From a virus (Duplodnaviria; Caudoviricetes): DNA of 64,000 nt. The notes under the pieces were generated by a model, which saw nothing but the letters and a program-made list of their open reading frames with translations, did no database searches and was not told the origin of the DNA. Numbering within the stretch: the first letter of the stretch is position 1; the number at the start of each line of letters is the position of its first letter. Shown here piece by piece: positions 1 to 64,000 of the stretch. Both the position numbers and the translations under genes were made by a program. The DNA lies in the IMG/VR virus record IMGVR_UViG_3300043765_000163, positions 1,750-65,749 of that record; one strand, written 5' to 3'.

Positions 1-515
1 ACTTTATTACCACTTATTCCACCGGAATACGTACCGAGCTCGCCAGTTTCATGATATTTCTTGTAATCTTCTTCCGACATGACTCCGCACTGCAATGTTT
101 TCTGGCTTAAGTCATAGTTGAAGATCTCACTGGCTAATAGCCAAGTTTCACTATGATCGCCGCTAGCCACACGATAAAGCCAGCGGTCCTTATATGATTC
201 CCAATCAAATGGCGCCGCGTCTTCATACTGCTTGGTTTGCGGGTTATAAACTTCGTACCATTCAGTGTCGCCGCCGGGCATATCCTTCCAACGTGGACCC
301 AAACTTTGTGGATCCATATCCAGCGGAAACCCGCGCGGTTCACTGATTGGTACAAATCCTTTTCCAGTTACTACTCCGGCAAACCCGGTTCCATTGCGAA
401 CATCAGCCAGAATCGCGAACAGGTCGTAATTCCGGTTGCAGTTTGAGGCGATAGCTGTCCAATGCCAGCCATCGTTGTCTAGTTTCTCGATTGCGATATG
501 GATGTCCGTACCCAT
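1..515 (-). CDS. Conserved phage hypothetical protein (partial; runs off the left edge; absent from ORF track)
   Basis: Manual translation from ATG at 515: MGTDIHIAIEK...RNYDLFAILADVRNGTGFAG...EPRGFP...GDHSETWL, open to position 1. The pattern resembles a widespread uncharacterised phage family. Confidence 0.8.
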   Translation of the reverse strand, partial: MGTDIHIAIEKLDNDGWHWTAIASNCNRNYDLFAILADVRNGTGFAGVVTGKGFVPISEPRGFPLDMDPQSLGPRWKDMPGGDTEWYEVYNPQTKQYEDAAPFDWESYKDRWLYRVASGDHSETWLLASEIFNYDLSQKTLQCGVMSEEDYKKYHETGELGTYSGGISGNK

Positions 516-530
516 AAAGCTTTTCCTTTC

Positions 531-1028
531 TTAGTTTGTTTCTTCTTTATCCAGTAACTCCGCCATCCAGCTTTCCATTTGATCTGATATCAGCTCCTGC
601 GGTTCCAGTTTAATTATCCGCTCGTTATAATCCCGCACAATGCCCCATTGGCGCCAGCGACGTTCTTTGCCATTGGTCGCTAATGCCATCACTACTTCTT
701 TGCGCGCTGGATCTTGACTGGGCCGCATATTAGGCCATGTCAGATTTTCGAAACCTTCGACCGGCGTTCTAACTGATAACCACGCTTCTGTTACCATCGA
801 GTATGCTACGATATCCCATTTGCGCATTGTCTTGCGCAAAGCGTATTCCGCTGCGTATTTTTCTTTATCGTTTTTCCAGCCGGCACTGATAATAAAGGAT
901 TTTCCTTTTCTACTTATCATGAGCCAAACTGGCACCAAACTTTTGCGATGTCGTTTAAGCAATATTTCTTCAGCGTAATCAGCTGCCAGCTGGAGCATGT
1001 CATCCAGATCGTAAACCGGCTCTTTCAT
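531..1028 (-). CDS. Hypothetical protein
   Basis: ORF track 531..1085; likely start MKEPVYD at 1028, overlapping the upstream stop (ATGA). Contains a VTEAW...RPSQDPARKEVV motif. Confidence 0.7.
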   Translation of the reverse strand: MKEPVYDLDDMLQLAADYAEEILLKRHRKSLVPVWLMISRKGKSFIISAGWKNDKEKYAAEYALRKTMRKWDIVAYSMVTEAWLSVRTPVEGFENLTWPNMRPSQDPARKEVVMALATNGKERRWRQWGIVRDYNERIIKLEPQELISDQMESWMAELLDKEETN

Positions 1029-1471
1029 TTCTGTGCCTCCAGAAATCGTCGAATTGCTTCCTGTTTTTTCGGACTCGGGCGCCATTTGCCGGCAATCCAG
1101 AAAGAGACGCTTGCTACGTTGACACCCAGATCCCGGGCTACGCTTGATCGGCTCTTTCTACCAGAGTCGATAAACAGTTTCAGTTCAGTAACCAGTTGAT
1201 CCACTTTATCCGGTTTTATCTCAACCGGCTCAGTCAGTTTGATCAGTTCAGCCAATTCCTTTTCATCCGGACTCTTGAAATGGACCATGTTGGTCGCATC
1301 AACATAGGAATCGCCTGGCAATTGCCACCACTCTTCTTCCCGGACAATTTCGCCGACACACCATTGCCACGTCGGACCGGATTTAGTTTTTTCGTAAGCT
1401 GCATCGGCCGATTCTCTGCTTTCGGCCTTGACAATTATCCGCAACAGGGCGGAATATTCATATCGTTTCAT
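1025..1471 (-). CDS. Protein with C-terminal XRE/Cro-like helix-turn-helix
   Basis: C-terminal RSSVARDLGVNVASVSFWIAGKWRPSPKKQEAIRRFL fits the XRE HTH pattern. Confidence 0.7.
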   Translation of the reverse strand: MKRYEYSALLRIIVKAESRESADAAYEKTKSGPTWQWCVGEIVREEEWWQLPGDSYVDATNMVHFKSPDEKELAELIKLTEPVEIKPDKVDQLVTELKLFIDSGRKSRSSVARDLGVNVASVSFWIAGKWRPSPKKQEAIRRFLEAQK

Positions 1472-1514
1472 AATACTTGTTTCTTTATACTTCGCCTATT
1501 CATTCCACAGTAAA

Positions 1515-1552
1515 AAGGCGCTGAAGCGGTTCCTTCCCGCTTTCAGCGCCTT
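1515..1552 (-). terminator. Intrinsic terminator (possibly bidirectional)
   Basis: AAGGCGCTGAA-GCGG / CCGC-T-TTCAGCGCCTT stem, with T-tracts on both sides. Confidence 0.75.
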
Positions 1553-1556
1553 CCTT

Positions 1557-1829
1557 TTAATCTGCTACCCAGCCGTTGTCGATTGCTTGCATACAGACCT
1601 TGATCCCTCCTTGGTCCAACAATTTCCCTCCTTCATCGTAAAGATAGAAATCGCCATCGTAAAATTCTAGATTGGCGAATTCCATCTTGCCTTCAACCCA
1701 GCGCTTTAAACAAAATACTGGGCCACCTGTTCGACTAACAAAGACTGCTCCCGGCCAGTCAATCGGATGTAACATCAGTTTGAGATCGCGTCCCCGGCGA
1801 TTTTCATCCCAGATATCACGAGAGTTCAT
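1557..1829 (-). CDS. Hypothetical protein
   Basis: 90-aa ORF in the tightly packed minus-strand early cluster. Confidence 0.65.
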   Translation of the reverse strand: MNSRDIWDENRRGRDLKLMLHPIDWPGAVFVSRTGGPVFCLKRWVEGKMEFANLEFYDGDFYLYDEGGKLLDQGGIKVCMQAIDNGWVAD

Positions 1830-2049
1830 TGCCTAATTCTTCCAGTCTGCGTTTATCTGGCGATAGTTGCCAAGTGTGAAACCGGGCTTCGATATCGCCT
1901 TTGCGCGCGTTATCGCATTCAGGATGGAACACCCTTATGTATTGGTTAGAGCCCACTCCATAAACTATCATGTTCTCTAGCCCGCTAATCGGCATCTCGC
2001 ACCAGGCGCACCGGTGCATATCCTTCGAGTCAAATGTCTTGGTTGCCAT
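1816..2049 (-). CDS. Small putative zinc-finger protein
   Basis: CAWC...FHPEC (CxxC...HxxC). Confidence 0.65.
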   Translation of the reverse strand: MATKTFDSKDMHRCAWCEMPISGLENMIVYGVGSNQYIRVFHPECDNARKGDIEARFHTWQLSPDKRRLEELGNELS

Positions 2050-2266
2050 CTGCTATTTCTTTCTTGGTTTGTTTAACATGCCGCTTGACTTCGTGCCCGA
2101 TAATGGCTGCCACCAGCTTGAACGCCCGATCAAGCGGTTCCTTCATATCATCCCTGATCCAGTGGCGTAACTTGTGATATGCTTCCTTGAATTCCTGTGC
2201 TGCTTGCGTTAATTCGCGCATCTGGCGCGTATGCCGTTCCAGTTGTTTTATTCGCTCTTCTGTCAT
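2030..2266 (-). CDS. Hypothetical coiled-coil protein
   Basis: Likely start MTEERIK at 2266, coupled to the upstream ORF. Confidence 0.6.
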   Translation of the reverse strand: MTEERIKQLERHTRQMRELTQAAQEFKEAYHKLRHWIRDDMKEPLDRAFKLVAAIIGHEVKRHVKQTKKEIADGNQDI

Positions 2267-2469
2267 GTTTCTTTCTCTATTTTTACTACATCCAGTCTTT
2301 CCCCGGTTAGTTTTTCCCGGATTGTCTGCCACTCTTCCATCATGGTCTGATGATAACGGATCTCCTCATCAATCACTACCTGCACCACTTCCTGTTGTTG
2401 CAGGGTTAGTTCTTTATCCATCTTAATTGATTCTATTAATGTCCGTTCCGCTGCGCGCAAGTGTTTCAT
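2263..2469 (-). CDS. Hypothetical protein
   Basis: 68-aa ORF with ATGA coupling on both sides. Confidence 0.6.
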   Translation of the reverse strand: MKHLRAAERTLIESIKMDKELTLQQQEVVQVVIDEEIRYHQTMMEEWQTIREKLTGERLDVVKIEKET

Positions 2470-2624
2470 ACGCTTTGATCGATATCTAACAGGATGACGA
2501 CGGCTCGTAACACCTTGAGCCGTGATTCTTCGCTTAATGGCAAGAGCGCGTTATGCATGTTGCGCATAGCAGCGAACTCCTGTTCAATATCATTGGTTGC
2601 TGGTTTCTCTGTTTCTTCACTCAT
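2466..2624 (-). CDS. Small hypothetical protein (52 aa, below ORF-track cutoff)
   Basis: MSEETEKPATNDIEQEFAAMRNMHNALLPLSEESRLKVLRAVVILLDIDQSV; its stop overlaps the next ATG. Confidence 0.6.
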   Translation of the reverse strand: MSEETEKPATNDIEQEFAAMRNMHNALLPLSEESRLKVLRAVVILLDIDQSV

Positions 2625-2641
2625 TTCTTTCCTTTCTCTTT

Positions 2642-3247
2642 CTAATAAGGCGGCAATCCTTGCGCTGTTCGTTTAAGGCGGGCCTGTAATACAACTTCCA
2701 TGTTGCATTTATCACAACATCTTGCTTCAACGTTATCTATAACCGGCATCGGGTTGTTGCCAAACCCGTGGCCGAACTCCTCATCAGAGTAAAATCGCTT
2801 GCAAATCGAGCAGAGATGTTTCTTGCTCTTGCCAGCTCCGAATTCTGTGAATGGTTGTTCCATCTGTTTCTTTTTCCTGAGCTCATCGGCTAATGCTCCC
2901 AAGTAATCCTGGATCATCAGTTTGAGCGCGTTTTGTACTTTGTCTTTCTGTTCAATCGGCACATCCTTAACCCGCATACCACGGGTGTAAGCAATCCCAT
3001 CCATGTGCAGTGAGCCGATTATGATTTCGTTTTCTGTTTCATCATTCCAAGAATGATAGAATCCTTCCCAAATGCACCAATCCCTTTTGTCAGCTTTCAT
3101 CTCGGCTAATAACCGTTCCACGTATGGGCGCCACAGCTCGTTGGATAACTCTTCGTTAACCAGCGCTATGAGCTCATCCTGATTCTGGAACAGTTCCAGT
3201 TTGTTCCGAAAGTTAGCCGGCAATAGATTGTCCAGCTCAATTCTCAT
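2642..3247 (-). CDS. Hypothetical protein with C-terminal Cys-rich zinc-binding-like domain
   Basis: CSIC...GNNPMPV...CCDKCN motif, common in small phage proteins. Confidence 0.7.
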   Translation of the reverse strand: MRIELDNLLPANFRNKLELFQNQDELIALVNEELSNELWRPYVERLLAEMKADKRDWCIWEGFYHSWNDETENEIIIGSLHMDGIAYTRGMRVKDVPIEQKDKVQNALKLMIQDYLGALADELRKKKQMEQPFTEFGAGKSKKHLCSICKRFYSDEEFGHGFGNNPMPVIDNVEARCCDKCNMEVVLQARLKRTAQGLPPY

Positions 3248-3510
3248 GCTGCTTCCGGTTCGCCTTGTCGGAAAATCCTTGTCTCAATTGTGACGTACTC
3301 GATCTTGATCAGATCAAGTCCGCAGATCCGGGACGCGATCTCTTCCACTTTATCCCGATCAACGTTATCTGGTACGCCCCGCCACATGATGTCGCGCACA
3401 ATCGGACCAGCCAAGTATGTGCCGGCATCGGTTGATTCAAATCCTAATTCGCTTTCCAGCGCGTCATCGTAAGCGCCGGGCCTGCCTTCGTAATAGATAC
3501 TTATGTTCAT
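3244..3510 (-). CDS. Hypothetical protein
   Basis: 88-aa ORF coupled to both neighbours. Confidence 0.6.
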   Translation of the reverse strand: MNISIYYEGRPGAYDDALESELGFESTDAGTYLAGPIVRDIMWRGVPDNVDRDKVEEIASRICGLDLIKIEYVTIETRIFRQGEPEAA

Positions 3511-3989
3511 TGTTCTTTCTGTTTCTGCTGTTGTTCAATTACATCCATGATATAGCTCTCCAGTAAATCCATTGGACCTAAATCTTTATGCAGTTCCGCC
3601 TTATTTCCACTAAACTGGAAATCCTTGTTCATCAACTCCTTTATCTCTTTCTTTTCCGCGTAACGTTGCCGCCTCCGGGCCAGCCGCTGCAATCGTTTAG
3701 CGTCTGCGCTGACTTGGGCCGCGAATAACTCTCGCAGTTCCGGGATCGCCAGTACCCAGTCCATTAATGACAACTTCACTATGTCCGGATGATATTTGTC
3801 CGGATCGCTTTCCGCTAACTTCGTTACCCAGCCCCAAAACGCTCGTTCTTCCTCGGTGAAAGCACTCCGTTCACGATTGGCAAATTTGCACAGCCGGCCA
3901 TGACAGTCTTCCGCTGTGCCCTGATAGATACACCATGTCCAGTCATGGTGTGACGCAAATTCAAGTTTCTGTTCGTTGGTTAAGTCCAT
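3507..3989 (-). CDS. Hypothetical protein
   Basis: Track ORF 3507..4037 starts inside a terminator hairpin; MDLTNEQK at 3989 is the more likely start. Confidence 0.65.
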   Translation of the reverse strand: MDLTNEQKLEFASHHDWTWCIYQGTAEDCHGRLCKFANRERSAFTEEERAFWGWVTKLAESDPDKYHPDIVKLSLMDWVLAIPELRELFAAQVSADAKRLQRLARRRQRYAEKKEIKELMNKDFQFSGNKAELHKDLGPMDLLESYIMDVIEQQQKQKEQ

Positions 3990-4028
3990 ATACAACAATT
4001 TTGTTTCTAGTTCCTTTAAAACACGAAA

Positions 4029-4060
4029 ACCCGGCATCCCCGCTTTCGGGGATGTCGGGT
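4029..4060 (-). terminator. Intrinsic terminator
   Basis: ACCCGGCATCCCC-GCTTTC-GGGGATGTCGGGT stem, followed by TTTT on the minus strand. Confidence 0.75.
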
Positions 4061-4087
4061 GTTTTGATAATTAGTTAATCTCGTTAA

Positions 4088-4393
4088 CTAATCGTTTTCG
4101 TTCGCTTGATATGCTTTCTTAGCCTTGGGCCGTAAGATAAATCGCTCTGGCTTGGCCTTTTTGCGATCACCGTCAAATATACTAATCCAGCCCGAGATAA
4201 CGTGACTGCAATGACAACGGAACAATTCGCCTAGATAGGTGAATGTTATGGTTGATCCGTTAACATGCGGATCACTCAGCCCTTCCACTCGCTTCATGCA
4301 CTGGGCAATCGCACAATGCCCAGGCGCGCCTTGCGTCGAGTTGTCAATGTCCTCTTGCGTGACATTGATTATCAGTTCTAACGGTTGTTTCAT
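4088..4393 (-). CDS. Hypothetical protein (VTxxDI...C-x-IA family)
   Basis: Likely start MKQPLELIINVTQEDID at 4393; contains HCAIAQC. Confidence 0.65.
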   Translation of the reverse strand: MKQPLELIINVTQEDIDNSTQGAPGHCAIAQCMKRVEGLSDPHVNGSTITFTYLGELFRCHCSHVISGWISIFDGDRKKAKPERFILRPKAKKAYQANEND

Positions 4394-4638
4394 TTCTTTT
4401 GCTTCCTTCTTCGTTTCTTCTGCTTGGGTATCGCTTTCTCGTCGGCTACTACTACGTTTAATTTGGGTAGCACCTGCTCCCATTCCAGTAAGTACCATGG
4501 GTGATCTTCCCGTAACCAGACTTGCCACTCGTCATGGACCAGCCCGGGTTTTATCGCCTTTAATTGTGCAAGCGCTTCAGTCTTAGTCTCCGCTTGCAAG
4601 ACCACTCGTTTGATCAGATCGAATTCGAATCTCCTCAT
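4390..4638 (-). CDS. Hypothetical protein
   Basis: 82-aa ORF with a basic C-terminus. Confidence 0.6.
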   Translation of the reverse strand: MRRFEFDLIKRVVLQAETKTEALAQLKAIKPGLVHDEWQVWLREDHPWYLLEWEQVLPKLNVVVADEKAIPKQKKRRRKQKK

Positions 4639-4885
4639 CGTTTCGATATACCTCTATGTAAAAATCCCAGCCGCCTTCCACATCATCGACTAACTTGATC
4701 CGGCCAAATGGATACTCTTCGTGTACCCGTTTGACCGCCTTGTCATACATGCTGACCGGATAACCCTTGGGCCGGCTGTACTTGCCTTCATTGGTCAACC
4801 GCCGGCTCTTGCCCAGCTTCTTGGGCGCTTCCCGATACTTCTCTACCCGTATCTGATAGACTATTATTACCCGTTTCTGTTTCAT
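4583..4885 (-). CDS. Hypothetical basic protein
   Basis: 100-aa ORF in the early cluster. Confidence 0.6.
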   Translation of the reverse strand: MKQKRVIIVYQIRVEKYREAPKKLGKSRRLTNEGKYSRPKGYPVSMYDKAVKRVHEEYPFGRIKLVDDVEGGWDFYIEVYRNDEEIRIRSDQTSGLASGD

Positions 4886-5126
4886 TACCTCCTTTCGTTT
4901 CTATCACTTGGATCGCTTCCACCCAATACTGGCTCTTCATTACCCTCGTCTGCCCATCCCACCAGTACATGATAAATCCGCCGTTAGGCGTCGGCATGCT
5001 CGCCGCCAGATGCTCAGCCGCCCACATCTCCGCATTTAATCGCGCACTCTTAGTCGGCCCCAACCGCTCCCATTGGTCGAGAGTCTTGCAGTTCCCACCC
5101 AGTTTGTACCGAATCGGCTCGCTCAT
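4788..5126 (-). CDS. Hypothetical protein
   Basis: Likely start MSEPIRY at 5126; the C-terminus overlaps the next gene. Confidence 0.55.
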   Translation of the reverse strand: MSEPIRYKLGGNCKTLDQWERLGPTKSARLNAEMWAAEHLAASMPTPNGGFIMYWWDGQTRVMKSQYWVEAIQVIETKGGNETETGNNSLSDTGREVSGSAQEAGQEPAVDQ

Positions 5127-5365
5127 TCTTGCGCCTCGCTTTTCTCTACTTCCCAATGTTCCCCTTGCCTGATTATGCCGAGTAACGTATCAATCCGGTC
5201 AATCGATCGTTGCGCACCGTCATGCCGAGGCCATTCACTCCGTAATCCCGCTTCATCCCGATCCCGCTCCTGCCTAGCCCGATAATAGGCCAGCGCATGA
5301 ATCAGTGTGATCTCTTCCACAGAATTAAATCGAATCTGCTTTATGTAATAATCGCTTCCACTCAT
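5123..5365 (-). CDS. Hypothetical protein
   Basis: 80-aa ORF, coupled to its neighbour. Confidence 0.6.
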   Translation of the reverse strand: MSGSDYYIKQIRFNSVEEITLIHALAYYRARQERDRDEAGLRSEWPRHDGAQRSIDRIDTLLGIIRQGEHWEVEKSEAQE

Positions 5366-5486
5366 AATCGCTTCTTGCCAAACGGCCGCAGCAAGCTTAA
5401 ATAAAAATCCAGGTTAGCCGATCGCTCCCGAACCGCTGCACTTAATCTTTTCTGCTTCTTCTGTCTCTTCTTCATATAAATAAAAA

Positions 5487-5517
5487 CGGCTGGCAACTCT
5501 GTTACAATTGCCAGCCG
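5487..5517 (-). terminator. Intrinsic terminator
   Basis: CGGCTGGCAA / TTGCCAGCCG perfect 10-bp stem, followed by TTTTT on the minus strand. Confidence 0.75.
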
Positions 5518-5536
5518 CTATCCTGTTTTCTTTCTG

Positions 5537-5785
5537 TTAGTCCTGCTTATCGTAATGCCGTAAACGACGATCCATCTCGTCCCGGTCATGCTCCCATCTG
5601 GCCCGATCTTCCCGAATCTGATCGTCCAGTTCCTGACTCCTTCTCTGGGCTTCCGCATCTTCCAATGCTCGATTGGCCCGATCTACATCAGATTGCAGCC
5701 GATCCAACCGGTCTTCCAATTCGCCAGCACTGGCACCAGCAACTAGCAACACTAGCCCCGTTATTATTATTAGTAACTGCTTCAT
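5537..5785 (-). CDS. Secreted or membrane-anchored coiled-coil protein
   Basis: Signal peptide MKQLLIIITGLVLLVAGASA followed by a charged heptad-like segment. Confidence 0.65.
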   Translation of the reverse strand: MKQLLIIITGLVLLVAGASAGELEDRLDRLQSDVDRANRALEDAEAQRRSQELDDQIREDRARWEHDRDEMDRRLRHYDKQD

Positions 5786-5912
5786 TTTTTAACCCTTCCA
5801 AATGTTGATCCCTTGCGCCAAAAATGTTAGTTCACCCTTGTCCGCTTCAGCATCAAGCTCTCGATTAGTGTATTCCTCCTGCCAATAATCCTGTTCTGTT
5901 TCTGTCATAACT

Positions 5913-6134
5913 CTATTCCTTAAAGTAACTGACCGCACACCAAATAGTTAGTATGACCCAGCCGACTAACCCGATTCCTAACATAGTTAGCTGCTGATCA
6001 ATCGGGTGCCGAGCTAACCCGTGGTCAAGCGCAAATGCGCTCGTCCCACACCAGCCTATCGCCCCAAATGTCCCACTAACTAACCAGCGCATCCGCTTAC
6101 TCACTTCAGTAACCCTACTTCCTCGCTCAGCCAT
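5913..6134 (-). CDS. Small membrane protein
   Basis: Two hydrophobic segments in 73 aa. Confidence 0.55.
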   Translation of the reverse strand: MAERGSRVTEVSKRMRWLVSGTFGAIGWCGTSAFALDHGLARHPIDQQLTMLGIGLVGWVILTIWCAVSYFKE

Positions 6135-6445
6135 TCCAATAGCTGCTTGAAACTGTATTCCAACAGCCCATCCCAGTTCTCTTGACTCATCCGCCGACGC
6201 GCCACTTTCCTCCCAGCTTTGCGCGCTACCTCCAGTACCCGTATCGCGTTCGCCACTTCCACTACCCCGCGATACCTGTACCCAAGGCTAATCGCTTCCT
6301 CAATCGCCTTGTCTAAGGCGCTCATCGGCACCCGACGACTCCGATCCGGTAATGGATCATGATCGTCTACGTATATCGGTTCAGCTTCCCCCTTCATTAA
6401 TGCCAGCCTCCCCACGCCCGATGCCCAATTCCCTGGTGACCCCAA
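6101..6445 (-). CDS. Hypothetical protein
   Basis: 114-aa ORF; start codon uncertain. Confidence 0.5.
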   Translation of the reverse strand: MGSPGNWASGVGRLALMKGEAEPIYVDDHDPLPDRSRRVPMSALDKAIEEAISLGYRYRGVVEVANAIRVLEVARKAGRKVARRRMSQENWDGLLEYSFKQLLEWLSEEVGLLK

Positions 6446-6604
6446 CTGCGACTAGTGTGCCAGCCGCCACTTGATCGATGATTCCCTCCGCCACGCGGCC
6501 AGGCACTCGCCATCGCGCATGTCGCCAGCAGAATCATCACTATACTTGTCCACTGTTTCATTTACTTGCTTCTCTTTCTATTTTACTGTCTCTTTATCCA
6601 ATCC

Positions 6605-7153
6605 ATGGGACGAACTCCTAAAATTGATTGGGAGCCGATTAAAGCTCTTTATCTCGCCGGTAAAACCAGCCGTGAAATCGCTCTTATTTTCAATATCAGC
6701 GACGCTAATATCCGAAATAAAGCCGGCGAATGCGGTTGGGGTAAACTTCGTAAGCAACTAGCCGCGTTACCCCCACCAAAAGATCCGAGTCGTGATACGC
6801 GTGCCCCAAAATCTGCGAATACGACTGTTGAACCATCTCAAGAGATAGGTTTTGGCTTGCAGTCGCAGGTTTCGAATGGCAAGGGAGAAAGCAACGACAC
6901 AATTTCTCGCGCAATTCGTCTACGCAACTCGGATAACTTTCGCGAACGCGTGATTGCTCAAGCTGACAAAGCACTAACAACACTCGAAAAGGCAGTTGTT
7001 AGTAACATCTTTGAGACTGATCGATTCGCTGAGGCACTTACCAAAGTGGAACGAATCGGCGCTCGCGCATACGGGTATGATCGCGAAGGCGATCACCCTA
7101 TCGTCAACATCGGAATCCTGGGTTCAGGTTCCGAATATGACATTATCGATTAG
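6605..7153 (+). CDS. terS: Probable terminase small subunit
   Basis: Likely start MGRTPKIDWEPIKALYLAGKTSREIALIFNISDANIRNKA..GW is the typical N-terminal HTH of TerS-like proteins; helical C-terminus ending PIVNIGIL. Confidence 0.65.
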   Translation: MGRTPKIDWEPIKALYLAGKTSREIALIFNISDANIRNKAGECGWGKLRKQLAALPPPKDPSRDTRAPKSANTTVEPSQEIGFGLQSQVSNGKGESNDTISRAIRLRNSDNFRERVIAQADKALTTLEKAVVSNIFETDRFAEALTKVERIGARAYGYDREGDHPIVNIGILGSGSEYDIID

Positions 7154-7310
7154 CTAATTCTTCTAGATCTAGCTGTAATTCTTCTTCTGTTAACTCTAAT
7201 GGTTGTTCCATGTTAACTCCCTGCTACTCCCTTTTTATTAACCTAACCTTGAACATCGTTAGGAAGGGAGCAGACTGGAATTTTACATTGAATGAATCTC
7301 CAATGAAAAG

Positions 7311-7332
7311 AGCCGAGCTTCCATTCTCGGCC
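7311..7332 (-). terminator. Probable terminator after the solitary 165-aa gene
   Basis: GCCGAG / CTCGGC stem, then CTTTT on the minus strand. Confidence 0.5.
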
Positions 7333-7357
7333 TTCTCTGTTTCTGTCAATCTACTCC

Positions 7358-7855
7358 TTAGATCTTCTCTGCGCGGACTTCGACTGTATCGAACTTCACC
7401 ACAATTCCGGCTGCTTCCAAGCGACGGGTCGAATCGAGATCGCCATTGACGGCGCCGCGATACAACTCGACAACTTCCGCCTCGGTCATTGCCTTGGTTG
7501 CCTTGGAAGTAAACCGAACCGAACCCGACTGAGGGCGGCCGGTGATCTTGTTGATCTTCTTGGAATATCGTGGCAATTCCAAGTTGTAGTTCTCGATGAT
7601 ATCGAAAACCGCCGCCTTGATTAAGGGGCGCAACTTGTTATGCATGATATCCTCCGCCGCAACCTTGATCTCCTTGGTGGTCTTGCCAGCATACGCTGGA
7701 AGAGTGGCAAGGTGATCCTTAATCTGGCGCATCGTCGCTTTGTTAGCGTCGATTCGCAGACCGGGCACAACTTCGGCAACCGCTCCCTCGATGGTTAGGA
7801 CTTCCTGAGCCTTCGGGGTTGCAATTACAACTGCCTTACTTGTTTCTTCTGCCAT
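7358..7855 (-). CDS. Hypothetical protein (stand-alone gene)
   Basis: 165-aa ORF flanked by non-coding DNA and followed by a hairpin. Confidence 0.7.
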   Translation of the reverse strand: MAEETSKAVVIATPKAQEVLTIEGAVAEVVPGLRIDANKATMRQIKDHLATLPAYAGKTTKEIKVAAEDIMHNKLRPLIKAAVFDIIENYNLELPRYSKKINKITGRPQSGSVRFTSKATKAMTEAEVVELYRGAVNGDLDSTRRLEAAGIVVKFDTVEVRAEKI

Positions 7856-8745
7856 ATAACTATCACTTCTAAGCTAACTAGTTGGTTGAGCCTATTGGCC
7901 GTTAGCCAGCCACTAGGCAGGACAACTAGCAAACTTCGATATGATCTAGTCCGCAAAAATCCAATCACGCCCGTACCTTCAATGTGTCACACACTACGTC
8001 AGTCACCGTAAGATGTTATTCTTCGCATCTACACGCCGCATCGAGTCACGACCTAGAGCCAAATGTGTTAGCTCGTCACAGAACCTTGTGGTTTAGCGTA
8101 TGTCCGTACCGAGAGTTAACCGGACAAGTCTCCGGACGCTCAGCCGCTAAAGGGGAAACGCTTCACAAGCATTCGCATTCGTGCGCCCCAATGCGTGGGC
8201 CAAAATTTCAATGAACTCGTGCCGCGATCTTTTTCGCGGCCGCCCTTATCCCCGACGAACATCGGGGGGACTTGATCAGGCTATCCCCGATCCATAGGGG
8301 CTACGGAATATTCGCCCCAGACGGCCCAGACCCTGGCCCCCACCACCCCTACGGGGGGCCGCGCGCGCGCCTGGGGCCCCATACCGATTGGAAGAAAATT
8401 ACAATTTCGGAATGCACCAAGGCGCGATAAGACGCGATGCATCTTATTACCTTGCGTTCAATTTTTACGCACTAAACGCAATACGGTAGTTAGTGGTCCT
8501 AACTATCCAGGTTCGTGCAAAATGCGAGTCTCTTGACTAACCAGTCAAGGACTTTTCAAAAAAAAACGATCGTTCCGGAACAACCGGAACAACCGGAACG
8601 ACATTATGATCGTATAGAAACATTGGGCGCAGGTCGGGTCTTTTTAAATTTTTTCGAAAAGAGGCGAGGTGCGCCCAATGCTCTAGGAGTTTTGTGAAGT
8701 CGTTCCGGTTGTTCCGGTTGTTCCGGTGAATTATCACTGGATTTT
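7856..8745. other. Long non-coding, hairpin-rich region (candidate origin, packaging site or genome terminus)
   Basis: No convincing ORF; several short inverted repeats, a GC-rich tract with a GCGCGCGCGC run at 8361-8370, and a 28-bp inverted repeat. Confidence 0.55.
8575..8726. repeat. Perfect 28-bp inverted repeat built from CCGGAACAA units, with a nested 11-bp inverted repeat
   Basis: 8575-8602 CCGGAACAACCGGAACAACCGGAACGAC is the exact reverse complement of 8699-8726; inner pair CATTGGGCGCA (8621-8631) / TGCGCCCAATG (8670-8680). Confidence 0.95.
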
Positions 8746-8988
8746 TTAGACATTACGTATATACCGGACTTCAATTTCGCGTAAATTATGGTTAATAAGA
8801 TTGAGTTGATAAGCGATCAAGAGTTGGGCGGCTAGGGCGGGATCAACCTCGGCGATATTTTCGATACGCTCTCTATCTTTGTCATCATCACAGGTTAGAG
8901 ATTGAATAAACGCCTTCAATTCTGCTGGGCCGAAAACTTGGTCAAGAGTTTTAGCCGGTTTAAATGGATTAGAGGAGGTTTGGTTCAT
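8746..8988 (-). CDS. Hypothetical protein
   Basis: Likely start MNQTSSNP at 8988, overlapping the end of the primase gene. Confidence 0.55.
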   Translation of the reverse strand: MNQTSSNPFKPAKTLDQVFGPAELKAFIQSLTCDDDKDRERIENIAEVDPALAAQLLIAYQLNLINHNLREIEVRYIRNV

Positions 8989-11605
8989 TGATTGGTTCCT
9001 TACATTGGCTGATATAGAAAAGATCGCGATTATCGGCCGGGTCATGCCAGACATGGACAAAGGCCGGACCGAACGCTGCTAATTTACCTGGGATAATCTG
9101 TGGCAGGTCACGCTTGAAGAATTTGGACATTTTACCGCCTAACACTTTGTCAGTAGAGGCGAATTTAAGGTCAAATGGTAGTTCTAATCCCAGCTCGATA
9201 AATTCGTTGCCCCAACGCGAAGGAGTAGCGGCTCGGTCCAACAACTGCGGCTGGTTGATTAACATGGACCATACTTTTTCCGCCCATAAAACATTACGAT
9301 TAGCCGCTCGGTATTGTCGTTCACTCAAGCCATCAGTCAGGTAAGGGCGTTTGGTATAACCTAACAAACCATTATTCATTTCTGTCCAATCAACGAACCG
9401 GAAGTAAGCCTCTGCCGAATTATGAGATTGATATTTTCGTTTGGGGGCGCCGGCTGCGCCGTATTCGGCCAGCACTGCTGCCACCGCGCTTTGATAAGGT
9501 AGAGCGTTTTCCCGGATAACATTAAGCAGGAACGCTTCTTTTTCCTTGTCCTGGAAATTATGCCCTTCCTGCACCAGAATTTTAATCACATTGAAGCGGC
9601 TGGTCATATCGGCATGGAATTGGACACCTTCATTGCCGGTAAAAAAGAAAGTCATCCATTCCACACTCCCAGTTGAAGGCCGTCCGTAAGGCAACCGATA
9701 ATCGACCTGGTTACTCCCCGTAGCGAGCACTTCAAAAAGCGGCATATCGAAATCGCCCCGGATATTATCGATCATGTGGACAAAAGAACCTTCCGCCAGA
9801 CTGCGGTTAAATCGTTCTTTGGTTCCATCGATTCCGGTCTTGGGATCATACTCATTGGTTTTAACTTCGATGCCGAATATGGCTCCGATACAAAGAGGTA
9901 GAAGCGTTTTACCGGCTAATCGATCATCAGCCAGCACCAGATGAAATGGCCCTCGATTTCTGTGCCAATGACCTAAGCATTCAGCGATCGAAAACACCAT
10001 GGAAAGTGCTCGGCTTCGATCGGCTGGCGTTTCAAATCGCCAGAAGTTAAGCAGATGTTCATCCAAAAATTGAAGCCCGGTAGTGGCGCTCATTGGAATC
10101 AGATTTTGTTGGCTTAAACAAAGGCAGCCTAAGCCTGGATTAAATCCATATTGAATTTGATAACTCTCTCGGGCTTCTTCATTCCAGCATAAGAAAGGAA
10201 CTGGGGAGATAAACTTGATTTTGGGAAAGTAACCTTCGATATAAACTGGCTGATCGGTTAAATCGTTAGCATCCTGCCCGGCTAGCTTTTTCGCTGCGAT
10301 TTTTCCCCCTTTTAATTCTTGAGTGATCGCAATTCCAAGTTCATTAAGCGCCGGATGTAACCGGGCGGCATTGATTGGCAACACTTTATCCCAGCCGTTT
10401 CGCCAACGAACAATTTGTCCGTTTAGATTGAAAAATTCGCCGCTGTCCCGCATCCGGGCATAAGCGGTCGCATAGGTCTGATGCAGATTCTCGTTACCCA
10501 AAGCAAAGAAGATGGTTTTAGCCTTGGCGAATGCCCGGTGAATCCGGCGAGTTTGTTCACGGTTAACACTTGCGCCGGTCGCATCATCGCGAGCTTCGCA
10601 ATGACTGTGTTTACAGCAGTAGGCAACAGTTGCCCGTTCATCGGTACCGATAAATACCACTGTCTGAAATTCACCGGTATCATCGGTATGTTCGGCTTCA
10701 TTGACGCAGCGAATCGCCACGCGCCCTCGAGTTTCATCGACATCGAGAATCTCGTAGCCCAACTCTTCTTCCAGAATAACCAGTTTTTCTTCTAAGGAAC
10801 CGGAGCTCCATTCCAATGGATCATTACGCCAACGGCCGCCAGCACGGGAAGCGCGTGTTTTAGGAATTCCCGGCCACCCTTGCCAACCCAGCTTGCCGGT
10901 TTCGATCATGAGGTTTTTGAATTCCTCAAATTCGAATTCCAGAATCGGATTTCTATTACAAGCAGTATAAAAATCCTTTTCGTTTTTGTGTAATCCCCAG
11001 ACCACATTTTGATGAGCGCCGCTGGTTCGAAATTCCAATGCGTAGCGCCCCGGTTTACCATCTTTGTCCGGTTTACCTAACACTCCCGGCACTTCGATTT
11101 CTACTCGGCAGATTGCCCAGCTGGGCCATTCGCCTTTCATCCGAAACCAGAGCGCACATCCGCTAGTCGAGCTTCCTTTTGTCCAGAAAGTATCGGCCAA
11201 ACGTGGACAAAAGTGTAAAAGAGCGTCAATAACGCGCCGATCCACGGTATCAATGTCGAAATTACCTAAATTACCGCTTTTTGGCCCTAAACGGATGCCA
11301 ACATTGTGTTTACCTTGTCTTTGAAAGAGATAACGCAGGTATTGACCGGCTGGAATGAGAATTGCGCCTTTAGAGGTGCATAAATCTTGGGAACAGAGTT
11401 CATCCCAAGTTAAAGTAGTCCAATTCTCGAAAAATGGGCCTTTGGTAGCCCAATTGATGACTAATGGAACACAATTCTTACCTAATTCACGATCTGGAGC
11501 GAATTTTGCTAATAAATCCCTTAATTCCAGCCTGATTGAATCGTAAGGGTAAAGATTTACATTGCATTCTGCGTCACTCGGCGTATTCTGCGCTTGTTCA
11601 GCCAC
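8969..11605 (-). CDS. Prim-Pol (AEP) primase fused to a Zn-binding region and a P-loop helicase-like domain
   Basis: NVGIRLG...GNFDIDT (DxD motif I); RCVNEAEH...CCKHSHC; C-terminal LAGKTLL Walker A-like and MIDN Walker B-like motifs. Confidence 0.75.
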   Translation of the reverse strand: MAEQAQNTPSDAECNVNLYPYDSIRLELRDLLAKFAPDRELGKNCVPLVINWATKGPFFENWTTLTWDELCSQDLCTSKGAILIPAGQYLRYLFQRQGKHNVGIRLGPKSGNLGNFDIDTVDRRVIDALLHFCPRLADTFWTKGSSTSGCALWFRMKGEWPSWAICRVEIEVPGVLGKPDKDGKPGRYALEFRTSGAHQNVVWGLHKNEKDFYTACNRNPILEFEFEEFKNLMIETGKLGWQGWPGIPKTRASRAGGRWRNDPLEWSSGSLEEKLVILEEELGYEILDVDETRGRVAIRCVNEAEHTDDTGEFQTVVFIGTDERATVAYCCKHSHCEARDDATGASVNREQTRRIHRAFAKAKTIFFALGNENLHQTYATAYARMRDSGEFFNLNGQIVRWRNGWDKVLPINAARLHPALNELGIAITQELKGGKIAAKKLAGQDANDLTDQPVYIEGYFPKIKFISPVPFLCWNEEARESYQIQYGFNPGLGCLCLSQQNLIPMSATTGLQFLDEHLLNFWRFETPADRSRALSMVFSIAECLGHWHRNRGPFHLVLADDRLAGKTLLPLCIGAIFGIEVKTNEYDPKTGIDGTKERFNRSLAEGSFVHMIDNIRGDFDMPLFEVLATGSNQVDYRLPYGRPSTGSVEWMTFFFTGNEGVQFHADMTSRFNVIKILVQEGHNFQDKEKEAFLLNVIRENALPYQSAVAAVLAEYGAAGAPKRKYQSHNSAEAYFRFVDWTEMNNGLLGYTKRPYLTDGLSERQYRAANRNVLWAEKVWSMLINQPQLLDRAATPSRWGNEFIELGLELPFDLKFASTDKVLGGKMSKFFKRDLPQIIPGKLAAFGPAFVHVWHDPADNRDLFYISQCKEPINEPNLL

Positions 11606-11698
11606 TTGTGTTCATCCTTTCTAAAATTGGCGATTTTGGAGACTAAAATCACTTGCATTGGTTGGGCGCTTACTTGTTTCTAGGCGAATGCCGCCGGG

Positions 11699-13018
11699 TT
11701 AGTCCCCGGCGGTTTTCGTTTCCAAGAATGCTTCATCCAAGGTTAAATCGCTATCATTAATCGTGTCGATTGCGTTTAATTTTTGCCGGACTCGGGCGGC
11801 TACCCGCTCTTCGATTGTGCCGGCGCAGAACACCAGTTTCTGGATTGATTTCGACTTTGCCCCGGCCCGGTGTACCCTGCCCAATGCCTGACGAAAAGTT
11901 ACTGCTCGCCAAGTCGGACAAACCAGCGCCAATCGTGGTTGAGCTCCGATTGTATCGTGCAGGTCAATCGAAGCGCCTCCACTATCAATGGTACAAGTCA
12001 GAATCGGTGTATTTCCAGCTTGAAACTGCGCAATTGCTCGGAGTCGATCTTCGTTTCGCTGGTCCCCAAAGAGCAATTGTGTTTCGTCTAGATCCAAAAT
12101 ATTCTCTAACGCCGCCAACGTTGTTAAAAAGTTGACGAACACAACCAAGCGGTAACCTTCCGCCCGGCCTTCTTTGATCATCTCAAGCAGTGCCGGCACC
12201 TTACCCAGCTCGGCACGCATCCGCTCGTAAAGGATTTCGGGCAGGATATCGCCGGTTGGATCCCACGGCCGGTCACTCTCCGCCATTTTAAGTGCGTGTT
12301 GAGCTTCCCGGCAATCAATTTGGCGCTCCCAAGTTTCCAGCCGTGGATCCGAAAGCCCTTCAACCAGTTCCACAATGTACTGACATTCCGGGAAATCGGG
12401 GATTTCCTCTTTGCGCATCCGGCTGCCCCGCTCAGGGAAAATCTTTTCATGGATGTAAGCCAGAACTTTTTTGCTCCCGTTAAAATGATGACCGCCGTAG
12501 CCGAAATTTTTGACTACCCCGTTGCGGAACATCCAGCGATAATAATCGCGCAAATTATGAAACCCAAGGATATAGCCAAGAGCGTACATTTTGAGGGGAC
12601 TTTCTATGGCCGTCGCCGAGAGCATGAGCACCATGTGTCCCATTTCAAAAGTATTAATGAGCAGCTTGGAGTTGAGCGTTTTGTAGCCGGCCGCCTCATG
12701 CACCTCATCAAAGATGTACAGCGCGCCCTCTCGATCCGGCAACCCCCGCCGCCGGGCCAGTTCCCAGTTTCCCACTACACCATTCACCCCAAATGATTCC
12801 ATCCAATATCGCCAGGTTGGGATCATGACTTTTTTACCGACAACGATCGCCTCTTTTTCTAGGGTCTTAGCGATATGGCAAGCCACGACAGTCTTCCCGG
12901 TACCCAGATCGCTGGCATCCAAAGCGACCTGGTCGAACATGAGCGCATCAATCAATTTTTGAGCGTGCGGTTCTTGATAAGAAAATAATTTCGGCATACA
13001 ATCACAAGCGGAGTTCAT
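11699..13018 (-). CDS. SF2 (SNF2-like) helicase
   Basis: DLGTGKT, IFDEVH, LSATA and QALGRVHRAG motifs. Confidence 0.9.
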   Translation of the reverse strand: MNSACDCMPKLFSYQEPHAQKLIDALMFDQVALDASDLGTGKTVVACHIAKTLEKEAIVVGKKVMIPTWRYWMESFGVNGVVGNWELARRRGLPDREGALYIFDEVHEAAGYKTLNSKLLINTFEMGHMVLMLSATAIESPLKMYALGYILGFHNLRDYYRWMFRNGVVKNFGYGGHHFNGSKKVLAYIHEKIFPERGSRMRKEEIPDFPECQYIVELVEGLSDPRLETWERQIDCREAQHALKMAESDRPWDPTGDILPEILYERMRAELGKVPALLEMIKEGRAEGYRLVVFVNFLTTLAALENILDLDETQLLFGDQRNEDRLRAIAQFQAGNTPILTCTIDSGGASIDLHDTIGAQPRLALVCPTWRAVTFRQALGRVHRAGAKSKSIQKLVFCAGTIEERVAARVRQKLNAIDTINDSDLTLDEAFLETKTAGD

Positions 13019-13178
13019 TGCTAAACCTCCGGATAATAGCGCGCTCTAGGTGGGCAAAGAGAGTTATCCTTAAACAGTCATTATTGTCGTCACCGAGTGA
13101 GCGCAACACATAGTTGGATCAAAACCTCGGGGCGGGTTGTTGCTCTCCTTGCGGCTGTCCTTCCCCGAGGTACTTTTT

Positions 13179-13343
13179 TTACTTCTTCTTTTTGCCCAAC
13201 CGTTTAGGCAATCCTTTGCGCTTGGTTGAAGCAAAATCTTCCAGTTGTTTGATACTCATTCCGGTCCGGGTTTTCTTTCCGGCCCGGGCGCGCGCCAGAT
13301 CAGCGCCCATCATTTCCTGCTGAACCTTGGATTTAGCTGGCAC
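13179..13343 (-). CDS. DUF3008-like small basic protein (54 aa, absent from ORF track)
   Basis: GTG start preceded by AGGAG: MPAKSKVQQEMMGADLARARAGKKTRTGMSIKQLEDFASTKRKGLPKRLGKKKK; PAKSK..QQ and FASTKRKGLP resemble DUF3008. Confidence 0.75.
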   Translation of the reverse strand: MPAKSKVQQEMMGADLARARAGKKTRTGMSIKQLEDFASTKRKGLPKRLGKKKK

Positions 13344-13596
13344 CGGCTCCTACCTCCTCTTTAGCGGCTGGCGCTGGAAGCGCATCGGCGGTGATTCGGC
13401 GCAGATCGATTCCTGGGTTGCGAAGCGCGTCGTTAACCGCATTGATTGCTAGAAGCGGTTCCAGCGCGGTCAGTACAACTTTTTGTTCTTGTTTATTCTG
13501 ATCCAGGTAAAAAACGCTTATGGTGAATAGCGCCTGACCCGGGAAATCAGATTGAGACGGTTCAACTGTGACAACTGCTGATTCGGTTGCTGTCAT
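13333..13596 (-). CDS. Hypothetical protein
   Basis: 87-aa ORF, coupled to neighbours. Confidence 0.6.
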   Translation of the reverse strand: MTATESAVVTVEPSQSDFPGQALFTISVFYLDQNKQEQKVVLTALEPLLAINAVNDALRNPGIDLRRITADALPAPAAKEEVGAGAS

Positions 13597-13775
13597 TTTT
13601 TCCTCCGTTTACGTTTGCGGGACGCTTCATTGCGCCCGGTTTCAGTGACTAATTTCGATTTAATCGGCTCGCGATATCCTTTACCGCGAAAACGCTTGGC
13701 TTGCTGTCCCGCCCCTTGGTAGGGCGGAGCGGCGCCGCCGGCCGGCACGCCGCCGGTTGCTGGTCCTCCGTTCAT
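13593..13775 (-). CDS. Small Gly/Pro-rich basic peptide
   Basis: 60 aa, ending RKRKRRKK. Confidence 0.55.
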   Translation of the reverse strand: MNGGPATGGVPAGGAAPPYQGAGQQAKRFRGKGYREPIKSKLVTETGRNEASRKRKRRKK

Positions 13776-13851
13776 TGGTTAATCCTCTTTGGTCGTTGGA
13801 AACTCCGCCTCCTTGATAAGAGGCGCCTTGATTTAAGAATTTCTTTTTCAT
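13681..13851 (-). CDS. Possible Arg-rich peptide (56 aa)
   Basis: ATG at 13851 overlaps the stop of the upstream gene (ATGA); contains RRTSNRRRAGRRRR; overlaps the next ORF by 95 nt. Confidence 0.4.
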   Translation of the reverse strand: MKKKFLNQGASYQGGGVSNDQRGLTNERRTSNRRRAGRRRRSALPRGGTASQAFSR

Positions 13852-14051
13852 AGTTGGAGTTCCGGGATTTGAGTCAAACCGCCCAATGCCCAACTCATCG
13901 GTTGTCCTTCTCTAGCTGGATCATCAATTACTCGACAACCTAGAGTCGCATTAGTGTAGATGGTTTCGACTAGGAGCCATGTCACCGAATCAGCTATAAC
14001 GAATTTAATCTTGTCTCCGGGAACCAATTTATTGATTTCATCAATAGTCAT
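13848..14051 (-). CDS. Small hypothetical protein downstream of the fibre gene
   Basis: 67-aa ORF starting 2 nt after the fibre stop. Confidence 0.6.
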   Translation of the reverse strand: MTIDEINKLVPGDKIKFVIADSVTWLLVETIYTNATLGCRVIDDPAREGQPMSWALGGLTQIPELQL

Positions 14052-14053
14052 GG

Positions 14054-15907
14054 CTAGACAACTCCTTTCACAATTATTGCCCCGGAAAATGTTCCGGCTG
14101 AAAGAAACAGGTTCATTGAAACCATTCTGCCAGCGTTGGTACCGAAACCGGATAACGTAAACGTGCCGACAAAACCGCTTGAATTGTACATTCCACCAGA
14201 TTGACCTGAAAAAGAAAAATAGCTACCGGCGTCACCCGGATGAATTCTATGATTAACTAAATGCCGGGCAGACTGTTCCAGCCAGTGCGTAATGTAAAGG
14301 GAAGTACCGTTGTTATAAGTTCCTACCGTCAGCACAGTGGTACTGCTATCGTACCAGTACACACCGTAATAACCGGTCGTAATATAAGTGGTCCCATCGA
14401 GACTGGTTTGGATCTGCATATTCGGCGTACCCGTGTTGCATAACAGTCGGGTAATTTGCAGATCGAAATAAGTGTAACCGGCTGGAAAGAAAATAACCTG
14501 GCTGGTTGCGGCGGATAGATTAAGCGAACCCAGCACTACTTCGCGTGCTAATCCAATTGTCCGCCAGTTAGTGCCATCGGTAACAATGGTGCATTCCTGC
14601 TGGGCTAAAAGCTGGATACTAGCTGCACCATTAATCGTGTTGGTGCCGCTGGTCGCAATCGTTATGACCCCGCCTATAGCGGTGATTCCCGGATTATCAT
14701 TACGAACCAGATAATTTAAACCAGCGGCCGCCGGTGGCAGTGTCAGTGTCCAGCTGCCTCCAGAACAAATAATGTAGTATCCGCTATCAGCCGGGCTAAC
14801 GGTATAGGCAGCAGTTTTTGATACAAAGCCCTTAAATGCTGTGGCCGCTACTGCCGCCAGATTATGACAGGTGTTATCGCCGCCGACATAATCGGTGGTC
14901 AGCCCGCTCATCTTGGTAACCAGCCCCGGCTGGGTGGTATCAGCCATCGGCACCGTGGGAGAAGTTTGCGGTACACCGTAGCTAGCCCGGATGCAGTAAG
15001 TCAGGCAGAGGAAAGGTGCCATAACGTTATGGGCTGAGCTGGAACCTTGAGTATCGGTAGCAACGCCGCCGCGCGCCGCGTCTGTGTCAGTCCACGCGTT
15101 GGCTGAGTTAGCTATCGAACCGCAGACTACGTTTAGTCCGGTACACCAGAATTGGCCGGCATTTTGGACTGAACCGACTACCTGATTTTCACCGCTGGTC
15201 GTAGAAGTTTGTACGGTGCCGAAACTTCCGTAAGAACCTTGTGTTACTCCGGTGCGGGTTGCTGAATCGGCGGCGACAGTGTGCGTATGACCGTTATTAG
15301 TCCAACCATGGCCGTGAACCGGGGCAAGGTTGGAATGATTGCCATCATTCCAGCCGTGTCCGTGCGCCATGGTCAGGTGTTGATGGTTACCGCCGTTATG
15401 AGCGTGAGCAGCAAGTTCAGCTAGCGAAAGAACATGAGTTTCCTCGCCGCCGGTCATTGCCAAAGTTCGGTTAGTTAAACTGGTGCCTTGCCCCACTCCA
15501 ATAATCATTTTAGAGCGCAGATCGGGCAGATTAAACGTGGTCGCGCCATCGCCTGCGCCGAAGCTCGTTCCGACTACACTGAAAAGCTGGGCATAAGTTG
15601 TGCGGGATTGAGCACTTCCGTCGCATAGTAAATATCCGGTTGGCGGGGTGACAGACGGCCACGCGATGATGGTGCCGACTAGATTCCCGTCATAACCATT
15701 TATTCCTTGTGGCCCCACTGGACCAGTTGCTCCAGTGGGTCCAGTCGCGCCAGTTGGTCCAGTCGGTCCAGCGGGTCCAGTGGTTCCCGGCGGCCCGGGC
15801 ACAGTTGAAGCGGCTCCTACTGGACCTTGTTGACCAGCAGGAGATATTTGAGCGCCGCTGGGCACCACGGTTCCGGGCAAAGCTTGTTCTGTAGCCGGTT
15901 CAGGCAT
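14054..15907 (-). CDS. Collagen-like tail fibre with tail-collar domain and His boxes
   Basis: GPx repeats; GYLLCDG...YAQLFSVVGTSFG...TFNLPDLR collar motif; HGHGW repeats; C-terminal SKTAAYTV-type domain. Confidence 0.85.
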   Translation of the reverse strand: MPEPATEQALPGTVVPSGAQISPAGQQGPVGAASTVPGPPGTTGPAGPTGPTGATGPTGATGPVGPQGINGYDGNLVGTIIAWPSVTPPTGYLLCDGSAQSRTTYAQLFSVVGTSFGAGDGATTFNLPDLRSKMIIGVGQGTSLTNRTLAMTGGEETHVLSLAELAAHAHNGGNHQHLTMAHGHGWNDGNHSNLAPVHGHGWTNNGHTHTVAADSATRTGVTQGSYGSFGTVQTSTTSGENQVVGSVQNAGQFWCTGLNVVCGSIANSANAWTDTDAARGGVATDTQGSSSAHNVMAPFLCLTYCIRASYGVPQTSPTVPMADTTQPGLVTKMSGLTTDYVGGDNTCHNLAAVAATAFKGFVSKTAAYTVSPADSGYYIICSGGSWTLTLPPAAAGLNYLVRNDNPGITAIGGVITIATSGTNTINGAASIQLLAQQECTIVTDGTNWRTIGLAREVVLGSLNLSAATSQVIFFPAGYTYFDLQITRLLCNTGTPNMQIQTSLDGTTYITTGYYGVYWYDSSTTVLTVGTYNNGTSLYITHWLEQSARHLVNHRIHPGDAGSYFSFSGQSGGMYNSSGFVGTFTLSGFGTNAGRMVSMNLFLSAGTFSGAIIVKGVV

Positions 15908-15911
15908 AAGG

Positions 15912-18446
15912 TTAGGAATATTCGGTGATAATGACCACTCCAGCCGAGCCAGCGCCGCCAGCTACCGAGGCAGTTCCCGCTGCTACGCATCCTCCACCGC
16001 CTCCAGCGCCATACGCACTAGCGTTGTGACCAGCGGTAGAACCGCCGGCCTGATTAAAATTACTTGGGCCACCGCCACCAAAAAGGCTTGAGCCACCTAC
16101 ACCAGCCGGCCCATACATATTAGCCGCAGCAGTACTATATGTCGCATAAAGACCGGCGGCCCCCGGAGCACCACTGCAAGCGAAATCTCCTGTACCGATA
16201 GCCGCGCCACCGCCACTTCCTGAACCATTGTTAGCGGATACACCTCCATATCCGCCGTTAGCTACACATAACGAACCAACGCTGGTTGCTCCCCCATTAC
16301 TGCCATTATTATTTCCAGCTGCTCCTCCAGCGCCGCCAGCACCTATTGTGACAGCTTGTGATGCACCGACCTGGGCAGCGGTAGCGAATTTTCGCGAATA
16401 ACCACCGGCACCACCTCCGCCGCCAATTAAATTATAACTAGCGTTGCCAAGAACGGCACCGCCACCAGCACCGCCACCGACACATTCGATGATGCAGGTA
16501 TGCATTCCAGCGGACGGCGTGTAGGTGCCGCTGGCTGCGAAAACTTGGATTCCGATTGGACCCGTATGTGTTGGCACATAGATTTTACTGTCACTACCTA
16601 GAGTGGCAATGTTACCAGCATCGGCGCTGACAACAGCCGGCGTAAAAACCAGTTTATCTGACCCCAGTTTAGAAGTGTTTCCTGCATCGGTACTGATAGG
16701 TGCGGGAGTGAAAACCAATTTGTCCGATCCCAATTTAGAAGTGTTTCCGGCATCAGTGCTGATTAATGGAGTCTGACTCGCGCTTAAATTGAGTAGGGTC
16801 ACCTGGTTGCCGTTGATAGCTTGGACTTGCATCGTTCCCGGTTGCCCTACACCACCACCGGCCTGATCGACCCAGAGTATTTGACCTACAACCATCCAGG
16901 ATGCGTTTGTTACGGTTGCAACTACGGTTGAGCCAATCGGCGGAACGGTGAATCCAGCCGTTGAGCTAGTGTAAGCGTTGACTCCCTGCGGCCCTGGAAC
17001 AGTCGAGGCTGGACCGATCGGCCCCGCCGGACCAGTCGCTCCGGTTGGTCCAGCTGGTCCAGTTGCTCCTATTGGGCCTTGACTTCCGGTAGCGCCAGTT
17101 GGACCAGTTGGTCCAGTTGGTCCAGTCGCGCCGATTTGAGCGATTATGCTCCAATAAGTGGCATTGGGCGGCGGCTGGTTTGTGTTAGCCGCGATACAGA
17201 CATAGCTGCTGCCAGCGGAGCTAATTGTATCATAAGGATTATAAGCAGTGGCGGCACTCCATGCTCCTTTCCAAGTGTACCCTTGACCGGGTGCGCCGGT
17301 TGCTCCGACGGGTCCAGTTGGGCCGGCTGCTCCAGTTAGCCCAGTTGGTCCAGCCGGGCCGGTTGCTCCGGTTGATCCAGTTGGCCCGGTTGCTCCGGTT
17401 GATCCAGTTGCCCCGGTTGGACCCGCTGGCCCAACCGCTCCGGTCGCCCCGGCCGCCCCGGTTGCTCCAGTTGGACCTGTCGGCCCTTCCGGTCCTACCG
17501 GCCCGGTGCCGGTCAAAGTATTTCCAGAGGGCGCAATAGAACCGGGCGTTTGGTTGACGGTATACCCGAGGTTTTGCAGGGTTAACTGGTTGGCTCCGGT
17601 GTTAACCGCGGTAATCGTCAGATAACCGATTGGGCTGATATAAGCGACTGCGCCGATTCCGAACTCGGCTGCGCCTCCGGCGGCAACGCTGGCGACGCCA
17701 GTCGCGTTGACTGCTGGCATAGTAAAGGCTGCGCTTAGAGTGGTTGAAGCGCTGGCGCCTCCAGGCGGTCCCGGTGGTCCGGCTGGCCCAACTTCTCCAG
17801 TTGCTCCAGCTGGTCCAGCTGGTCCAGTTGTACCAGTTGCACCAGCTGGCCCAGCTGGGCCGGGAACGGTTGAAGCTGCACCGGGAGGTCCGGTTGCGCC
17901 AGTAGGTCCAGTTGGACCAACCGGCCCGGGCACAGTTGAAGCTGCACCGGGAGGTCCAGTTGGTCCAGTTGGACCAGTTGCACCGGCATTTCCGGGCGGT
18001 CCTTGAGGACCAACTGGCCCCGCTGGTCCTCCAGATGGACCTTGTGGACCAACCGGTCCCGGAACGCCTTGTTCACCAATTGGCCCTGGCGGCCCCGGTT
18101 GTCCTCTTGGCCCAGCTACACCGGGAGCGCCAATTGGTCCAGCTACACCCGGAGCTCCGGGTTCGCCTTGAATTGATTTTGGGGCGCCAATCCACTTGCC
18201 GTATGTCCGAACAAAAGTACCGCTGGAACCAGCTGGAACATCTGTGATACCAGTAGTTCCGTTACCGGTAGTTGATTGTGATTGCACTACCGGAATTATT
18301 TTTTGAATAACGGTTTCTTTAGTCGGAACCTCTTTTTTTTCCGGCGTTATTACCGGAATCAGTTTTCGGACAACGGTTTTTTTAGTCGGAATCCATTGTC
18401 CTTTTTTCCGAACAGCAAATGTGCCTTCTGGAATGTTTTCAGGCAT
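15912..18446 (-). CDS. Collagen-like tail fibre with CBM-like segment and Gly-rich C-terminal domain
   Basis: Long GPx runs; [11 protein letters not shown]...YVC...YW segment; three STDAGN..LGSD repeats; GGGGAGG-type C-terminal domain. Confidence 0.85.
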
Positions 18447-18842
18447 TTAATCCTCTCCGCAACCGCACGAATGACCGAACCAATCATGCATCCACATCGA
18501 AGTATCGACATGCCCAGCTGCATCGCTGGTTAGCTGAGTCAGGTTTGTGTTGATGGGAGGACCAGCAGCGTCTCGGGCCGGAGTTTTATCCGGTACGACA
18601 TTGATCGGTTTTTTCTGATTGGTTTTGTACCGGATCTCGGCTTCACGATGGAAATCAGCCGCGCGGCCTTGTAACCCGCCGGTAAACATTTCTGGTGTGC
18701 GACCGCCAGTTGTAGCAAGTGCTTGAGCGCGTAAGCGTTCAAGGGAACTCATCGGCAGTTGCGGTTCGGGCGTATGCGCTTCACTGCGAAGTGGAGTAGT
18801 AGTTTCCCGACGGCTGCGGTTAGGATCATATCTGTTGGTCAT
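18447..18842 (-). CDS. Hypothetical protein
   Basis: 131 aa, abutting the polymerase and fibre genes. Confidence 0.6.
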   Translation of the reverse strand: MTNRYDPNRSRRETTTPLRSEAHTPEPQLPMSSLERLRAQALATTGGRTPEMFTGGLQGRAADFHREAEIRYKTNQKKPINVVPDKTPARDAAGPPINTNLTQLTSDAAGHVDTSMWMHDWFGHSCGCGED

Positions 18843-20716
18843 TTGAGATATCTTTCTGTAATCTTGGCTTCAGCTGATACGGGGCAACTAGCCAGCCAAG
18901 AAGGACTTATGCCCATTAAATCTTTGATTTGTGAAGCGGCAGCTTCTGCAATATGAATCGGAACTTCAGTGACCAGTTCATCATGAACACGCATTATGAT
19001 CCGGTACCCAGCTTGAGCGACATGCAAGCACGCTTCCATAAACACGTCTCTGGCAATGGCTTGCACGATATTTTCGCAAATCCGGCCACCGTACAGTTTT
19101 GTCCGGACCCGTTTGTCTCCACGACAGAGTTCTGCCGTCAACTCGCCGCTTTTGCTGTACTTGACCTTTTCATAACGGAGAATTCGGCCGGAGGGAAGCT
19201 CAACGCAGTATTCTTGGTTAACGCTTGCTTTAGCGGCATCATCGAGGTGTTTCCAAAACCGTGGGATTCGATAATTATCTTTCCGATAACCAGTTACGAG
19301 TAACCAGGAATTGGTCCATTCACGTTCCAGCTCCGGTGATCGGACACGCCATTTCTCAAGAGTGGGTTTATCTTTCTCGTATGCGTGCAGAAACTCGGCA
19401 AAAGCCGCCACATCGATTTTGGATACCGGAGCCGCAAATACCTTTGCGGCATCTTTACCCAGATACATGGGCAGGTAAGCCATGACATTGAATTTGCGCC
19501 AGCCGGCGCCGTAGCCGAGCGCCAGAACGCGCGCCTTGGCTAACCGGTACATTGGGTCTGTTTTTGGTAGAAACGGGCTGCAATAGCCCATTGTGGCCCG
19601 GCAATGGGCCTCGTAGGGGCTCATCCCACCCCGGATCAGGGCCAGCTGATCGTTATCTTTGACCAAGGTGAGCAAAATCCGCGCTTCGATCTGTTCTAGA
19701 TCAGCGATTACCAGCCGATGATCAGGCGGTGCGACGATTGCAGCGCGTAAATCCGCTCCGTAAAGCTCACCATGAGGCAAATTTTGCATGTTAACCCCTC
19801 CGGCACCGGAATCGCGACCGGTATGACTGCCCCAGTATTTGAGCTCGAATGGCATCCGGCCGTTGGCGCCCTGCCGAGATAGCATTTTGTCGATTTTTTT
19901 ATCTAATATGTTGCACCGGCGATAGTTACGCATGTGTTCAACCCACGGGTATTTACCCCGGTACATCTCCATCCAAGCGTCGCATTCCTCACTGGTTATG
20001 GCGAGACTGGTCGGTGGATTGATTGCTTCTTTTTCACAGCGTTTACGGAATTCAGCCATCGAGAGAGGCGGTTTCCACGGGATTCCATCAAGCGCGATCT
20101 CTTTCTGGCTGGATAAACTTTCGCGCGCTTCTTCCAAGTGGCTGGCATCAAGATAAACACCTTGCGCGCACATATTTAGCGTTAACAAGCTGAATGTGCG
20201 CTCTGTTTCCGGCCATTTGGAATAATTATTATTCCAGATTTCCCAGCACAGTTTGGCGTCGGCTAATGCGTACTGGATAACAGCTTCTTTCAGGTCACTG
20301 GGCAAAGTGATCCACTGCTTACCCCGCATTTTTTTGCGGATATCTTTGGAATGTTCAGCGCCTAAAAGCTGCCGGCTGGCACCATCTAAACCGCGTGGCG
20401 CACCTAAGTAGGCGGCAAGATTGGCGGTGCAGTTCCATTCTCTGGGCCGAACTTCTTTTGGAACAATTCCCTTTGCTTGGAGAAGACTGAAAACTTGGGC
20501 GTCGAAGTTGGCATTGTGACTGACAACGAGTCGGTCGTGTAAAAGGCTATAGTCGAAATTTCCGGGATCGGTTGCGATTGAGGTTCCGTTTCCATCGTAA
20601 GCAGTAATCAAATAAATTTCAGTTTGGGCGAGATACTCCGCTACACCCATCTTTTTAACGCTTAAACGGGTGTCATAATAAGTTTCAAAATCGACCGCGA
20701 TATGGTTGGGGGTCAC
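18839..20716 (-). CDS. polA: Family A DNA polymerase with 3'-5' exonuclease
   Basis: DFET and HNANFD exonuclease motifs; DLEQIEAR (motif A), KARVLALGYG (motif B), VHDEL (motif C). Confidence 0.95.
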   Translation of the reverse strand: MTPNHIAVDFETYYDTRLSVKKMGVAEYLAQTEIYLITAYDGNGTSIATDPGNFDYSLLHDRLVVSHNANFDAQVFSLLQAKGIVPKEVRPREWNCTANLAAYLGAPRGLDGASRQLLGAEHSKDIRKKMRGKQWITLPSDLKEAVIQYALADAKLCWEIWNNNYSKWPETERTFSLLTLNMCAQGVYLDASHLEEARESLSSQKEIALDGIPWKPPLSMAEFRKRCEKEAINPPTSLAITSEECDAWMEMYRGKYPWVEHMRNYRRCNILDKKIDKMLSRQGANGRMPFELKYWGSHTGRDSGAGGVNMQNLPHGELYGADLRAAIVAPPDHRLVIADLEQIEARILLTLVKDNDQLALIRGGMSPYEAHCRATMGYCSPFLPKTDPMYRLAKARVLALGYGAGWRKFNVMAYLPMYLGKDAAKVFAAPVSKIDVAAFAEFLHAYEKDKPTLEKWRVRSPELEREWTNSWLLVTGYRKDNYRIPRFWKHLDDAAKASVNQEYCVELPSGRILRYEKVKYSKSGELTAELCRGDKRVRTKLYGGRICENIVQAIARDVFMEACLHVAQAGYRIIMRVHDELVTEVPIHIAEAAASQIKDLMGISPSWLASCPVSAEAKITERYLK

Positions 20717-20949
20717 ATGCGTTTGGTTAGGTGCGCTTCAATTTGTTCTAGGCGATAATTGATTGCGGCGAGTTGTTGCATAGCCAGATTATGATTCATG
20801 ATCAAAACAGTCATGATTGCACCGCTGGCAACTTGGCTTGGATTATAGAGATTATTTAAAAGTCGGTTTTGTTCCCGGAAGAATTCGATATTGGTAGCAA
20901 TCGATCCTTTCCAGTTCAGGTTTGGAACTGTACCGTTTTCTTCACTCAT
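20713..20949 (-). CDS. Hypothetical protein
   Basis: 78 aa, coupled to neighbours. Confidence 0.6.
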   Translation of the reverse strand: MSEENGTVPNLNWKGSIATNIEFFREQNRLLNNLYNPSQVASGAIMTVLIMNHNLAMQQLAAINYRLEQIEAHLTKRM

Positions 20950-21488
20950 GGTTGTTCAAGCACCTCACCTTCTTCCTGAGTGCGGTCCGGTTCTTCTTTC
21001 TGTAGGAAAATTGGTTCTTGTTCACCTCCGGCTAGTTCGGTATCAGGCGGCAACTTGCTTAATGGAAAGAATTCATAAGCCATTGGGCTGATAACAAATT
21101 CAAGTGTTTCCTTGGCAGTTAACAATAGATCTTCCAAAACTAGATCTGGCAGATCCAATTGTTTGCGCAGAGCGTTAGTAAATGCTTCTCGATCCTGTTC
21201 AGCATTCATCTGAGTTAAACTAACAGTCTGGGCGCGGTCACTAACCTTGACATTGAATATCATGGTGATTAACCCGGAAATATTATAAAGCCCAGCTGAA
21301 TTAACGACAAAAAATCGGTAAACATGACGCCATTGATTCTGGTTCAGTTGTACCGAATCTTGAATATAGTTAATGACGTTTCGCGGCCCGGTTAACAGGC
21401 CGCGAAGCATTTGAATGGCTACGTCACGATTAAGTTTCAATGGTTCACTCCGAACCGAACCAGGCTGGCGTATTATAGTCGTTGGCAT
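20946..21488 (-). CDS. Hypothetical protein
   Basis: Likely start MPTTIIRQ at 21488; acidic tail. Confidence 0.6.
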   Translation of the reverse strand: MPTTIIRQPGSVRSEPLKLNRDVAIQMLRGLLTGPRNVINYIQDSVQLNQNQWRHVYRFFVVNSAGLYNISGLITMIFNVKVSDRAQTVSLTQMNAEQDREAFTNALRKQLDLPDLVLEDLLLTAKETLEFVISPMAYEFFPLSKLPPDTELAGGEQEPIFLQKEEPDRTQEEGEVLEQP

Positions 21489-21643
21489 CGTTATAGTGTA
21501 TGCCAAATGGCATATGCGATTCAATCTGAGAGAGCTTAGTCTGATCAGTGGCTAACTGATTTTTAAGCTCGGTTATAATGGCGTGTGTTTCGTTTAAAAC
21601 TTGATCGATAGAATAATTGTCCATGGTTGGGGCTTTCTAGTTT

Positions 21644-22411
21644 CTAGGGTAACAGTTCCTTGGTGAAATGAATTAATTCCGGCGCATTAAATCCGCCGGT
21701 TGAGAGTTTAAGAAAGTACCACGCGCCTTTGGCACCGGTTCGGCGTTCGATGCACATGTTCCAGCGCACACTGCGCAAACCCAGTTCGCGCACCTTGGGC
21801 GTGTCTAACGCGGTAAAAACATTTTTAGCCGCTTCATGCCAGCTGGTACCGGTTGCGAAAAATCCGGCTGCTAAATACCGGGTTCCATTATGGTCGTAAG
21901 GAAAATTCTGTTCAACGGCGTCACCGGTCATACCGATCGGCGTTGGAACCAGCAACAGCATTGGTGCCACCGGTTGAACCCATTTCTCACCGGCTGGGCT
22001 ATACTCAGTGCTAAAACCGGCAGCAACCGCTTCTTTGGCAGTGTTGAAAATCCGGGGCAGCGAAGTTGAACTTGGATCGTATTCCCGTTTTTCTTGGTAC
22101 ACTTTTTGGATTTTAACAACGATGACTCCTGGCAATACTGGGCCACGTTTTTCAGTTGATGGAAATCCCGGCAGAATAACGGTTTCACGGTTTAACACGA
22201 GTGAACCAAATCCTTTATCTTCACCGATGTTACCGGCTTTTTGACCGATATTAAGCCGGGGAAACTTTTTGTCCCGGGTAGTGATTTCTCCACTGACGTC
22301 GCTGTCCCAGAAGTTGCCGGGAACCAGATCTTCAGTTCCAGTTGGTTCAGATTGAGCGGTGATTTTTTCTTCATTCTCGAAGTTCAGGTTATCTAATGAT
22401 GTAGTAGGCAT
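21644..22411 (-). CDS. Putative single-stranded DNA-binding protein
   Basis: FPRLNIGQK motif and C-terminal GAWY; lies between the nuclease and polA, as SSB-like genes do in such modules. Confidence 0.55.
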   Translation of the reverse strand: MPTTSLDNLNFENEEKITAQSEPTGTEDLVPGNFWDSDVSGEITTRDKKFPRLNIGQKAGNIGEDKGFGSLVLNRETVILPGFPSTEKRGPVLPGVIVVKIQKVYQEKREYDPSSTSLPRIFNTAKEAVAAGFSTEYSPAGEKWVQPVAPMLLLVPTPIGMTGDAVEQNFPYDHNGTRYLAAGFFATGTSWHEAAKNVFTALDTPKVRELGLRSVRWNMCIERRTGAKGAWYFLKLSTGGFNAPELIHFTKELLP

Positions 22412-22416
22412 AACGC

Positions 22417-23527
22417 TTAGATTGCTTTGGTTCGCATTTGATATGTAGGTGGCCCTATCTCCAGAACATTTTCGTCCTGAAGATCCATGTTAAACTGTTC
22501 CTTTGTCCGATTCTTTTGCCCGGTCGGAGCAGCGTTCGCTACTTCTTTATCGAGCTTGGTTATCGAAACATCGCAACAATTTAAAAACGTGTTCAAGTCC
22601 CAGCCCTTTTCCTTTAGAAGTTCCCAGAGCCGTAACGGTCGCGTGACGCGTCGTTCACCGCGAATTTCGACCAGTTTAAAATGATCAAATTCATAACCCT
22701 CCCTGGCAAGCTGGGTCACATGAAATCGAAGACTGTCGTACCATTTTTCCAAGACTCTTCCCAGCAAAAAAGCCCGGTCCAGAGTTTGGATATTCGTAAT
22801 TTCACTGGGATGAATCGGCTCCGGAATTACCAGTTCTTGGTTGTAACGCGGAACGATCTGATTAGCGAACTCGCGCAACGCTGTACAATTGATTTTATTG
22901 GCGCAGAACCGGCATTGAAACCATCCTGGATTGTAGATTTTATCGGCTTCCAGCTTGGCGCGTTCAATGATCTTGAACACCTCGGTTTTCTGTTTTTCGT
23001 AATCATTTTCCCGGTCAAATAATGCGTGACTGACTTCATTTCGACGCGGAATGATTAGATGAGAATCGATTGAATCGACAAAATCAAACGTGTCCCAGAC
23101 GCCGACATTATAACCCCAGATTTGCAGATTGTTTTCAGCCGGATCAACTGAATATCGTCCGGTTTTTAAATCGAACAAAGTGGCATGTCGGGCACCGGGA
23201 AAAAGAATTAATCGATCCAGCCAACCCCATTGATCAAGAACTGTCACGCGCAGCTCTTTGTGCTCGTTGCAACTGATCAATTCGTAATCGTTTGATATGA
23301 TCGACATAAGCGAGTGCTTTTTTGACGAGGATTTTTTCTTCGTCAGTTTCCAGTTTAGACAAATCGCCGGTTTCAAATGCTTTATGCATGGCGGTGCCAC
23401 GCGCGGCGGTGATTTCGCCGGCTTCCTCGGTATCGCCCGGTTTCCAGCTTGGACACAGGGCGTAGTATTTCAGACTGGAGGGCGAGTAAGGCGCATGCTC
23501 CAGTTCAGGCGCATCTTCCGGATCCAT
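22417..23527 (-). pseudogene. Cas4-like / DUF2800 PD-(D/E)xK exonuclease split by a one-base frameshift
   Basis: The N-terminal half (HAPYSPSSL..CP..AARGTAMH) is in ORF 23234..23527; the catalytic half (GWLD, FDLKTG, NLQ, CRFC...C) is in ORF 22417..23400. Removing 1 nt gives a 369-aa protein. Confidence 0.75.
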
Positions 23528-23529
23528 AG

Positions 23530-23718
23530 TTAGAAAGTTCCATCAGTCCATGGTTCCGGTTTAGCCGCTTTACGTTTATTATAGCGTTGGATCAACCGAA
23601 TCGTTTTGAGAATAAGTTCCCAATCTTGATCGGTTGGAGGAATCGACGCGATAGTTTTATTAACGGCCGGAAGAGTTAATACGTATGGGCCTAAACCCAT
23701 GTGTAAGTCATTATTCAT
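23530..23718 (-). CDS. Hypothetical protein
   Basis: 62-aa ORF between the histone-like gene and the nuclease. Confidence 0.55.
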   Translation of the reverse strand: MNNDLHMGLGPYVLTLPAVNKTIASIPPTDQDWELILKTIRLIQRYNKRKAAKPEPWTDGTF

Positions 23719-23721
23719 GGG

Positions 23722-23940
23722 TTAAAAATCTTTGATTACTTTACCGATCGATGGATGGCGCCGAATGGCGCCGGCAATCGCCGCGTAAAGAAAGCGTTCA
23801 ACGGCATCGATAAAAACCGGGGAAACCCGGGTAAATTTCGGTTCACCATTAAAGGTGAAGCGTTCGGCCATTAGTTCCAGCGCTAATGCCTTGACCTGGT
23901 TATGTTTAACCAGACTTGTTCTAGGTGGTGCAGTTTGCAT
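23722..23940 (-). CDS. Putative histone-fold protein (72 aa from ATG 23940; the frame is open to 24312)
   Basis: SLVKHNQVKALALEL...FTRVSPVFIDAVERFLYAAIAGAIRRHPSIGKVI: helix 1, RVS loop, long helix 2, short tail, as in minimal prokaryotic and phage histones. Confidence 0.6.
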   Translation of the reverse strand: MQTAPPRTSLVKHNQVKALALELMAERFTFNGEPKFTRVSPVFIDAVERFLYAAIAGAIRRHPSIGKVIKDF

Positions 23941-24056
23941 TTCTTGTCTGATCTCTAGTTCGGGAACTGAAAATGGTGGAGCATCTGATGGTGGCGGTGG
24001 TCCATAGCTTTGAGCAATTGCGGCATATAATTCCGGATAATCCTCGCGTTTTAATG

Positions 24057-24515
24057 TCAGATCAGGTTTCGGTTCATTGCTTCCAACATCAAGAGCGCAT
24101 CGGCTGTCGCTAACGAGACTCCAATCGAAGGGTAGAGCTCCGACGCAAGTGTCTTCAGGTGATTTTTCCACTTCGGGCCGTACGACTGGCGGTTGCCCAC
24201 TGACAGGGCTTTCTGCCACTTCTGTGGGGTCACGAACCGCACCCGTTTGCCAAGCGTTAGTAGAATCCAGTAAGGAGCGGCCGCCACGTATCCGAATTGG
24301 AACATCGTCCATCCTTTTGCTTTCTCTTCGTCCCCGATAAAACCGCCGACCTTTTCAATCAGGGTATCATCCGGATTAATTGTTGTAATGAGCTCAACTG
24401 CTTCACGCGGCATTTTCGGCCAGCGTGCGGCTTGTGGGCCGTTCATGCCCATCCAAGCGAGTCCGCCGTTTTTTCCGGGGTCGATTGCTAAACGCGTATT
24501 GTTCTGGGTGCTCAT
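24057..24515 (-). CDS. RuvC-like Holliday junction resolvase
   Basis: LAIDPGKNGG, LIEKV, TPQKWQK and TADALL motifs. Confidence 0.85.
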   Translation of the reverse strand: MSTQNNTRLAIDPGKNGGLAWMGMNGPQAARWPKMPREAVELITTINPDDTLIEKVGGFIGDEEKAKGWTMFQFGYVAAAPYWILLTLGKRVRFVTPQKWQKALSVGNRQSYGPKWKNHLKTLASELYPSIGVSLATADALLMLEAMNRNLI

Positions 24516-24765
24516 CCATGTAAGCTTTCCAGCGTTTAAGTTCGCTTGCCATAATTACAACCCGGCCGCCGTTACGCCGGGCTTTTAATTGTGCCGGTCC
24601 ACTCAAAGATCGGTATAAATCAATTGAGCGTTCAGTTCGGCCAAGCCACTCGGCTACCTCTTCCCGGGTTAATTCTTGGTCCAGAGAAGTGATTTCGATC
24701 TGGTTTCCTCGTGGGCGTATGGAATACTCTCCGGAAGGCAGGGTCAAATGTACCATATCTTTCAT
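24403..24765 (-). CDS. Excisionase/AlpA-like winged HTH protein
   Basis: LTREEVAEWLGRTERSIDLY...LKA.R.GGRVVI..SELKRW. Confidence 0.7.
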   Translation of the reverse strand: MKDMVHLTLPSGEYSIRPRGNQIEITSLDQELTREEVAEWLGRTERSIDLYRSLSGPAQLKARRNGGRVVIMASELKRWKAYMDEHPEQYAFSNRPRKKRRTRLDGHERPTSRTLAENAA

Positions 24766-24828
24766 TTCTATCTTAATCGAAATTGGTGGTCTGTCAAGTA
24801 AATCTAACTACCTTACTACCAACGACTT

Positions 24829-26646
24829 ATGCAAGACCCTGGAATACAGTCCGAGGATGGGCGCTTGGTTAAGTACGGGCGCCGGTTTAAACCTGGCTTC
24901 GGTCATCTTGAGATTGAATTGTGCGCTTTCCGGGATGGATTCACTGAGGAATCCGGCGGTTTGGGTAAGTACAAGCATTTTATCAATGTGGTTCGGCACT
25001 TTTGGGGTAAGGATTCCAAACGGCCATTTCAATGGCATCCTTGGGCAATCCGGATGGCAGAGATTTCCAGCGAGCATAAATATGTAAGTTTGGCTGGTTG
25101 CGGCTCTAGTGGAAAGACAGATTTTTGTGCGCTTTGGGGGATTGTGAATTTCATCTGCGCGCCCCAAGATACGCTCGTACTGGTAACTTCAACCTCTCTA
25201 AAGGACAGCCGGCGGCGTATCTGGGGCGCGGTATGCGACTATTGGCGTGCCGTGCCAGGACTCCCAGGCAAGCTCGTAGATTCCGCCGGGCTTATCCGGT
25301 TTGAATACAACGGAAAAGTTTATTCGAGCGATCGGTGTGGGATCAGTTTGCTTGCGGGTGAAAAGAAGAAAGAGCGTGAGGCAATCGCCAAGCTGATCGG
25401 GATGAAGAACAAGCGAGTTTTCTTGCTGGCTGACGAGTTGCCAGAACTTTCCGAAGCCTTGATAACCGCAGCTGAATCCAATCTGGCGCTCAATCCATTT
25501 TTCCAGCTTATCGCCAGCGGGAACCCAAATTCCCTCTATGACCCGCACGGACTTCTTTCTGAACCAGAGGAAGGCTGGGGATCCATCACAGTTGAGGATG
25601 AGGAGTGGCGTACTAAACGGGGGTATTGCCTTCATTTTGATGCGCTTAAAAGTCCTAACTGGTTGGCCCAAGAGGACATATGGCCCATTGTCGGTGTTAA
25701 GCAGATTCGTGAAGCGCAAAATACTATGGACCAGAACTCATTGCAGTTCTGGCGCATGTTCAGAGGGTTCTGGAGCCCAGTCGGTGAGGAGACAGCCATT
25801 TTCGCTGAGAGTGACTTGATTAAGTTTAAGGCAGCTGAGACGCCAATCTGGGGCACTGAAAACCCTACCATTGTATCTGCTTTGGATCCTGGTTTTACAA
25901 ATGGCGGAGATAGAAGTGCTCAATGGATTGCTTATTATGGCCGGGATAGAGATGGAAGAATGGTGGTTTATTTCTCTGAGTTAATGATCTTGGAAGAGGA
26001 TGTCACTAATAAATCAGAACCACGGAATTTTCAGATAGCTCGAAAGTTTAGGGAGAATTGTGAACGGCGCGGAGTAACTCCATTTCATGCGGGGGTCGAT
26101 ACAACCGCAGGTGGACACGTATTTATCGATATCGTCCGCAAGATATGGCACCCAGATGTACTGGCAGTAAGCTTCAGCGGGCAACCCAGCGAGAATCCCG
26201 TCAGTATGTTCGGTTCGGAAACCGGTCGAGATCGGTATGAAAACCGGGTGAGCGAGCTCTGGGGCGTAGCTCATGAGTTTTTGCGCAATTCTCAGCTTAA
26301 AGGCGTGATTCCAGATTTAGCGCGCGAGTTGTGTGGCCGGCATTTTTCAACAGTTAAGCATGCTAACGGGTTGCGAATTCAGGTCGAGCCTAAAGAGGAC
26401 ATGAAACAACGCGCCCAAAAGAGCCCTGATATAGCTGATTCGGCTATGATTGTGATTGATCTTTGCCGGACTCGGTTAGGCGCCATTCCGGGTGGCGAAA
26501 AGGGCATACGTAAAATTGAAGCCGGCGCAATTGATGGGCAGCCACCTCCTCAGAATTTCATTCATCAGAAGATTCAACGTTTTGCCCGGATTCATGCGCC
26601 TCGGCTTCGTTATGGACAAGATCTTGCTTCCGGACGGTTTCGCTGA
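24829..26646 (+). CDS. terL: Terminase large subunit
   Basis: GCGSSGKT Walker A, LLADE Walker B, SGNP coupling motif; nuclease motifs ALDPG and KSPDIADS. Confidence 0.93.
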   Translation: MQDPGIQSEDGRLVKYGRRFKPGFGHLEIELCAFRDGFTEESGGLGKYKHFINVVRHFWGKDSKRPFQWHPWAIRMAEISSEHKYVSLAGCGSSGKTDFCALWGIVNFICAPQDTLVLVTSTSLKDSRRRIWGAVCDYWRAVPGLPGKLVDSAGLIRFEYNGKVYSSDRCGISLLAGEKKKEREAIAKLIGMKNKRVFLLADELPELSEALITAAESNLALNPFFQLIASGNPNSLYDPHGLLSEPEEGWGSITVEDEEWRTKRGYCLHFDALKSPNWLAQEDIWPIVGVKQIREAQNTMDQNSLQFWRMFRGFWSPVGEETAIFAESDLIKFKAAETPIWGTENPTIVSALDPGFTNGGDRSAQWIAYYGRDRDGRMVVYFSELMILEEDVTNKSEPRNFQIARKFRENCERRGVTPFHAGVDTTAGGHVFIDIVRKIWHPDVLAVSFSGQPSENPVSMFGSETGRDRYENRVSELWGVAHEFLRNSQLKGVIPDLARELCGRHFSTVKHANGLRIQVEPKEDMKQRAQKSPDIADSAMIVIDLCRTRLGAIPGGEKGIRKIEAGAIDGQPPPQNFIHQKIQRFARIHAPRLRYGQDLASGRFR

Positions 26647-26669
26647 TATTAACTGAATTCTCCCTAGAA

Positions 26670-27464
26670 ATGTTGATTGTTTTTCCTTTTTGCCAAGCTG
26701 ATTTCAAATTGGCGCATTCACTCGCCAAATACATGCAATATCTCGGGCCCTATAAACAACATGAATTGATGTTGGTTGCTCAGCCGGAGTTAAGCCAAGA
26801 TGCAGAAGAACTGGAAAAAATAATTGGTGACCAGTTTGCTCGGATTTTAAGGTTTACACCAAAAGTCGGAGTCCAGAAATGGCCGGTCGGTTCAAATCGG
26901 ATGTTTCATTCAGTGGCATATCATATTCAGCAAAATGTCGATGCGCCTTTTTGGTTTTTATTAGAGCCGGATAATATTCCGCTTAAACCGGGTTGGGCTA
27001 ATACTTTAGCCGAGGAGTATAAACGGACTAATCGCCCATTCATGGGAGTGGTACATGCGACTTGGTGGAGACGTGCGGATGGTACTTTTTATCAGGATGG
27101 AATTCATTTAAACGGTTCAGCTATTTATCCCAAAGATACACCACGTTATAGTCGGCTTTTTCATACTATTCCGGACACTAGTTATCCTTGGGATGTTTAT
27201 TGGCAGTGGGAAATGATTAAGTACGCTGCTGGAACTAACTTGATGCAGTTAGAATGGCGGTCATTTAATTTCCGGCGGGATAAAAAGACAGGTGAAATTA
27301 TAGGCGATAGAGCGCCTAATGTTTTTCCGGATCATATTGGGATCCCACGGGTGCGTCCGGATGCAGTCATTCTTCATGGCTGTAAAGATGGTTCCTTGAT
27401 GCAGATCATGCGTGGCTTTTTTACCTCGCGAAAAGAAGAACCTGAAGAACTAATCTCAACTTGA
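26670..27464 (+). CDS. Glycosyltransferase-like protein
   Basis: FLLEPDNIP (ExD), HLNGSAIY, PWD and late HGCKD motifs are reminiscent of GT-A fold enzymes. Confidence 0.5.
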   Translation: MLIVFPFCQADFKLAHSLAKYMQYLGPYKQHELMLVAQPELSQDAEELEKIIGDQFARILRFTPKVGVQKWPVGSNRMFHSVAYHIQQNVDAPFWFLLEPDNIPLKPGWANTLAEEYKRTNRPFMGVVHATWWRRADGTFYQDGIHLNGSAIYPKDTPRYSRLFHTIPDTSYPWDVYWQWEMIKYAAGTNLMQLEWRSFNFRRDKKTGEIIGDRAPNVFPDHIGIPRVRPDAVILHGCKDGSLMQIMRGFFTSRKEEPEELIST

Positions 27465-29995
27465 ATCAGCTTACTGAGGACCAACTCGCCAATATCGATT
27501 ACCGGGGTGATGTTCCCAAGGGATCGCGGTTAACTGATGTGTTCGCTGCTTGGGCGCTTTGGACTGCGGCTTGGCAAGCTGATCGGGAGAACGCCTACAA
27601 TCGGGCCCGGGTCCAAGAAATGATTGACGGCTTTCCACCCTACGACCAGTCGGAGTTGGATAACTTGGGTCAAAGTCAGCGCACCAATCTTAATTTGCTC
27701 GAAGGTGCCGCTATAATCGAGGCCGCGCTCCAACCCTATAATGATCTCACTTCCTCGGTTGATTATGTCGCTCAAGTTGAAACGGCGAAGGGAGATTCCC
27801 AAACTCGCAGTGAATGGAATCAGATTATTAGCGAGGAGTTCGACCGGACTTTGCGTAATTGGCATCGCTTCGAGTTTAATAACCAGGCTTTGTCCCGCGA
27901 ATTCGTTGTCCACGGGCTGGGAGTTGTTTATTTCGAGGACGACTTCGACTGGCGTTGGAAGGTGTGTGGCCTCTCCGATTTTATTCTCCCGCGCAATACG
28001 CCAGCGAACGAGGAGGATATCGATTACGCTATCGCCCGGCGCCGGTATACGACCACGCAACTCTATCAGTTCATCAAGGATGAAGAGTTCGCCAAGCAAA
28101 ATGGTTGGAATATAGAGGAAACTAAAAAGGCGATATATTGGGCTACTTCGTCGCGCAATTCCGCGCCGACCAGCTGGGAATGGGAAGAGCTGGAACGTGA
28201 GCTTAAGCAGAATGACGTTTATTTCGGCCGGGTTAGGGCTAAGGAGATCTGGGTTCTCCATTTCTGGGTCCGGGAATTCGATGGGACAATCAGTCATTTT
28301 CTTACTCTAGAGAACGGGTTAAATCAGGATTTTTTATACCGTAATATCGGTCGCTTTAAGTCGATCCGTAATTGTGTGCATATTTTTACTTATGGGATCG
28401 GCAACGGTTATTATCATTCAGTACGCGGTCTTGGATACAAAATTTTCCCGCAGATCCAAGTTAGTAACCAGCTTCGTTGCGCCGTCATTGACGCAACATT
28501 TTTTAGTGCCGGCGCTGTCATTCAACCGGAAGATTCAGTGGCCGTTGATGAACTATCGTTCAGTTACATGGGGCCGTTTACGTTGGTGCCACCGAATATC
28601 AAGTTTGTCGATTATAAGCGCGAAAATATCTCCCAGAACATACTGCCCATCGTGCAGGATCTTTCAGCACAGATCCAGAATAACACCGGAACTTATCAGG
28701 CCCGTTTTCCTGAACAGCAAGGAGTACAGGGCCGAGAACGTAAGACCAAGCTTGAGATCCAAGCTCAACTTTCGAAAGAATCGACGCTTTCAACTAGCGC
28801 GATGAATCTGTTTTATATTCCGTGGGATCGGGTACTGGCAGAAGCATTTCGTCGGCTAACTAATCCGGCTTTAAGCCAGCTGGATCCAGGCGGCCCAGAA
28901 GCGTTTGAGTTTCGACAACGTTGTTTAAAACGTAAAGTGCCGGAAGACGCTTTGAAACATATAAAGCGGGTGCGCGCGGTGCGCGCGGTTGGTTATGGCA
29001 GCGCATCAGCCCGGTTATTGGCACTTGATCAAGTTGGACAATTGGCGCCGCAATTTGATGAGATCGGCCGGCGTAATGCGATTCGTGACCGAGTGGCAGC
29101 CTATGTCGGTTATGCCCAAGCTGATCGGTACGTACCCTCGATTATGTCCGGTTTCGCTGGACGTCAGCCAATTGATAAAAAATTTGCTGAACTTGAAAAT
29201 GCGCTTCTGATGCAGGGACAGCCGGTTCCAGTTAATCCGGATGATATTCCTGTAACGCATATCGTAGTTCATTTAATGGCGATTCACGCTGTTATCGCTG
29301 GAATTAAACAAGGTCAAATTCCGGCGATGCGCGGGAGTCCCATGCTACATAGTTTGCTTAATCATATTGTCGCACATGTACAGCAGTTAACTCGTGATCC
29401 AACTCGATTTCAGCAAGTACGATTTATCAATCGAGGATTGAACTTGGTTGAAGGATTTTTAACCCAGTTGGATCATAACATTGCTGAAGCGCAAGCAGCG
29501 ATTGCTCGGCAAGGTGAACAAGCTGCCGCAGCGCAGCAACTTCTGGCCCAACGTGCTCAAATGGGAGAACTGCCTGGTGGACAGACAGCCGGTGGTCCGG
29601 TTACCGGCGCTGGTGGCGGTCGTAATGGCAGTATTGCGCGAACAGCTGGCACCGCGCCGGCTTTACCAGGGCCAGCCGGTGTGGCGGCAGCCGGGCAAAC
29701 AACTGCGGCGCGTTATGCCCAACATCAAGCAGCCGCACAAGGACAACCTCCATTGGATCCAAAATTAATTGCTGATATTCAAGCGCATCAAATCAAGATG
29801 CAGATCATGAAAGATGAGGCTGATCTTAAAAATCAGATTTCAGCTGATCAAGGCCGACAGAAGATCGCTTTTGAAGATGCGCGTATGGCGCGTCGAATCG
29901 CGCGTGAAGCGCAATTAATGGGCATGCAGGCATCTAGAGGTGGTATGAGTGGACCAGAAGAAGCTGAAACCGGTGAAATTAATCCACCTGAATGA
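27461..29995 (+). CDS. Portal protein
   Basis: 844 aa, directly after the terL region and before scaffold and capsid; helical, with a long Ala/Gln-rich C-terminal extension. Confidence 0.75.
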   Translation: MNQLTEDQLANIDYRGDVPKGSRLTDVFAAWALWTAAWQADRENAYNRARVQEMIDGFPPYDQSELDNLGQSQRTNLNLLEGAAIIEAALQPYNDLTSSVDYVAQVETAKGDSQTRSEWNQIISEEFDRTLRNWHRFEFNNQALSREFVVHGLGVVYFEDDFDWRWKVCGLSDFILPRNTPANEEDIDYAIARRRYTTTQLYQFIKDEEFAKQNGWNIEETKKAIYWATSSRNSAPTSWEWEELERELKQNDVYFGRVRAKEIWVLHFWVREFDGTISHFLTLENGLNQDFLYRNIGRFKSIRNCVHIFTYGIGNGYYHSVRGLGYKIFPQIQVSNQLRCAVIDATFFSAGAVIQPEDSVAVDELSFSYMGPFTLVPPNIKFVDYKRENISQNILPIVQDLSAQIQNNTGTYQARFPEQQGVQGRERKTKLEIQAQLSKESTLSTSAMNLFYIPWDRVLAEAFRRLTNPALSQLDPGGPEAFEFRQRCLKRKVPEDALKHIKRVRAVRAVGYGSASARLLALDQVGQLAPQFDEIGRRNAIRDRVAAYVGYAQADRYVPSIMSGFAGRQPIDKKFAELENALLMQGQPVPVNPDDIPVTHIVVHLMAIHAVIAGIKQGQIPAMRGSPMLHSLLNHIVAHVQQLTRDPTRFQQVRFINRGLNLVEGFLTQLDHNIAEAQAAIARQGEQAAAAQQLLAQRAQMGELPGGQTAGGPVTGAGGGRNGSIARTAGTAPALPGPAGVAAAGQTTAARYAQHQAAAQGQPPLDPKLIADIQAHQIKMQIMKDEADLKNQISADQGRQKIAFEDARMARRIAREAQLMGMQASRGGMSGPEEAETGEINPPE

Positions 29996-30291
29996 CGCAC
30001 GAGGAGTGGTATGCGCGACAGCTTGATGCGGAATGGAGGCAACTGGCCTCAACTCCGATTTTTCAGCAGGCTTGTGAAGTGGTTATTGAAGAAGCCAGCG
30101 CAGTTCGAACCGCGTCGAGTTCAGTTGAAGTTAATGCACTGCAAAATTCTTTTAGAGAAGGGATTTTTAGCGCCATACGCACCTTGCGTTACTTGGCTAG
30201 ACCAAAGGCACCTCCTAGAGAACAACTTCGTAAACCGTGGGAACGGGTGGTTGAAGAAGAACAATTGCCTCCTGGACCACAAAAACAATGA
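29992..30291 (+). CDS. Small head-associated protein
   Basis: 99 aa between portal and scaffold, a conserved position in podoviruses. Confidence 0.6.
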   Translation: MTHEEWYARQLDAEWRQLASTPIFQQACEVVIEEASAVRTASSSVEVNALQNSFREGIFSAIRTLRYLARPKAPPREQLRKPWERVVEEEQLPPGPQKQ

Positions 30292-30299
30292 TGTAAATT

Positions 30300-31634
30300 A
30301 TGAGTGAAACTCCTCCAGCGGCACCACCGGCTGATCCCGGTCATGCGCCGCCTCCTCGATTTGAGGATTTCATGTCCGATTCAATTGGGCAAGCGCTTAA
30401 AGAGAATCCTAAGATGCCGGCAGTTGAGCGGGATCCCAATCAAACTGAACCCGAACCTAAACCGCAACAACCTGCGGTTGCAGAATCGAAACCGGAGGAA
30501 TCAAAACCAGAACCTAAAACGCCGGCGGGGCCGGAAATTCCTGATTTCTCTAAACTCGCTTTCGGTCAAGGAATTGCCGAGAAGGTAGCTGAGCTTGAAG
30601 GAAAGAAAGAAGTTACCGCTGCTCCGGTGACGTCAACGGTTGAAGGTAAAGAAAAAGTATCAGAAATACCTTCACCAGAACACTTTCCAGAGAAATTACC
30701 GGGCAAAGTTACTCCGCAAGTTGAGCAAGCATTCGGCAGCATGCGAAAGGCCAATAAGGCGCTTTTTGAACAGAATGCTGATCTGACTACTAAGCTTAAA
30801 GAAGCGCAAGAACGGTTGAAAGAGTTCGATGGTAAAGCGCCGATGGATAAGGGTGAATTCGATCGGCTTACCGGCGAACGAGATAATCTTTCAAAGGAGC
30901 TCCGGCTGGTTAAACTGGAAGCTACTCCGGAATATAAAGCCGCTGTTACAAGGCCATTAGAGCAGATTGGCTCAGAGCTTAAACGCTTATCGACTAAGTA
31001 CAGTTTGAATGAGCATCAAGTGCAGCGAGCGATCACTGAACCGGATCCGGATAAACAAAGCGAATTCTTAGCGCAAGTCACTGAGACATTTAATGATCGA
31101 GATAAAATTACACTTTTTAAGGTTGCCGATGCCGCAGCTGAAATTAGTCGCAAGCGAGATGTATTACAGAAAGATGTTAAACAGGCATTAGATTACATTG
31201 AGGCTAAGCGAACAGCTGATACGGAAGCAAAAACGGCTGCAACTAAATCTGTCTGGACGAATTCGCTTACTAAAGCTTGGGATACAATTGGTGAATCACT
31301 TTACTTGGCGCGGCCGATGCAAGGTAATGACGCTTGGAATCAATCACTCGATCAAGCTAAGCAGCTGGTAGCTAATACGAATTTTCAAACGTTAGAGCCG
31401 ACTGATCAGGCTAAAATAATGGTGCAAGCTGCGATTTTGCCACGTGCGCTTATAGCGATCACCCAGCTTTGGAATATGTATTCGGAGGCGGCAAAAACAT
31501 TGAAACGTTATCAGGAAGTGACTCCAGGAGCCGGTGGTGGTAATTCGGCGGCTGGAGGGCCGGCGCCGGTTCCACCAATTTCTGAAGAAGTATCCTTTCT
31601 TGATGCTGTCGAATCGAGAATCAAAGGGCGTTAA
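30300..31634 (+). CDS. Capsid scaffolding protein (putative)
   Basis: Pro/Glu-rich N-terminus, long coiled coil, upstream of the major capsid gene. Confidence 0.65.
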   Translation: MSETPPAAPPADPGHAPPPRFEDFMSDSIGQALKENPKMPAVERDPNQTEPEPKPQQPAVAESKPEESKPEPKTPAGPEIPDFSKLAFGQGIAEKVAELEGKKEVTAAPVTSTVEGKEKVSEIPSPEHFPEKLPGKVTPQVEQAFGSMRKANKALFEQNADLTTKLKEAQERLKEFDGKAPMDKGEFDRLTGERDNLSKELRLVKLEATPEYKAAVTRPLEQIGSELKRLSTKYSLNEHQVQRAITEPDPDKQSEFLAQVTETFNDRDKITLFKVADAAAEISRKRDVLQKDVKQALDYIEAKRTADTEAKTAATKSVWTNSLTKAWDTIGESLYLARPMQGNDAWNQSLDQAKQLVANTNFQTLEPTDQAKIMVQAAILPRALIAITQLWNMYSEAAKTLKRYQEVTPGAGGGNSAAGGPAPVPPISEEVSFLDAVESRIKGR

Positions 31635-31825
31635 TTGGGTTGACGTTGTTCACGTTGAAAGCTTAAAGGGAAATTCAATTGATCGCCGCTACGATGATGC
31701 TCGATTAATGCACGAGCAGATGCGCGTAAAAAATCAGCGCTGTTTTCAAAACCATAAGCGGTAAGTGCAGCTAAAAATAAATCACGCTCTTTATCGCTTA
31801 GACGAAGAGTAGAAACGGCACGCAT
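31631..31825 (-). CDS. Ribbon-helix-helix (CopG/Arc-like) DNA-binding protein
   Basis: MRAVSTLRLSDKERDLFLAAL...NSADFLRASARALIE: beta strand followed by two helices. Confidence 0.6.
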   Translation of the reverse strand: MRAVSTLRLSDKERDLFLAALTAYGFENSADFLRASARALIEHHRSGDQLNFPLSFQREQRQPN

Positions 31826-31911
31826 TTGTTTCAATTTCGTAGTTGAAATTGCGAGACGCAAGGCAGAGTCTGCTACGAAAACGTTTCTCAAACTCAAACT
31901 CCACATCTTAT

Positions 31912-32418
31912 ATGGCAGCTATCCCAGTCACCATCATCGGCATGATGAGCTACAGCGGCCTTGAGGTCGGCGGCGGGCCGATATACCCGAGTCAACCTCC
32001 TGGTTACCCTGCTCATCCGATTTTTTTGCCCGGTACTCCGGAACATCCTTGGGTACCACCGGGTGTTCCTCCCGGTTATCCGGCTCACCCGATTTTTTTA
32101 CCAGGAACCCCGTCCCATCCTTGGGTGCCACCTCCCGTGTACCCGGCCCACCCTTGGGTACCACCGCCGGTTGCTCCGGCTCATCCGATCTTTATTCCTT
32201 TGCCGCCTGACAGCGATCTTAAGCCGGAGCATCCTATCGTACTGCCTCCGAATCCTGCTTATCCGGCTCATCCGATTGTCATTGTCCCGCCGCCGCCGGA
32301 AGGCGGAGTAAAACCGCCGCCGCCTGAAGGTGGTTGGGGTTTTCATCCCGATTATGGATGGGGATATTTTCCTCCAAGTTCTGACAAACCGCAGCCCGGT
32401 CCTGTACCGCCGCGATAA
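31912..32418 (+). CDS. Pro/His-rich repeat protein (PxHP[IW] repeats)
   Basis: Likely start MAAIPVTIIG at 31912; repeated PAHPIFLP, PEHPWVP and PAHPIV. Confidence 0.75.
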   Translation: MAAIPVTIIGMMSYSGLEVGGGPIYPSQPPGYPAHPIFLPGTPEHPWVPPGVPPGYPAHPIFLPGTPSHPWVPPPVYPAHPWVPPPVAPAHPIFIPLPPDSDLKPEHPIVLPPNPAYPAHPIVIVPPPPEGGVKPPPPEGGWGFHPDYGWGYFPPSSDKPQPGPVPPR

Positions 32419-32436
32419 TTAATCTTAACGATCATG

Positions 32437-32460
32437 ATGGCCTCGATTATTCGAGGCCAT
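32437..32460 (+). terminator. Stem-loop between the Pro-rich gene and the PEP-CTERM-like gene
   Basis: ATGGCCTCGA-TTAT-TCGAGGCCAT, a perfect 10-bp stem. Confidence 0.55.
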
Positions 32461-32478
32461 TGTGTTTAGAATCAAAAA

Positions 32479-33234
32479 ATGAAGCTATCGATATTACTCG
32501 CGTTGTTATTGCTTTCGTTTCAAGCGAGAGCCAGCGTGCTGCTGGACTGGGCGACCGCCCCGCAAGGACCGATTACCACGATTGTTGGGGGACCAAATGG
32601 TACATTCTCGACTGCATCGGATTTCAAGAATGTCGATCTGGTTGCCAGAGGGACAAACTTTGGTTCGCTTGATGGCTTGAGTGATCCACGAGTTGGTAAG
32701 GCACCTTACCCGGTACCGGTGCTCTCAAGCATCGCAGACTTTGTGCCGGCTAAAAGCGGACAAGCGACGGTGACCTTTACGCTCGATTTCTTTGGGTTTA
32801 AGCAAGGCGTCAAGGACGTGTCATTTACCTTGTTCAATGTGGACAACGACAATGGGGTTGGGAGAGGCGGTGTGCCTAAGCATTTGGATGATGTGATCAC
32901 GTTCCGCACCGCCGGATTAGCACTGACTGGACACGCCGACAACGTGGTTAGCGGCAACACGGTGACCGGAATTGCCCAGACCGGTCCATCAACCTGGGGT
33001 GGTCCGCAAGCCGAGGTCAATGTCAAATCGGCCGGCAACCTCCCGTTGCACCAGATCGTGTTCAAGTGGACGGAAACGGTTTTTGGTCCGACTCAAGATT
33101 TTCAGGACGAGTTAGCCATCGGAAATGTAATTTTTACCCCAGTGCCGGAAGTCGGTCAGTTGGTGATCGGATTTATAGCGGCTTTGCTTGGTGGTATATG
33201 GCTTTGGCTTCAGAATCGTAAAAAGATAGCTTAA
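32479..33234 (+). CDS. Secreted PEP-CTERM-like (exosortase-sorted) surface protein
   Basis: N-terminal signal peptide; C-terminal TPVPEVG + hydrophobic helix + NRKK basic tail. Confidence 0.75.
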   Translation: MKLSILLALLLLSFQARASVLLDWATAPQGPITTIVGGPNGTFSTASDFKNVDLVARGTNFGSLDGLSDPRVGKAPYPVPVLSSIADFVPAKSGQATVTFTLDFFGFKQGVKDVSFTLFNVDNDNGVGRGGVPKHLDDVITFRTAGLALTGHADNVVSGNTVTGIAQTGPSTWGGPQAEVNVKSAGNLPLHQIVFKWTETVFGPTQDFQDELAIGNVIFTPVPEVGQLVIGFIAALLGGIWLWLQNRKKIA

Positions 33235-33558
33235 TTCAGAAGCGGGGTAGTTTACCTTCGCCCTAAAACAGTCGGGTGATTTCGTATTCTCCTTGATCGG
33301 CGCGTGCGATACCTGACAGAAGCAAGATTGGCACGCTTGCCCCCGCACCATTGTTCCACGTGGAACAATTGTTACTTCTTGCATTTTTGTAGAAATTCTC
33401 GCATTCTATATGCACGGCGATCCCCCTGCCGGTCCAAACTGGGTGCCTACATCATAACCTGAGTGTACGGCTCGCGTATTCCTCCACGGGCAGAGTTCTT
33501 GATCGGGCTCTCTTAAATCCGATCGCATCTGTCTACTTTTCACTTTGGAGGTCTACCC

Positions 33559-34725
33559 TTGCCATACACAATTCAAGAGCAGTTAATCTTAGAATCTGGG
33601 CGTATCGGACCTGATATCTATCGCCGGACGCTTAACATGTCTCCTTGGCTGAAACTCGTTAAACAAGAAGAGTTTCCCGAGGAAATGGGTCAAATCATCT
33701 CGGTGCTGACTTATGAACGGTCAGTTCCTGCTTACCCGCTTGGCTGGCAAAATGTCGGTGTTTCAAGCGGTACTACTGGTGGAACCTGTTTACCGCCTAC
33801 GACTGAAGTTGACTGGGCGCAAACGCTTCTGCAATACCAGCTGCAACACATGGCGCTTCAAAGTCCGGCGCTTTGCGTAAACGATCTGCGTGTTGCTTTT
33901 AAGCGTAAAGAGCAGCTGACCAACATGATGTATGTGCTGACTGAAAACAGCGCGTATGCATGGATCAATCGATACCGGGATGAGTATGAGCGGATTGCCG
34001 GGCACCAGATCATTTGTGCAGCCGGTTTTCCGGATGGCACTGGTGGAGGATTCCCGTTAACAGTTCCCACGGCGACACTTACGCAAGGTATCTTGCGTAA
34101 GTTTTATATGAAGTTGAACCGTGACGGCGGTTCGTTAAACCCGCTTGATCGTGAAAACGGCCGACCGGTTTACGGGCTTATTACTGATGCGGAAACCAGT
34201 GAGAATATTATTAAACAAAATGTGGATATTCGGCAGGATTTCCGGTTCAGCAGCCGAGTAAACGAGCTGTTATCTCCGTTAGGAGTTGAACGCTCCTATG
34301 GCGGCTTTTTCCATATTGTTGATGATTTACCGGCACGCTGGAATTTTACCGGCGGCGCTTGGGTACGCGTGTATCCATATGTCAGTACCCCGGCAACTCA
34401 AGGTAATAAGGCGCAGATTGATCCAAACTATGAGCAAGCGATGTATACGGATTCGATCATCTTTCACAATGACGTCATGATTAGCTTGGTTCCGGCGCCC
34501 ATCACATCACCTGGTGGAAATACTAGGTTTGATCCGGTCAGTTACCGAGGCGAATTCAAGTGGCTCAATATCCCGCACCAGACCGATAACCCGGATGGTA
34601 CGATCGGCTTTTTCCGTGGCATTTTTATGCAGGGAACAAAACCGGTGATTCCGCAATTTGCTTATGTATTTAGGCATCTGCGATGTGATACACCACAAGA
34701 TATGTCGGCTTGTCCAACAAGTTAA
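33559..34725 (+). CDS. Major capsid protein
   Basis: 388 aa, TTG start after GGAGG, follows scaffold, and is followed by a terminator. Confidence 0.8.
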   Translation: MPYTIQEQLILESGRIGPDIYRRTLNMSPWLKLVKQEEFPEEMGQIISVLTYERSVPAYPLGWQNVGVSSGTTGGTCLPPTTEVDWAQTLLQYQLQHMALQSPALCVNDLRVAFKRKEQLTNMMYVLTENSAYAWINRYRDEYERIAGHQIICAAGFPDGTGGGFPLTVPTATLTQGILRKFYMKLNRDGGSLNPLDRENGRPVYGLITDAETSENIIKQNVDIRQDFRFSSRVNELLSPLGVERSYGGFFHIVDDLPARWNFTGGAWVRVYPYVSTPATQGNKAQIDPNYEQAMYTDSIIFHNDVMISLVPAPITSPGGNTRFDPVSYRGEFKWLNIPHQTDNPDGTIGFFRGIFMQGTKPVIPQFAYVFRHLRCDTPQDMSACPTS

Positions 34726-34746
34726 ACCCCTAGAAATAACTGGATG

Positions 34747-34778
34747 CCGGGAGATCCCAAGAGAGAATGATCTCCCGG
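34747..34778 (+). terminator. Terminator after the major capsid gene
   Basis: CCGGGAGATC / GATCTCCCGG stem followed by TTT. Confidence 0.7.
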
Positions 34779-34794
34779 TTTCCCTTAAAAATTT

Positions 34795-35070
34795 ATGCCA
34801 GTCGAATTCGATTTACCGGAGGGATTTCAAGTTCCGGATAACACCGAGCCGGGTGAATCATTTGATGCTGTCGCAACTCTTTCGGTGGGGGAAGATGGCA
34901 AAGCGCAACTCTTGGCGCTGGATGGTTTGCCAGTTGAAGGCGGTGAAGAGGAGGCTGCTGAACGACGAGCAGGTCCAACACCGGCGCCGGGAGGTGCGCG
35001 CGCAACCGCTGGTGCCGAACAAGGAGGAGGCGAACCCCGGACATTTCTTCAAGCTGTAGGTGCCGTTTAA
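34795..35070 (+). CDS. Small acidic hypothetical protein
   Basis: 91 aa. Confidence 0.6.
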   Translation: MPVEFDLPEGFQVPDNTEPGESFDAVATLSVGEDGKAQLLALDGLPVEGGEEEAAERRAGPTPAPGGARATAGAEQGGGEPRTFLQAVGAV

Positions 35071-35074
35071 ATGG

Positions 35075-35428
35075 ATGCCAACCTCCGAACAGCAATTCAA
35101 ATCCAATGGAGCGATTGCGCTACTGGCGAAACTAGCTCAGTCCGGGCATGCTTGGGTTCAATTTGGGATTCTAGTGCTGGTGGGGCTATCGGGCCTCGGC
35201 AACTGGGTAGCGACTTGGAACAGCGCCAATCGCAACAAAGAAGAAATCGAAGTCAATCGCAGAGTGGCGTGGGAGGGTGAGCAAAGAATTCGAGATGATG
35301 TCCGGCGGCAAGTAGAAGAGATGCACCGATGGATGACGGATGCGACTAAAGAATTTCATCAGGGTAACCAAGACAGCGCAGCTAATAGGAAAATGTTGGA
35401 AGAACTAATCAAGAAAGATAAACAATGA
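35075..35428 (+). CDS. Single-pass membrane protein with coiled coil (holin or spanin-like candidate)
   Basis: Hydrophobic WVQFGILVLVGLSGLGNWV followed by a charged helix. Confidence 0.5.
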   Translation: MPTSEQQFKSNGAIALLAKLAQSGHAWVQFGILVLVGLSGLGNWVATWNSANRNKEEIEVNRRVAWEGEQRIRDDVRRQVEEMHRWMTDATKEFHQGNQDSAANRKMLEELIKKDKQ

Positions 35429-35796
35429 ACGGTGAAATGCCGGGCGGCGGTGGTGATGGCACAATCGATTTAGGTCAAGGTGGCGATGGTGGTGGTGGAA
35501 TGCCGATGCCGATGGGCGGCGGTGACGGTGGACCTTCTTATCCGAGTTTAAGTATGTCCAGTGATAACCCGGATATGGGTAATGCGCCGGAAGAAGGTAA
35601 AGCCGTTATTCATTTCCATAAGCATTCGCATACCCGGGAACGACATTCGCATAAGCCTGGGCAACATCATCATCATGTTCATCTTAAAGTGCATTCGATC
35701 AAGTTCCATGGCGGCCGTAAAAAAGTTAGTGCTAAACAAATTGCCGGCGCTTTGGGCGAACCAGGTGGAGACATGTCTGAAGAAGAGCCCGAATAA
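35425..35796 (+). CDS. Gly/Met-rich, His-rich protein
   Basis: 13 His within IHFHKHSH...HHHHVHLKVHSIKFH. Confidence 0.65.
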   Translation: MNGEMPGGGGDGTIDLGQGGDGGGGMPMPMGGGDGGPSYPSLSMSSDNPDMGNAPEEGKAVIHFHKHSHTRERHSHKPGQHHHHVHLKVHSIKFHGGRKKVSAKQIAGALGEPGGDMSEEEPE

Positions 35797-36866
35797 TGGC
35801 CTTGTTAAGTTTAGGCTGCGAATGTACACCCGATTGTCCCCCGATTAGCGGTACTCCAGGGCCGCCGGGACCAACCGGTCCGGCTGGAGCGGTCGGGCCA
35901 ACCGGTATTGACGGCCAGAATGCTTTTGGAATTACAACAGCTCCGTTTGTTGTTCCGGCGGTTGGTTCAAATGTTAATGTAGAAGTTGATCCGGCTGAGT
36001 GGGCTACCCCTAATCAGGTGGTTTATATCCTTGGGACCGGTTATTATCAGGTTGCATTTGTCAGCACGTTATCGGTGATGGTGCTGACTAATTTGGGATA
36101 CCCCAATAATCTCGCGCCCGGCACTCAAGTTGGCACCGGGCAACAAGTCGCCCCGTCTGGGTTACAAGGACCGCAAGGACCGCCTTGGGTTTTAACTTCG
36201 CCTTTACAGATCAGTTTAGGTGGAACTGCCGGAAATACGGCACAAATCGGTTTCGATAATCTTTCGCCGTTAACCGGCCCCGGGCAGGTAATCGGGCACG
36301 ATAGTGCTCATAATGTAGCGGTGACATCGGGTGGAAACGGACAAGTTTTATTGACCGATTCAACTACTCCGAGCGGGTTGCGATTTGCGCCGCCAACCGA
36401 TATTCAACTTACCTTTGATGAAATTGCGCCAACTACGACTAAAGGCGATTTGATTGCGTATAACGGCACGACTAATGTTCGGGTGCCGGTTCCGAGCAAG
36501 ACCGGATTAGTTCTAACCGTTGATCCCCTAGCCGCCCCTGGAGTCAGCTGGCAGATAGCTCCCACATTTTCTTTTAATCGCAAAACATATGCCGCTCCGG
36601 TGGTATTACTGACTGGCGTTGAATCAATGGTCAGTATCGAACCGCAGACGCCTACTGCCGCAACTCATGTTGTGCTGGCTCCAGCTACTAATTGGCAGAC
36701 TAGCATGGTGGTTATTAAAGATGAAACCGGCACAGCCGATCAATTCCCGATCACAATTACAACCAGTGACGGCACGTTGATTCAGGGGCAATCAAGTTAC
36801 CTGATCGATATTCCTTACGGCAAAGTTTTCATTTATTCAGCCGGCAATGGCTTTTTCTGTTTATGA
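35796..36866 (+). CDS. Short collagen-containing virion fibre or decoration protein
   Basis: GPx segment plus one complete copy of the ~85-aa repeated fibre module. Confidence 0.7.
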   Translation: MALLSLGCECTPDCPPISGTPGPPGPTGPAGAVGPTGIDGQNAFGITTAPFVVPAVGSNVNVEVDPAEWATPNQVVYILGTGYYQVAFVSTLSVMVLTNLGYPNNLAPGTQVGTGQQVAPSGLQGPQGPPWVLTSPLQISLGGTAGNTAQIGFDNLSPLTGPGQVIGHDSAHNVAVTSGGNGQVLLTDSTTPSGLRFAPPTDIQLTFDEIAPTTTKGDLIAYNGTTNVRVPVPSKTGLVLTVDPLAAPGVSWQIAPTFSFNRKTYAAPVVLLTGVESMVSIEPQTPTAATHVVLAPATNWQTSMVVIKDETGTADQFPITITTSDGTLIQGQSSYLIDIPYGKVFIYSAGNGFFCL

Positions 36867-38542
36867 GCACTAATCCAGCTTGGACGCCACTTGGTAAAAA
36901 AGTCGATTTAGGTCGTGAAGTACAAGGTACGCTGGCGGCTGGTTCCGGTGTAGTGCTTAACGGATATAATTTGGGCACATCATCGGATGGTTTGGTTGTT
37001 TTACAAGGGTTGGATACAACATCTCAGTTAGCTTTTTATCGGTTGCAAGCTGGTCAGGGAGTTACAATTTCTCAATCGAGCGATGGTAACGCGCTGGTTA
37101 TTACCTCTTCACTTTTAGCCAGTGGCACGCCGGGAGTAATGTTGCAAAGCGTTTATGATCCTAGCGCCAGTGGGATTGTTGCTAAAGCTGCCAGTGTACC
37201 TTGGACTGGAATTAGTGGGTTGCCGCTGACTTTTCCACCTACCGTTCCTATACCAGAAAGTTCTGTTACCAACTTGGTAAGCGATCTGGCTAGTAAAACG
37301 CCGACTACCCGAATGATTAATACTGGATCCAGTGTTCAGGGAGGTGGCGCACTTTCGGCTGATCTGACAATTTCTTTAGTTGGCGATGTGGCAGCTCCCG
37401 GTCCCGATATGCGTTACGGGACTGATGTAAACGGTATACACGGCTGGTTTGCTGCCAGTGTCGGTGCCGGCGACATGACTCAAGCAGTCTATGACCCGGA
37501 TAAAGACGGGATTGTGGAAGAAGCCGATACGGTTGCTGCTGGTGGAGTAAACACAGCAGCAATAATCGATGCAAATGTAACCGCTGGTAAATTGGCAGCG
37601 GGTGCTGCGTTGACCAATTTAGGATATACGCCGGTCAATAAGGTCGGTGATACCATGAGTGGTCAATTAGCGATTTCAATGGTTGGCGCGAACCTAGGCC
37701 CAGCCATGTATCAGAACGCGCATTTATTGGTTGAAACTACATCCGGTTATCCAACAATCGGTTTTGGTACCAGCGGCGGCGGAGCGGCAATTTCATATCT
37801 TTCCGGACATCAAGATCTGAATTTATATTATGCTGATGGTACAGCGGCAGCTTTACTTTCTTCAATTTCCAACATTAATGGCGCGCAATTAATAGATGGT
37901 ACAGTCACATCTTCAGAGTTATCAGCCGGAGCAGCGCAAGCCAATCTAGGGTATCGACCGGTCAACTGGAATGGCGACCAGATGACCAATACCAATGTGT
38001 TCGCCTGGCAACGGGAATGGGGTTTAGGCGCAGCGTCTTGGGAAGGATCGCCCATCCGGCTTCAATGCGCTACCAGCGGAGCTCGACCGCAAATTGCTTT
38101 CTGGCATTTGGGACTTGGCTATGCAGCAGCGCTTTATCTGGAAACAGATCAAAGCATGCGCACCATTGATGCCGGCGGAACAGTCCGGGTATTATTGGAT
38201 CACTTAAATAGTCCACACGCTTACGGGTTAAATTATGCGCCGGTTAATCGCGCTGGAGATCAAATGACCGGCGGTCTGTACGCGGTCGGAGCTCAGAATT
38301 TTGTAAGCGCTTATCAGGACGCAAACAATTACGCCACGTTACAGTCTGCCCATGGTCTTTATGTCCGTGGTCCTTATTATACCGGTTGGGGGACTGGACA
38401 GGTTGTTATCTCGTCTACATCAAATGCTTCCGGTTTCACTTTTAACACAAGTAACGGATATAGCTTTACACTTTTTGGTTATCAAGATGGGCACGTTTAC
38501 TTGGCGCGTAATAACGACAAACATCAAGTCCAGCTTTTATAA
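36863..38542 (+). CDS. Tail fibre-like protein
   Basis: Three (G/N)YxPVNxxGDxMT/S repeats and YDPxxxGIV motifs. Confidence 0.7.
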   Translation: MSTNPAWTPLGKKVDLGREVQGTLAAGSGVVLNGYNLGTSSDGLVVLQGLDTTSQLAFYRLQAGQGVTISQSSDGNALVITSSLLASGTPGVMLQSVYDPSASGIVAKAASVPWTGISGLPLTFPPTVPIPESSVTNLVSDLASKTPTTRMINTGSSVQGGGALSADLTISLVGDVAAPGPDMRYGTDVNGIHGWFAASVGAGDMTQAVYDPDKDGIVEEADTVAAGGVNTAAIIDANVTAGKLAAGAALTNLGYTPVNKVGDTMSGQLAISMVGANLGPAMYQNAHLLVETTSGYPTIGFGTSGGGAAISYLSGHQDLNLYYADGTAAALLSSISNINGAQLIDGTVTSSELSAGAAQANLGYRPVNWNGDQMTNTNVFAWQREWGLGAASWEGSPIRLQCATSGARPQIAFWHLGLGYAAALYLETDQSMRTIDAGGTVRVLLDHLNSPHAYGLNYAPVNRAGDQMTGGLYAVGAQNFVSAYQDANNYATLQSAHGLYVRGPYYTGWGTGQVVISSTSNASGFTFNTSNGYSFTLFGYQDGHVYLARNNDKHQVQLL

Positions 38543-40342
38543 ATGGCTGAAGTCACTCAAGGTGAACTGCAAGATCAAATCGTTTCCTTTCAAGGTGGAA
38601 CCGATACTGGGCACCAGCCGCGCTTGCTTCAACCGGATCGTTGTGTCCGGTCGGTAAATTGCACTTATCGCGGTGGTTTCTTGTCCAATCGCCCTGGATT
38701 TAAAAAATGGATTTTACGTTACGCTAACCCGGCTGATAAAAATTTGTTTGAACAAGGCGTTTTCCAAGGAGCGATTTATTATCCGGACCTGATTTATTAT
38801 AAGCCCTCCATCTGTGTTGTTTCCGGGGGCAATTTATATCAACTCCAGCTGGAAAGCGGTTACGCTAATGTTAATGCTATCAGCTACAATTATCTGAACC
38901 CTTATGTCCGACGTTGTTACTTAGCCATTGCCGACAAATATCTGGTGGTTCAAGATGGACAGAATTCACCATTAACTTGGGATGGAGCGTTACTATCAGT
39001 TTCTTCGACGGTACCAGTTGGAACTTTGATGGCTTACGGCCAAGGCCGGTTATTTGTTAAAGTCGGCACGCGCGCTATTCGGGCTGGCGATTTGCTTGGT
39101 TCAATTTCTACCGCGCCATTATCGTTTACTGAAACCAATTATCTGGATGAAGGCGGCGATTTCGGACCACCATCATTTATTGGCGATATCAGTGGAATGA
39201 TGTTTATCCCGGTGCAAGATACTGCGACCGGGCAAGGATCATTAATTATTTTCGGCAATGATGGCGCCATTACAGCTAAGGTCGAAGGTCCGCGTGAAAC
39301 GACTTATGCTTCAACCGGGCAAATAATTACTATTGGTTGGAAAGAGTTAACTGGTCCGAACGGTGGATTTATTACGGTTACCTTGGTTAATAACGGAGCA
39401 CTCGGTGATCTTTCAACTTGCGTAGTTAATGGCGACGTTTGGTATCGAGCGTTTAACGGTTGGTGTTCTTATCGTAATGCCAGGGCGCAAAGCATGCAGC
39501 CGACCGGTAATGGCGGCACTTGGGCACAAACTTCGTTTTCTAGCGAGGTGCAACATCGGATTAATGATGAGTCTGAACCTTTACTGGCTTACGGTTCAGC
39601 GATCAATTTTGATAACCGATTAATTGCGACCTGTATTCCGACTAAAGGGACGAACGGAGTTTATCATCTGGGAATGGTCGTACTGGATTTTCATCCTGTA
39701 TCTAGCGTGGCAATTACGCCCAGTGCTTATTTGCAATTGTACATGAACCCTTATCCAGTCTGGAATGATATCTGGACTGGGATTTTACCTTACCAGCTTT
39801 TAACCGGATCGATTAATTCACAGAATAAAGCGTTTGCTTTGGTTAATGAAAATGATCGCATTCAACTTTATGAAATTACCAAAGATGATCCGTTTGATAA
39901 TTTCGGTGTAACCGATCAACCGGTTCAATCATCAGTCGAAACACGCGCATTTATTTTTCAGAATGATCGCGAAGAAAAACGGTTATACGGAGGCGATATC
40001 TGGTTCAATAATTTGCGAGGCGATGTACAGGTAACAGCTTCTTATCGACCGGATGAGTATCCAAACTGGTACCCGTGGCATAGCGGCGTAATTCGAACCA
40101 AGTATAAGAGCGGGACCGGAGATCAAGTTTTTCCATTGCAATATTATCAGCCGGCTTTTGAGCCTCGGTTTCAACTTCCCACCCCGCCTAATAGCGATGA
40201 TGAATCAACCGGGCGTAAAACGTGGCGCGGTTACTCGTTTCAAGCTCGATTGGATATAACCGGGAGCTGGTCGATCAGCCGGTTCCGGTTACATGCGCAG
40301 AAACTGATCGAGAAATCCAAGTTTATTGATCGGCAAGTATGA
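38543..40342 (+). CDS. Tail nozzle / tubular protein B-like (P22 gp10-like beta-propeller)
   Basis: 599 aa, beta-rich; N-terminal FQGG...NCTYRGGFLSNRPG pattern; position in the tail module. Confidence 0.65.
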   Translation: MAEVTQGELQDQIVSFQGGTDTGHQPRLLQPDRCVRSVNCTYRGGFLSNRPGFKKWILRYANPADKNLFEQGVFQGAIYYPDLIYYKPSICVVSGGNLYQLQLESGYANVNAISYNYLNPYVRRCYLAIADKYLVVQDGQNSPLTWDGALLSVSSTVPVGTLMAYGQGRLFVKVGTRAIRAGDLLGSISTAPLSFTETNYLDEGGDFGPPSFIGDISGMMFIPVQDTATGQGSLIIFGNDGAITAKVEGPRETTYASTGQIITIGWKELTGPNGGFITVTLVNNGALGDLSTCVVNGDVWYRAFNGWCSYRNARAQSMQPTGNGGTWAQTSFSSEVQHRINDESEPLLAYGSAINFDNRLIATCIPTKGTNGVYHLGMVVLDFHPVSSVAITPSAYLQLYMNPYPVWNDIWTGILPYQLLTGSINSQNKAFALVNENDRIQLYEITKDDPFDNFGVTDQPVQSSVETRAFIFQNDREEKRLYGGDIWFNNLRGDVQVTASYRPDEYPNWYPWHSGVIRTKYKSGTGDQVFPLQYYQPAFEPRFQLPTPPNSDDESTGRKTWRGYSFQARLDITGSWSISRFRLHAQKLIEKSKFIDRQV

Positions 40343-42771
40343 ACGGTGGCGATTTAAGTTATAAGATTGGTTCTTTCGAACAGTTTGTGCCGCAGTTTCT
40401 GCCAGATACCGTCGTGATCCGCCCTTTTGGCGAGTACGGTATGGCTTTAGGCGGTTACTGGACCAAGCTGGGTGGAAGTTATTCGGTTAACGCTAACAGT
40501 TATTTAGCTGACCCGAATAGTTCGCCCATGGCTGACTTGATTTATCTGGTCCAGAACGATCTCAAATTGTTACCAGCGGTCAAACGAGTTTTAATCGCCA
40601 TTTATTGGTATACCTCTAACGATGTTGCCAGCTGGAAAACTTTGGTAGGACCAGCGATCGGCCCGGAAGTACAAAGCTGGAATTGGGCAGCCGGCGATGT
40701 TCCTCCTATATGGCAAGTCGGTTCTTGGAGCCGGGCTAATGCTTATTGGCTTAAAAACAATCATCAAGTCTGGCCTACCCCGGAAGATACAACATTGGTT
40801 GCCGGGATTAAATATCTGCAAGGTCAAGGATATCAAGTGGGCATCTTGCCGATTAACGCGTTGATCGCGAACAATTATTATTACGCTAACGGCGGTGAAT
40901 GGGAGATTGATCGTTCTAATCGGGTATGGAACAATAATACTGAGTTAGCTACTTACTTAACTAACTATCAGTCGTTTATTCAGCATTACATCGATCTTTG
41001 CGCCAATAATAATATTAATCCTTGGTTGTTTTCAATCGGCAGCGGGCTGCGCGATTTAATGACGGTACCGGATCGAACTCAATTTATAAAAGTAATTAAC
41101 CTGTTCCAACAGTTGCTGCTCTACGCTAAAGCAAAATTACCGAATGCCGCGACCATTTATTTCGCGGACTTAGATGAATATTATATTCCTTATTCAAATG
41201 CGCCAGCGCCTGGACTTTATCCTGGTTACTTGGATTCACTTTGGGTAACGCCGGAACTCGATTATGTTGGAGTTAACTGGTTTGCGCCGTTATCAGCTGA
41301 TGATTCGACCGATATAACACTTTTACAAAAGAATGTTTTACGCGGCGAAGGTTACGATTATTCACTGGCTAATTTTAATTGGCGCGGCAGTCCTTATACC
41401 GATCGTCTGATTTCGCTGACAACTAACAATTTTAAAACCGGATTAAAACAAGTAACTATTAATCCGCAGATACAAGGAGTAAAAGCTATTGCTCAGTGGT
41501 TAACATTTAACCATTATTCTCCGCGTGTCCTAGGTACGTTAGCTGGGTGCAGTCCACCCTCTGAGATTACTCCTATATTAATCATTAATCCGTTAATGTG
41601 TTCCAATCTAGCCGGTAACGCAGCGGTTTTAACTGATGATGCTCCAATATCGCCGGATACTGGAGGAATTGCGCCAGCTCCGGATTTATATGCGACCTAT
41701 CTGCAAATCGATCCGAATACATATGGGCATTTTACTTTACCGGCTACCATCCCGGATAATACAATTCTGAATTTCGAGTTTAATTTTGCGTTAAATACTT
41801 TAACCAGTTCTAATACTTCCAATTATCGGTTATTTTCTAGCTCATTCGGGCTGATGATAGACGCAGTTTCCGGTACAATTACTTTGCAGTTAACCCAAAG
41901 TAACGGATCAATTTTATCAACAGGACTTTTCACCCTTTGGAAAGGCGACATTGCCTTGGTTTATACCGATACTCGGGTAACCGTTACTGTAGGTGGAACT
42001 TTTGATCGAGACATATTGCCGGCTTCCGGATTAACTTTTGTTTTGCCGAAGCCAAGTGAGACTTGTTGGATAGGCAATCCGCCTCCGCCGAATACTGTAT
42101 CCGGCTATTCCGCTTGGTCCGGGCGAGTTTATTTCTTAAATTTTACTTTTGGCGCAGATCCAAATTCCGGCGGCAGCTTTTATTTCGAGGACAGTTATAA
42201 TGGTGTGCGAACTTCTTGGGATCCGATCGCAAGCAAAAAATGGATTGCGTTGACTGGGTACGGATCAGTTCATGGTAGCGCCGCTGATCCGATGACTCGG
42301 CCCGAGACGATTCTATGGCAATACGGCGCCAGTGTTCCAGCTAGTTACCCGGATGGAGCGGCACTTAACGCCGCAGTATTCTGGAACAATTATCGTATCT
42401 GGAATATTCAAGGGCCTTACGGATCCAATTTTGATTTAGACGAAATATACCAGGCAACCGTACTGTATTGTGCCGCTCTCGGATTAGAATCAGCTGATCC
42501 ACAGAACATTTGCGCTTGGTTTTTTGATACTCGTTCTCCTGCCGGTCGTTTGTTAACGATGCCTTCAACCGGCTGGCAATGTTATAATGATGCTTTTGAC
42601 GGGGAATTGGATTGTTCGTTAAACGGTAAAGCGGCGGTTCGTTACAGTGGAATTAATTTGATCGACGCGCCTACTGAAACCGTCGATGAAATGCTGGGGC
42701 TTTCTATTATGCCCGGGCCGATGCCACCGCAACGCGCCATTTTAGTTGAACCGGGAGTACCGCAACAATGA
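40339..42771 (+). CDS. GTA TIM-barrel-like (glycoside-hydrolase-like) tail protein with inserted beta-sandwich
   Basis: IGSGLRDL, YFADLDEY, LDSLW, DYVGVNWFAPLS, GEGYDY, SKKWIALTGYG and AWFFDTR match the GTA_TIM pattern. Confidence 0.7.
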   Translation: MNGGDLSYKIGSFEQFVPQFLPDTVVIRPFGEYGMALGGYWTKLGGSYSVNANSYLADPNSSPMADLIYLVQNDLKLLPAVKRVLIAIYWYTSNDVASWKTLVGPAIGPEVQSWNWAAGDVPPIWQVGSWSRANAYWLKNNHQVWPTPEDTTLVAGIKYLQGQGYQVGILPINALIANNYYYANGGEWEIDRSNRVWNNNTELATYLTNYQSFIQHYIDLCANNNINPWLFSIGSGLRDLMTVPDRTQFIKVINLFQQLLLYAKAKLPNAATIYFADLDEYYIPYSNAPAPGLYPGYLDSLWVTPELDYVGVNWFAPLSADDSTDITLLQKNVLRGEGYDYSLANFNWRGSPYTDRLISLTTNNFKTGLKQVTINPQIQGVKAIAQWLTFNHYSPRVLGTLAGCSPPSEITPILIINPLMCSNLAGNAAVLTDDAPISPDTGGIAPAPDLYATYLQIDPNTYGHFTLPATIPDNTILNFEFNFALNTLTSSNTSNYRLFSSSFGLMIDAVSGTITLQLTQSNGSILSTGLFTLWKGDIALVYTDTRVTVTVGGTFDRDILPASGLTFVLPKPSETCWIGNPPPPNTVSGYSAWSGRVYFLNFTFGADPNSGGSFYFEDSYNGVRTSWDPIASKKWIALTGYGSVHGSAADPMTRPETILWQYGASVPASYPDGAALNAAVFWNNYRIWNIQGPYGSNFDLDEIYQATVLYCAALGLESADPQNICAWFFDTRSPAGRLLTMPSTGWQCYNDAFDGELDCSLNGKAAVRYSGINLIDAPTETVDEMLGLSIMPGPMPPQRAILVEPGVPQQ

Positions 42772-43643
42772 TTCCAATTCCGATTAATGTTACGGTCGGA
42801 TCGGTTCCAAACGATTATGAACCGCCTAATGATGTGCAAGGGGTTCTGGAGGCGGTTCCACAGTTTACAACCTATACAGTACAAGCCGATGGTCCAGCCG
42901 TTGTCGTAAGCAAGACTGGAACTGAAACCGAACCGGGAACTGGCGCGCAAGTCGGCGCGGATCTAAATTCAATCTGGATTTGGGCATTGGGGCCTGGCTG
43001 GTTAGAAGCACCTCGGGTAATGACCGGGTATAAAAATACCTGGTGGCAAGTTAACACCGGTAAACCGGGTGAAATTCGACAGTTTTGCGGAGCGCCTTCC
43101 GGTTATTTTGATTCCAGCGGGTACGGAATTGAATGGGGCGGTTGGGAAGGTTGGGCCTTGTGCAATGGCAATAACGGCACAGTTAATTTATCTTTCCGGT
43201 TTGTTGTACCCGGTTACCGATATGCCTCCGGGCAGGGTTGGATTACTAATGTCGGTACTAACGTTGATCAGGGAGGCGGTCAAGGCATTGGTGGAACAGG
43301 TTATTTAGGTTCAACTCATGAACCGACCGTGGTTGATTCAGTTTGGGGTGGTTGGAATAAGTTTCAGATTCATTTGTATAACTTAGGCTCCGGCACAGTT
43401 GATTATGGCGGGGTCAATATCGATTTAAAAGCGGCGGGCGAGACAGGTTATGTTACCCCGGGGAAAGGGCAATGGCCGCCACGCGGCGGCGCGCATACTA
43501 TCGGGCCGCCCGGTACCGCTTCTAATATAATCGGGCAATGGACTTATCCAATTCATCAGGCTGGACAAATGACTAATAATTCGATCAGCCGGATACCGCC
43601 TTATATCGCTTTGGGTTATGCGCAATTTATAGGATACAGATAA
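42768..43643 (+). CDS. Tail collar / T4 gp10 C-terminus-like protein
   Basis: GWALCNGNNGTVNL..RFVVPG and C-terminal IPPYIALGY. Confidence 0.7.
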   Translation: MIPIPINVTVGSVPNDYEPPNDVQGVLEAVPQFTTYTVQADGPAVVVSKTGTETEPGTGAQVGADLNSIWIWALGPGWLEAPRVMTGYKNTWWQVNTGKPGEIRQFCGAPSGYFDSSGYGIEWGGWEGWALCNGNNGTVNLSFRFVVPGYRYASGQGWITNVGTNVDQGGGQGIGGTGYLGSTHEPTVVDSVWGGWNKFQIHLYNLGSGTVDYGGVNIDLKAAGETGYVTPGKGQWPPRGGAHTIGPPGTASNIIGQWTYPIHQAGQMTNNSISRIPPYIALGYAQFIGYR

Positions 43644-44350
43644 TGTCAATTCAGATCAGAGCGCAGCCATTGCAGTTTCCGAAAAGTTCCAGTGCGCCAT
43701 CAACATTCCAAGCGCTCTTGGAAACCATCGCGCAGTACACGCTCTATCTGATGGACCAAGATTATATTCTCTTGGTTAAAGGACCGAATACACCGCAGGC
43801 GGTAGACCAGAATAAAGTCTGGTTAAAAACGGATGGAGTTGGCCGGCCCTTGGGATTGTTCATCATGTATAACGGCAAGTGGCGGCAAGTGGCAACAGGT
43901 AATCCGGCGCAAATTACCATGTATGCCGGGGATTGGAACACCTACTTTGATAGCTCAGGGCTTGGTTTAGCCACATTACCATGGGACGGTTGGGCTATTG
44001 CTAATGGCAACAATGGCACCATGAACCTGACTAACAAATTCATTGTGCCAGGGTACCGTTGTGACGGCTGGAATTTATGGGTGACAAATGTAGATGGGTA
44101 CGACGCATATAGCGGCGGTCGAGCTAATTTCCAGATCGCTTTAAATAATCTGCCGTACATGTCGATTACATTTAATGTAATAGACGGGTTTCAAGGTGGC
44201 GCTGCTTATTGGGCTCCGGTTGCTTATAGCGATGTTGGGCAAGGAATCTGGACTTATCCGATAACTGGCACTGGTTCTAACAACGCAATCAGCCTGATCC
44301 CGCCGTATATCGCTTTAGGGTTCGCTCAGTTTATCGGATACACTACTTAG
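43643..44350 (+). CDS. Paralog of the preceding collar-like protein
   Basis: GWAIANGNNGTMNLTNKFIVPG and IPPYIALGFAQFIGY. Confidence 0.7.
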   Translation: MSIQIRAQPLQFPKSSSAPSTFQALLETIAQYTLYLMDQDYILLVKGPNTPQAVDQNKVWLKTDGVGRPLGLFIMYNGKWRQVATGNPAQITMYAGDWNTYFDSSGLGLATLPWDGWAIANGNNGTMNLTNKFIVPGYRCDGWNLWVTNVDGYDAYSGGRANFQIALNNLPYMSITFNVIDGFQGGAAYWAPVAYSDVGQGIWTYPITGTGSNNAISLIPPYIALGFAQFIGYTT

Positions 44351-44357
44351 GAATTTT

Positions 44358-46289
44358 ATGGCTCGAATCACTTTAGCTGAAGCTAGACCGCAATTGTGCC
44401 GAGCAGTGGATAACGGGGTGCCGATTAATGATCCGCGTGTCCCGGAACGAATTAACCAGGCAACCGAACGGTTAATGGCTGGTGGCATTTTTGTCGGCAT
44501 GGTCCAAGAATACGTGGTTTGCACACAAGCTAAATGTTTTACCCTTCCACGTGAAATTGAGTCAGTCATGGAAGTGTTTATTCTGGATCAGAGTTTGGAT
44601 GTAACATCGGGGTGGTACTCGATTGAAAATCCATCCACTTATGTCGATCCAGAGTTCCTTAACGATATTGTGCTTGTTGATCGCGGCGAATACCCGACCT
44701 TGTTCGATATTTGTACCCCAGGTCAATTGATTGTTTTTTCGCAGTATACCGAAAATACCGGCTCTGAAATCCGCATCTTCGGTTTGGATCCAAGTGGAAA
44801 CGAGATTTATACAATTCAACCGGGGGGCGGTTATGCACCTGGTGAAATGGTTCCATTAAGTATCAGCGGTACGACTACGGTTAATACGTTTTCTAAAATT
44901 ACCAACATTGAAAAGCCGCAGACGCAAGGACCGGTTCGGGTTTACGAAGTTGACCCTGCAAATGCCGGTAACCATATCATGCTGGCGATTCTTGATCCGA
45001 CCGAGCGAGTACCCTCCTACCGTCGTTACTACTGTGATGATATCCCGGTGATAACTCTGACAGAGCCGCCAGTCCGAATTCGTATTACCGGGATCCGACG
45101 ATTTCTGCCAATCCAGAACGATACCGATTTCATGATCTTGTCCAATCTGGGCGCGTTACGGCTGGAAATGATGGCGCTTGATCGCGAAGACGGGAATGAT
45201 TTCCAATCCAGTGCCGAGTTTCATAAACGCGCACTTGATTTATTACAGGCTGAAGCCAAACAATATCAGCAGGATCCAACCCGGGTCAGTTATCGTAAAG
45301 CGCAATGTCTTAATGACGAACAGTCATATGACAAAAATCAGCTGGGTCATGTCCGGGCTCGGTTAGCCTTGGAGAATCCGCAATTCTTGCGAGTCGGGTT
45401 ACGTAATATAACTAGGGGGATAAATACGGCCCAAGAACGATTAGTCAGTCAAGGGTACTGGAAAAACACTGTCGTTTATCTCTGGCTCAAGATTCTGGGT
45501 GACGGTTACATTATTCCGCCGCCCAACGTGGAATCAATTGTTACGTTATCGATTAAAGGCCGGCCGATGATCATGCGTAACCGCTGGTTTGAAAGCCATG
45601 AAGATTCAGTTGGCGAAAAAACTGCGCTTGATTTCCCGGTTATTAGCGCAATTGACCGAGGCACCGGACCAACCTTTTTCCCTTTAAAAGATCCGACTAA
45701 TATAACTGTCGGTTCAACTTCGGCTTTGGATGTGGGTCAATGGGCGTTGATTCAAGGTTACGATCAGAATGGTAACGAAGTTGATAACCAGATTGTTATT
45801 AACGGGATAACGTGGGCCGGGGAACAGGTATTCGTTAATACATCGTCGAACACATTGTTCAGTAATGTCACAGCGATCTTAAAACCTTTAACCCAAGGGT
45901 CGCTACAACTCTGGGCTTACGGATTAACTCTAGCCAGTATGCCTCCTTGGATGCGAGTAGCAGAATTCCGCCGCTGGTTTATTGCCGGGTTAGGTGATAA
46001 CCCGTTGCCATTCGATTCGGCAGCATATTGCCAGTGTAAACTCAAAGCGCGCAACGTCTGGGATCCGCAAGATTTTCTGACTGTGACCAATTATCCGGCC
46101 TTGAAAGAAATGCTTTTTGCTATCGCTAACGAGGAAGCGCAAAAACTTGATATTGCCCAAGTGCATGAACAACGCGCGTATAAGATTCTTAACGATGAAT
46201 TGCGCGCCCATCGCGGTAGCGCCACGGCTACGCTTAATATCCAGATGCACGGCTGGATGACTGGCGCCATGCGTAAACAACCAATATGA
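44358..46289 (+). CDS. Head-tail adaptor / tail tubular protein A-like, with internal tandem duplication
   Basis: Two homologous ~320-aa halves (see findings). Confidence 0.6.
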   Translation: MARITLAEARPQLCRAVDNGVPINDPRVPERINQATERLMAGGIFVGMVQEYVVCTQAKCFTLPREIESVMEVFILDQSLDVTSGWYSIENPSTYVDPEFLNDIVLVDRGEYPTLFDICTPGQLIVFSQYTENTGSEIRIFGLDPSGNEIYTIQPGGGYAPGEMVPLSISGTTTVNTFSKITNIEKPQTQGPVRVYEVDPANAGNHIMLAILDPTERVPSYRRYYCDDIPVITLTEPPVRIRITGIRRFLPIQNDTDFMILSNLGALRLEMMALDREDGNDFQSSAEFHKRALDLLQAEAKQYQQDPTRVSYRKAQCLNDEQSYDKNQLGHVRARLALENPQFLRVGLRNITRGINTAQERLVSQGYWKNTVVYLWLKILGDGYIIPPPNVESIVTLSIKGRPMIMRNRWFESHEDSVGEKTALDFPVISAIDRGTGPTFFPLKDPTNITVGSTSALDVGQWALIQGYDQNGNEVDNQIVINGITWAGEQVFVNTSSNTLFSNVTAILKPLTQGSLQLWAYGLTLASMPPWMRVAEFRRWFIAGLGDNPLPFDSAAYCQCKLKARNVWDPQDFLTVTNYPALKEMLFAIANEEAQKLDIAQVHEQRAYKILNDELRAHRGSATATLNIQMHGWMTGAMRKQPI

Positions 46290-47383
46290 ATACGGTCGGA
46301 CTTCCATCTTGCCCGAAAGGTAACACTCAGACATTTAAACTGGTTGTTAATCAGAACGGTAACCCGATTGATATAACCGGGTTCATGTTCACTTTTATCG
46401 CTAACAAAAATCTAGATGGAAAAATAGCGCCGCCAGTTGTGTTATCTTGGACTCAAAACGTACCGGCGCCAGATGGCACCACTAGCTTTGTTATTTCATC
46501 GGCTGTAACCAGCGTACTGGAGCCAGGTGCTTATTATTTCAATCTGGATATGACGGATCTGGTTGGCAACATCACTACCATCATGGCCGGTACTTGGCCG
46601 ATTACACCGGTGCCCGGGATGGTTGGTGCGACGATTACCGGACAACCTCCTACTCCGGGGGCGCCGCCTATCGCGGCCAACATCATGTACAAAACCGATT
46701 ATGCAACCGGAGCCGGGGCAATTAACTCGAATGAAGTTGACCGGGCAATGTGGGCAGACACTTCTCCGGCTAACATGAACACCAATGTTTATGACAAAAA
46801 CAAAGATGGTATTGTTGATGTCGCTGCTTCGGTACCTTGGACCGGGATAACCGGAACACCGACAGTATTTCCTCCGGATGCGACAGCGGAACTGATAGCC
46901 CATAAAAGTACTGCTAATGGGTACGCTGCCTTGGATGGGACCGGTAAAGTGCCAGCAACACAATTACAGCCCTATATCACTGATGCGCCGACTGACGGCC
47001 AATTGTATGGCCGATCAAATTCTGGTTGGATAGTAAGCAGCTTAGCTAATTATAGCACAGCTGAACAATGGACCGGCAAATATTGGCTTGACGGCAAAAA
47101 GATTTATCAAAAAACACTTAACATTGGGGCTCTGCCGAATAATTCTCAGATCACAGTTCTGCACAATATCATAAACATTTCTTACATTGTTCAGCTATCA
47201 TTCATCGTTTATTCACCGACTGCTGGAATCTGGGCAACCTTGCCTTGGGCTGATCCAGGGGGCGCTAATGATGAGATCGGTTGTTACGCTTCTACTACAC
47301 AAATCTTAGTTTCGACTGGGATGGATCGAACTTCATACAATCAGAACTACTGCACGTTGCAGTACACTTGTACGGATCGTTAG
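46286..47383 (+). CDS. BppU-like N-terminal domain fibre-attachment protein
   Basis: GNTQTF...[10 protein letters not shown]-terminus; C-terminal [21 protein letters not shown] domain. Confidence 0.7.
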
Positions 47384-47387
47384 GCTT

Positions 47388-49835
47388 ATGGATTATACCG
47401 GAGCAATCAACGTCGATATTCAACCGGCTGGTCCGATTGATGTAACCGTCGATTTTACGGGTCCGGAAGGGCCGCAAGGGCCGGCTGGCCCACCGGGATT
47501 AGTCGGGCCCCCCGGCCCGGTTGGACCAATCGGCCCGATTGGACCATCGGTATTTAGTCGGACTACACTGAATTTTGTTGCGCCGGCAATCGGGGCAACG
47601 GTACCGGTTAATGTCGATAGCACAGTCTGGATGGCTGTAGGACAACCGGTTTATATATCCGGGGCTGGTTATTACACGATTGAAGTAATTAATTTTACCA
47701 ATGTTATAACTGTCATGAATAGCGGCGATCCGTCTAACGTCGCCGCTGGAACAACAGTTTCGGCTGGATCCGCTATTACATTAAGTGGTTCAGTCGGACC
47801 AGCTGGACCGGTTGGACCAGCTGGACCGGTTGGACCAGGGTTAGAAATAACCGGTACAGTTGCAACATCGGCTAACTTACCGGCAACCGGATCTCCAGGA
47901 CAAACCTATATCGCACTGGATACCGGGCACGGTTGGAATTGGAGCGGAAGCGCATGGGTTGATATCGGTCCAATTCGAGGTCCGGCCGGCCCGATTGGTC
48001 CAGTGGGGGCGACTGGACCAACTGGCGCACAAGGAAATGTCGGGCCAGCGGGTCCGATTGGACCAGGTGGACCAATTGGATCAACTGGAGTGCAAGGTCC
48101 GGTTGGCCCACAAGGAAATGTTGGCGCGACTGGGCCGCAAGGAGCCGTTGGACCAACTGGTCCTATCGGTAACACCGGAACAACAGGACCAGTCGGACCG
48201 ATGGGGCCACCCAGTGGTACAGCGGCTTATTCCAAATTAGCAGCGACATTCACTATGCCGGCTGTAGCCGCATCAGCTCCAGCTAGTTTGGTCCCCGGGG
48301 GCGGCGCCATGTTCAGTGTCGGCCTGATCGTATTTGTTTCGCCGGTTGGTTATTTGAGTATTACGGCAATCGCTACTGACACGCTCACCTTACAAAATCT
48401 AGGGTATACGGTTAACCAAGCGGCCGGTTCCACTGCGCTCAGTGGTAACACTGTAACTGGCACAGGTCCGCAAGGACCGCAAGGTATAACCGGCGCAGCC
48501 GGCGCACAAGGTATTCAAGGACCGCAAGGTGTAGCCGGTTCCCCTGGTGCCATTGGTTCAGCTGCGACGGTTGCTATTGGAACCACTACAACCGGAACAG
48601 CTGGTTCACAGGCTAATGTGACTAATACCGGCACTGGAAGCGCTGCGGTATTTAATTTTACAATTCCAACCGGGACACAAGGTCCAGCTGGTACCGCCGG
48701 GGCAACCGGGCCAGCCGGTGCGGCGGGATCACCCGGGATACAAGGTCCAGTTGGACCAACCGGTGGAACCGGATCACCCGGTAATGACGCGTTTACGACT
48801 GTTAACACCGGTTTTACTGTGCCGCCAGTCGGTCAAACCGTGACGATTTATGTCGCCGATTCGACTTTTGCCACTATCGGCGAACTGGTTTATGTCGCTG
48901 GTGCCGGCACCGGCGGAACTCAAGCTGGCGCGTTACAGGTTACAGCCAAAGCCCCCGGGCAATTGACATTATTAAATCCGGTGCCGCCTCCGGCTATTCC
49001 GCCAGCGGATAATACTCAACCTGGGTTACTGAACAAATTATCGGGAAACAGCACCGATTATGTCGGAGGCGATAACAATTGTCATACGCTTAACGCGGTC
49101 CCAACAGGAACAGTTCACGATTTTGCCGGGCCATTAACGGCGGTTCCAGTCGGGTATTTAGGATGTGATGGCACGATCTACAACATTTCCCAGTATCCGA
49201 CTTTAGGTGCGCTTTTAGGTGCGACTTTTGGTGGAGACGGTACAACTACATTTGCTGTGCCGGATTGTCGAAGTCGAAGCTCGATTGGTTCCGGGCAAGG
49301 TACCGGGCTAACCAATCGTGTATTAGGAGCAAACGGCGGCGAAGAGACACATGTGTTGTCGGTCGCGGAACTTGCCAATCACGCTCACGGTTGGAACGAT
49401 TCCGGGCACGCTCAATATATTCAAGCGCATGGGCATGGCTGGAGTGATTCAAATCATAACCATGTTTTGCCGGTACACGGCCACGGCTGGAACGATTCCA
49501 ATCATTACCATGCTATCGCAAACTTAGCCGGTAACGGTAATATGACGGGTGGTAGCCAAGCGTCATGGAACCGAGGCGGCGGCAATACTAATACAGGTTA
49601 CGAAAGCAATGTTGTCGGTTCGGTCGCAAATGCCGCCGCCATGTGGAATAACAGCATTGCATCAACCGCAGCGACTTATGGTGGACCATCAACTTGCGGC
49701 AGTGTCGATAACATGGGCGCATTTTGGTCGGGTGGCCCAAACGTCGCAGTCGGTTCGGTTGCGGCAAATGGCAGTAGCACCGCGCACAACACAATGATGC
49801 CTTTTATTTGTTTCAATAAAATTATAAAAACCTAA
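47388..49835 (+). CDS. Collagen-like tail fibre with C-terminal collar domain and His boxes
   Basis: GPx runs, three copies of the repeated module, GYLGCDG..YPTL..TFAVPD collar motif, HGHGW repeats. Confidence 0.85.
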
Positions 49836-49839
49836 ACAT

Positions 49840-50121
49840 ATGGCAGCATTACAATGGTTAGAGCCAATTGAAGCCGCTATCCCGGCTGAAACTGAATCAG
49901 GATTCCCCGGGGTACCGCCTAGTCCGCTTCGAGTGGCGGCAAGCAAGCGAACAGATTACCGGATTTATTTAACTCCGGAAGATACTTATTTAGTAGTGGT
50001 AACTATTGCCGCTCGAACCGGGCCGCTAAGTACAACTTACCAGTTAACACAAACAGCTGCTTCTGAAGAAGAAGCCAAGGCAATAGCGCAAGCTGATTGG
50101 GATAGCGGTAAACGACCGTAA
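49840..50121 (+). CDS. Small protein between fibre genes (possible assembly chaperone)
   Basis: 93 aa; called from position only. Confidence 0.55.
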   Translation: MAALQWLEPIEAAIPAETESGFPGVPPSPLRVAASKRTDYRIYLTPEDTYLVVVTIAARTGPLSTTYQLTQTAASEEEAKAIAQADWDSGKRP

Positions 50122-50127
50122 AAATTT

Positions 50128-50946
50128 ATGGCTAATCCAGTCGCAATTCCAGGTACCCCTGTGCTAGCTAACGCCTTAGTCACTCCAGGCGGAGCGCAAG
50201 GTATACAGGGTATTCAAGGGCCGGCAGGACCAACTGTGATTTCGACTGATGCCGGTAACGTAGCAACACTGGGTAGCGATAGCAAAATTTATGTGCCGCA
50301 CATTTCTAGTGTAATCGCAATCCAAAAATTTACTGCTTCCGGTACTTATGTACCGTCTACCGGCATGACCAGATGCATTATTGAATGTTTGGGCGGGGGC
50401 GGCGGTGGCGGCGGTGTGACCGGAGCGACTAACATTTATTGGACCGCTGGCGGAGGTGGCGCTGGCGGGTATGCGCGCCGGCTGGTTACCTTGGCACAAA
50501 TTGGGGCATCACAAACTATAACTATCGGTGCCGGTGGTGCCGGCGGTGTTGGCAACGCCAATGGTACAGCAGGTGGAGCAACCAGTGTTGGCACTTTTTG
50601 TGTTGCCAACGGCGGTGGCGGCGGTAATTCCGGTGCAAACGGTTGTGGCCCGGGGCTTGGTGGCGCTGGAACCACCGGAGATTTTCTTGCTTACGGCGGC
50701 ACCGGGCAAGGCGGAACTTGGAATGCGCCTAATACTGTCACCGTGTTAACCGGAGGGGGCGCTAACAGTCTGTGGGGTGGCGGCGGTCAATCAGTTCTGG
50801 TTGGCAGTGGCACAGCTGGTACTGGCGCTCCGGGTACCGGTTACGGTTCAGGTGGTGCCGGTGGTGGCGCAAACAATTATACAACTGTCAGTGTAAATGG
50901 CGGTGCTGGCGCACCTGGGTGCGTTATCATTACCGAGTATGCGTGA
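50128..50946 (+). CDS. Short fibre with Gly-rich C-terminal domain
   Basis: [19 protein letters not shown] and FTASGTYVPS..CIIECLGGGGG, homologous to the C-terminus of 15912..18446. Confidence 0.8.
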   Translation: MANPVAIPGTPVLANALVTPGGAQGIQGIQGPAGPTVISTDAGNVATLGSDSKIYVPHISSVIAIQKFTASGTYVPSTGMTRCIIECLGGGGGGGGVTGATNIYWTAGGGGAGGYARRLVTLAQIGASQTITIGAGGAGGVGNANGTAGGATSVGTFCVANGGGGGNSGANGCGPGLGGAGTTGDFLAYGGTGQGGTWNAPNTVTVLTGGGANSLWGGGGQSVLVGSGTAGTGAPGTGYGSGGAGGGANNYTTVSVNGGAGAPGCVIITEYA

Positions 50947-51473
50947 TGAACACGTTTTTCATATGTTCATTGCCTCGCAGCCGGACAGCTTGGCTGGCTA
51001 ACTTTCTTTGTTACGATCCGTGCCATTGTTTCCACGAGCCGTTCAACGAATACGCCATTGAAGATTTGCCCGAGCTTTTCCAGTCTACTAGAAAAGAGTA
51101 TGTCGGAATCAGCGACAGCACGAACACACTCTTTATTGAGCCGATTCTTAAAGTGTTCCCGAGCTCTAAACTGGTCCTGATTCGGCGGCCCAGTCACGAA
51201 GTAGACCAACGCATGCGAGAGCTTGGGTTACCATGTCACCAATTGATTATGCGCTTGGATTCGATTCTAGATGAGATCGAAGAAAACCATAACCCGCTGG
51301 TGGTTAACTATCATTCATTCAATGCGTCGGCTATCTGGGCTTATTTGATACCGGAAGTACCGCTCAATATCGAGCGATTGAAAATGCTTGAGACATTCGA
51401 TGTCACCGTACCTAAAACGATACTGGTCCGGAAAGGATTAGAGTTCGTTAAAAAACATATATTAGCGGAGTAA
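50946..51473 (+). CDS. Sulfotransferase-like P-loop protein
   Basis: ATG overlaps the upstream TGA; FFICSLPRSRTAWL resembles the 5'-PSB loop PRSGT; also HEP and LIRRP motifs. Confidence 0.6.
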   Translation: MNTFFICSLPRSRTAWLANFLCYDPCHCFHEPFNEYAIEDLPELFQSTRKEYVGISDSTNTLFIEPILKVFPSSKLVLIRRPSHEVDQRMRELGLPCHQLIMRLDSILDEIEENHNPLVVNYHSFNASAIWAYLIPEVPLNIERLKMLETFDVTVPKTILVRKGLEFVKKHILAE

Positions 51474-51477
51474 ACCT

Positions 51478-52359
51478 ATGGGAATACTTGGAGCAGCCAT
51501 TGGCGCAGTCGGTTCCATTGCCGGTGGAGTATTAGGCAGCGGCATATTGGGCGGCGGCGGCGGTATGTCTATACCAAAGGTTCACTTGCAAGAAGTCAGC
51601 CTTGGTGATCCCAATCAATATTTCGGTCAATACACGCAGCAGCTGGCCTCCTTTCCCGGAGTCGAGAGTTTTACCAATAAGGTTAACCAAGCTGACATGG
51701 ATCAGTATACCAAGCTGCTTAACCAGCTGTATCCGGGGGCGACTACGCAGTTGGGTACGTTATCCAACTTGGCTTCAAGTTATTTGCAAGGCAATATCCC
51801 GGCTGATGTTCAGTCTCAGATTCAGCGTGCGACTGCGCAGCAATCGTTACAAGGTGGTTATGCCGGTACTGGCATGGCAACCAATCTGACGGCGCGCGAT
51901 TTCGGGCAGACCAGCATGCAGTTGCAGCAGCAAGGAGTGAACATGTTTGGAACCGGTGTAGGGATCGCTAAAGGCATGATCCCCGGGTACATATCCCCCG
52001 GTTCACTCTTGTTCAGTCCAGCGCAACTGATGGCCCGGAGCGATCAGCTGAACTATTACAATACCGATATTAGAAATCAGCAACAAATTCTTAATGCCGG
52101 CTACGAACAGATGGCTGCTGCCATGGCGCAGCAATCGCAACAACGGCAACAATCCGGGTTAGGCAGCATGATCAGCGGGTTATTCGGTAGCGGTAGTAGC
52201 CCAAGCGGATTTTCCAAGATGTTAGGTGGCGGTTTGAGTAACCTCTTTGGTGGCGGTAGTAACACTAATCCTTATTTCAATCTGAATACGGCTGACCTGA
52301 TGGCGCAGGAACAAGGGTTTAGCAGTTATGCGGCCGGTGAGGCAGCTGGTTATATTTAG
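51478..52359 (+). CDS. DNA ejection / pilot protein (P22 gp7-like)
   Basis: Gly/Ala-rich hydrophobic N-terminus and Gln-rich body. Confidence 0.65.
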   Translation: MGILGAAIGAVGSIAGGVLGSGILGGGGGMSIPKVHLQEVSLGDPNQYFGQYTQQLASFPGVESFTNKVNQADMDQYTKLLNQLYPGATTQLGTLSNLASSYLQGNIPADVQSQIQRATAQQSLQGGYAGTGMATNLTARDFGQTSMQLQQQGVNMFGTGVGIAKGMIPGYISPGSLLFSPAQLMARSDQLNYYNTDIRNQQQILNAGYEQMAAAMAQQSQQRQQSGLGSMISGLFGSGSSPSGFSKMLGGGLSNLFGGGSNTNPYFNLNTADLMAQEQGFSSYAAGEAAGYI

Positions 52360-52370
52360 GAGATAACTGT

Positions 52371-54098
52371 ATGGCAGCAATTGGCGGCGGCGGCGGAGTT
52401 GAATTGATTGAACCAGGCGGCGGCGGTGGCGCGCAACAGATCGCTAGACCTGTGGCGGCACCTAATTATCCGGACATGTACGCCCGGACTATTCAAGCAG
52501 CGTTGGAACCGGCTAAATTTTCTTGGGGCACTTATGTCCAGAGCCAGGAACTAGCTGATAAACTGCAAGAACTCAATTTAAAAGGTGGCGAACTGGAAGA
52601 AACGAGACGCCGTAACCTAGCAGATGAAGCTAATAAAGCGCTGGAGATGACTTTAACCAGCAAGAGATATGACGAGGAAGCGCGGCATAATAAAGCGACT
52701 GAAGATTATTACTCTAATGATCTACTGTTTAAAGAAGATCAAGAACGAGAAACTATCCGGCATAATAAAGCAGATGAAACTCGGGCAGCTGATGCCGAAC
52801 GGCTTGCTGAAAAGAAAGAAGAACACGAGGAAACTTTACGGGCATCTCAAGAAGCTGATCAGAACGCTTTACGGGAGATGCATTTGGAACAGCTTCGGAC
52901 CAGTAAAATGGAAAATGATAATTACGTCCATGATCTGGGAGTAATAGATAAGTTTAAGATGGCGGCACGCGCCTTTGGTCCAATGGAGCATTACAACATT
53001 GAAGATAATCCTGAGTTACAAAAAATATATCGTGATGCTTTGTCAGACATCCGAACTGATACCGGTAAAAAAATGTTTGCTGAAAGTACCGGAGGAATAG
53101 GTGGACTAGGTGAAGAACTCAATATGCAACATGAGAAAGCGGGTTTCAGTCCGGAAGCGCAAAGCGAGTTCAGGCGCTCTTATAATGATGGTGTACGCGA
53201 TAACCCGGGGTTAGGGCATCAGCAGATTTTTGAGAACGCGTTTAACGCAGCTAAACGCACACAAGCTAATGTCGAGACACGACGCGGTTGGGGTATGTCC
53301 GGTAAAGCTATGTACGATAAAGCTATTGCCGCCGGTAAAGATGAAGCTACCGCCATGGCTGCCGGTGAAAGCGCTAATGAACAAGAGAAAGCTGGAATCA
53401 AATCGGCTACGACATTTACTAAACGCACTGATGCTGAGATCGCTAAAGCTACTCAATCCCCGGATAATCCTGAAGGTGAATTGATTCAATTAACTGGTGA
53501 AACTGATGCCGACTTCCAAGTGCGGCAAGCGCGCGTCCGGAAAGAAATGCATGAGTTGCGTGATAACAATCAAGATCCGCAACTAGCGTTGGATAAAGAA
53601 AACGAAAAAACCATCAACGCTAATAAAACGCCAACTGGAACTGCGCCGGCTGGAGCTAAACCTGGAACGCCAGGGTTTATGCCAACTCCCAGTAAAGAAC
53701 AAACTGAAAAAGCTGCACAGAATTTACAGCCGTTTGTCGGTGGCGGTAGCGGCAAAGCAGTTACGGTCGGTACCAGCGGCAGTTATCCTGTGACAAAACC
53801 ATCCGGAGAAGAAGAACCAGCACCAGAACTTCCCTTTGCCGGTCGGGTAGTAGGCGGCGGCGGATTACAATTTGAGGAAGGCCAATGGAAACCGTCTGAA
53901 TTTTACGGCACAAGCGGCCGAGTGGCCGGCGCTGAAATGCGAATGGAAAATACGCCTTGGAGCTGGCTTTATCAAAATATTCAAGGGCCAGGCGAATTTA
54001 CGCCAGCTGTTACACCGCTCGCCACATCGTTACTCGGTGGAGGGCAACCGGAAACCGGTCAACGAAAGATTTTCGGTATTCCAATCTCAGGACCGTAA
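52371..54098 (+). CDS. Internal virion (ejection) protein
   Basis: Charged coiled coil with repeated EExRHNKA; position in the ejection cluster. Confidence 0.6.
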   Translation: MAAIGGGGGVELIEPGGGGGAQQIARPVAAPNYPDMYARTIQAALEPAKFSWGTYVQSQELADKLQELNLKGGELEETRRRNLADEANKALEMTLTSKRYDEEARHNKATEDYYSNDLLFKEDQERETIRHNKADETRAADAERLAEKKEEHEETLRASQEADQNALREMHLEQLRTSKMENDNYVHDLGVIDKFKMAARAFGPMEHYNIEDNPELQKIYRDALSDIRTDTGKKMFAESTGGIGGLGEELNMQHEKAGFSPEAQSEFRRSYNDGVRDNPGLGHQQIFENAFNAAKRTQANVETRRGWGMSGKAMYDKAIAAGKDEATAMAAGESANEQEKAGIKSATTFTKRTDAEIAKATQSPDNPEGELIQLTGETDADFQVRQARVRKEMHELRDNNQDPQLALDKENEKTINANKTPTGTAPAGAKPGTPGFMPTPSKEQTEKAAQNLQPFVGGGSGKAVTVGTSGSYPVTKPSGEEEPAPELPFAGRVVGGGGLQFEEGQWKPSEFYGTSGRVAGAEMRMENTPWSWLYQNIQGPGEFTPAVTPLATSLLGGGQPETGQRKIFGIPISGP

Positions 54099-55787
54099 AT
54101 GAACGGCGATGTTGCTTCCGCTTTAACGCCACCGCCTCCGGGTTCCATCGGTAGCGGCGGTACAGATTTTATCGGGGGCAATGAGCAACAACAAGCGCAA
54201 ACGACAACTAGCGCAGCCACTACGCCCAGTGTGCCGCCGCCGCCGGCCCCGGTTACAGCAACAAGCCCACCGCAACTGGAACAACTGGGTGGCGGCGGTG
54301 AGCAAGGAATTTTTACGCCTAAGCACGCCGATTATTTATCCTATAGTGAGAATGCTCAGCATGGGATGAATGATCTGCAAAAGCTTATGCAGAGCATTTA
54401 CGCTAATGCCCGGGATCCAACTCGCAACCCGGAGATTGGGCATAAGCTTGATACTGCGCCGGTATCAGATTATGCGCCAAAAGCTCAGCTAGTTTCAACT
54501 GAAGATCCACAAACTAATGTTGACGGGTTTAATAAGTTGCACGGCTGGGCTACCACTTTCGGGCTTGACCCTAATACAATAGTTAACCCGGATGGAACAG
54601 TTGATGGCAAGTATTGGGATAAGGGCGATAACGGTTGGGGTGTGTTCGGGTATAACACGCGTGATCCTAATCTGATTGGCGCATCGTTACCGGTCGATGT
54701 AGTCAAAGCTTCAATTGGCGATTATACCAAGGATCCGGCTATTATCAGTGAAGTTAAAAATGGTAACTATAAAGTAGCAATTACCAATGCTGACGGTAAA
54801 ACCCAAGTGGTCAAGCTAGTGGATACCGGGCCGGCTAACTGGACTGGAAACTTAGTTGACCTGACTTATGGCGCGACCAAGGCGCTTAAGCTCAGTGGCA
54901 AGGATATGGTTGATGTACAGTTGATTGGTCCGAACGGCGGTACTATCCCGATTAAAGGGTTTCATCCCAGCACTTTGACACGTCGGGTACAACCAGCTGG
55001 TGAGGCGCCGACCCGTGAAGCTGAAACTGGCAGACCAGAGGAAGAAACTGTTGGAACAGGCGTTGCCGATTACTTCCGTAAACGAGGTGATACGCCGATC
55101 AGGTATGCTAATGATCCTAGGTTAACTACGGTCAAGGCCGGTGATCAAAGCTGGCAAGTTCATCGGGAAGCAGCGCCATATTTCCAAGGGTTCCTTAACG
55201 AACTGGCTTCCCAAGGCGCCCCGGTTCGCTCCGATGGCGGCTGGGTTTATCGGGAAAAAGTTGGCGCTAAAGGAATCTCCGAGCACGCTTATGGCGGAGC
55301 GATTGATGTTAACCAAGAGGGTCGAAACGAGGTGACCCCGGAGTTTCGTAAATGGATCGCGGACCATCCAGGCGCTCTGCAAACAGCGGAAAAGAAATGG
55401 AACATATACGGCGGTGAACGGTTCGGTGATCTTGGACATTTTGAATGGGGCGGTGTCGGTACTTCCGGTTTGCTTCCTCCTAGTATTCAAGAAGCTGAAA
55501 CTAGAAAACTAGCTGAAGCTGGAAAACCAGCTGAAGCTGAAGAACCGACTGCATCTGATAAGGAATTATTAGACCGGCATGATGCACTGGAACCTGAGCA
55601 ACGCCGGAACTTAGCCGATCATTTCAATGATAAAGAAATGGATCAGCTTAACGAAGCGTTAAAGACTCGTACGCAATATCGCGAGGCTGCTAGGATGCCG
55701 AAAAAAGTTAAGCAAGAGTTTTTAGAAAAGCCCGGGTTAGAAAGACCATCCGGGCCTGAAACCGAGTATAAACCGGAAACAACTTAA
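54099..55787 (+). CDS. Internal virion protein with RlpA-like DPBB and M15 peptidase domains
   Basis: VKLVDTGP...VDLTYGA (DPBB); SEHAYGGAIDVN...GHFEW (M15 zinc motif). Confidence 0.75.
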   Translation: MNGDVASALTPPPPGSIGSGGTDFIGGNEQQQAQTTTSAATTPSVPPPPAPVTATSPPQLEQLGGGGEQGIFTPKHADYLSYSENAQHGMNDLQKLMQSIYANARDPTRNPEIGHKLDTAPVSDYAPKAQLVSTEDPQTNVDGFNKLHGWATTFGLDPNTIVNPDGTVDGKYWDKGDNGWGVFGYNTRDPNLIGASLPVDVVKASIGDYTKDPAIISEVKNGNYKVAITNADGKTQVVKLVDTGPANWTGNLVDLTYGATKALKLSGKDMVDVQLIGPNGGTIPIKGFHPSTLTRRVQPAGEAPTREAETGRPEEETVGTGVADYFRKRGDTPIRYANDPRLTTVKAGDQSWQVHREAAPYFQGFLNELASQGAPVRSDGGWVYREKVGAKGISEHAYGGAIDVNQEGRNEVTPEFRKWIADHPGALQTAEKKWNIYGGERFGDLGHFEWGGVGTSGLLPPSIQEAETRKLAEAGKPAEAEEPTASDKELLDRHDALEPEQRRNLADHFNDKEMDQLNEALKTRTQYREAARMPKKVKQEFLEKPGLERPSGPETEYKPETT

Positions 55788-55789
55788 GC

Positions 55790-58700
55790 ATGGCTGAGGA
55801 TACCACAGCAACAATTGCAGTACCGGAACCAAAACCTAAACCGGAACCGGAGGCGGCGCCGCCAAAAGAAGCTCTAACTGAAGATCTTCTGTCGCCACTG
55901 CAAAAAGGGATTGTCGATCGTGTCTCAGGACAAATCGGTATAGGCCCGGCGCAACCAGCGGTTAAACCGGCGGCAGCAGAAGAACCGCCACCGGGAACAG
56001 TGATCCCTAGCTGGGATCAGATTAAAGGTTCTGACACGTTCAAGAACGCTAGTGACGATGATCGGCGCGGCATGCTGAACAACTGGTATAACCTTCAGCA
56101 GTCTAACATAAACCAGAATGCACCAAGCCCGGAAGAACGTGATGAAGCGATAAAACATTTAGACCAATTCATGCAACATGAATCGGTTGCCAGCTTGGAA
56201 CGTTACGGCGCACTCAATTTCCCAATGGATATTGCGCATGGCGCAATAAGCGGGACTGCAAGACTAGCACAAGAAGCGGTTACCACAGTTGCTCCGGGGA
56301 TAGCTAAGCCATTTCGAAAACTGGAGAAATACACTGAAAAAAATGTATTAGCTCCAGATGCAGCATGGGAACAAGAACATCCGTTCTTTCACACCATAGC
56401 CGATGCCATTGGTAACGCAGCGCCGTTCATCGCCGGCACAATGGCAGCTGAAGCAATTACAGGCGGCGCAGCTACACCGGTAGTCGGGGCGGCAACTGCC
56501 GCGCGCATCGGTAAAGTGGCAGCGTGGGCTACTGATGCCACTATGCAACTGGTGGACACGTTTCAATCTACCAAGCAACGAGCTCTAGCTAAGATCGATG
56601 AACGGCGAAAGAACGGTGAAACTATTTCGGCAGCTGACGGTGATCGAATGGCGAATGATGACGCATCCATGGCGTTAAACGGTGTGCCGTTCATGACGTT
56701 CAGTAACATGATGATAAGCCGGATAGCTGGGCACGGTATGGATTTGAATACCGCTAAAGGTTTTTGGAATCAGTTTAATAAGAACGTGTTGCAACCCGGC
56801 ATTAAAGAGTTTGCCGGGCAAGTCGGAATCGGCACCGGTGTTAACGCGTTGAACGCTTTAGCGGATCAGTATAGCGGCGTCGATAAAACCGGAATTACAC
56901 CGGATGTACTTAAACAAGGCGCATGGATGGGTGTCGGTTACGGCGTCATGGGTGCCGCTATGCGCGGGGGCAAGTTCGGGATGGAATGGACCGGGGCACA
57001 AAACGCTGTCAATAAACTGACTGATGGAGCCAGCGCAATAGCTGAAGCCCGGATGAGACGAGATCCCGGGTTATCCACTAAAGACGCGCATGAACAAGCG
57101 GTTAACTTGTTTCCGCCTAAATTACGAGATGGTATCCGGGCCAAGCTAGCGCAACGTGAAGCGGCTAAAACATTAACCGATTCAGCAATTAGTTCGGATG
57201 CAGCTAAGAGTCCGCAAACCAGCACCGAACTTTCCAAGCAAGCTGGTGAAGCTGAAAAAGAATCTACTGTCGCACCGCCGACACCGCCGACACCGCCGAC
57301 ACCGACACCGGGCGCCGAGGAAGCGGTCCGTCAATATCCAGAAGATATTGAGCAGCGGATCATTAAAGAGATGCTGGCTAACGGGCATATCACCCAAGAA
57401 CAGCATGATCAGTTGATGGGTGAAGTTGAAGCCGACCCTGGCACCACCATGGGCAAATTAACTGACATGGTGCGCGAACATGCGCCACAAGCTTTGCCCC
57501 AAGTTGAAGCAGATTTATTCGACTTACGTAAACACGCGCATAGTACCGGGCCACTCTTTGAAGGAGAAAAAAGAGAGCCCTTATCGGATGAACAAGAACA
57601 ACAACGGCAAGCTGAACAAGATCAAAAACTTTTAGAAGAACAAGCTGCTAAAGCCCAACAAGTTAAGCCAGCGCCGGGAACAGTTGACGCGTTACATCAG
57701 GATATTCAAGACGCAGTAACGGCTGGCCGAATTACACCATCAGTTGGAGCGGATATTGTTCAGACTTTAAGAACAGATCCAACCAAGGCTGCGCAACAAC
57801 TATCTGACGCGCAAGGGGGTAAACTGGTTAGAGCTCCAACTGTGTCTGCTGAAACAGCACCAGTGACTGGAGCAGCACCAACACCAGCTGTAGAAGCTGC
57901 CCCGGCTGAAGCTGCCCCGGCACCCCCGGCAACTGAAGCTGATCAACATGCGGCATTAAAAGAAAAGGTTACCGATTATCTCGGGTTTGATCCGAGTAAG
58001 ACCGGGTTAACTAACGAGGAAAAAGGTCATCGCCAAGATTTAGCTGATGAATTCTGGGCACAGATTAACGCGGCTAATCCGTCCGAAGGACCAATTGCTG
58101 CCCAGTTGATGCATCGCTTAAAGCTGGATCCTAAACGGTTTATGGGTCAGCGCGGGGAACATCCGACTTGGGCTGCGCATACCGAGCAACAACGTCGGGA
58201 TATGTTGGGAAAATTTAATCAGTTTCTCACTGATAAAACTGCGGCTGAAGGCCGGCTACGGGAGAAAGCGCGTCCGCCTACTGCAATCTCGAAAGAAGAT
58301 TTCTTTCGCATGGCTGACGATAATGATGCGCGCGGGTTGCATGACTTAATAATGGGCGGTCAGAGTTTGACTATACCAGCGGACGAGCTCGAACCCGGCA
58401 GTGCTCACGATAGATTTTTAAGTGACAACGATTTTCATGTCGATCTGGTAGGCGACAATTATGTCATCGGCGGGATGAGAGATACGCCCGGCGCTTATGA
58501 GCTGATGCAACAAAAGTTGACTGAGGCTAAAATTAAGCGAGGACGCGGCCGACCAGCTCAACAGGTATATTCGCCGGCTCAAGTTCAGCCTGAGTACAGT
58601 GCTAAGACGGATACAATGGAAAAGCATCCGGCTGAAGAAGCGCTTATGACTCGGGATCGACAGATTGCCGAACGGATTGGCGCTAAACACGGGGCTGAGG

Positions 58701-61700
58701 GTGCCGATGTACAATTAGCCGCTGAAGCTAATTATCGACGTGAACTTAGGCGGTACGCTAAACGGATGCGTGACGCTGGGCGCTCAGAAGATCTGCAACT
58801 GGTCGCTAAACGCGAGAACATTAAAGCCCGGATGTTAGCCGCTGAAGGCGCAGATAAAGTAGTTTTACGAAATGAATTAGCGACACTTGACCGTGAGATC
58901 GCAGAAAAAAATGCGCTTCGGATTACTAAAGACCAAGAGGGCAAAGAAATTCGTGAGCCTAGCATGTTACAGATCGCGCAATCACGTGAACGCGATTTTC
59001 TTGATTGGAAAGAAGCTAAAGAACGAGCAATAGGCGAGCAGGTACAGCTGGCTGAAGACCGTGGTGAAGGTGAAGAAGGTGGTCCTCGGCTTACTGCGCA
59101 ACAACAAATTGAACTAGCTGAAACGGGTCGAGTCCTTGGTGATGTAGCCGATGAAGAACATGAGGCGGGAACAGTTATTCATCCGGAAGCTGAAGAGACT
59201 GCTGGAACAATTGGCGGAATAGGCGCAGAACAGCATCAAGCTTTAGCCGAAGAATTTGTTAAAGGACTTCGTACCACCCGGGAAAAACAGGCAGCTTGGC
59301 ATGTAGCAGAACAATTAGCTGAACAAGAATTAAAAAAGCCGCCCCACATAAAAGAATTGCCAAGAACCTTTGGCGTAATGCCGGGGGAACGTGATAGATT
59401 ACTGAACCGGATAACAAATGAATATATTAGATTCATTGCAAGTAAGCAGCCCCGACCAGCCCGTGAAGGGGGAGCGCCGGGAGCAGCGACAAGAGCAGCA
59501 GCCGCCAGGGGAATTAGCGTTCCATCCAGCCATCCTACGGAAATTCCACCAAGCGGTGAACCCGGACACGCCCCCGCAGGTGAGCAAGGCGATACTACAG
59601 CTTCTATACAATCTTCCGCTCATGTCGGCGCTGACCAAGGCGCAGTGGCTCCGGGGGAACCTACCGGTGGCGGACGTCGTGAAACAGTTGCGGGGTTACC
59701 AGGACCCACAACTGAAAGCAAAAGCGGAACCCCTGGTACAGAAGCTCAACTTCTTCCAGCTCCCGGAAACGCCGACGAGCGAGCCGCCGGTAGCGGCGCC
59801 CCCGGCGCCGGAAGAGTCCGCCGAGATGCCGCTACCGGGGAGCGAATCATCGTCACGGCAGAAGGCGCCGAGCGCGGCAGCTACCGCGCCCCAAGAATAA
59901 CGCCGCAAGAAGAGCAGTTATTCAAGGCTACCATCAGGCGACAGATTCATCAGACTACTGATGCGATCTGGAATGAGTGGAAAACAACCGGCCATTCTTC
60001 GCGCGGTGAACACTTAGGGTTATTCAAAGAAGATTATCCAAACCGGATGGCGTTAGCCAACGGTATCCAGGACATTATTGCCGGCGTAGTTAAACAGGAA
60101 CCGACCCTAGAAGGACGGTTGCGCCTAGCTAACGATGCGCTGCGAGGAACGGTTCCCTTAAAGGGTGAGATGAGCGCCAGTCAATTACGGCGCGCGCGTG
60201 AAACCGCTAAGCAAACTACTCCGGTTACAACTGTCGAACAAGTTCGCCGGATCCTGAATCAAAGTTGGGACAAGTACGCCAATGTATTTGCTAAGATGGG
60301 GATTGATCGACGCCCGGCTCGTGGGCGCCCGGATCAAACTGATTCACTTGAACCGTGGCCGGACGGCACACTGCATTATATTCATTCACCGACTTGGTGG
60401 GATAAGTTACCGCAGCAAATTCAAGGGTTGACTGAAGGCCAGTTGCGTAACGCGGTTGAATCCATGATGGAAGAAGAATTGATTCATGCTGCGCACCTTG
60501 CTTGGTATCGAGATGAATGGGTACGTGCGCGTGGCGAAGGTTACCAAGGACATTTTAAAGAGTATATCGCGGATAAAGGCGATCAGTTAATCAACGGATT
60601 TGCTGAAGCTAGGGAAGCTGCTAAAGCCAAAGGTGACGATCAACGGGTACGCGAACTGGATAAGATGTTCGCTAGCTCGGTTAAAAGTTATTTCAGCGAT
60701 ATCCCGGGAGCTAGAGACGTTAACAGTTTCGATGATTATAACCGGTGGGTAAACAAGTTAGACACTGACGACGCTGACCGGGTTAGATTTGGCCTTCCGT
60801 ACGAGCTGGCCCGGCAAATGGTGCAACTGAACATTTTCGGTCGAACAACTGAACGCGAAGTCATGGGTTTGTTTGGACAGCTGCATGACTGGTTCATGCG
60901 GTCGTTAAATTATTTGCGCCAGCTGGGGTTGCGAACCCGGGAAGGTGATCTAGGTCAAGTATGGAAAGATACAATTACAACCTTGGAAAAACGGGTTAAC
61001 GATCTGCGGGATAAGATCGGATCCGGGCCACCGGAAACGGCTAAGGTTCAACTACATGAACAATCGCATGAGCTAGCCAGTAAACTAGGCGAACATTTCT
61101 TGGAGCACCCGGATGAAGCGGAAGCTTACGGGTTACGGTTCGATGACGCCACTCACGGGCCGGATAACGCTTCTAAGATCATGGCTAAAGTTACGCGGCT
61201 GCATGAGACGCCGGAACGCATTAATGAGTTTCTTAATTATGTCGCGCAACGTGAAGGCTTGATTGATCCGCCTAAACAGGAGGGGCAAGCGTTACACATG
61301 GGCCGAATGGGAAGTCTAGCGTCTGGAATCAGTGACTCGCATGTATTGGATGAAGGTGAAACTGATCGATTAGCCCGATATTTTCGGATGTCACCAGACC
61401 CAGAGATGCGCGAGTTTGCTAAGTCGTTGGTCCCGCATCGGGAACGACTTAAAGGCGTTAATATTCGGCAACTGAAGCACGAGGTACCGGCTGCGTTTTA
61501 TCATAATGGTGATCTATGGATAACCGAAGCCGCTTTGCAACATCCAAGTGGGCAGAAAGCGATTGCTAATGAGCTCCAACACGCTATTGCACAAGAGATT
61601 CTAGCTAGCCCTAATACCGGCACAGAACACGAAATCGGCGCGCACGCGCTGGCTATTACTGATGAGTTCAAGCGCAGTTTACCAGCTAATATACGAGATG

Positions 61701-64000
61701 CGGTCGATAACAAGTTCCCGGATATATTTAACCGATTGAACACTGATGGTTCAATTGATTGGGACCATGTTAATGACGAGGAACGGATATGGTTACCATT
61801 GATTCAAGCTGCCTCTGATCCATCTGAATTTGTTAAGAAGGCATTCGCAAGCGCCAACTTCAGGGATTACTTGCGATCGCTTAAAAGTGATCGCGGTGAT
61901 CCGCTCTGGGATAATGTCCATGACTGGGGCCGAACAGTGTTCGGCGATCAAGCGTTCAAGTTCGCTCCCGAGGCGCACGAGATAGCGTACAACCGGCCCG
62001 GGGTGGTGATGCGCGAGGATCCTAGGACAGTAAGAAGAGTACCGTTAGAATTTGAACTGGAAGATATCGCTGCATTTACAGCGCGACCACCGAAAATAAC
62101 TCCAACAGATCTTGGCATCGCTATACGCCAAGCTATTGGCCGAAGAGATAGAGGAGAAATTACTCGGGCAGAATATTATACCCGTTTGCGAGAACTGAAT
62201 AAGACTAGGCTTGGAGAAGAAAATATCCATCCGGGTGACATGGATTATTACGAAGCGCGTAATGCGTTAGACATGTATAAAGGTGGCCTGATTAACATTG
62301 ACGAGTTTCGTGATTGGGCAAGCCCCGGTGCTGAAGACAGAATTGAAGACATGTGGCTTAACAAAGTCATTACTGACGATGATTACATTAACCGGTTGGA
62401 ACGTCTTGAGAATGGAAAACTTGAACCGACTGATCTTGAAGCACCGGTAAGACCGCCTTCAGCTACGGCTCCAACTACTAAAGCTGAGATAGCAGAGATA
62501 CTGGAAAAAATTCATACCCGGCAAAGGATTAATAAGTATGACTTGGAGAAAGGGCCGATCGCTATCATGGACAAGATCGGCCAGCTTTCTTCCAGTACAA
62601 CTTATGCCGGGTTAGCTAAACATTATGCCGAAGTCTTACGAAAAAATCCTGGGATCAAGGTTACCTTGGATAAAGCAATCGGACATGGCGGATTTTATGC
62701 GCTGCATGATGACGAGATAGTTGTTAACGCCGCGTCATCAATGCCGGACAGTATGTTTGAGTATGTTCTCGTTCACGAGATGACCCATGCTATTACCTCC
62801 GGTAAAATTGCAGCTTATTTGACCGGTCGATTCGATTTACTTTCCCCGGGAGATAAAGCCGCTATTCAAAGCTTGGAAGCAATTCGACGGGCAGCGATAG
62901 CTCATCATACTATACCTGATGAAGTTCGAGCCTTAGCTAATTTGCCTAGTTATAATGCTCGCCGGGATGCTTATGTGAAAGCGAGCAAAGCAGATCCAAG
63001 TTTCAAAAGGTATTACGGATTAATCGATCTGCACGAGATGGCTAGTGAAGCGCTTACGAACGGCGCTTTCCAGAAAGTTTTAAATAAAGTGCCATATGAA
63101 ACCAAGAAAAGTTTACCCAATACAGCACTAGGTAAATTTTTCCATTGGTTAAGTAATTTCCTCGGGTTCAAGGAAGGGTACGGGATGGATGCCGCGCTTA
63201 AAAACATGGCTAAGCTGGCTGATGGCGAAGAACGGTTAATCCGCAGCAATTTTAAACTGGATGATACCACCGGAACTAAAACTGCTGTCATGCGCCGGCG
63301 CGAAATGGAAGCCGATTTTCTGGATACCAAAGCTAAGATGGAGGGATATGAAGGGTACTGGGATGTCCCTAAAGAAAAGCTGATCAATTGGATAGATGGT
63401 TATCGCGATCAACAAAGCTTTATTTATTCGCCGGACACAGATAAACCGCAAGTAATCGCGGCGCCGGTTCGACGCGCATTGGTTCATCCTAGCGACGAGC
63501 TCTCGCGCAAGAGTGAGCCCAGCGATATCCTAGATCATGTCGCCCGGGTAACCGGGATCGCGCATCATGATGCTAGGGGGCTAGCACGCGCTATTGACCA
63601 AGCGTTCTTTGATGGCGCGTTATCGCATCATCAATACTTAGCGGTGCAAGATGCCTTGAAAGAAATCGGATACGCTAATTTGAGCAAGTTCCAAATGACC
63701 GGGGATCCGAATGATCCTAATTCACCTCGGCGCCGGGTCTTAGCATGGTTTAAAAATTTTACCAAGGAAGGACAACTGCCTAAAGCGATTCATCAGTTGA
63801 TCCTTAAACATATTAATGACGAGGCTAATGCGCTTGGGTTTAAGCTAAGGAAGTATCAAGACAAACTTAATAGCCTGATCAAAAAACATCTGGGCGATGA
63901 TCCGTCCCATCTGCCGGCGCCTACTAACGAGTTAATGAATAAAGCGTTAGCGGGTGATTTCACCGTATCGTTACCGCCAGAAATCATTGCGCATCTGAGA
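55790..64000 (+). CDS. Giant internal virion / polyvalent protein (>2,737 aa, partial; absent from ORF track)
   Basis: Manual translation from ATG 55790 shows no stop through 64000; zincin-like motifs EELIH, NELQH and HEMTH. Confidence 0.9.
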   Translation, partial: MAEDTTATIAVPEPKPKPEPEAAPPKEALTEDLLSPLQKGIVDRVSGQIGIGPAQPAVKPAAAEEPPPGTVIPSWDQIKGSDTFKNASDDDRRGMLNNWYNLQQSNINQNAPSPEERDEAIKHLDQFMQHESVASLERYGALNFPMDIAHGAISGTARLAQEAVTTVAPGIAKPFRKLEKYTEKNVLAPDAAWEQEHPFFHTIADAIGNAAPFIAGTMAAEAITGGAATPVVGAATAARIGKVAAWATDATMQLVDTFQSTKQRALAKIDERRKNGETISAADGDRMANDDASMALNGVPFMTFSNMMISRIAGHGMDLNTAKGFWNQFNKNVLQPGIKEFAGQVGIGTGVNALNALADQYSGVDKTGITPDVLKQGAWMGVGYGVMGAAMRGGKFGMEWTGAQNAVNKLTDGASAIAEARMRRDPGLSTKDAHEQAVNLFPPKLRDGIRAKLAQREAAKTLTDSAISSDAAKSPQTSTELSKQAGEAEKESTVAPPTPPTPPTPTPGAEEAVRQYPEDIEQRIIKEMLANGHITQEQHDQLMGEVEADPGTTMGKLTDMVREHAPQALPQVEADLFDLRKHAHSTGPLFEGEKREPLSDEQEQQRQAEQDQKLLEEQAAKAQQVKPAPGTVDALHQDIQDAVTAGRITPSVGADIVQTLRTDPTKAAQQLSDAQGGKLVRAPTVSAETAPVTGAAPTPAVEAAPAEAAPAPPATEADQHAALKEKVTDYLGFDPSKTGLTNEEKGHRQDLADEFWAQINAANPSEGPIAAQLMHRLKLDPKRFMGQRGEHPTWAAHTEQQRRDMLGKFNQFLTDKTAAEGRLREKARPPTAISKEDFFRMADDNDARGLHDLIMGGQSLTIPADELEPGSAHDRFLSDNDFHVDLVGDNYVIGGMRDTPGAYELMQQKLTEAKIKRGRGRPAQQVYSPAQVQPEYSAKTDTMEKHPAEEALMTRDRQIAERIGAKHGAEGADVQLAAEANYRRELRRYAKRMRDAGRSEDLQLVAKRENIKARMLAAEGADKVVLRNELATLDREIAEKNALRITKDQEGKEIREPSMLQIAQSRERDFLDWKEAKERAIGEQVQLAEDRGEGEEGGPRLTAQQQIELAETGRVLGDVADEEHEAGTVIHPEAEETAGTIGGIGAEQHQALAEEFVKGLRTTREKQAAWHVAEQLAEQELKKPPHIKELPRTFGVMPGERDRLLNRITNEYIRFIASKQPRPAREGGAPGAATRAAAARGISVPSSHPTEIPPSGEPGHAPAGEQGDTTASIQSSAHVGADQGAVAPGEPTGGGRRETVAGLPGPTTESKSGTPGTEAQLLPAPGNADERAAGSGAPGAGRVRRDAATGERIIVTAEGAERGSYRAPRITPQEEQLFKATIRRQIHQTTDAIWNEWKTTGHSSRGEHLGLFKEDYPNRMALANGIQDIIAGVVKQEPTLEGRLRLANDALRGTVPLKGEMSASQLRRARETAKQTTPVTTVEQVRRILNQSWDKYANVFAKMGIDRRPARGRPDQTDSLEPWPDGTLHYIHSPTWWDKLPQQIQGLTEGQLRNAVESMMEEELIHAAHLAWYRDEWVRARGEGYQGHFKEYIADKGDQLINGFAEAREAAKAKGDDQRVRELDKMFASSVKSYFSDIPGARDVNSFDDYNRWVNKLDTDDADRVRFGLPYELARQMVQLNIFGRTTEREVMGLFGQLHDWFMRSLNYLRQLGLRTREGDLGQVWKDTITTLEKRVNDLRDKIGSGPPETAKVQLHEQSHELASKLGEHFLEHPDEAEAYGLRFDDATHGPDNASKIMAKVTRLHETPERINEFLNYVAQREGLIDPPKQEGQALHMGRMGSLASGISDSHVLDEGETDRLARYFRMSPDPEMREFAKSLVPHRERLKGVNIRQLKHEVPAAFYHNGDLWITEAALQHPSGQKAIANELQHAIAQEILASPNTGTEHEIGAHALAITDEFKRSLPANIRDAVDNKFPDIFNRLNTDGSIDWDHVNDEERIWLPLIQAASDPSEFVKKAFASANFRDYLRSLKSDRGDPLWDNVHDWGRTVFGDQAFKFAPEAHEIAYNRPGVVMREDPRTVRRVPLEFELEDIAAFTARPPKITPTDLGIAIRQAIGRRDRGEITRAEYYTRLRELNKTRLGEENIHPGDMDYYEARNALDMYKGGLINIDEFRDWASPGAEDRIEDMWLNKVITDDDYINRLERLENGKLEPTDLEAPVRPPSATAPTTKAEIAEILEKIHTRQRINKYDLEKGPIAIMDKIGQLSSSTTYAGLAKHYAEVLRKNPGIKVTLDKAIGHGGFYALHDDEIVVNAASSMPDSMFEYVLVHEMTHAITSGKIAAYLTGRFDLLSPGDKAAIQSLEAIRRAAIAHHTIPDEVRALANLPSYNARRDAYVKASKADPSFKRYYGLIDLHEMASEALTNGAFQKVLNKVPYETKKSLPNTALGKFFHWLSNFLGFKEGYGMDAALKNMAKLADGEERLIRSNFKLDDTTGTKTAVMRRREMEADFLDTKAKMEGYEGYWDVPKEKLINWIDGYRDQQSFIYSPDTDKPQVIAAPVRRALVHPSDELSRKSEPSDILDHVARVTGIAHHDARGLARAIDQAFFDGALSHHQYLAVQDALKEIGYANLSKFQMTGDPNDPNSPRRRVLAWFKNFTKEGQLPKAIHQLILKHINDEANALGFKLRKYQDKLNSLIKKHLGDDPSHLPAPTNELMNKALAGDFTVSLPPEIIAHLR
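57273..57299 (+). repeat. 9-bp tandem repeat (CACCGCCGA x3) encoding PPT
   Basis: Read directly from the sequence. Confidence 0.85.
59418..59900 (+). CDS. Candidate overprinted gene nested in the +1 frame of the giant ORF
   Basis: 160-aa ORF with amphipathic helices, located where the host frame is a low-complexity G/A/P/E linker. Confidence 0.55.
   Translation: MNILDSLQVSSPDQPVKGERREQRQEQQPPGELAFHPAILRKFHQAVNPDTPPQVSKAILQLLYNLPLMSALTKAQWLRGNLPVADVVKQLRGYQDPQLKAKAEPLVQKLNFFQLPETPTSEPPVAAPPAPEESAEMPLPGSESSSRQKAPSAAATAPQE

Follow-up and report, generated by a model that had tools for sequence, protein, structure and literature searches.

The window analysed here, a 64,000-nt stretch of the 65.7-kb genome of a tailed phage, carries on its plus strand a cassette in which two collagen-containing fibre proteins are encoded 296 nt apart. 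The first-pass annotation had placed their ORFs at 47388-49835 and 50128-50946, and both are found there. The parts of the upstream, primary fibre (815 aa) can be listed as an N-terminal region, collagen runs, two closed modules, an open module, a linker motif, a collar and a His-box. The features of the cassette are given below, where closed and open modules are those with and without a C-terminal tail, and socket and plug are the roles that we propose for the open module and for the N-terminus of the downstream fibre.

47388..49835, plus strand: 815-aa primary fibre (P0004), an ORF with Pfam Collagen and Collar and three core-HMM matches
47544..47810, plus strand: closed module 1 of the 815-aa fibre, residues 53-141 (short-loop core, in-chain tail, collagen)
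48216..48482, plus strand: closed module 2 of the 815-aa fibre, residues 277-365 (short-loop core, in-chain tail, collagen)
48783..48977, plus strand: open module (proposed socket) of the 815-aa fibre, residues 466-530 (long-loop core with the end GQLTLLN, without tail)
48978..49100, plus strand: Pro-rich linker and 27-residue motif by which the 815-aa chain continues past the socket (from the sequence)
49113..49277, plus strand: phage tail collar domain, residues 576-630 of the 815-aa fibre (Pfam PF07484, E 9e-18)
49380..49511, plus strand: His-box of HxH repeats, residues 665-708 of the 815-aa fibre (from the sequence)
49840..50121, plus strand: 93-aa ORF separating the two fibre genes
50128..50946, plus strand: 272-aa secondary fibre (P0005), an ORF with the proposed plug, a short collagen run, an STDAGN segment and a Gly-rich domain (Pfam Gly_rich_2)
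50128..50202, plus strand: proposed N-terminal plug of the 272-aa fibre, residues 1-25, MANPVAIPGTPVLANALVTPGGAQG (in-chain-tail HMM, alignment A3 and predicted interface)
50188..50232, plus strand: five collagen triplets after the plug of the 272-aa fibre (from the sequence)

Pfam assigned Collagen (PF01391) to five stretches of the 815-aa fibre at 76 bits (cut-off 27.2), the Collar domain to the same protein at 64.4 bits (cut-off 24), and Gly_rich_2 (PF21722) to residues 71-269 of the 272-aa fibre at 44.6 bits (cut-off 24.3). After the open module the 815-aa chain runs on for 285 residues, through the linker, the collar and the His-box. An in-frame stop is located two codons 5' of the Met of the 272-aa fibre. 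The 93-aa ORF has homologues directly 3' of collar-type fibres at two other loci (L033 and L022), and at L056 a similar small ORF sits between a fibre ending in NKIIKI and a plug gene. It is a candidate accessory protein or chaperone of the collar/His-box head rather than a part of the joint discussed below.

Exactly six modules were detected in the genome using an HMM of the module core, with domain E-values of 1e-22 to 4e-26 and a next best E of 0.29. Three are in the 815-aa fibre, two in an 844-aa fibre and one in a 356-aa fibre. Four of the six are followed by the motif N..(A/P)G(T/S).(V/A)..G..(V/L)...G and then by collagen, in agreement with the four complete copies counted in the first-pass annotation, and in the complete modules this tail always stands directly before the collagen restart. 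The third module of the 815-aa fibre is open. It is truncated at GQLTLLN, as had been claimed, and its loop carries seven extra residues (AGTGGTQAG). No tail HMM matched the residues following LTLLN in this fibre, including an 18-residue continuation, and the possibility that these 18 residues are a diverged in-chain tail was dropped for this reason. The linker motif of the 815-aa fibre recurs after most open modules in other phages. The ADNTQPGLL motif was also considered as the socket and dropped, as it is absent from the 844-aa fibre and from proteins ending in LTLLNP, all of which have plug partners.

The second open module lies in a minus-strand cassette, in which the start of the 617-aa gene is 4 nt past the stop of the 844-aa gene:

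16788..16982, minus strand: second open module (proposed socket), in the 844-aa fibre (gene 15912-18446; core HMM)
15824..15907, minus strand: proposed N-terminal plug of the 617-aa fibre (gene 14054-15907), a member of the N-terminus HMM family

Both cassettes are composed of the same parts, with the heads exchanged between positions.

To relate the downstream N-termini to the in-chain tails, profile HMMs were used in both directions. With a small leave-out HMM made from the four tails of this genome, neither the N-terminus of the 272-aa fibre nor that of the 617-aa fibre was recovered, and a larger, independent tail HMM was therefore needed. This was built from 166 in-chain tails of other phages and included no window sequences and no N-termini. 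The N-terminus of the 272-aa fibre scored 28.4 bits (E 6.6e-8) and ranked third among 1153 six-frame ORFs, amid the genome's own four tails, which upholds the earlier statement that this fibre begins with the missing segment and then enters collagen. The N-terminus of the 617-aa fibre was weakly tail-like at 7.1 bits. Conversely, an HMM made from N-termini only gave scores as high as 45 bits for the in-chain tails belonging to complete modules, and plug and in-chain tail align column for column (alignment A5). The N-terminus HMM matched 38-41 N-termini and, besides these, only one in-chain tail and one mis-called start. The 38 distinct N-termini share, in alignment A3, the pattern M-x(2-11)-PGT.V..G..V.PGG.QG before entering collagen; the motif starts between residues 3 and 12, and the proteins have no other N-terminal domain for attachment. 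Judged by these reciprocal sequence matches, plug and tail are homologous.

Gene order was examined at 37 IMG/VR loci and in this genome. A plug gene was found within 150 nt after 36 of the 44 fibre genes with an open or terminal module and after none of the 35 other fibre genes (Fisher p 4.7e-15), these counts being drawn from related phages at loci most of which were found via the socket. When the modules were clustered at ~70% identity, the partner was always present in 26 of 34 clusters, one further cluster was mixed owing to a contig edge, and seven had no directly adjoining plug gene. In three of the eight non-adjacent cases, the window included, a plug gene was located within 1.3 kb. 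About four clusters (L018, L030, L035 and L042) had no plug gene in the flanks examined, and some sockets therefore probably stay empty. Open modules without a partner thus account for the smaller part of the clusters (4 to 7 of 34), as complementation by a neighbouring gene had predicted. Reverse ascertainment by a plug DNA pattern yielded six loci, and an open module was found upstream in all six: adjacent in four, at +265 nt behind a small ORF in one, as in the window, and at 1.5 kb in one. Some upstream proteins stop exactly at LTLLNP, 4-10 nt before M-ANPIAVPGT, and behind a shared socket and plug the distal domains differ greatly between phages.

The split parts also exist fused. A long-loop core, a plug-type tail and collagen are found in one chain in L032, P0014, P0018, P0111, P0010, P0037 and P0156. 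The long loop is associated with the open state: long loops were present in 129 open and 41 closed modules and short loops in 26 open and 129 closed modules. The idea that the extra loop substitutes for the tail was dropped, as 41 distinct cores have both the long loop and an in-chain tail that closes them; the loop falls inside the predicted plug interface described below.

AlphaFold2 modelled the open core alone with a pLDDT of 88.8 (90-97 in the core blocks) and four core strands, although such confidence is not a measure of stability. To model the complex, three copies of residues 450-545 of the 815-aa fibre were combined with three copies of residues 1-42 of the 272-aa fibre, using alignments A2 and A3. 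The ipSAE values were 0.64, 0.63 and 0.65, compared to 0.01 for the best of three controls, with at least 85% contact agreement between runs and a partner pLDDT of 67. In the calibration of the tool, the ipSAE mark was reached by 58 of 80 solved complexes and by 2 of 110 mismatched pairs, counts that are only a rough guide here. The peptide thus docks in silico, as complementation in trans would require. The predicted interface comprises residues 468-481, 494-510, 512-516, 526 and 530-531 of the 815-aa fibre and residues 4-24 of the 272-aa fibre, with plug residues 8-12 contacting FTV and plug residues 16-18 contacting TTV of the module. In the AlphaFold2 model of the fused L032 module, where the tail has a pLDDT of 81-86, the tail-dependent strands are E17-19 and E23-24 on the N-terminal arm and E88-89 and E94-96 on the tail. 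Comparison of the contact lists with the DSSP strings revealed that the trans contacts coincide with these strands, and the N-terminal arm is coil in the model of the core alone. Since the open core is predicted to fold without it, the tail seems to add two short strands to the N-terminal arm of the module, and not to supply a missing core strand. The predictor may have placed the peptide from a learned in-chain form, in which case the complex prediction would not be independent of the fused forms. When the socket model was used for fold searches, Foldseek (E >= 0.34) and VIA (best Z 6.5) brought up no clear relative, the VIA value pointing to nothing more specific than a common small β-barrel, and a profile search of PDB sequences returned collagen peptides only.

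Collectively, these results make it probable that the 815-aa and 272-aa proteins are joined by a plug and socket that arose by splitting of the module, so that one fibre would bear both a collar/His-box head and a Gly-rich head. The complex prediction, together with the Rosetta-stone logic of the fused forms, suggests that the plug physically docks on the socket. Interrupting the collagen stalks, the ~65-residue module would be a small β-barrel, normally closed by a ~20-residue tail (PG-T-x-V..G..V-x-P-G-G-x-Q-G) that would run back along the N-terminal arm of the module and restart the collagen helix. For the last module of the 815-aa fibre, the unit would be shared out between two genes. The 815-aa protein would retain the core as the socket, with a Gly-rich loop seven residues longer, and beyond the core its chain would pass through the Pro-rich linker to the collar/His-box head that it carries itself. 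The 272-aa protein would open with the tail as the plug, followed by collagen and the Gly-rich head. With the 272-aa and 815-aa proteins both as trimers, each of the three plugs would then dock on one of the three cores by β-strand addition, and the stalk would thereby acquire a second receptor-binding head. We infer both the stoichiometry and the branched geometry, the branch solely from the 285 residues that come after the socket in the same chain. The 844-aa and 617-aa fibres of the minus-strand cassette would form the same joint with the heads exchanged, and a split joint would account for the same heads occupying exchanged positions in the two cassettes of this phage. The two joints might be orthogonal. 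Any such geometry must accommodate an axial trimeric collagen together with a trimeric collar head leaving the periphery of the barrel.

Alternatively, the plug segment could be a fission relic or a generic cap for starting collagen, which does not bind the upstream module, with the 272-aa protein attached in some other way. The position of the tail before every collagen restart in complete modules could indeed serve collagen registration, the open core folds without the tail in silico, and the partner gene is absent for some open modules. However, fibres that are first in a chain start collagen without the plug segment, and the plug proteins lack another N-terminal attachment domain. This explanation also leaves unaccounted for both the passing complex prediction and the complete lack of plug genes after the 35 fibres without an open module, and we consider it unlikely. 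It could also be that the boundary between module and tail is a recombination hotspot for the shuffling of distal heads, the matching ends being a by-product and not an interface. Although this would fit the exchange of heads between the two cassettes and the variety of distal domains behind the same socket and plug in different phages, what is conserved is the protein sequence, and its 30-60% identity would not suffice for homologous recombination. A docking joint is moreover fully compatible with an exchange of modules and leads one to expect it, which makes the exchange a consequence more than an alternative; as a rival explanation we regard it as very unlikely.

Completion of the module in cis, within a single polypeptide produced by read-through, frameshifting or a sequencing error, could be imagined for those phages in which the LTLLNP stop falls just 4-10 nt before the next ATG. 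In the window, a collar/His-box head of 285 residues, a stop, the 93-aa ORF and another stop intervene, so that the sequence itself effectively excludes this explanation there, and with the same split present in dozens of independent assemblies it is hardly conceivable overall. Chance likeness between two short, low-complexity Gly/Pro/Thr/Val segments, to which the failure of the four-tail HMM and the low score of the 617-aa N-terminus might point, is scarcely credible, and for the 272-aa protein it is rejected statistically by the score with the independent HMM, by the reciprocal detection and by the near confinement of the N-terminus HMM matches to N-termini.

Phage host range is set by receptor-binding heads, and to our knowledge the way in which one particle carries several heads is understood for few systems, T4 gp10-type branching domains being one example. 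The plug-and-socket joint proposed here can be compared with three known arrangements. In chaperone-usher pili, the Ig fold of the pilin is incomplete and unstable without a donor strand from the N-terminal extension of the next subunit. Likewise, the N-terminus of the next fibre protein is predicted to add β-strands, by which separately encoded subunits could be chained. In contrast, the prediction for the barrel core is that it needs no partner to be complete, the plug would pair with the N-terminal arm and a loop outside the barrel, the subunits would be trimers, and there is no chaperone or usher. The proposal that the downstream N-terminus fills the missing tail in trans is thus supported by the gene order, the reverse ascertainment, the fused forms and the complex prediction, whereas the analogy with pilus donor strands drawn in the first-pass annotation is imprecise. 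The T4 long tail fibre gp34-gp35-gp36-gp37 consists of separately encoded segments held by non-covalent end-to-end joints. The variants that stop at LTLLNP would form exactly such linear joints, but they are unrelated to the T4 joints in sequence and fold, and the latter neither stem from the splitting of a repeat module nor involve collagen.

A functional parallel exists with the anchor-branch receptor-binding proteins (RBPs) of podophages, such as Escherichia coli phage G7C and Klebsiella phages KP32, K11 and KP34, in which a T4 gp10-like branching domain on RBP1 is bound by a conserved N-terminal docking peptide on RBP2 that is 29 aa long in the KP32 group and as short as 7 aa in others (PMC6872550, PMC13352976). 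In both systems the primary fibre has an internal docking domain, here a putative one, and the secondary fibre, encoded by the next gene, lacks an anchor domain and has a short conserved N-terminal peptide. The podophage fibres carry two freely exchangeable receptor-binding heads per attachment point, and those described here would do the same. The systems differ in that the socket here is a predicted ~65-aa β-barrel interrupting a collagen helix, that the plug is the detached C-terminal tail of the same module, of which complete in-chain versions exist, and that chains of three or more proteins occur. Neither Pfam nor PHROGs reported a T4 gp10-like family on the 815-aa fibre, and no gp10 or G7C gp66 chain was among the Foldseek or VIA matches to the socket model, although a missing match does not exclude the fold. 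The novelty claimed earlier holds in part: other phages are known to have docking peptides for branching domains (PMC6872550, PMC13352976), but for this module or for collagen fibres we found no description of one.

Searches of cultured phage genomes with blastn and tblastn returned nothing for the module or the 272-aa fibre and only collar-domain matches, and the DNA polymerase matches in cultured phages had at most 26% identity. No relative of the 272-aa protein was found among viral contigs, and a search of genome contigs also gave no relative. The module family nevertheless comprises 1681 representative proteins at E <= 1e-3, and by its sequence signature the connector appears to recur in many uncultured phages. 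As the module occurs both complete in one chain and split, the connector can be read directly from sequence, and it would be a clear example of a protein-protein interface made by domain splitting. An annotation rule would follow, telling which fibre proteins belong to the same assembly in a large family of uncultured phages, and the parts are small and defined (plug ~25 aa, socket ~65 aa). The barrel module may be a general, evolvable connector, in which a shift of the gene boundary to the core/tail junction converts a covalently linked repeat of the stalk to a non-covalent β-strand-addition joint, and stacked joints build fibres of three to perhaps eight proteins, each with its own receptor-binding head; we judge the case for this wider view to be evenly balanced. 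Such a connector would represent a domain-fission origin of phage fibre branching, distinct from T4 gp10-type branching domains. Three-gene chains of a socket protein, a protein with both plug and socket, and a plug protein were found at L001, L019, L021, L023, L025, L029, L039 and L041. A 60.9-kb contig contains an array of nine fibre-sized genes, two of which (P0158 and P0162) start with a plug and carry a socket.

The 65.7-kb virus record lies almost entirely within the window. Beyond the fibre genes, Pfam and PHROG matches in the window are very sparse. Comparison with cultured phage genomes found no close cultured relative, and the fibre homologues are metagenomic in every case. Collagen in these fibres is interrupted by a module consisting of a ~65-residue predicted beta-barrel core and a ~20-residue closing tail. 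A core HMM run on the whole genome matched exactly six modules (815-aa fibre, three; 844-aa fibre, two; 356-aa fibre, one), with domain E-values of 1e-22 to 4e-26; the best of everything else had an E-value of 0.29. In the four closed modules the last core strand, LTLxN, leads through N..(A/P)G(T/S).(V/A)..G..(V/L)...G back into collagen. The other two are open: they are followed after LTLLN by non-collagen sequence and have a Gly-rich loop longer by 7 residues. In each cassette a downstream fibre gene opens with a tail-like segment, hereafter the plug, and then enters collagen; the starts are MANPVAIPGTPVLANALVTPGGAQG (272-aa fibre) and MPEPATEQALPGTVVPSGAQISPAGQQG (617-aa fibre).

Features of the two fibre cassettes
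47388-49835, plus strand, ORF of the 815-aa fibre
48783-48977, plus strand, open module of the 815-aa fibre (residues 466-530), ending at LTLLN
49840-50121, plus strand, 93-aa ORF between the two fibre genes
50128-50946, plus strand, ORF of the 272-aa fibre
15912-18446, minus strand, ORF of the 844-aa fibre, minus-strand cassette
16788-16982, minus strand, open module of the 844-aa fibre (residues 489-553), ending at LTLLN

The core HMM, the ORFs and a tail HMM thus bear out the first-pass annotation, which saw a truncated third module in the 815-aa fibre and its missing segment at the 272-aa N-terminus. The break falls at a conserved Asn-Pro (LTLLN-P), at 48975-48983 in the window and in most open modules of the socket alignment A2, and ...LLNP-stop is the exact end of several upstream proteins. 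Pfam assigns Collagen and Collar (residues 576-630) to the 815-aa fibre and Gly_rich_2 (residues 71-269) to the 272-aa fibre; between the plus- and minus-strand cassettes the distal heads are swapped. The public gene call of the 47388-49835 ORF has only 508 aa (P0135, start at Met308). Since the 307 in-frame residues upstream hold collagen and two well-conserved modules, the 815-aa reading is correct. Small minus-strand ORFs beneath this cassette are alternative frames of collagen-coding DNA. The second cassette, on the opposite strand to the first (14054-18446, minus strand), adjoins the DNA polymerase gene (18839-20716), distant from the structural module.

A small HMM limited to the four tails of this genome failed to recover the 272-aa and 617-aa N-termini. 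A larger HMM used 166 in-chain tails, all taken from closed modules in other phages, with window sequences and N-termini excluded. With this HMM the 272-aa N-terminus scored 28.4 bits (E 6.6e-8), ranking third of 1153 ORFs amid the genome's four true tails. The genome's ordinary collagen reached at most 13 bits, the 617-aa N-terminus only 7.1 bits, and the 815-aa region downstream of LTLLN gave no match. In the reverse direction, an HMM of 31 N-termini alone gave up to 45 bits on in-chain tails of complete modules. In alignment A5, the fused-module tail described below lines up column for column with those of 28 closed modules. The scores in both directions and this alignment show that plug and tail are homologous, the genome's own short-loop tails being a diverged branch within one continuum.

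Fused, one-chain forms were also found. The N-terminus HMM returned 38-41 N-terminal matches, one further N-terminus with a misassigned start codon, and a single strong internal match, located six residues past the long-loop core of a 553-aa protein from IMG/VR locus L032. This protein reads core, VSTSG, PVPGTMVPSGSLISPAGDQG, collagen, STDPGN, and is the single-chain counterpart of the socket (the open module) plus the 272-aa fibre. A socket profile searched against 1.84 billion representative proteins found 1681 relatives (E <= 1e-3), the best 150 of which include more fused forms with plug-type tails (P0014, P0018, P0111, P0010 and P0037). P0156, from a separate fibre-homologue search, is another; in total, closure in cis is seen for 41 distinct long-loop cores. 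By Rosetta-stone logic, such fusions are the strongest argument that the split parts still meet.

Gene order was examined in 36 IMG/VR loci collected with the open-core profile, one locus from an earlier search and this genome. A plug gene was defined by the start M-x(2-11)-PGT.V..G..V.PGG.QG followed by collagen. Forty-four fibre genes have an open module at their end or terminate just past one (e.g. LTLLNP-stop, LTLLNPPSS-stop), and a plug gene lies within 150 nt (mostly 0-36 nt) downstream of 36 of them, compared with 0/35 fibre genes that lack a terminal open module (Fisher p 4.7e-15). Another fibre-like gene of any kind lies downstream in only four of these 35 controls, none of the four being a plug gene. 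The co-occurrence that the first-pass annotation proposed as a check holds, but not universally: with modules clustered at ~70% identity, the partner is always present in 26/34 clusters, 1/34 is mixed (contig edge) and 7/34 have no directly following plug gene. Three non-adjacent cases have a plug gene at most 1.3 kb away, including this window (+296 nt). For about four open-module clusters (L018, L030, L035, L042) no plug gene was found in the flanks seen, so sockets can be empty. Three-gene chains of socket, plug + socket, and plug are common (L001, L019, L021, L023, L025, L029, L039, L041); the first gene has a socket without a plug and the last a plug without a socket. Conversely, six viral loci matched a degenerate DNA pattern encoding M-A-N-P-(I/V)-A-(I/V)-P-G-T, and all of them have an open module upstream; four pairs are adjacent, one is separated by 265 nt past a small ORF, as in the window, and one by 1.5 kb.

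To model the joint, the open module was predicted by itself (815-aa residues 450-545, 38-row alignment), giving pLDDT 88.8 (core blocks 90-97), with four core strands and the N-terminal arm as coil. A literally incomplete fold is thereby disfavoured; complete folding of the truncated module on its own was among the outcomes that the first-pass annotation had listed as refuting its proposal. In the predicted fused L032 module, the tail blocks have pLDDT 86 and 81, and four extra short strands appear, two in the N-terminal arm (E17-19, E23-24) and two in the tail (E88-89, E94-96). Three sockets were then predicted with three copies of residues 1-42 of the 272-aa fibre, using our own alignments. 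The complex scored 0.64, 0.63 and 0.65, against 0.01 for the best of three controls; at that mark the calibration passes 58/80 solved complexes and 2/110 mismatched pairs, a rough guide here given the alignments and the 3+3 assembly. Contacts agreed between runs by at least 85%, with a partner pLDDT of 67. On the plug side the predicted interface takes in residues 4-24; on the socket side it covers residues 468-481, 494-510 (where the extra loop lies), 512-516, 526 and 530-531. Contacts with the lowest error pair plug 8-12 (PGTPV) with FTV and plug 16-18 (ALV) with TTV, the positions that turn into strands in the fused L032 model. Neither a PDB sequence profile nor, clearly, fold searches found a solved structure like the module; the passing score therefore does not come from a solved complex known to the predictor, although it may reflect the predictor's knowledge of the in-chain form. 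From the predicted contacts, the plug would run antiparallel to the N-terminal arm of the socket, so that the second collagen would begin near the end of the first, with the barrels as lateral knobs along a quasi-continuous stalk.

Together, we consider it likely, on computational grounds, that the open module of the 815-aa fibre is the docking site of the 272-aa N-terminus. Homology, gene order, fused forms and the complex prediction uphold the essentials of completion in trans. The analogy with pilus donor-strand complementation is imprecise and holds only loosely: the plug position adds strands in the models, but the core is predicted to fold alone. A closer parallel is the podophage anchor-branch system, in which a T4 gp10-like branching domain sits on the primary RBP and the secondary RBP has just a conserved N-terminal peptide (PMC6872550), an interaction experimentally validated for KP32, K11 and KP34 (PMC13352976). 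The functional logic, in which a docking peptide binds a branching module, is the same, here known from sequence and prediction, and both the short conserved N-terminal peptide of the secondary fibre and the gene order are found. Pfam and PHROGs on the 815-aa fibre and fold searches with its socket model detected no T4 gp10-like domain, a missing match that is compatible with such a fold. Docking peptides on branching domains are already known in podophages; in the joint proposed here the origin, by domain fission, is unusually transparent. Literature searches yielded no paper describing the module or a split joint in fibres of the collagen-like type.

Beyond the socket, the 815-aa chain continues through PVPPPAIPP and a widely conserved motif to a collar/His-box head; docking of the 272-aa fibre on the socket, if it occurs, would thus require a branched fibre. 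The motif, (P/L)AD.TQ.GLL..(L/V)SG..TD(Y/F)(V/I).G.N.C, follows most open modules (window 48990-49100, plus strand, and many loci), recurs past the His-box of the 617-aa fibre (about 14850-14950, minus strand), stands directly after the plug in L031 (7988), and is covered by no Pfam family. The 93-aa ORF is probably outside the joint. Homologues with 35-38% identity over 55-60 aa lie immediately downstream of collar-type fibres (L033 10021-10314; L022 10093-10383), and in L056 (reverse strand) a similar small ORF separates the plug gene from a fibre ending in NKIIKI. The 93-aa protein is probably an accessory to the collar/His-box head, a candidate assembly factor for the head ending ...NKIIK(T/I).

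Small genes immediately upstream of the plug gene in L053 (301-846, minus strand) and L057 (754-1302, plus strand) have a common N-terminal half, MA.T.IRGTQV...GDVT.SVP; one ends in an open module and the other in an unrelated ~120-aa domain, the latter phage's nearest socket being 1.5 kb upstream. The 60,916-bp ENA contig carrying P0018, P0158 and P0162 has nine tandem fibre-sized genes (657, 645, 643, 514, 506, 73, 467, 468 and 472 aa), two of which, known as protein sequences, have a plug start and an open module; this array suggests long multi-protein chains. In L001, adjoining fibre genes at 4702-5094 and 5096-6079 begin with another common N-terminal motif, MPWA..GNIKG, followed by collagen. 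The genes preceding them end in ...YLNTTTGEVFLFS and ...YLDTTTGDVYTFT; the cluster may thus contain a further plug-and-socket pair, unrelated to the first.
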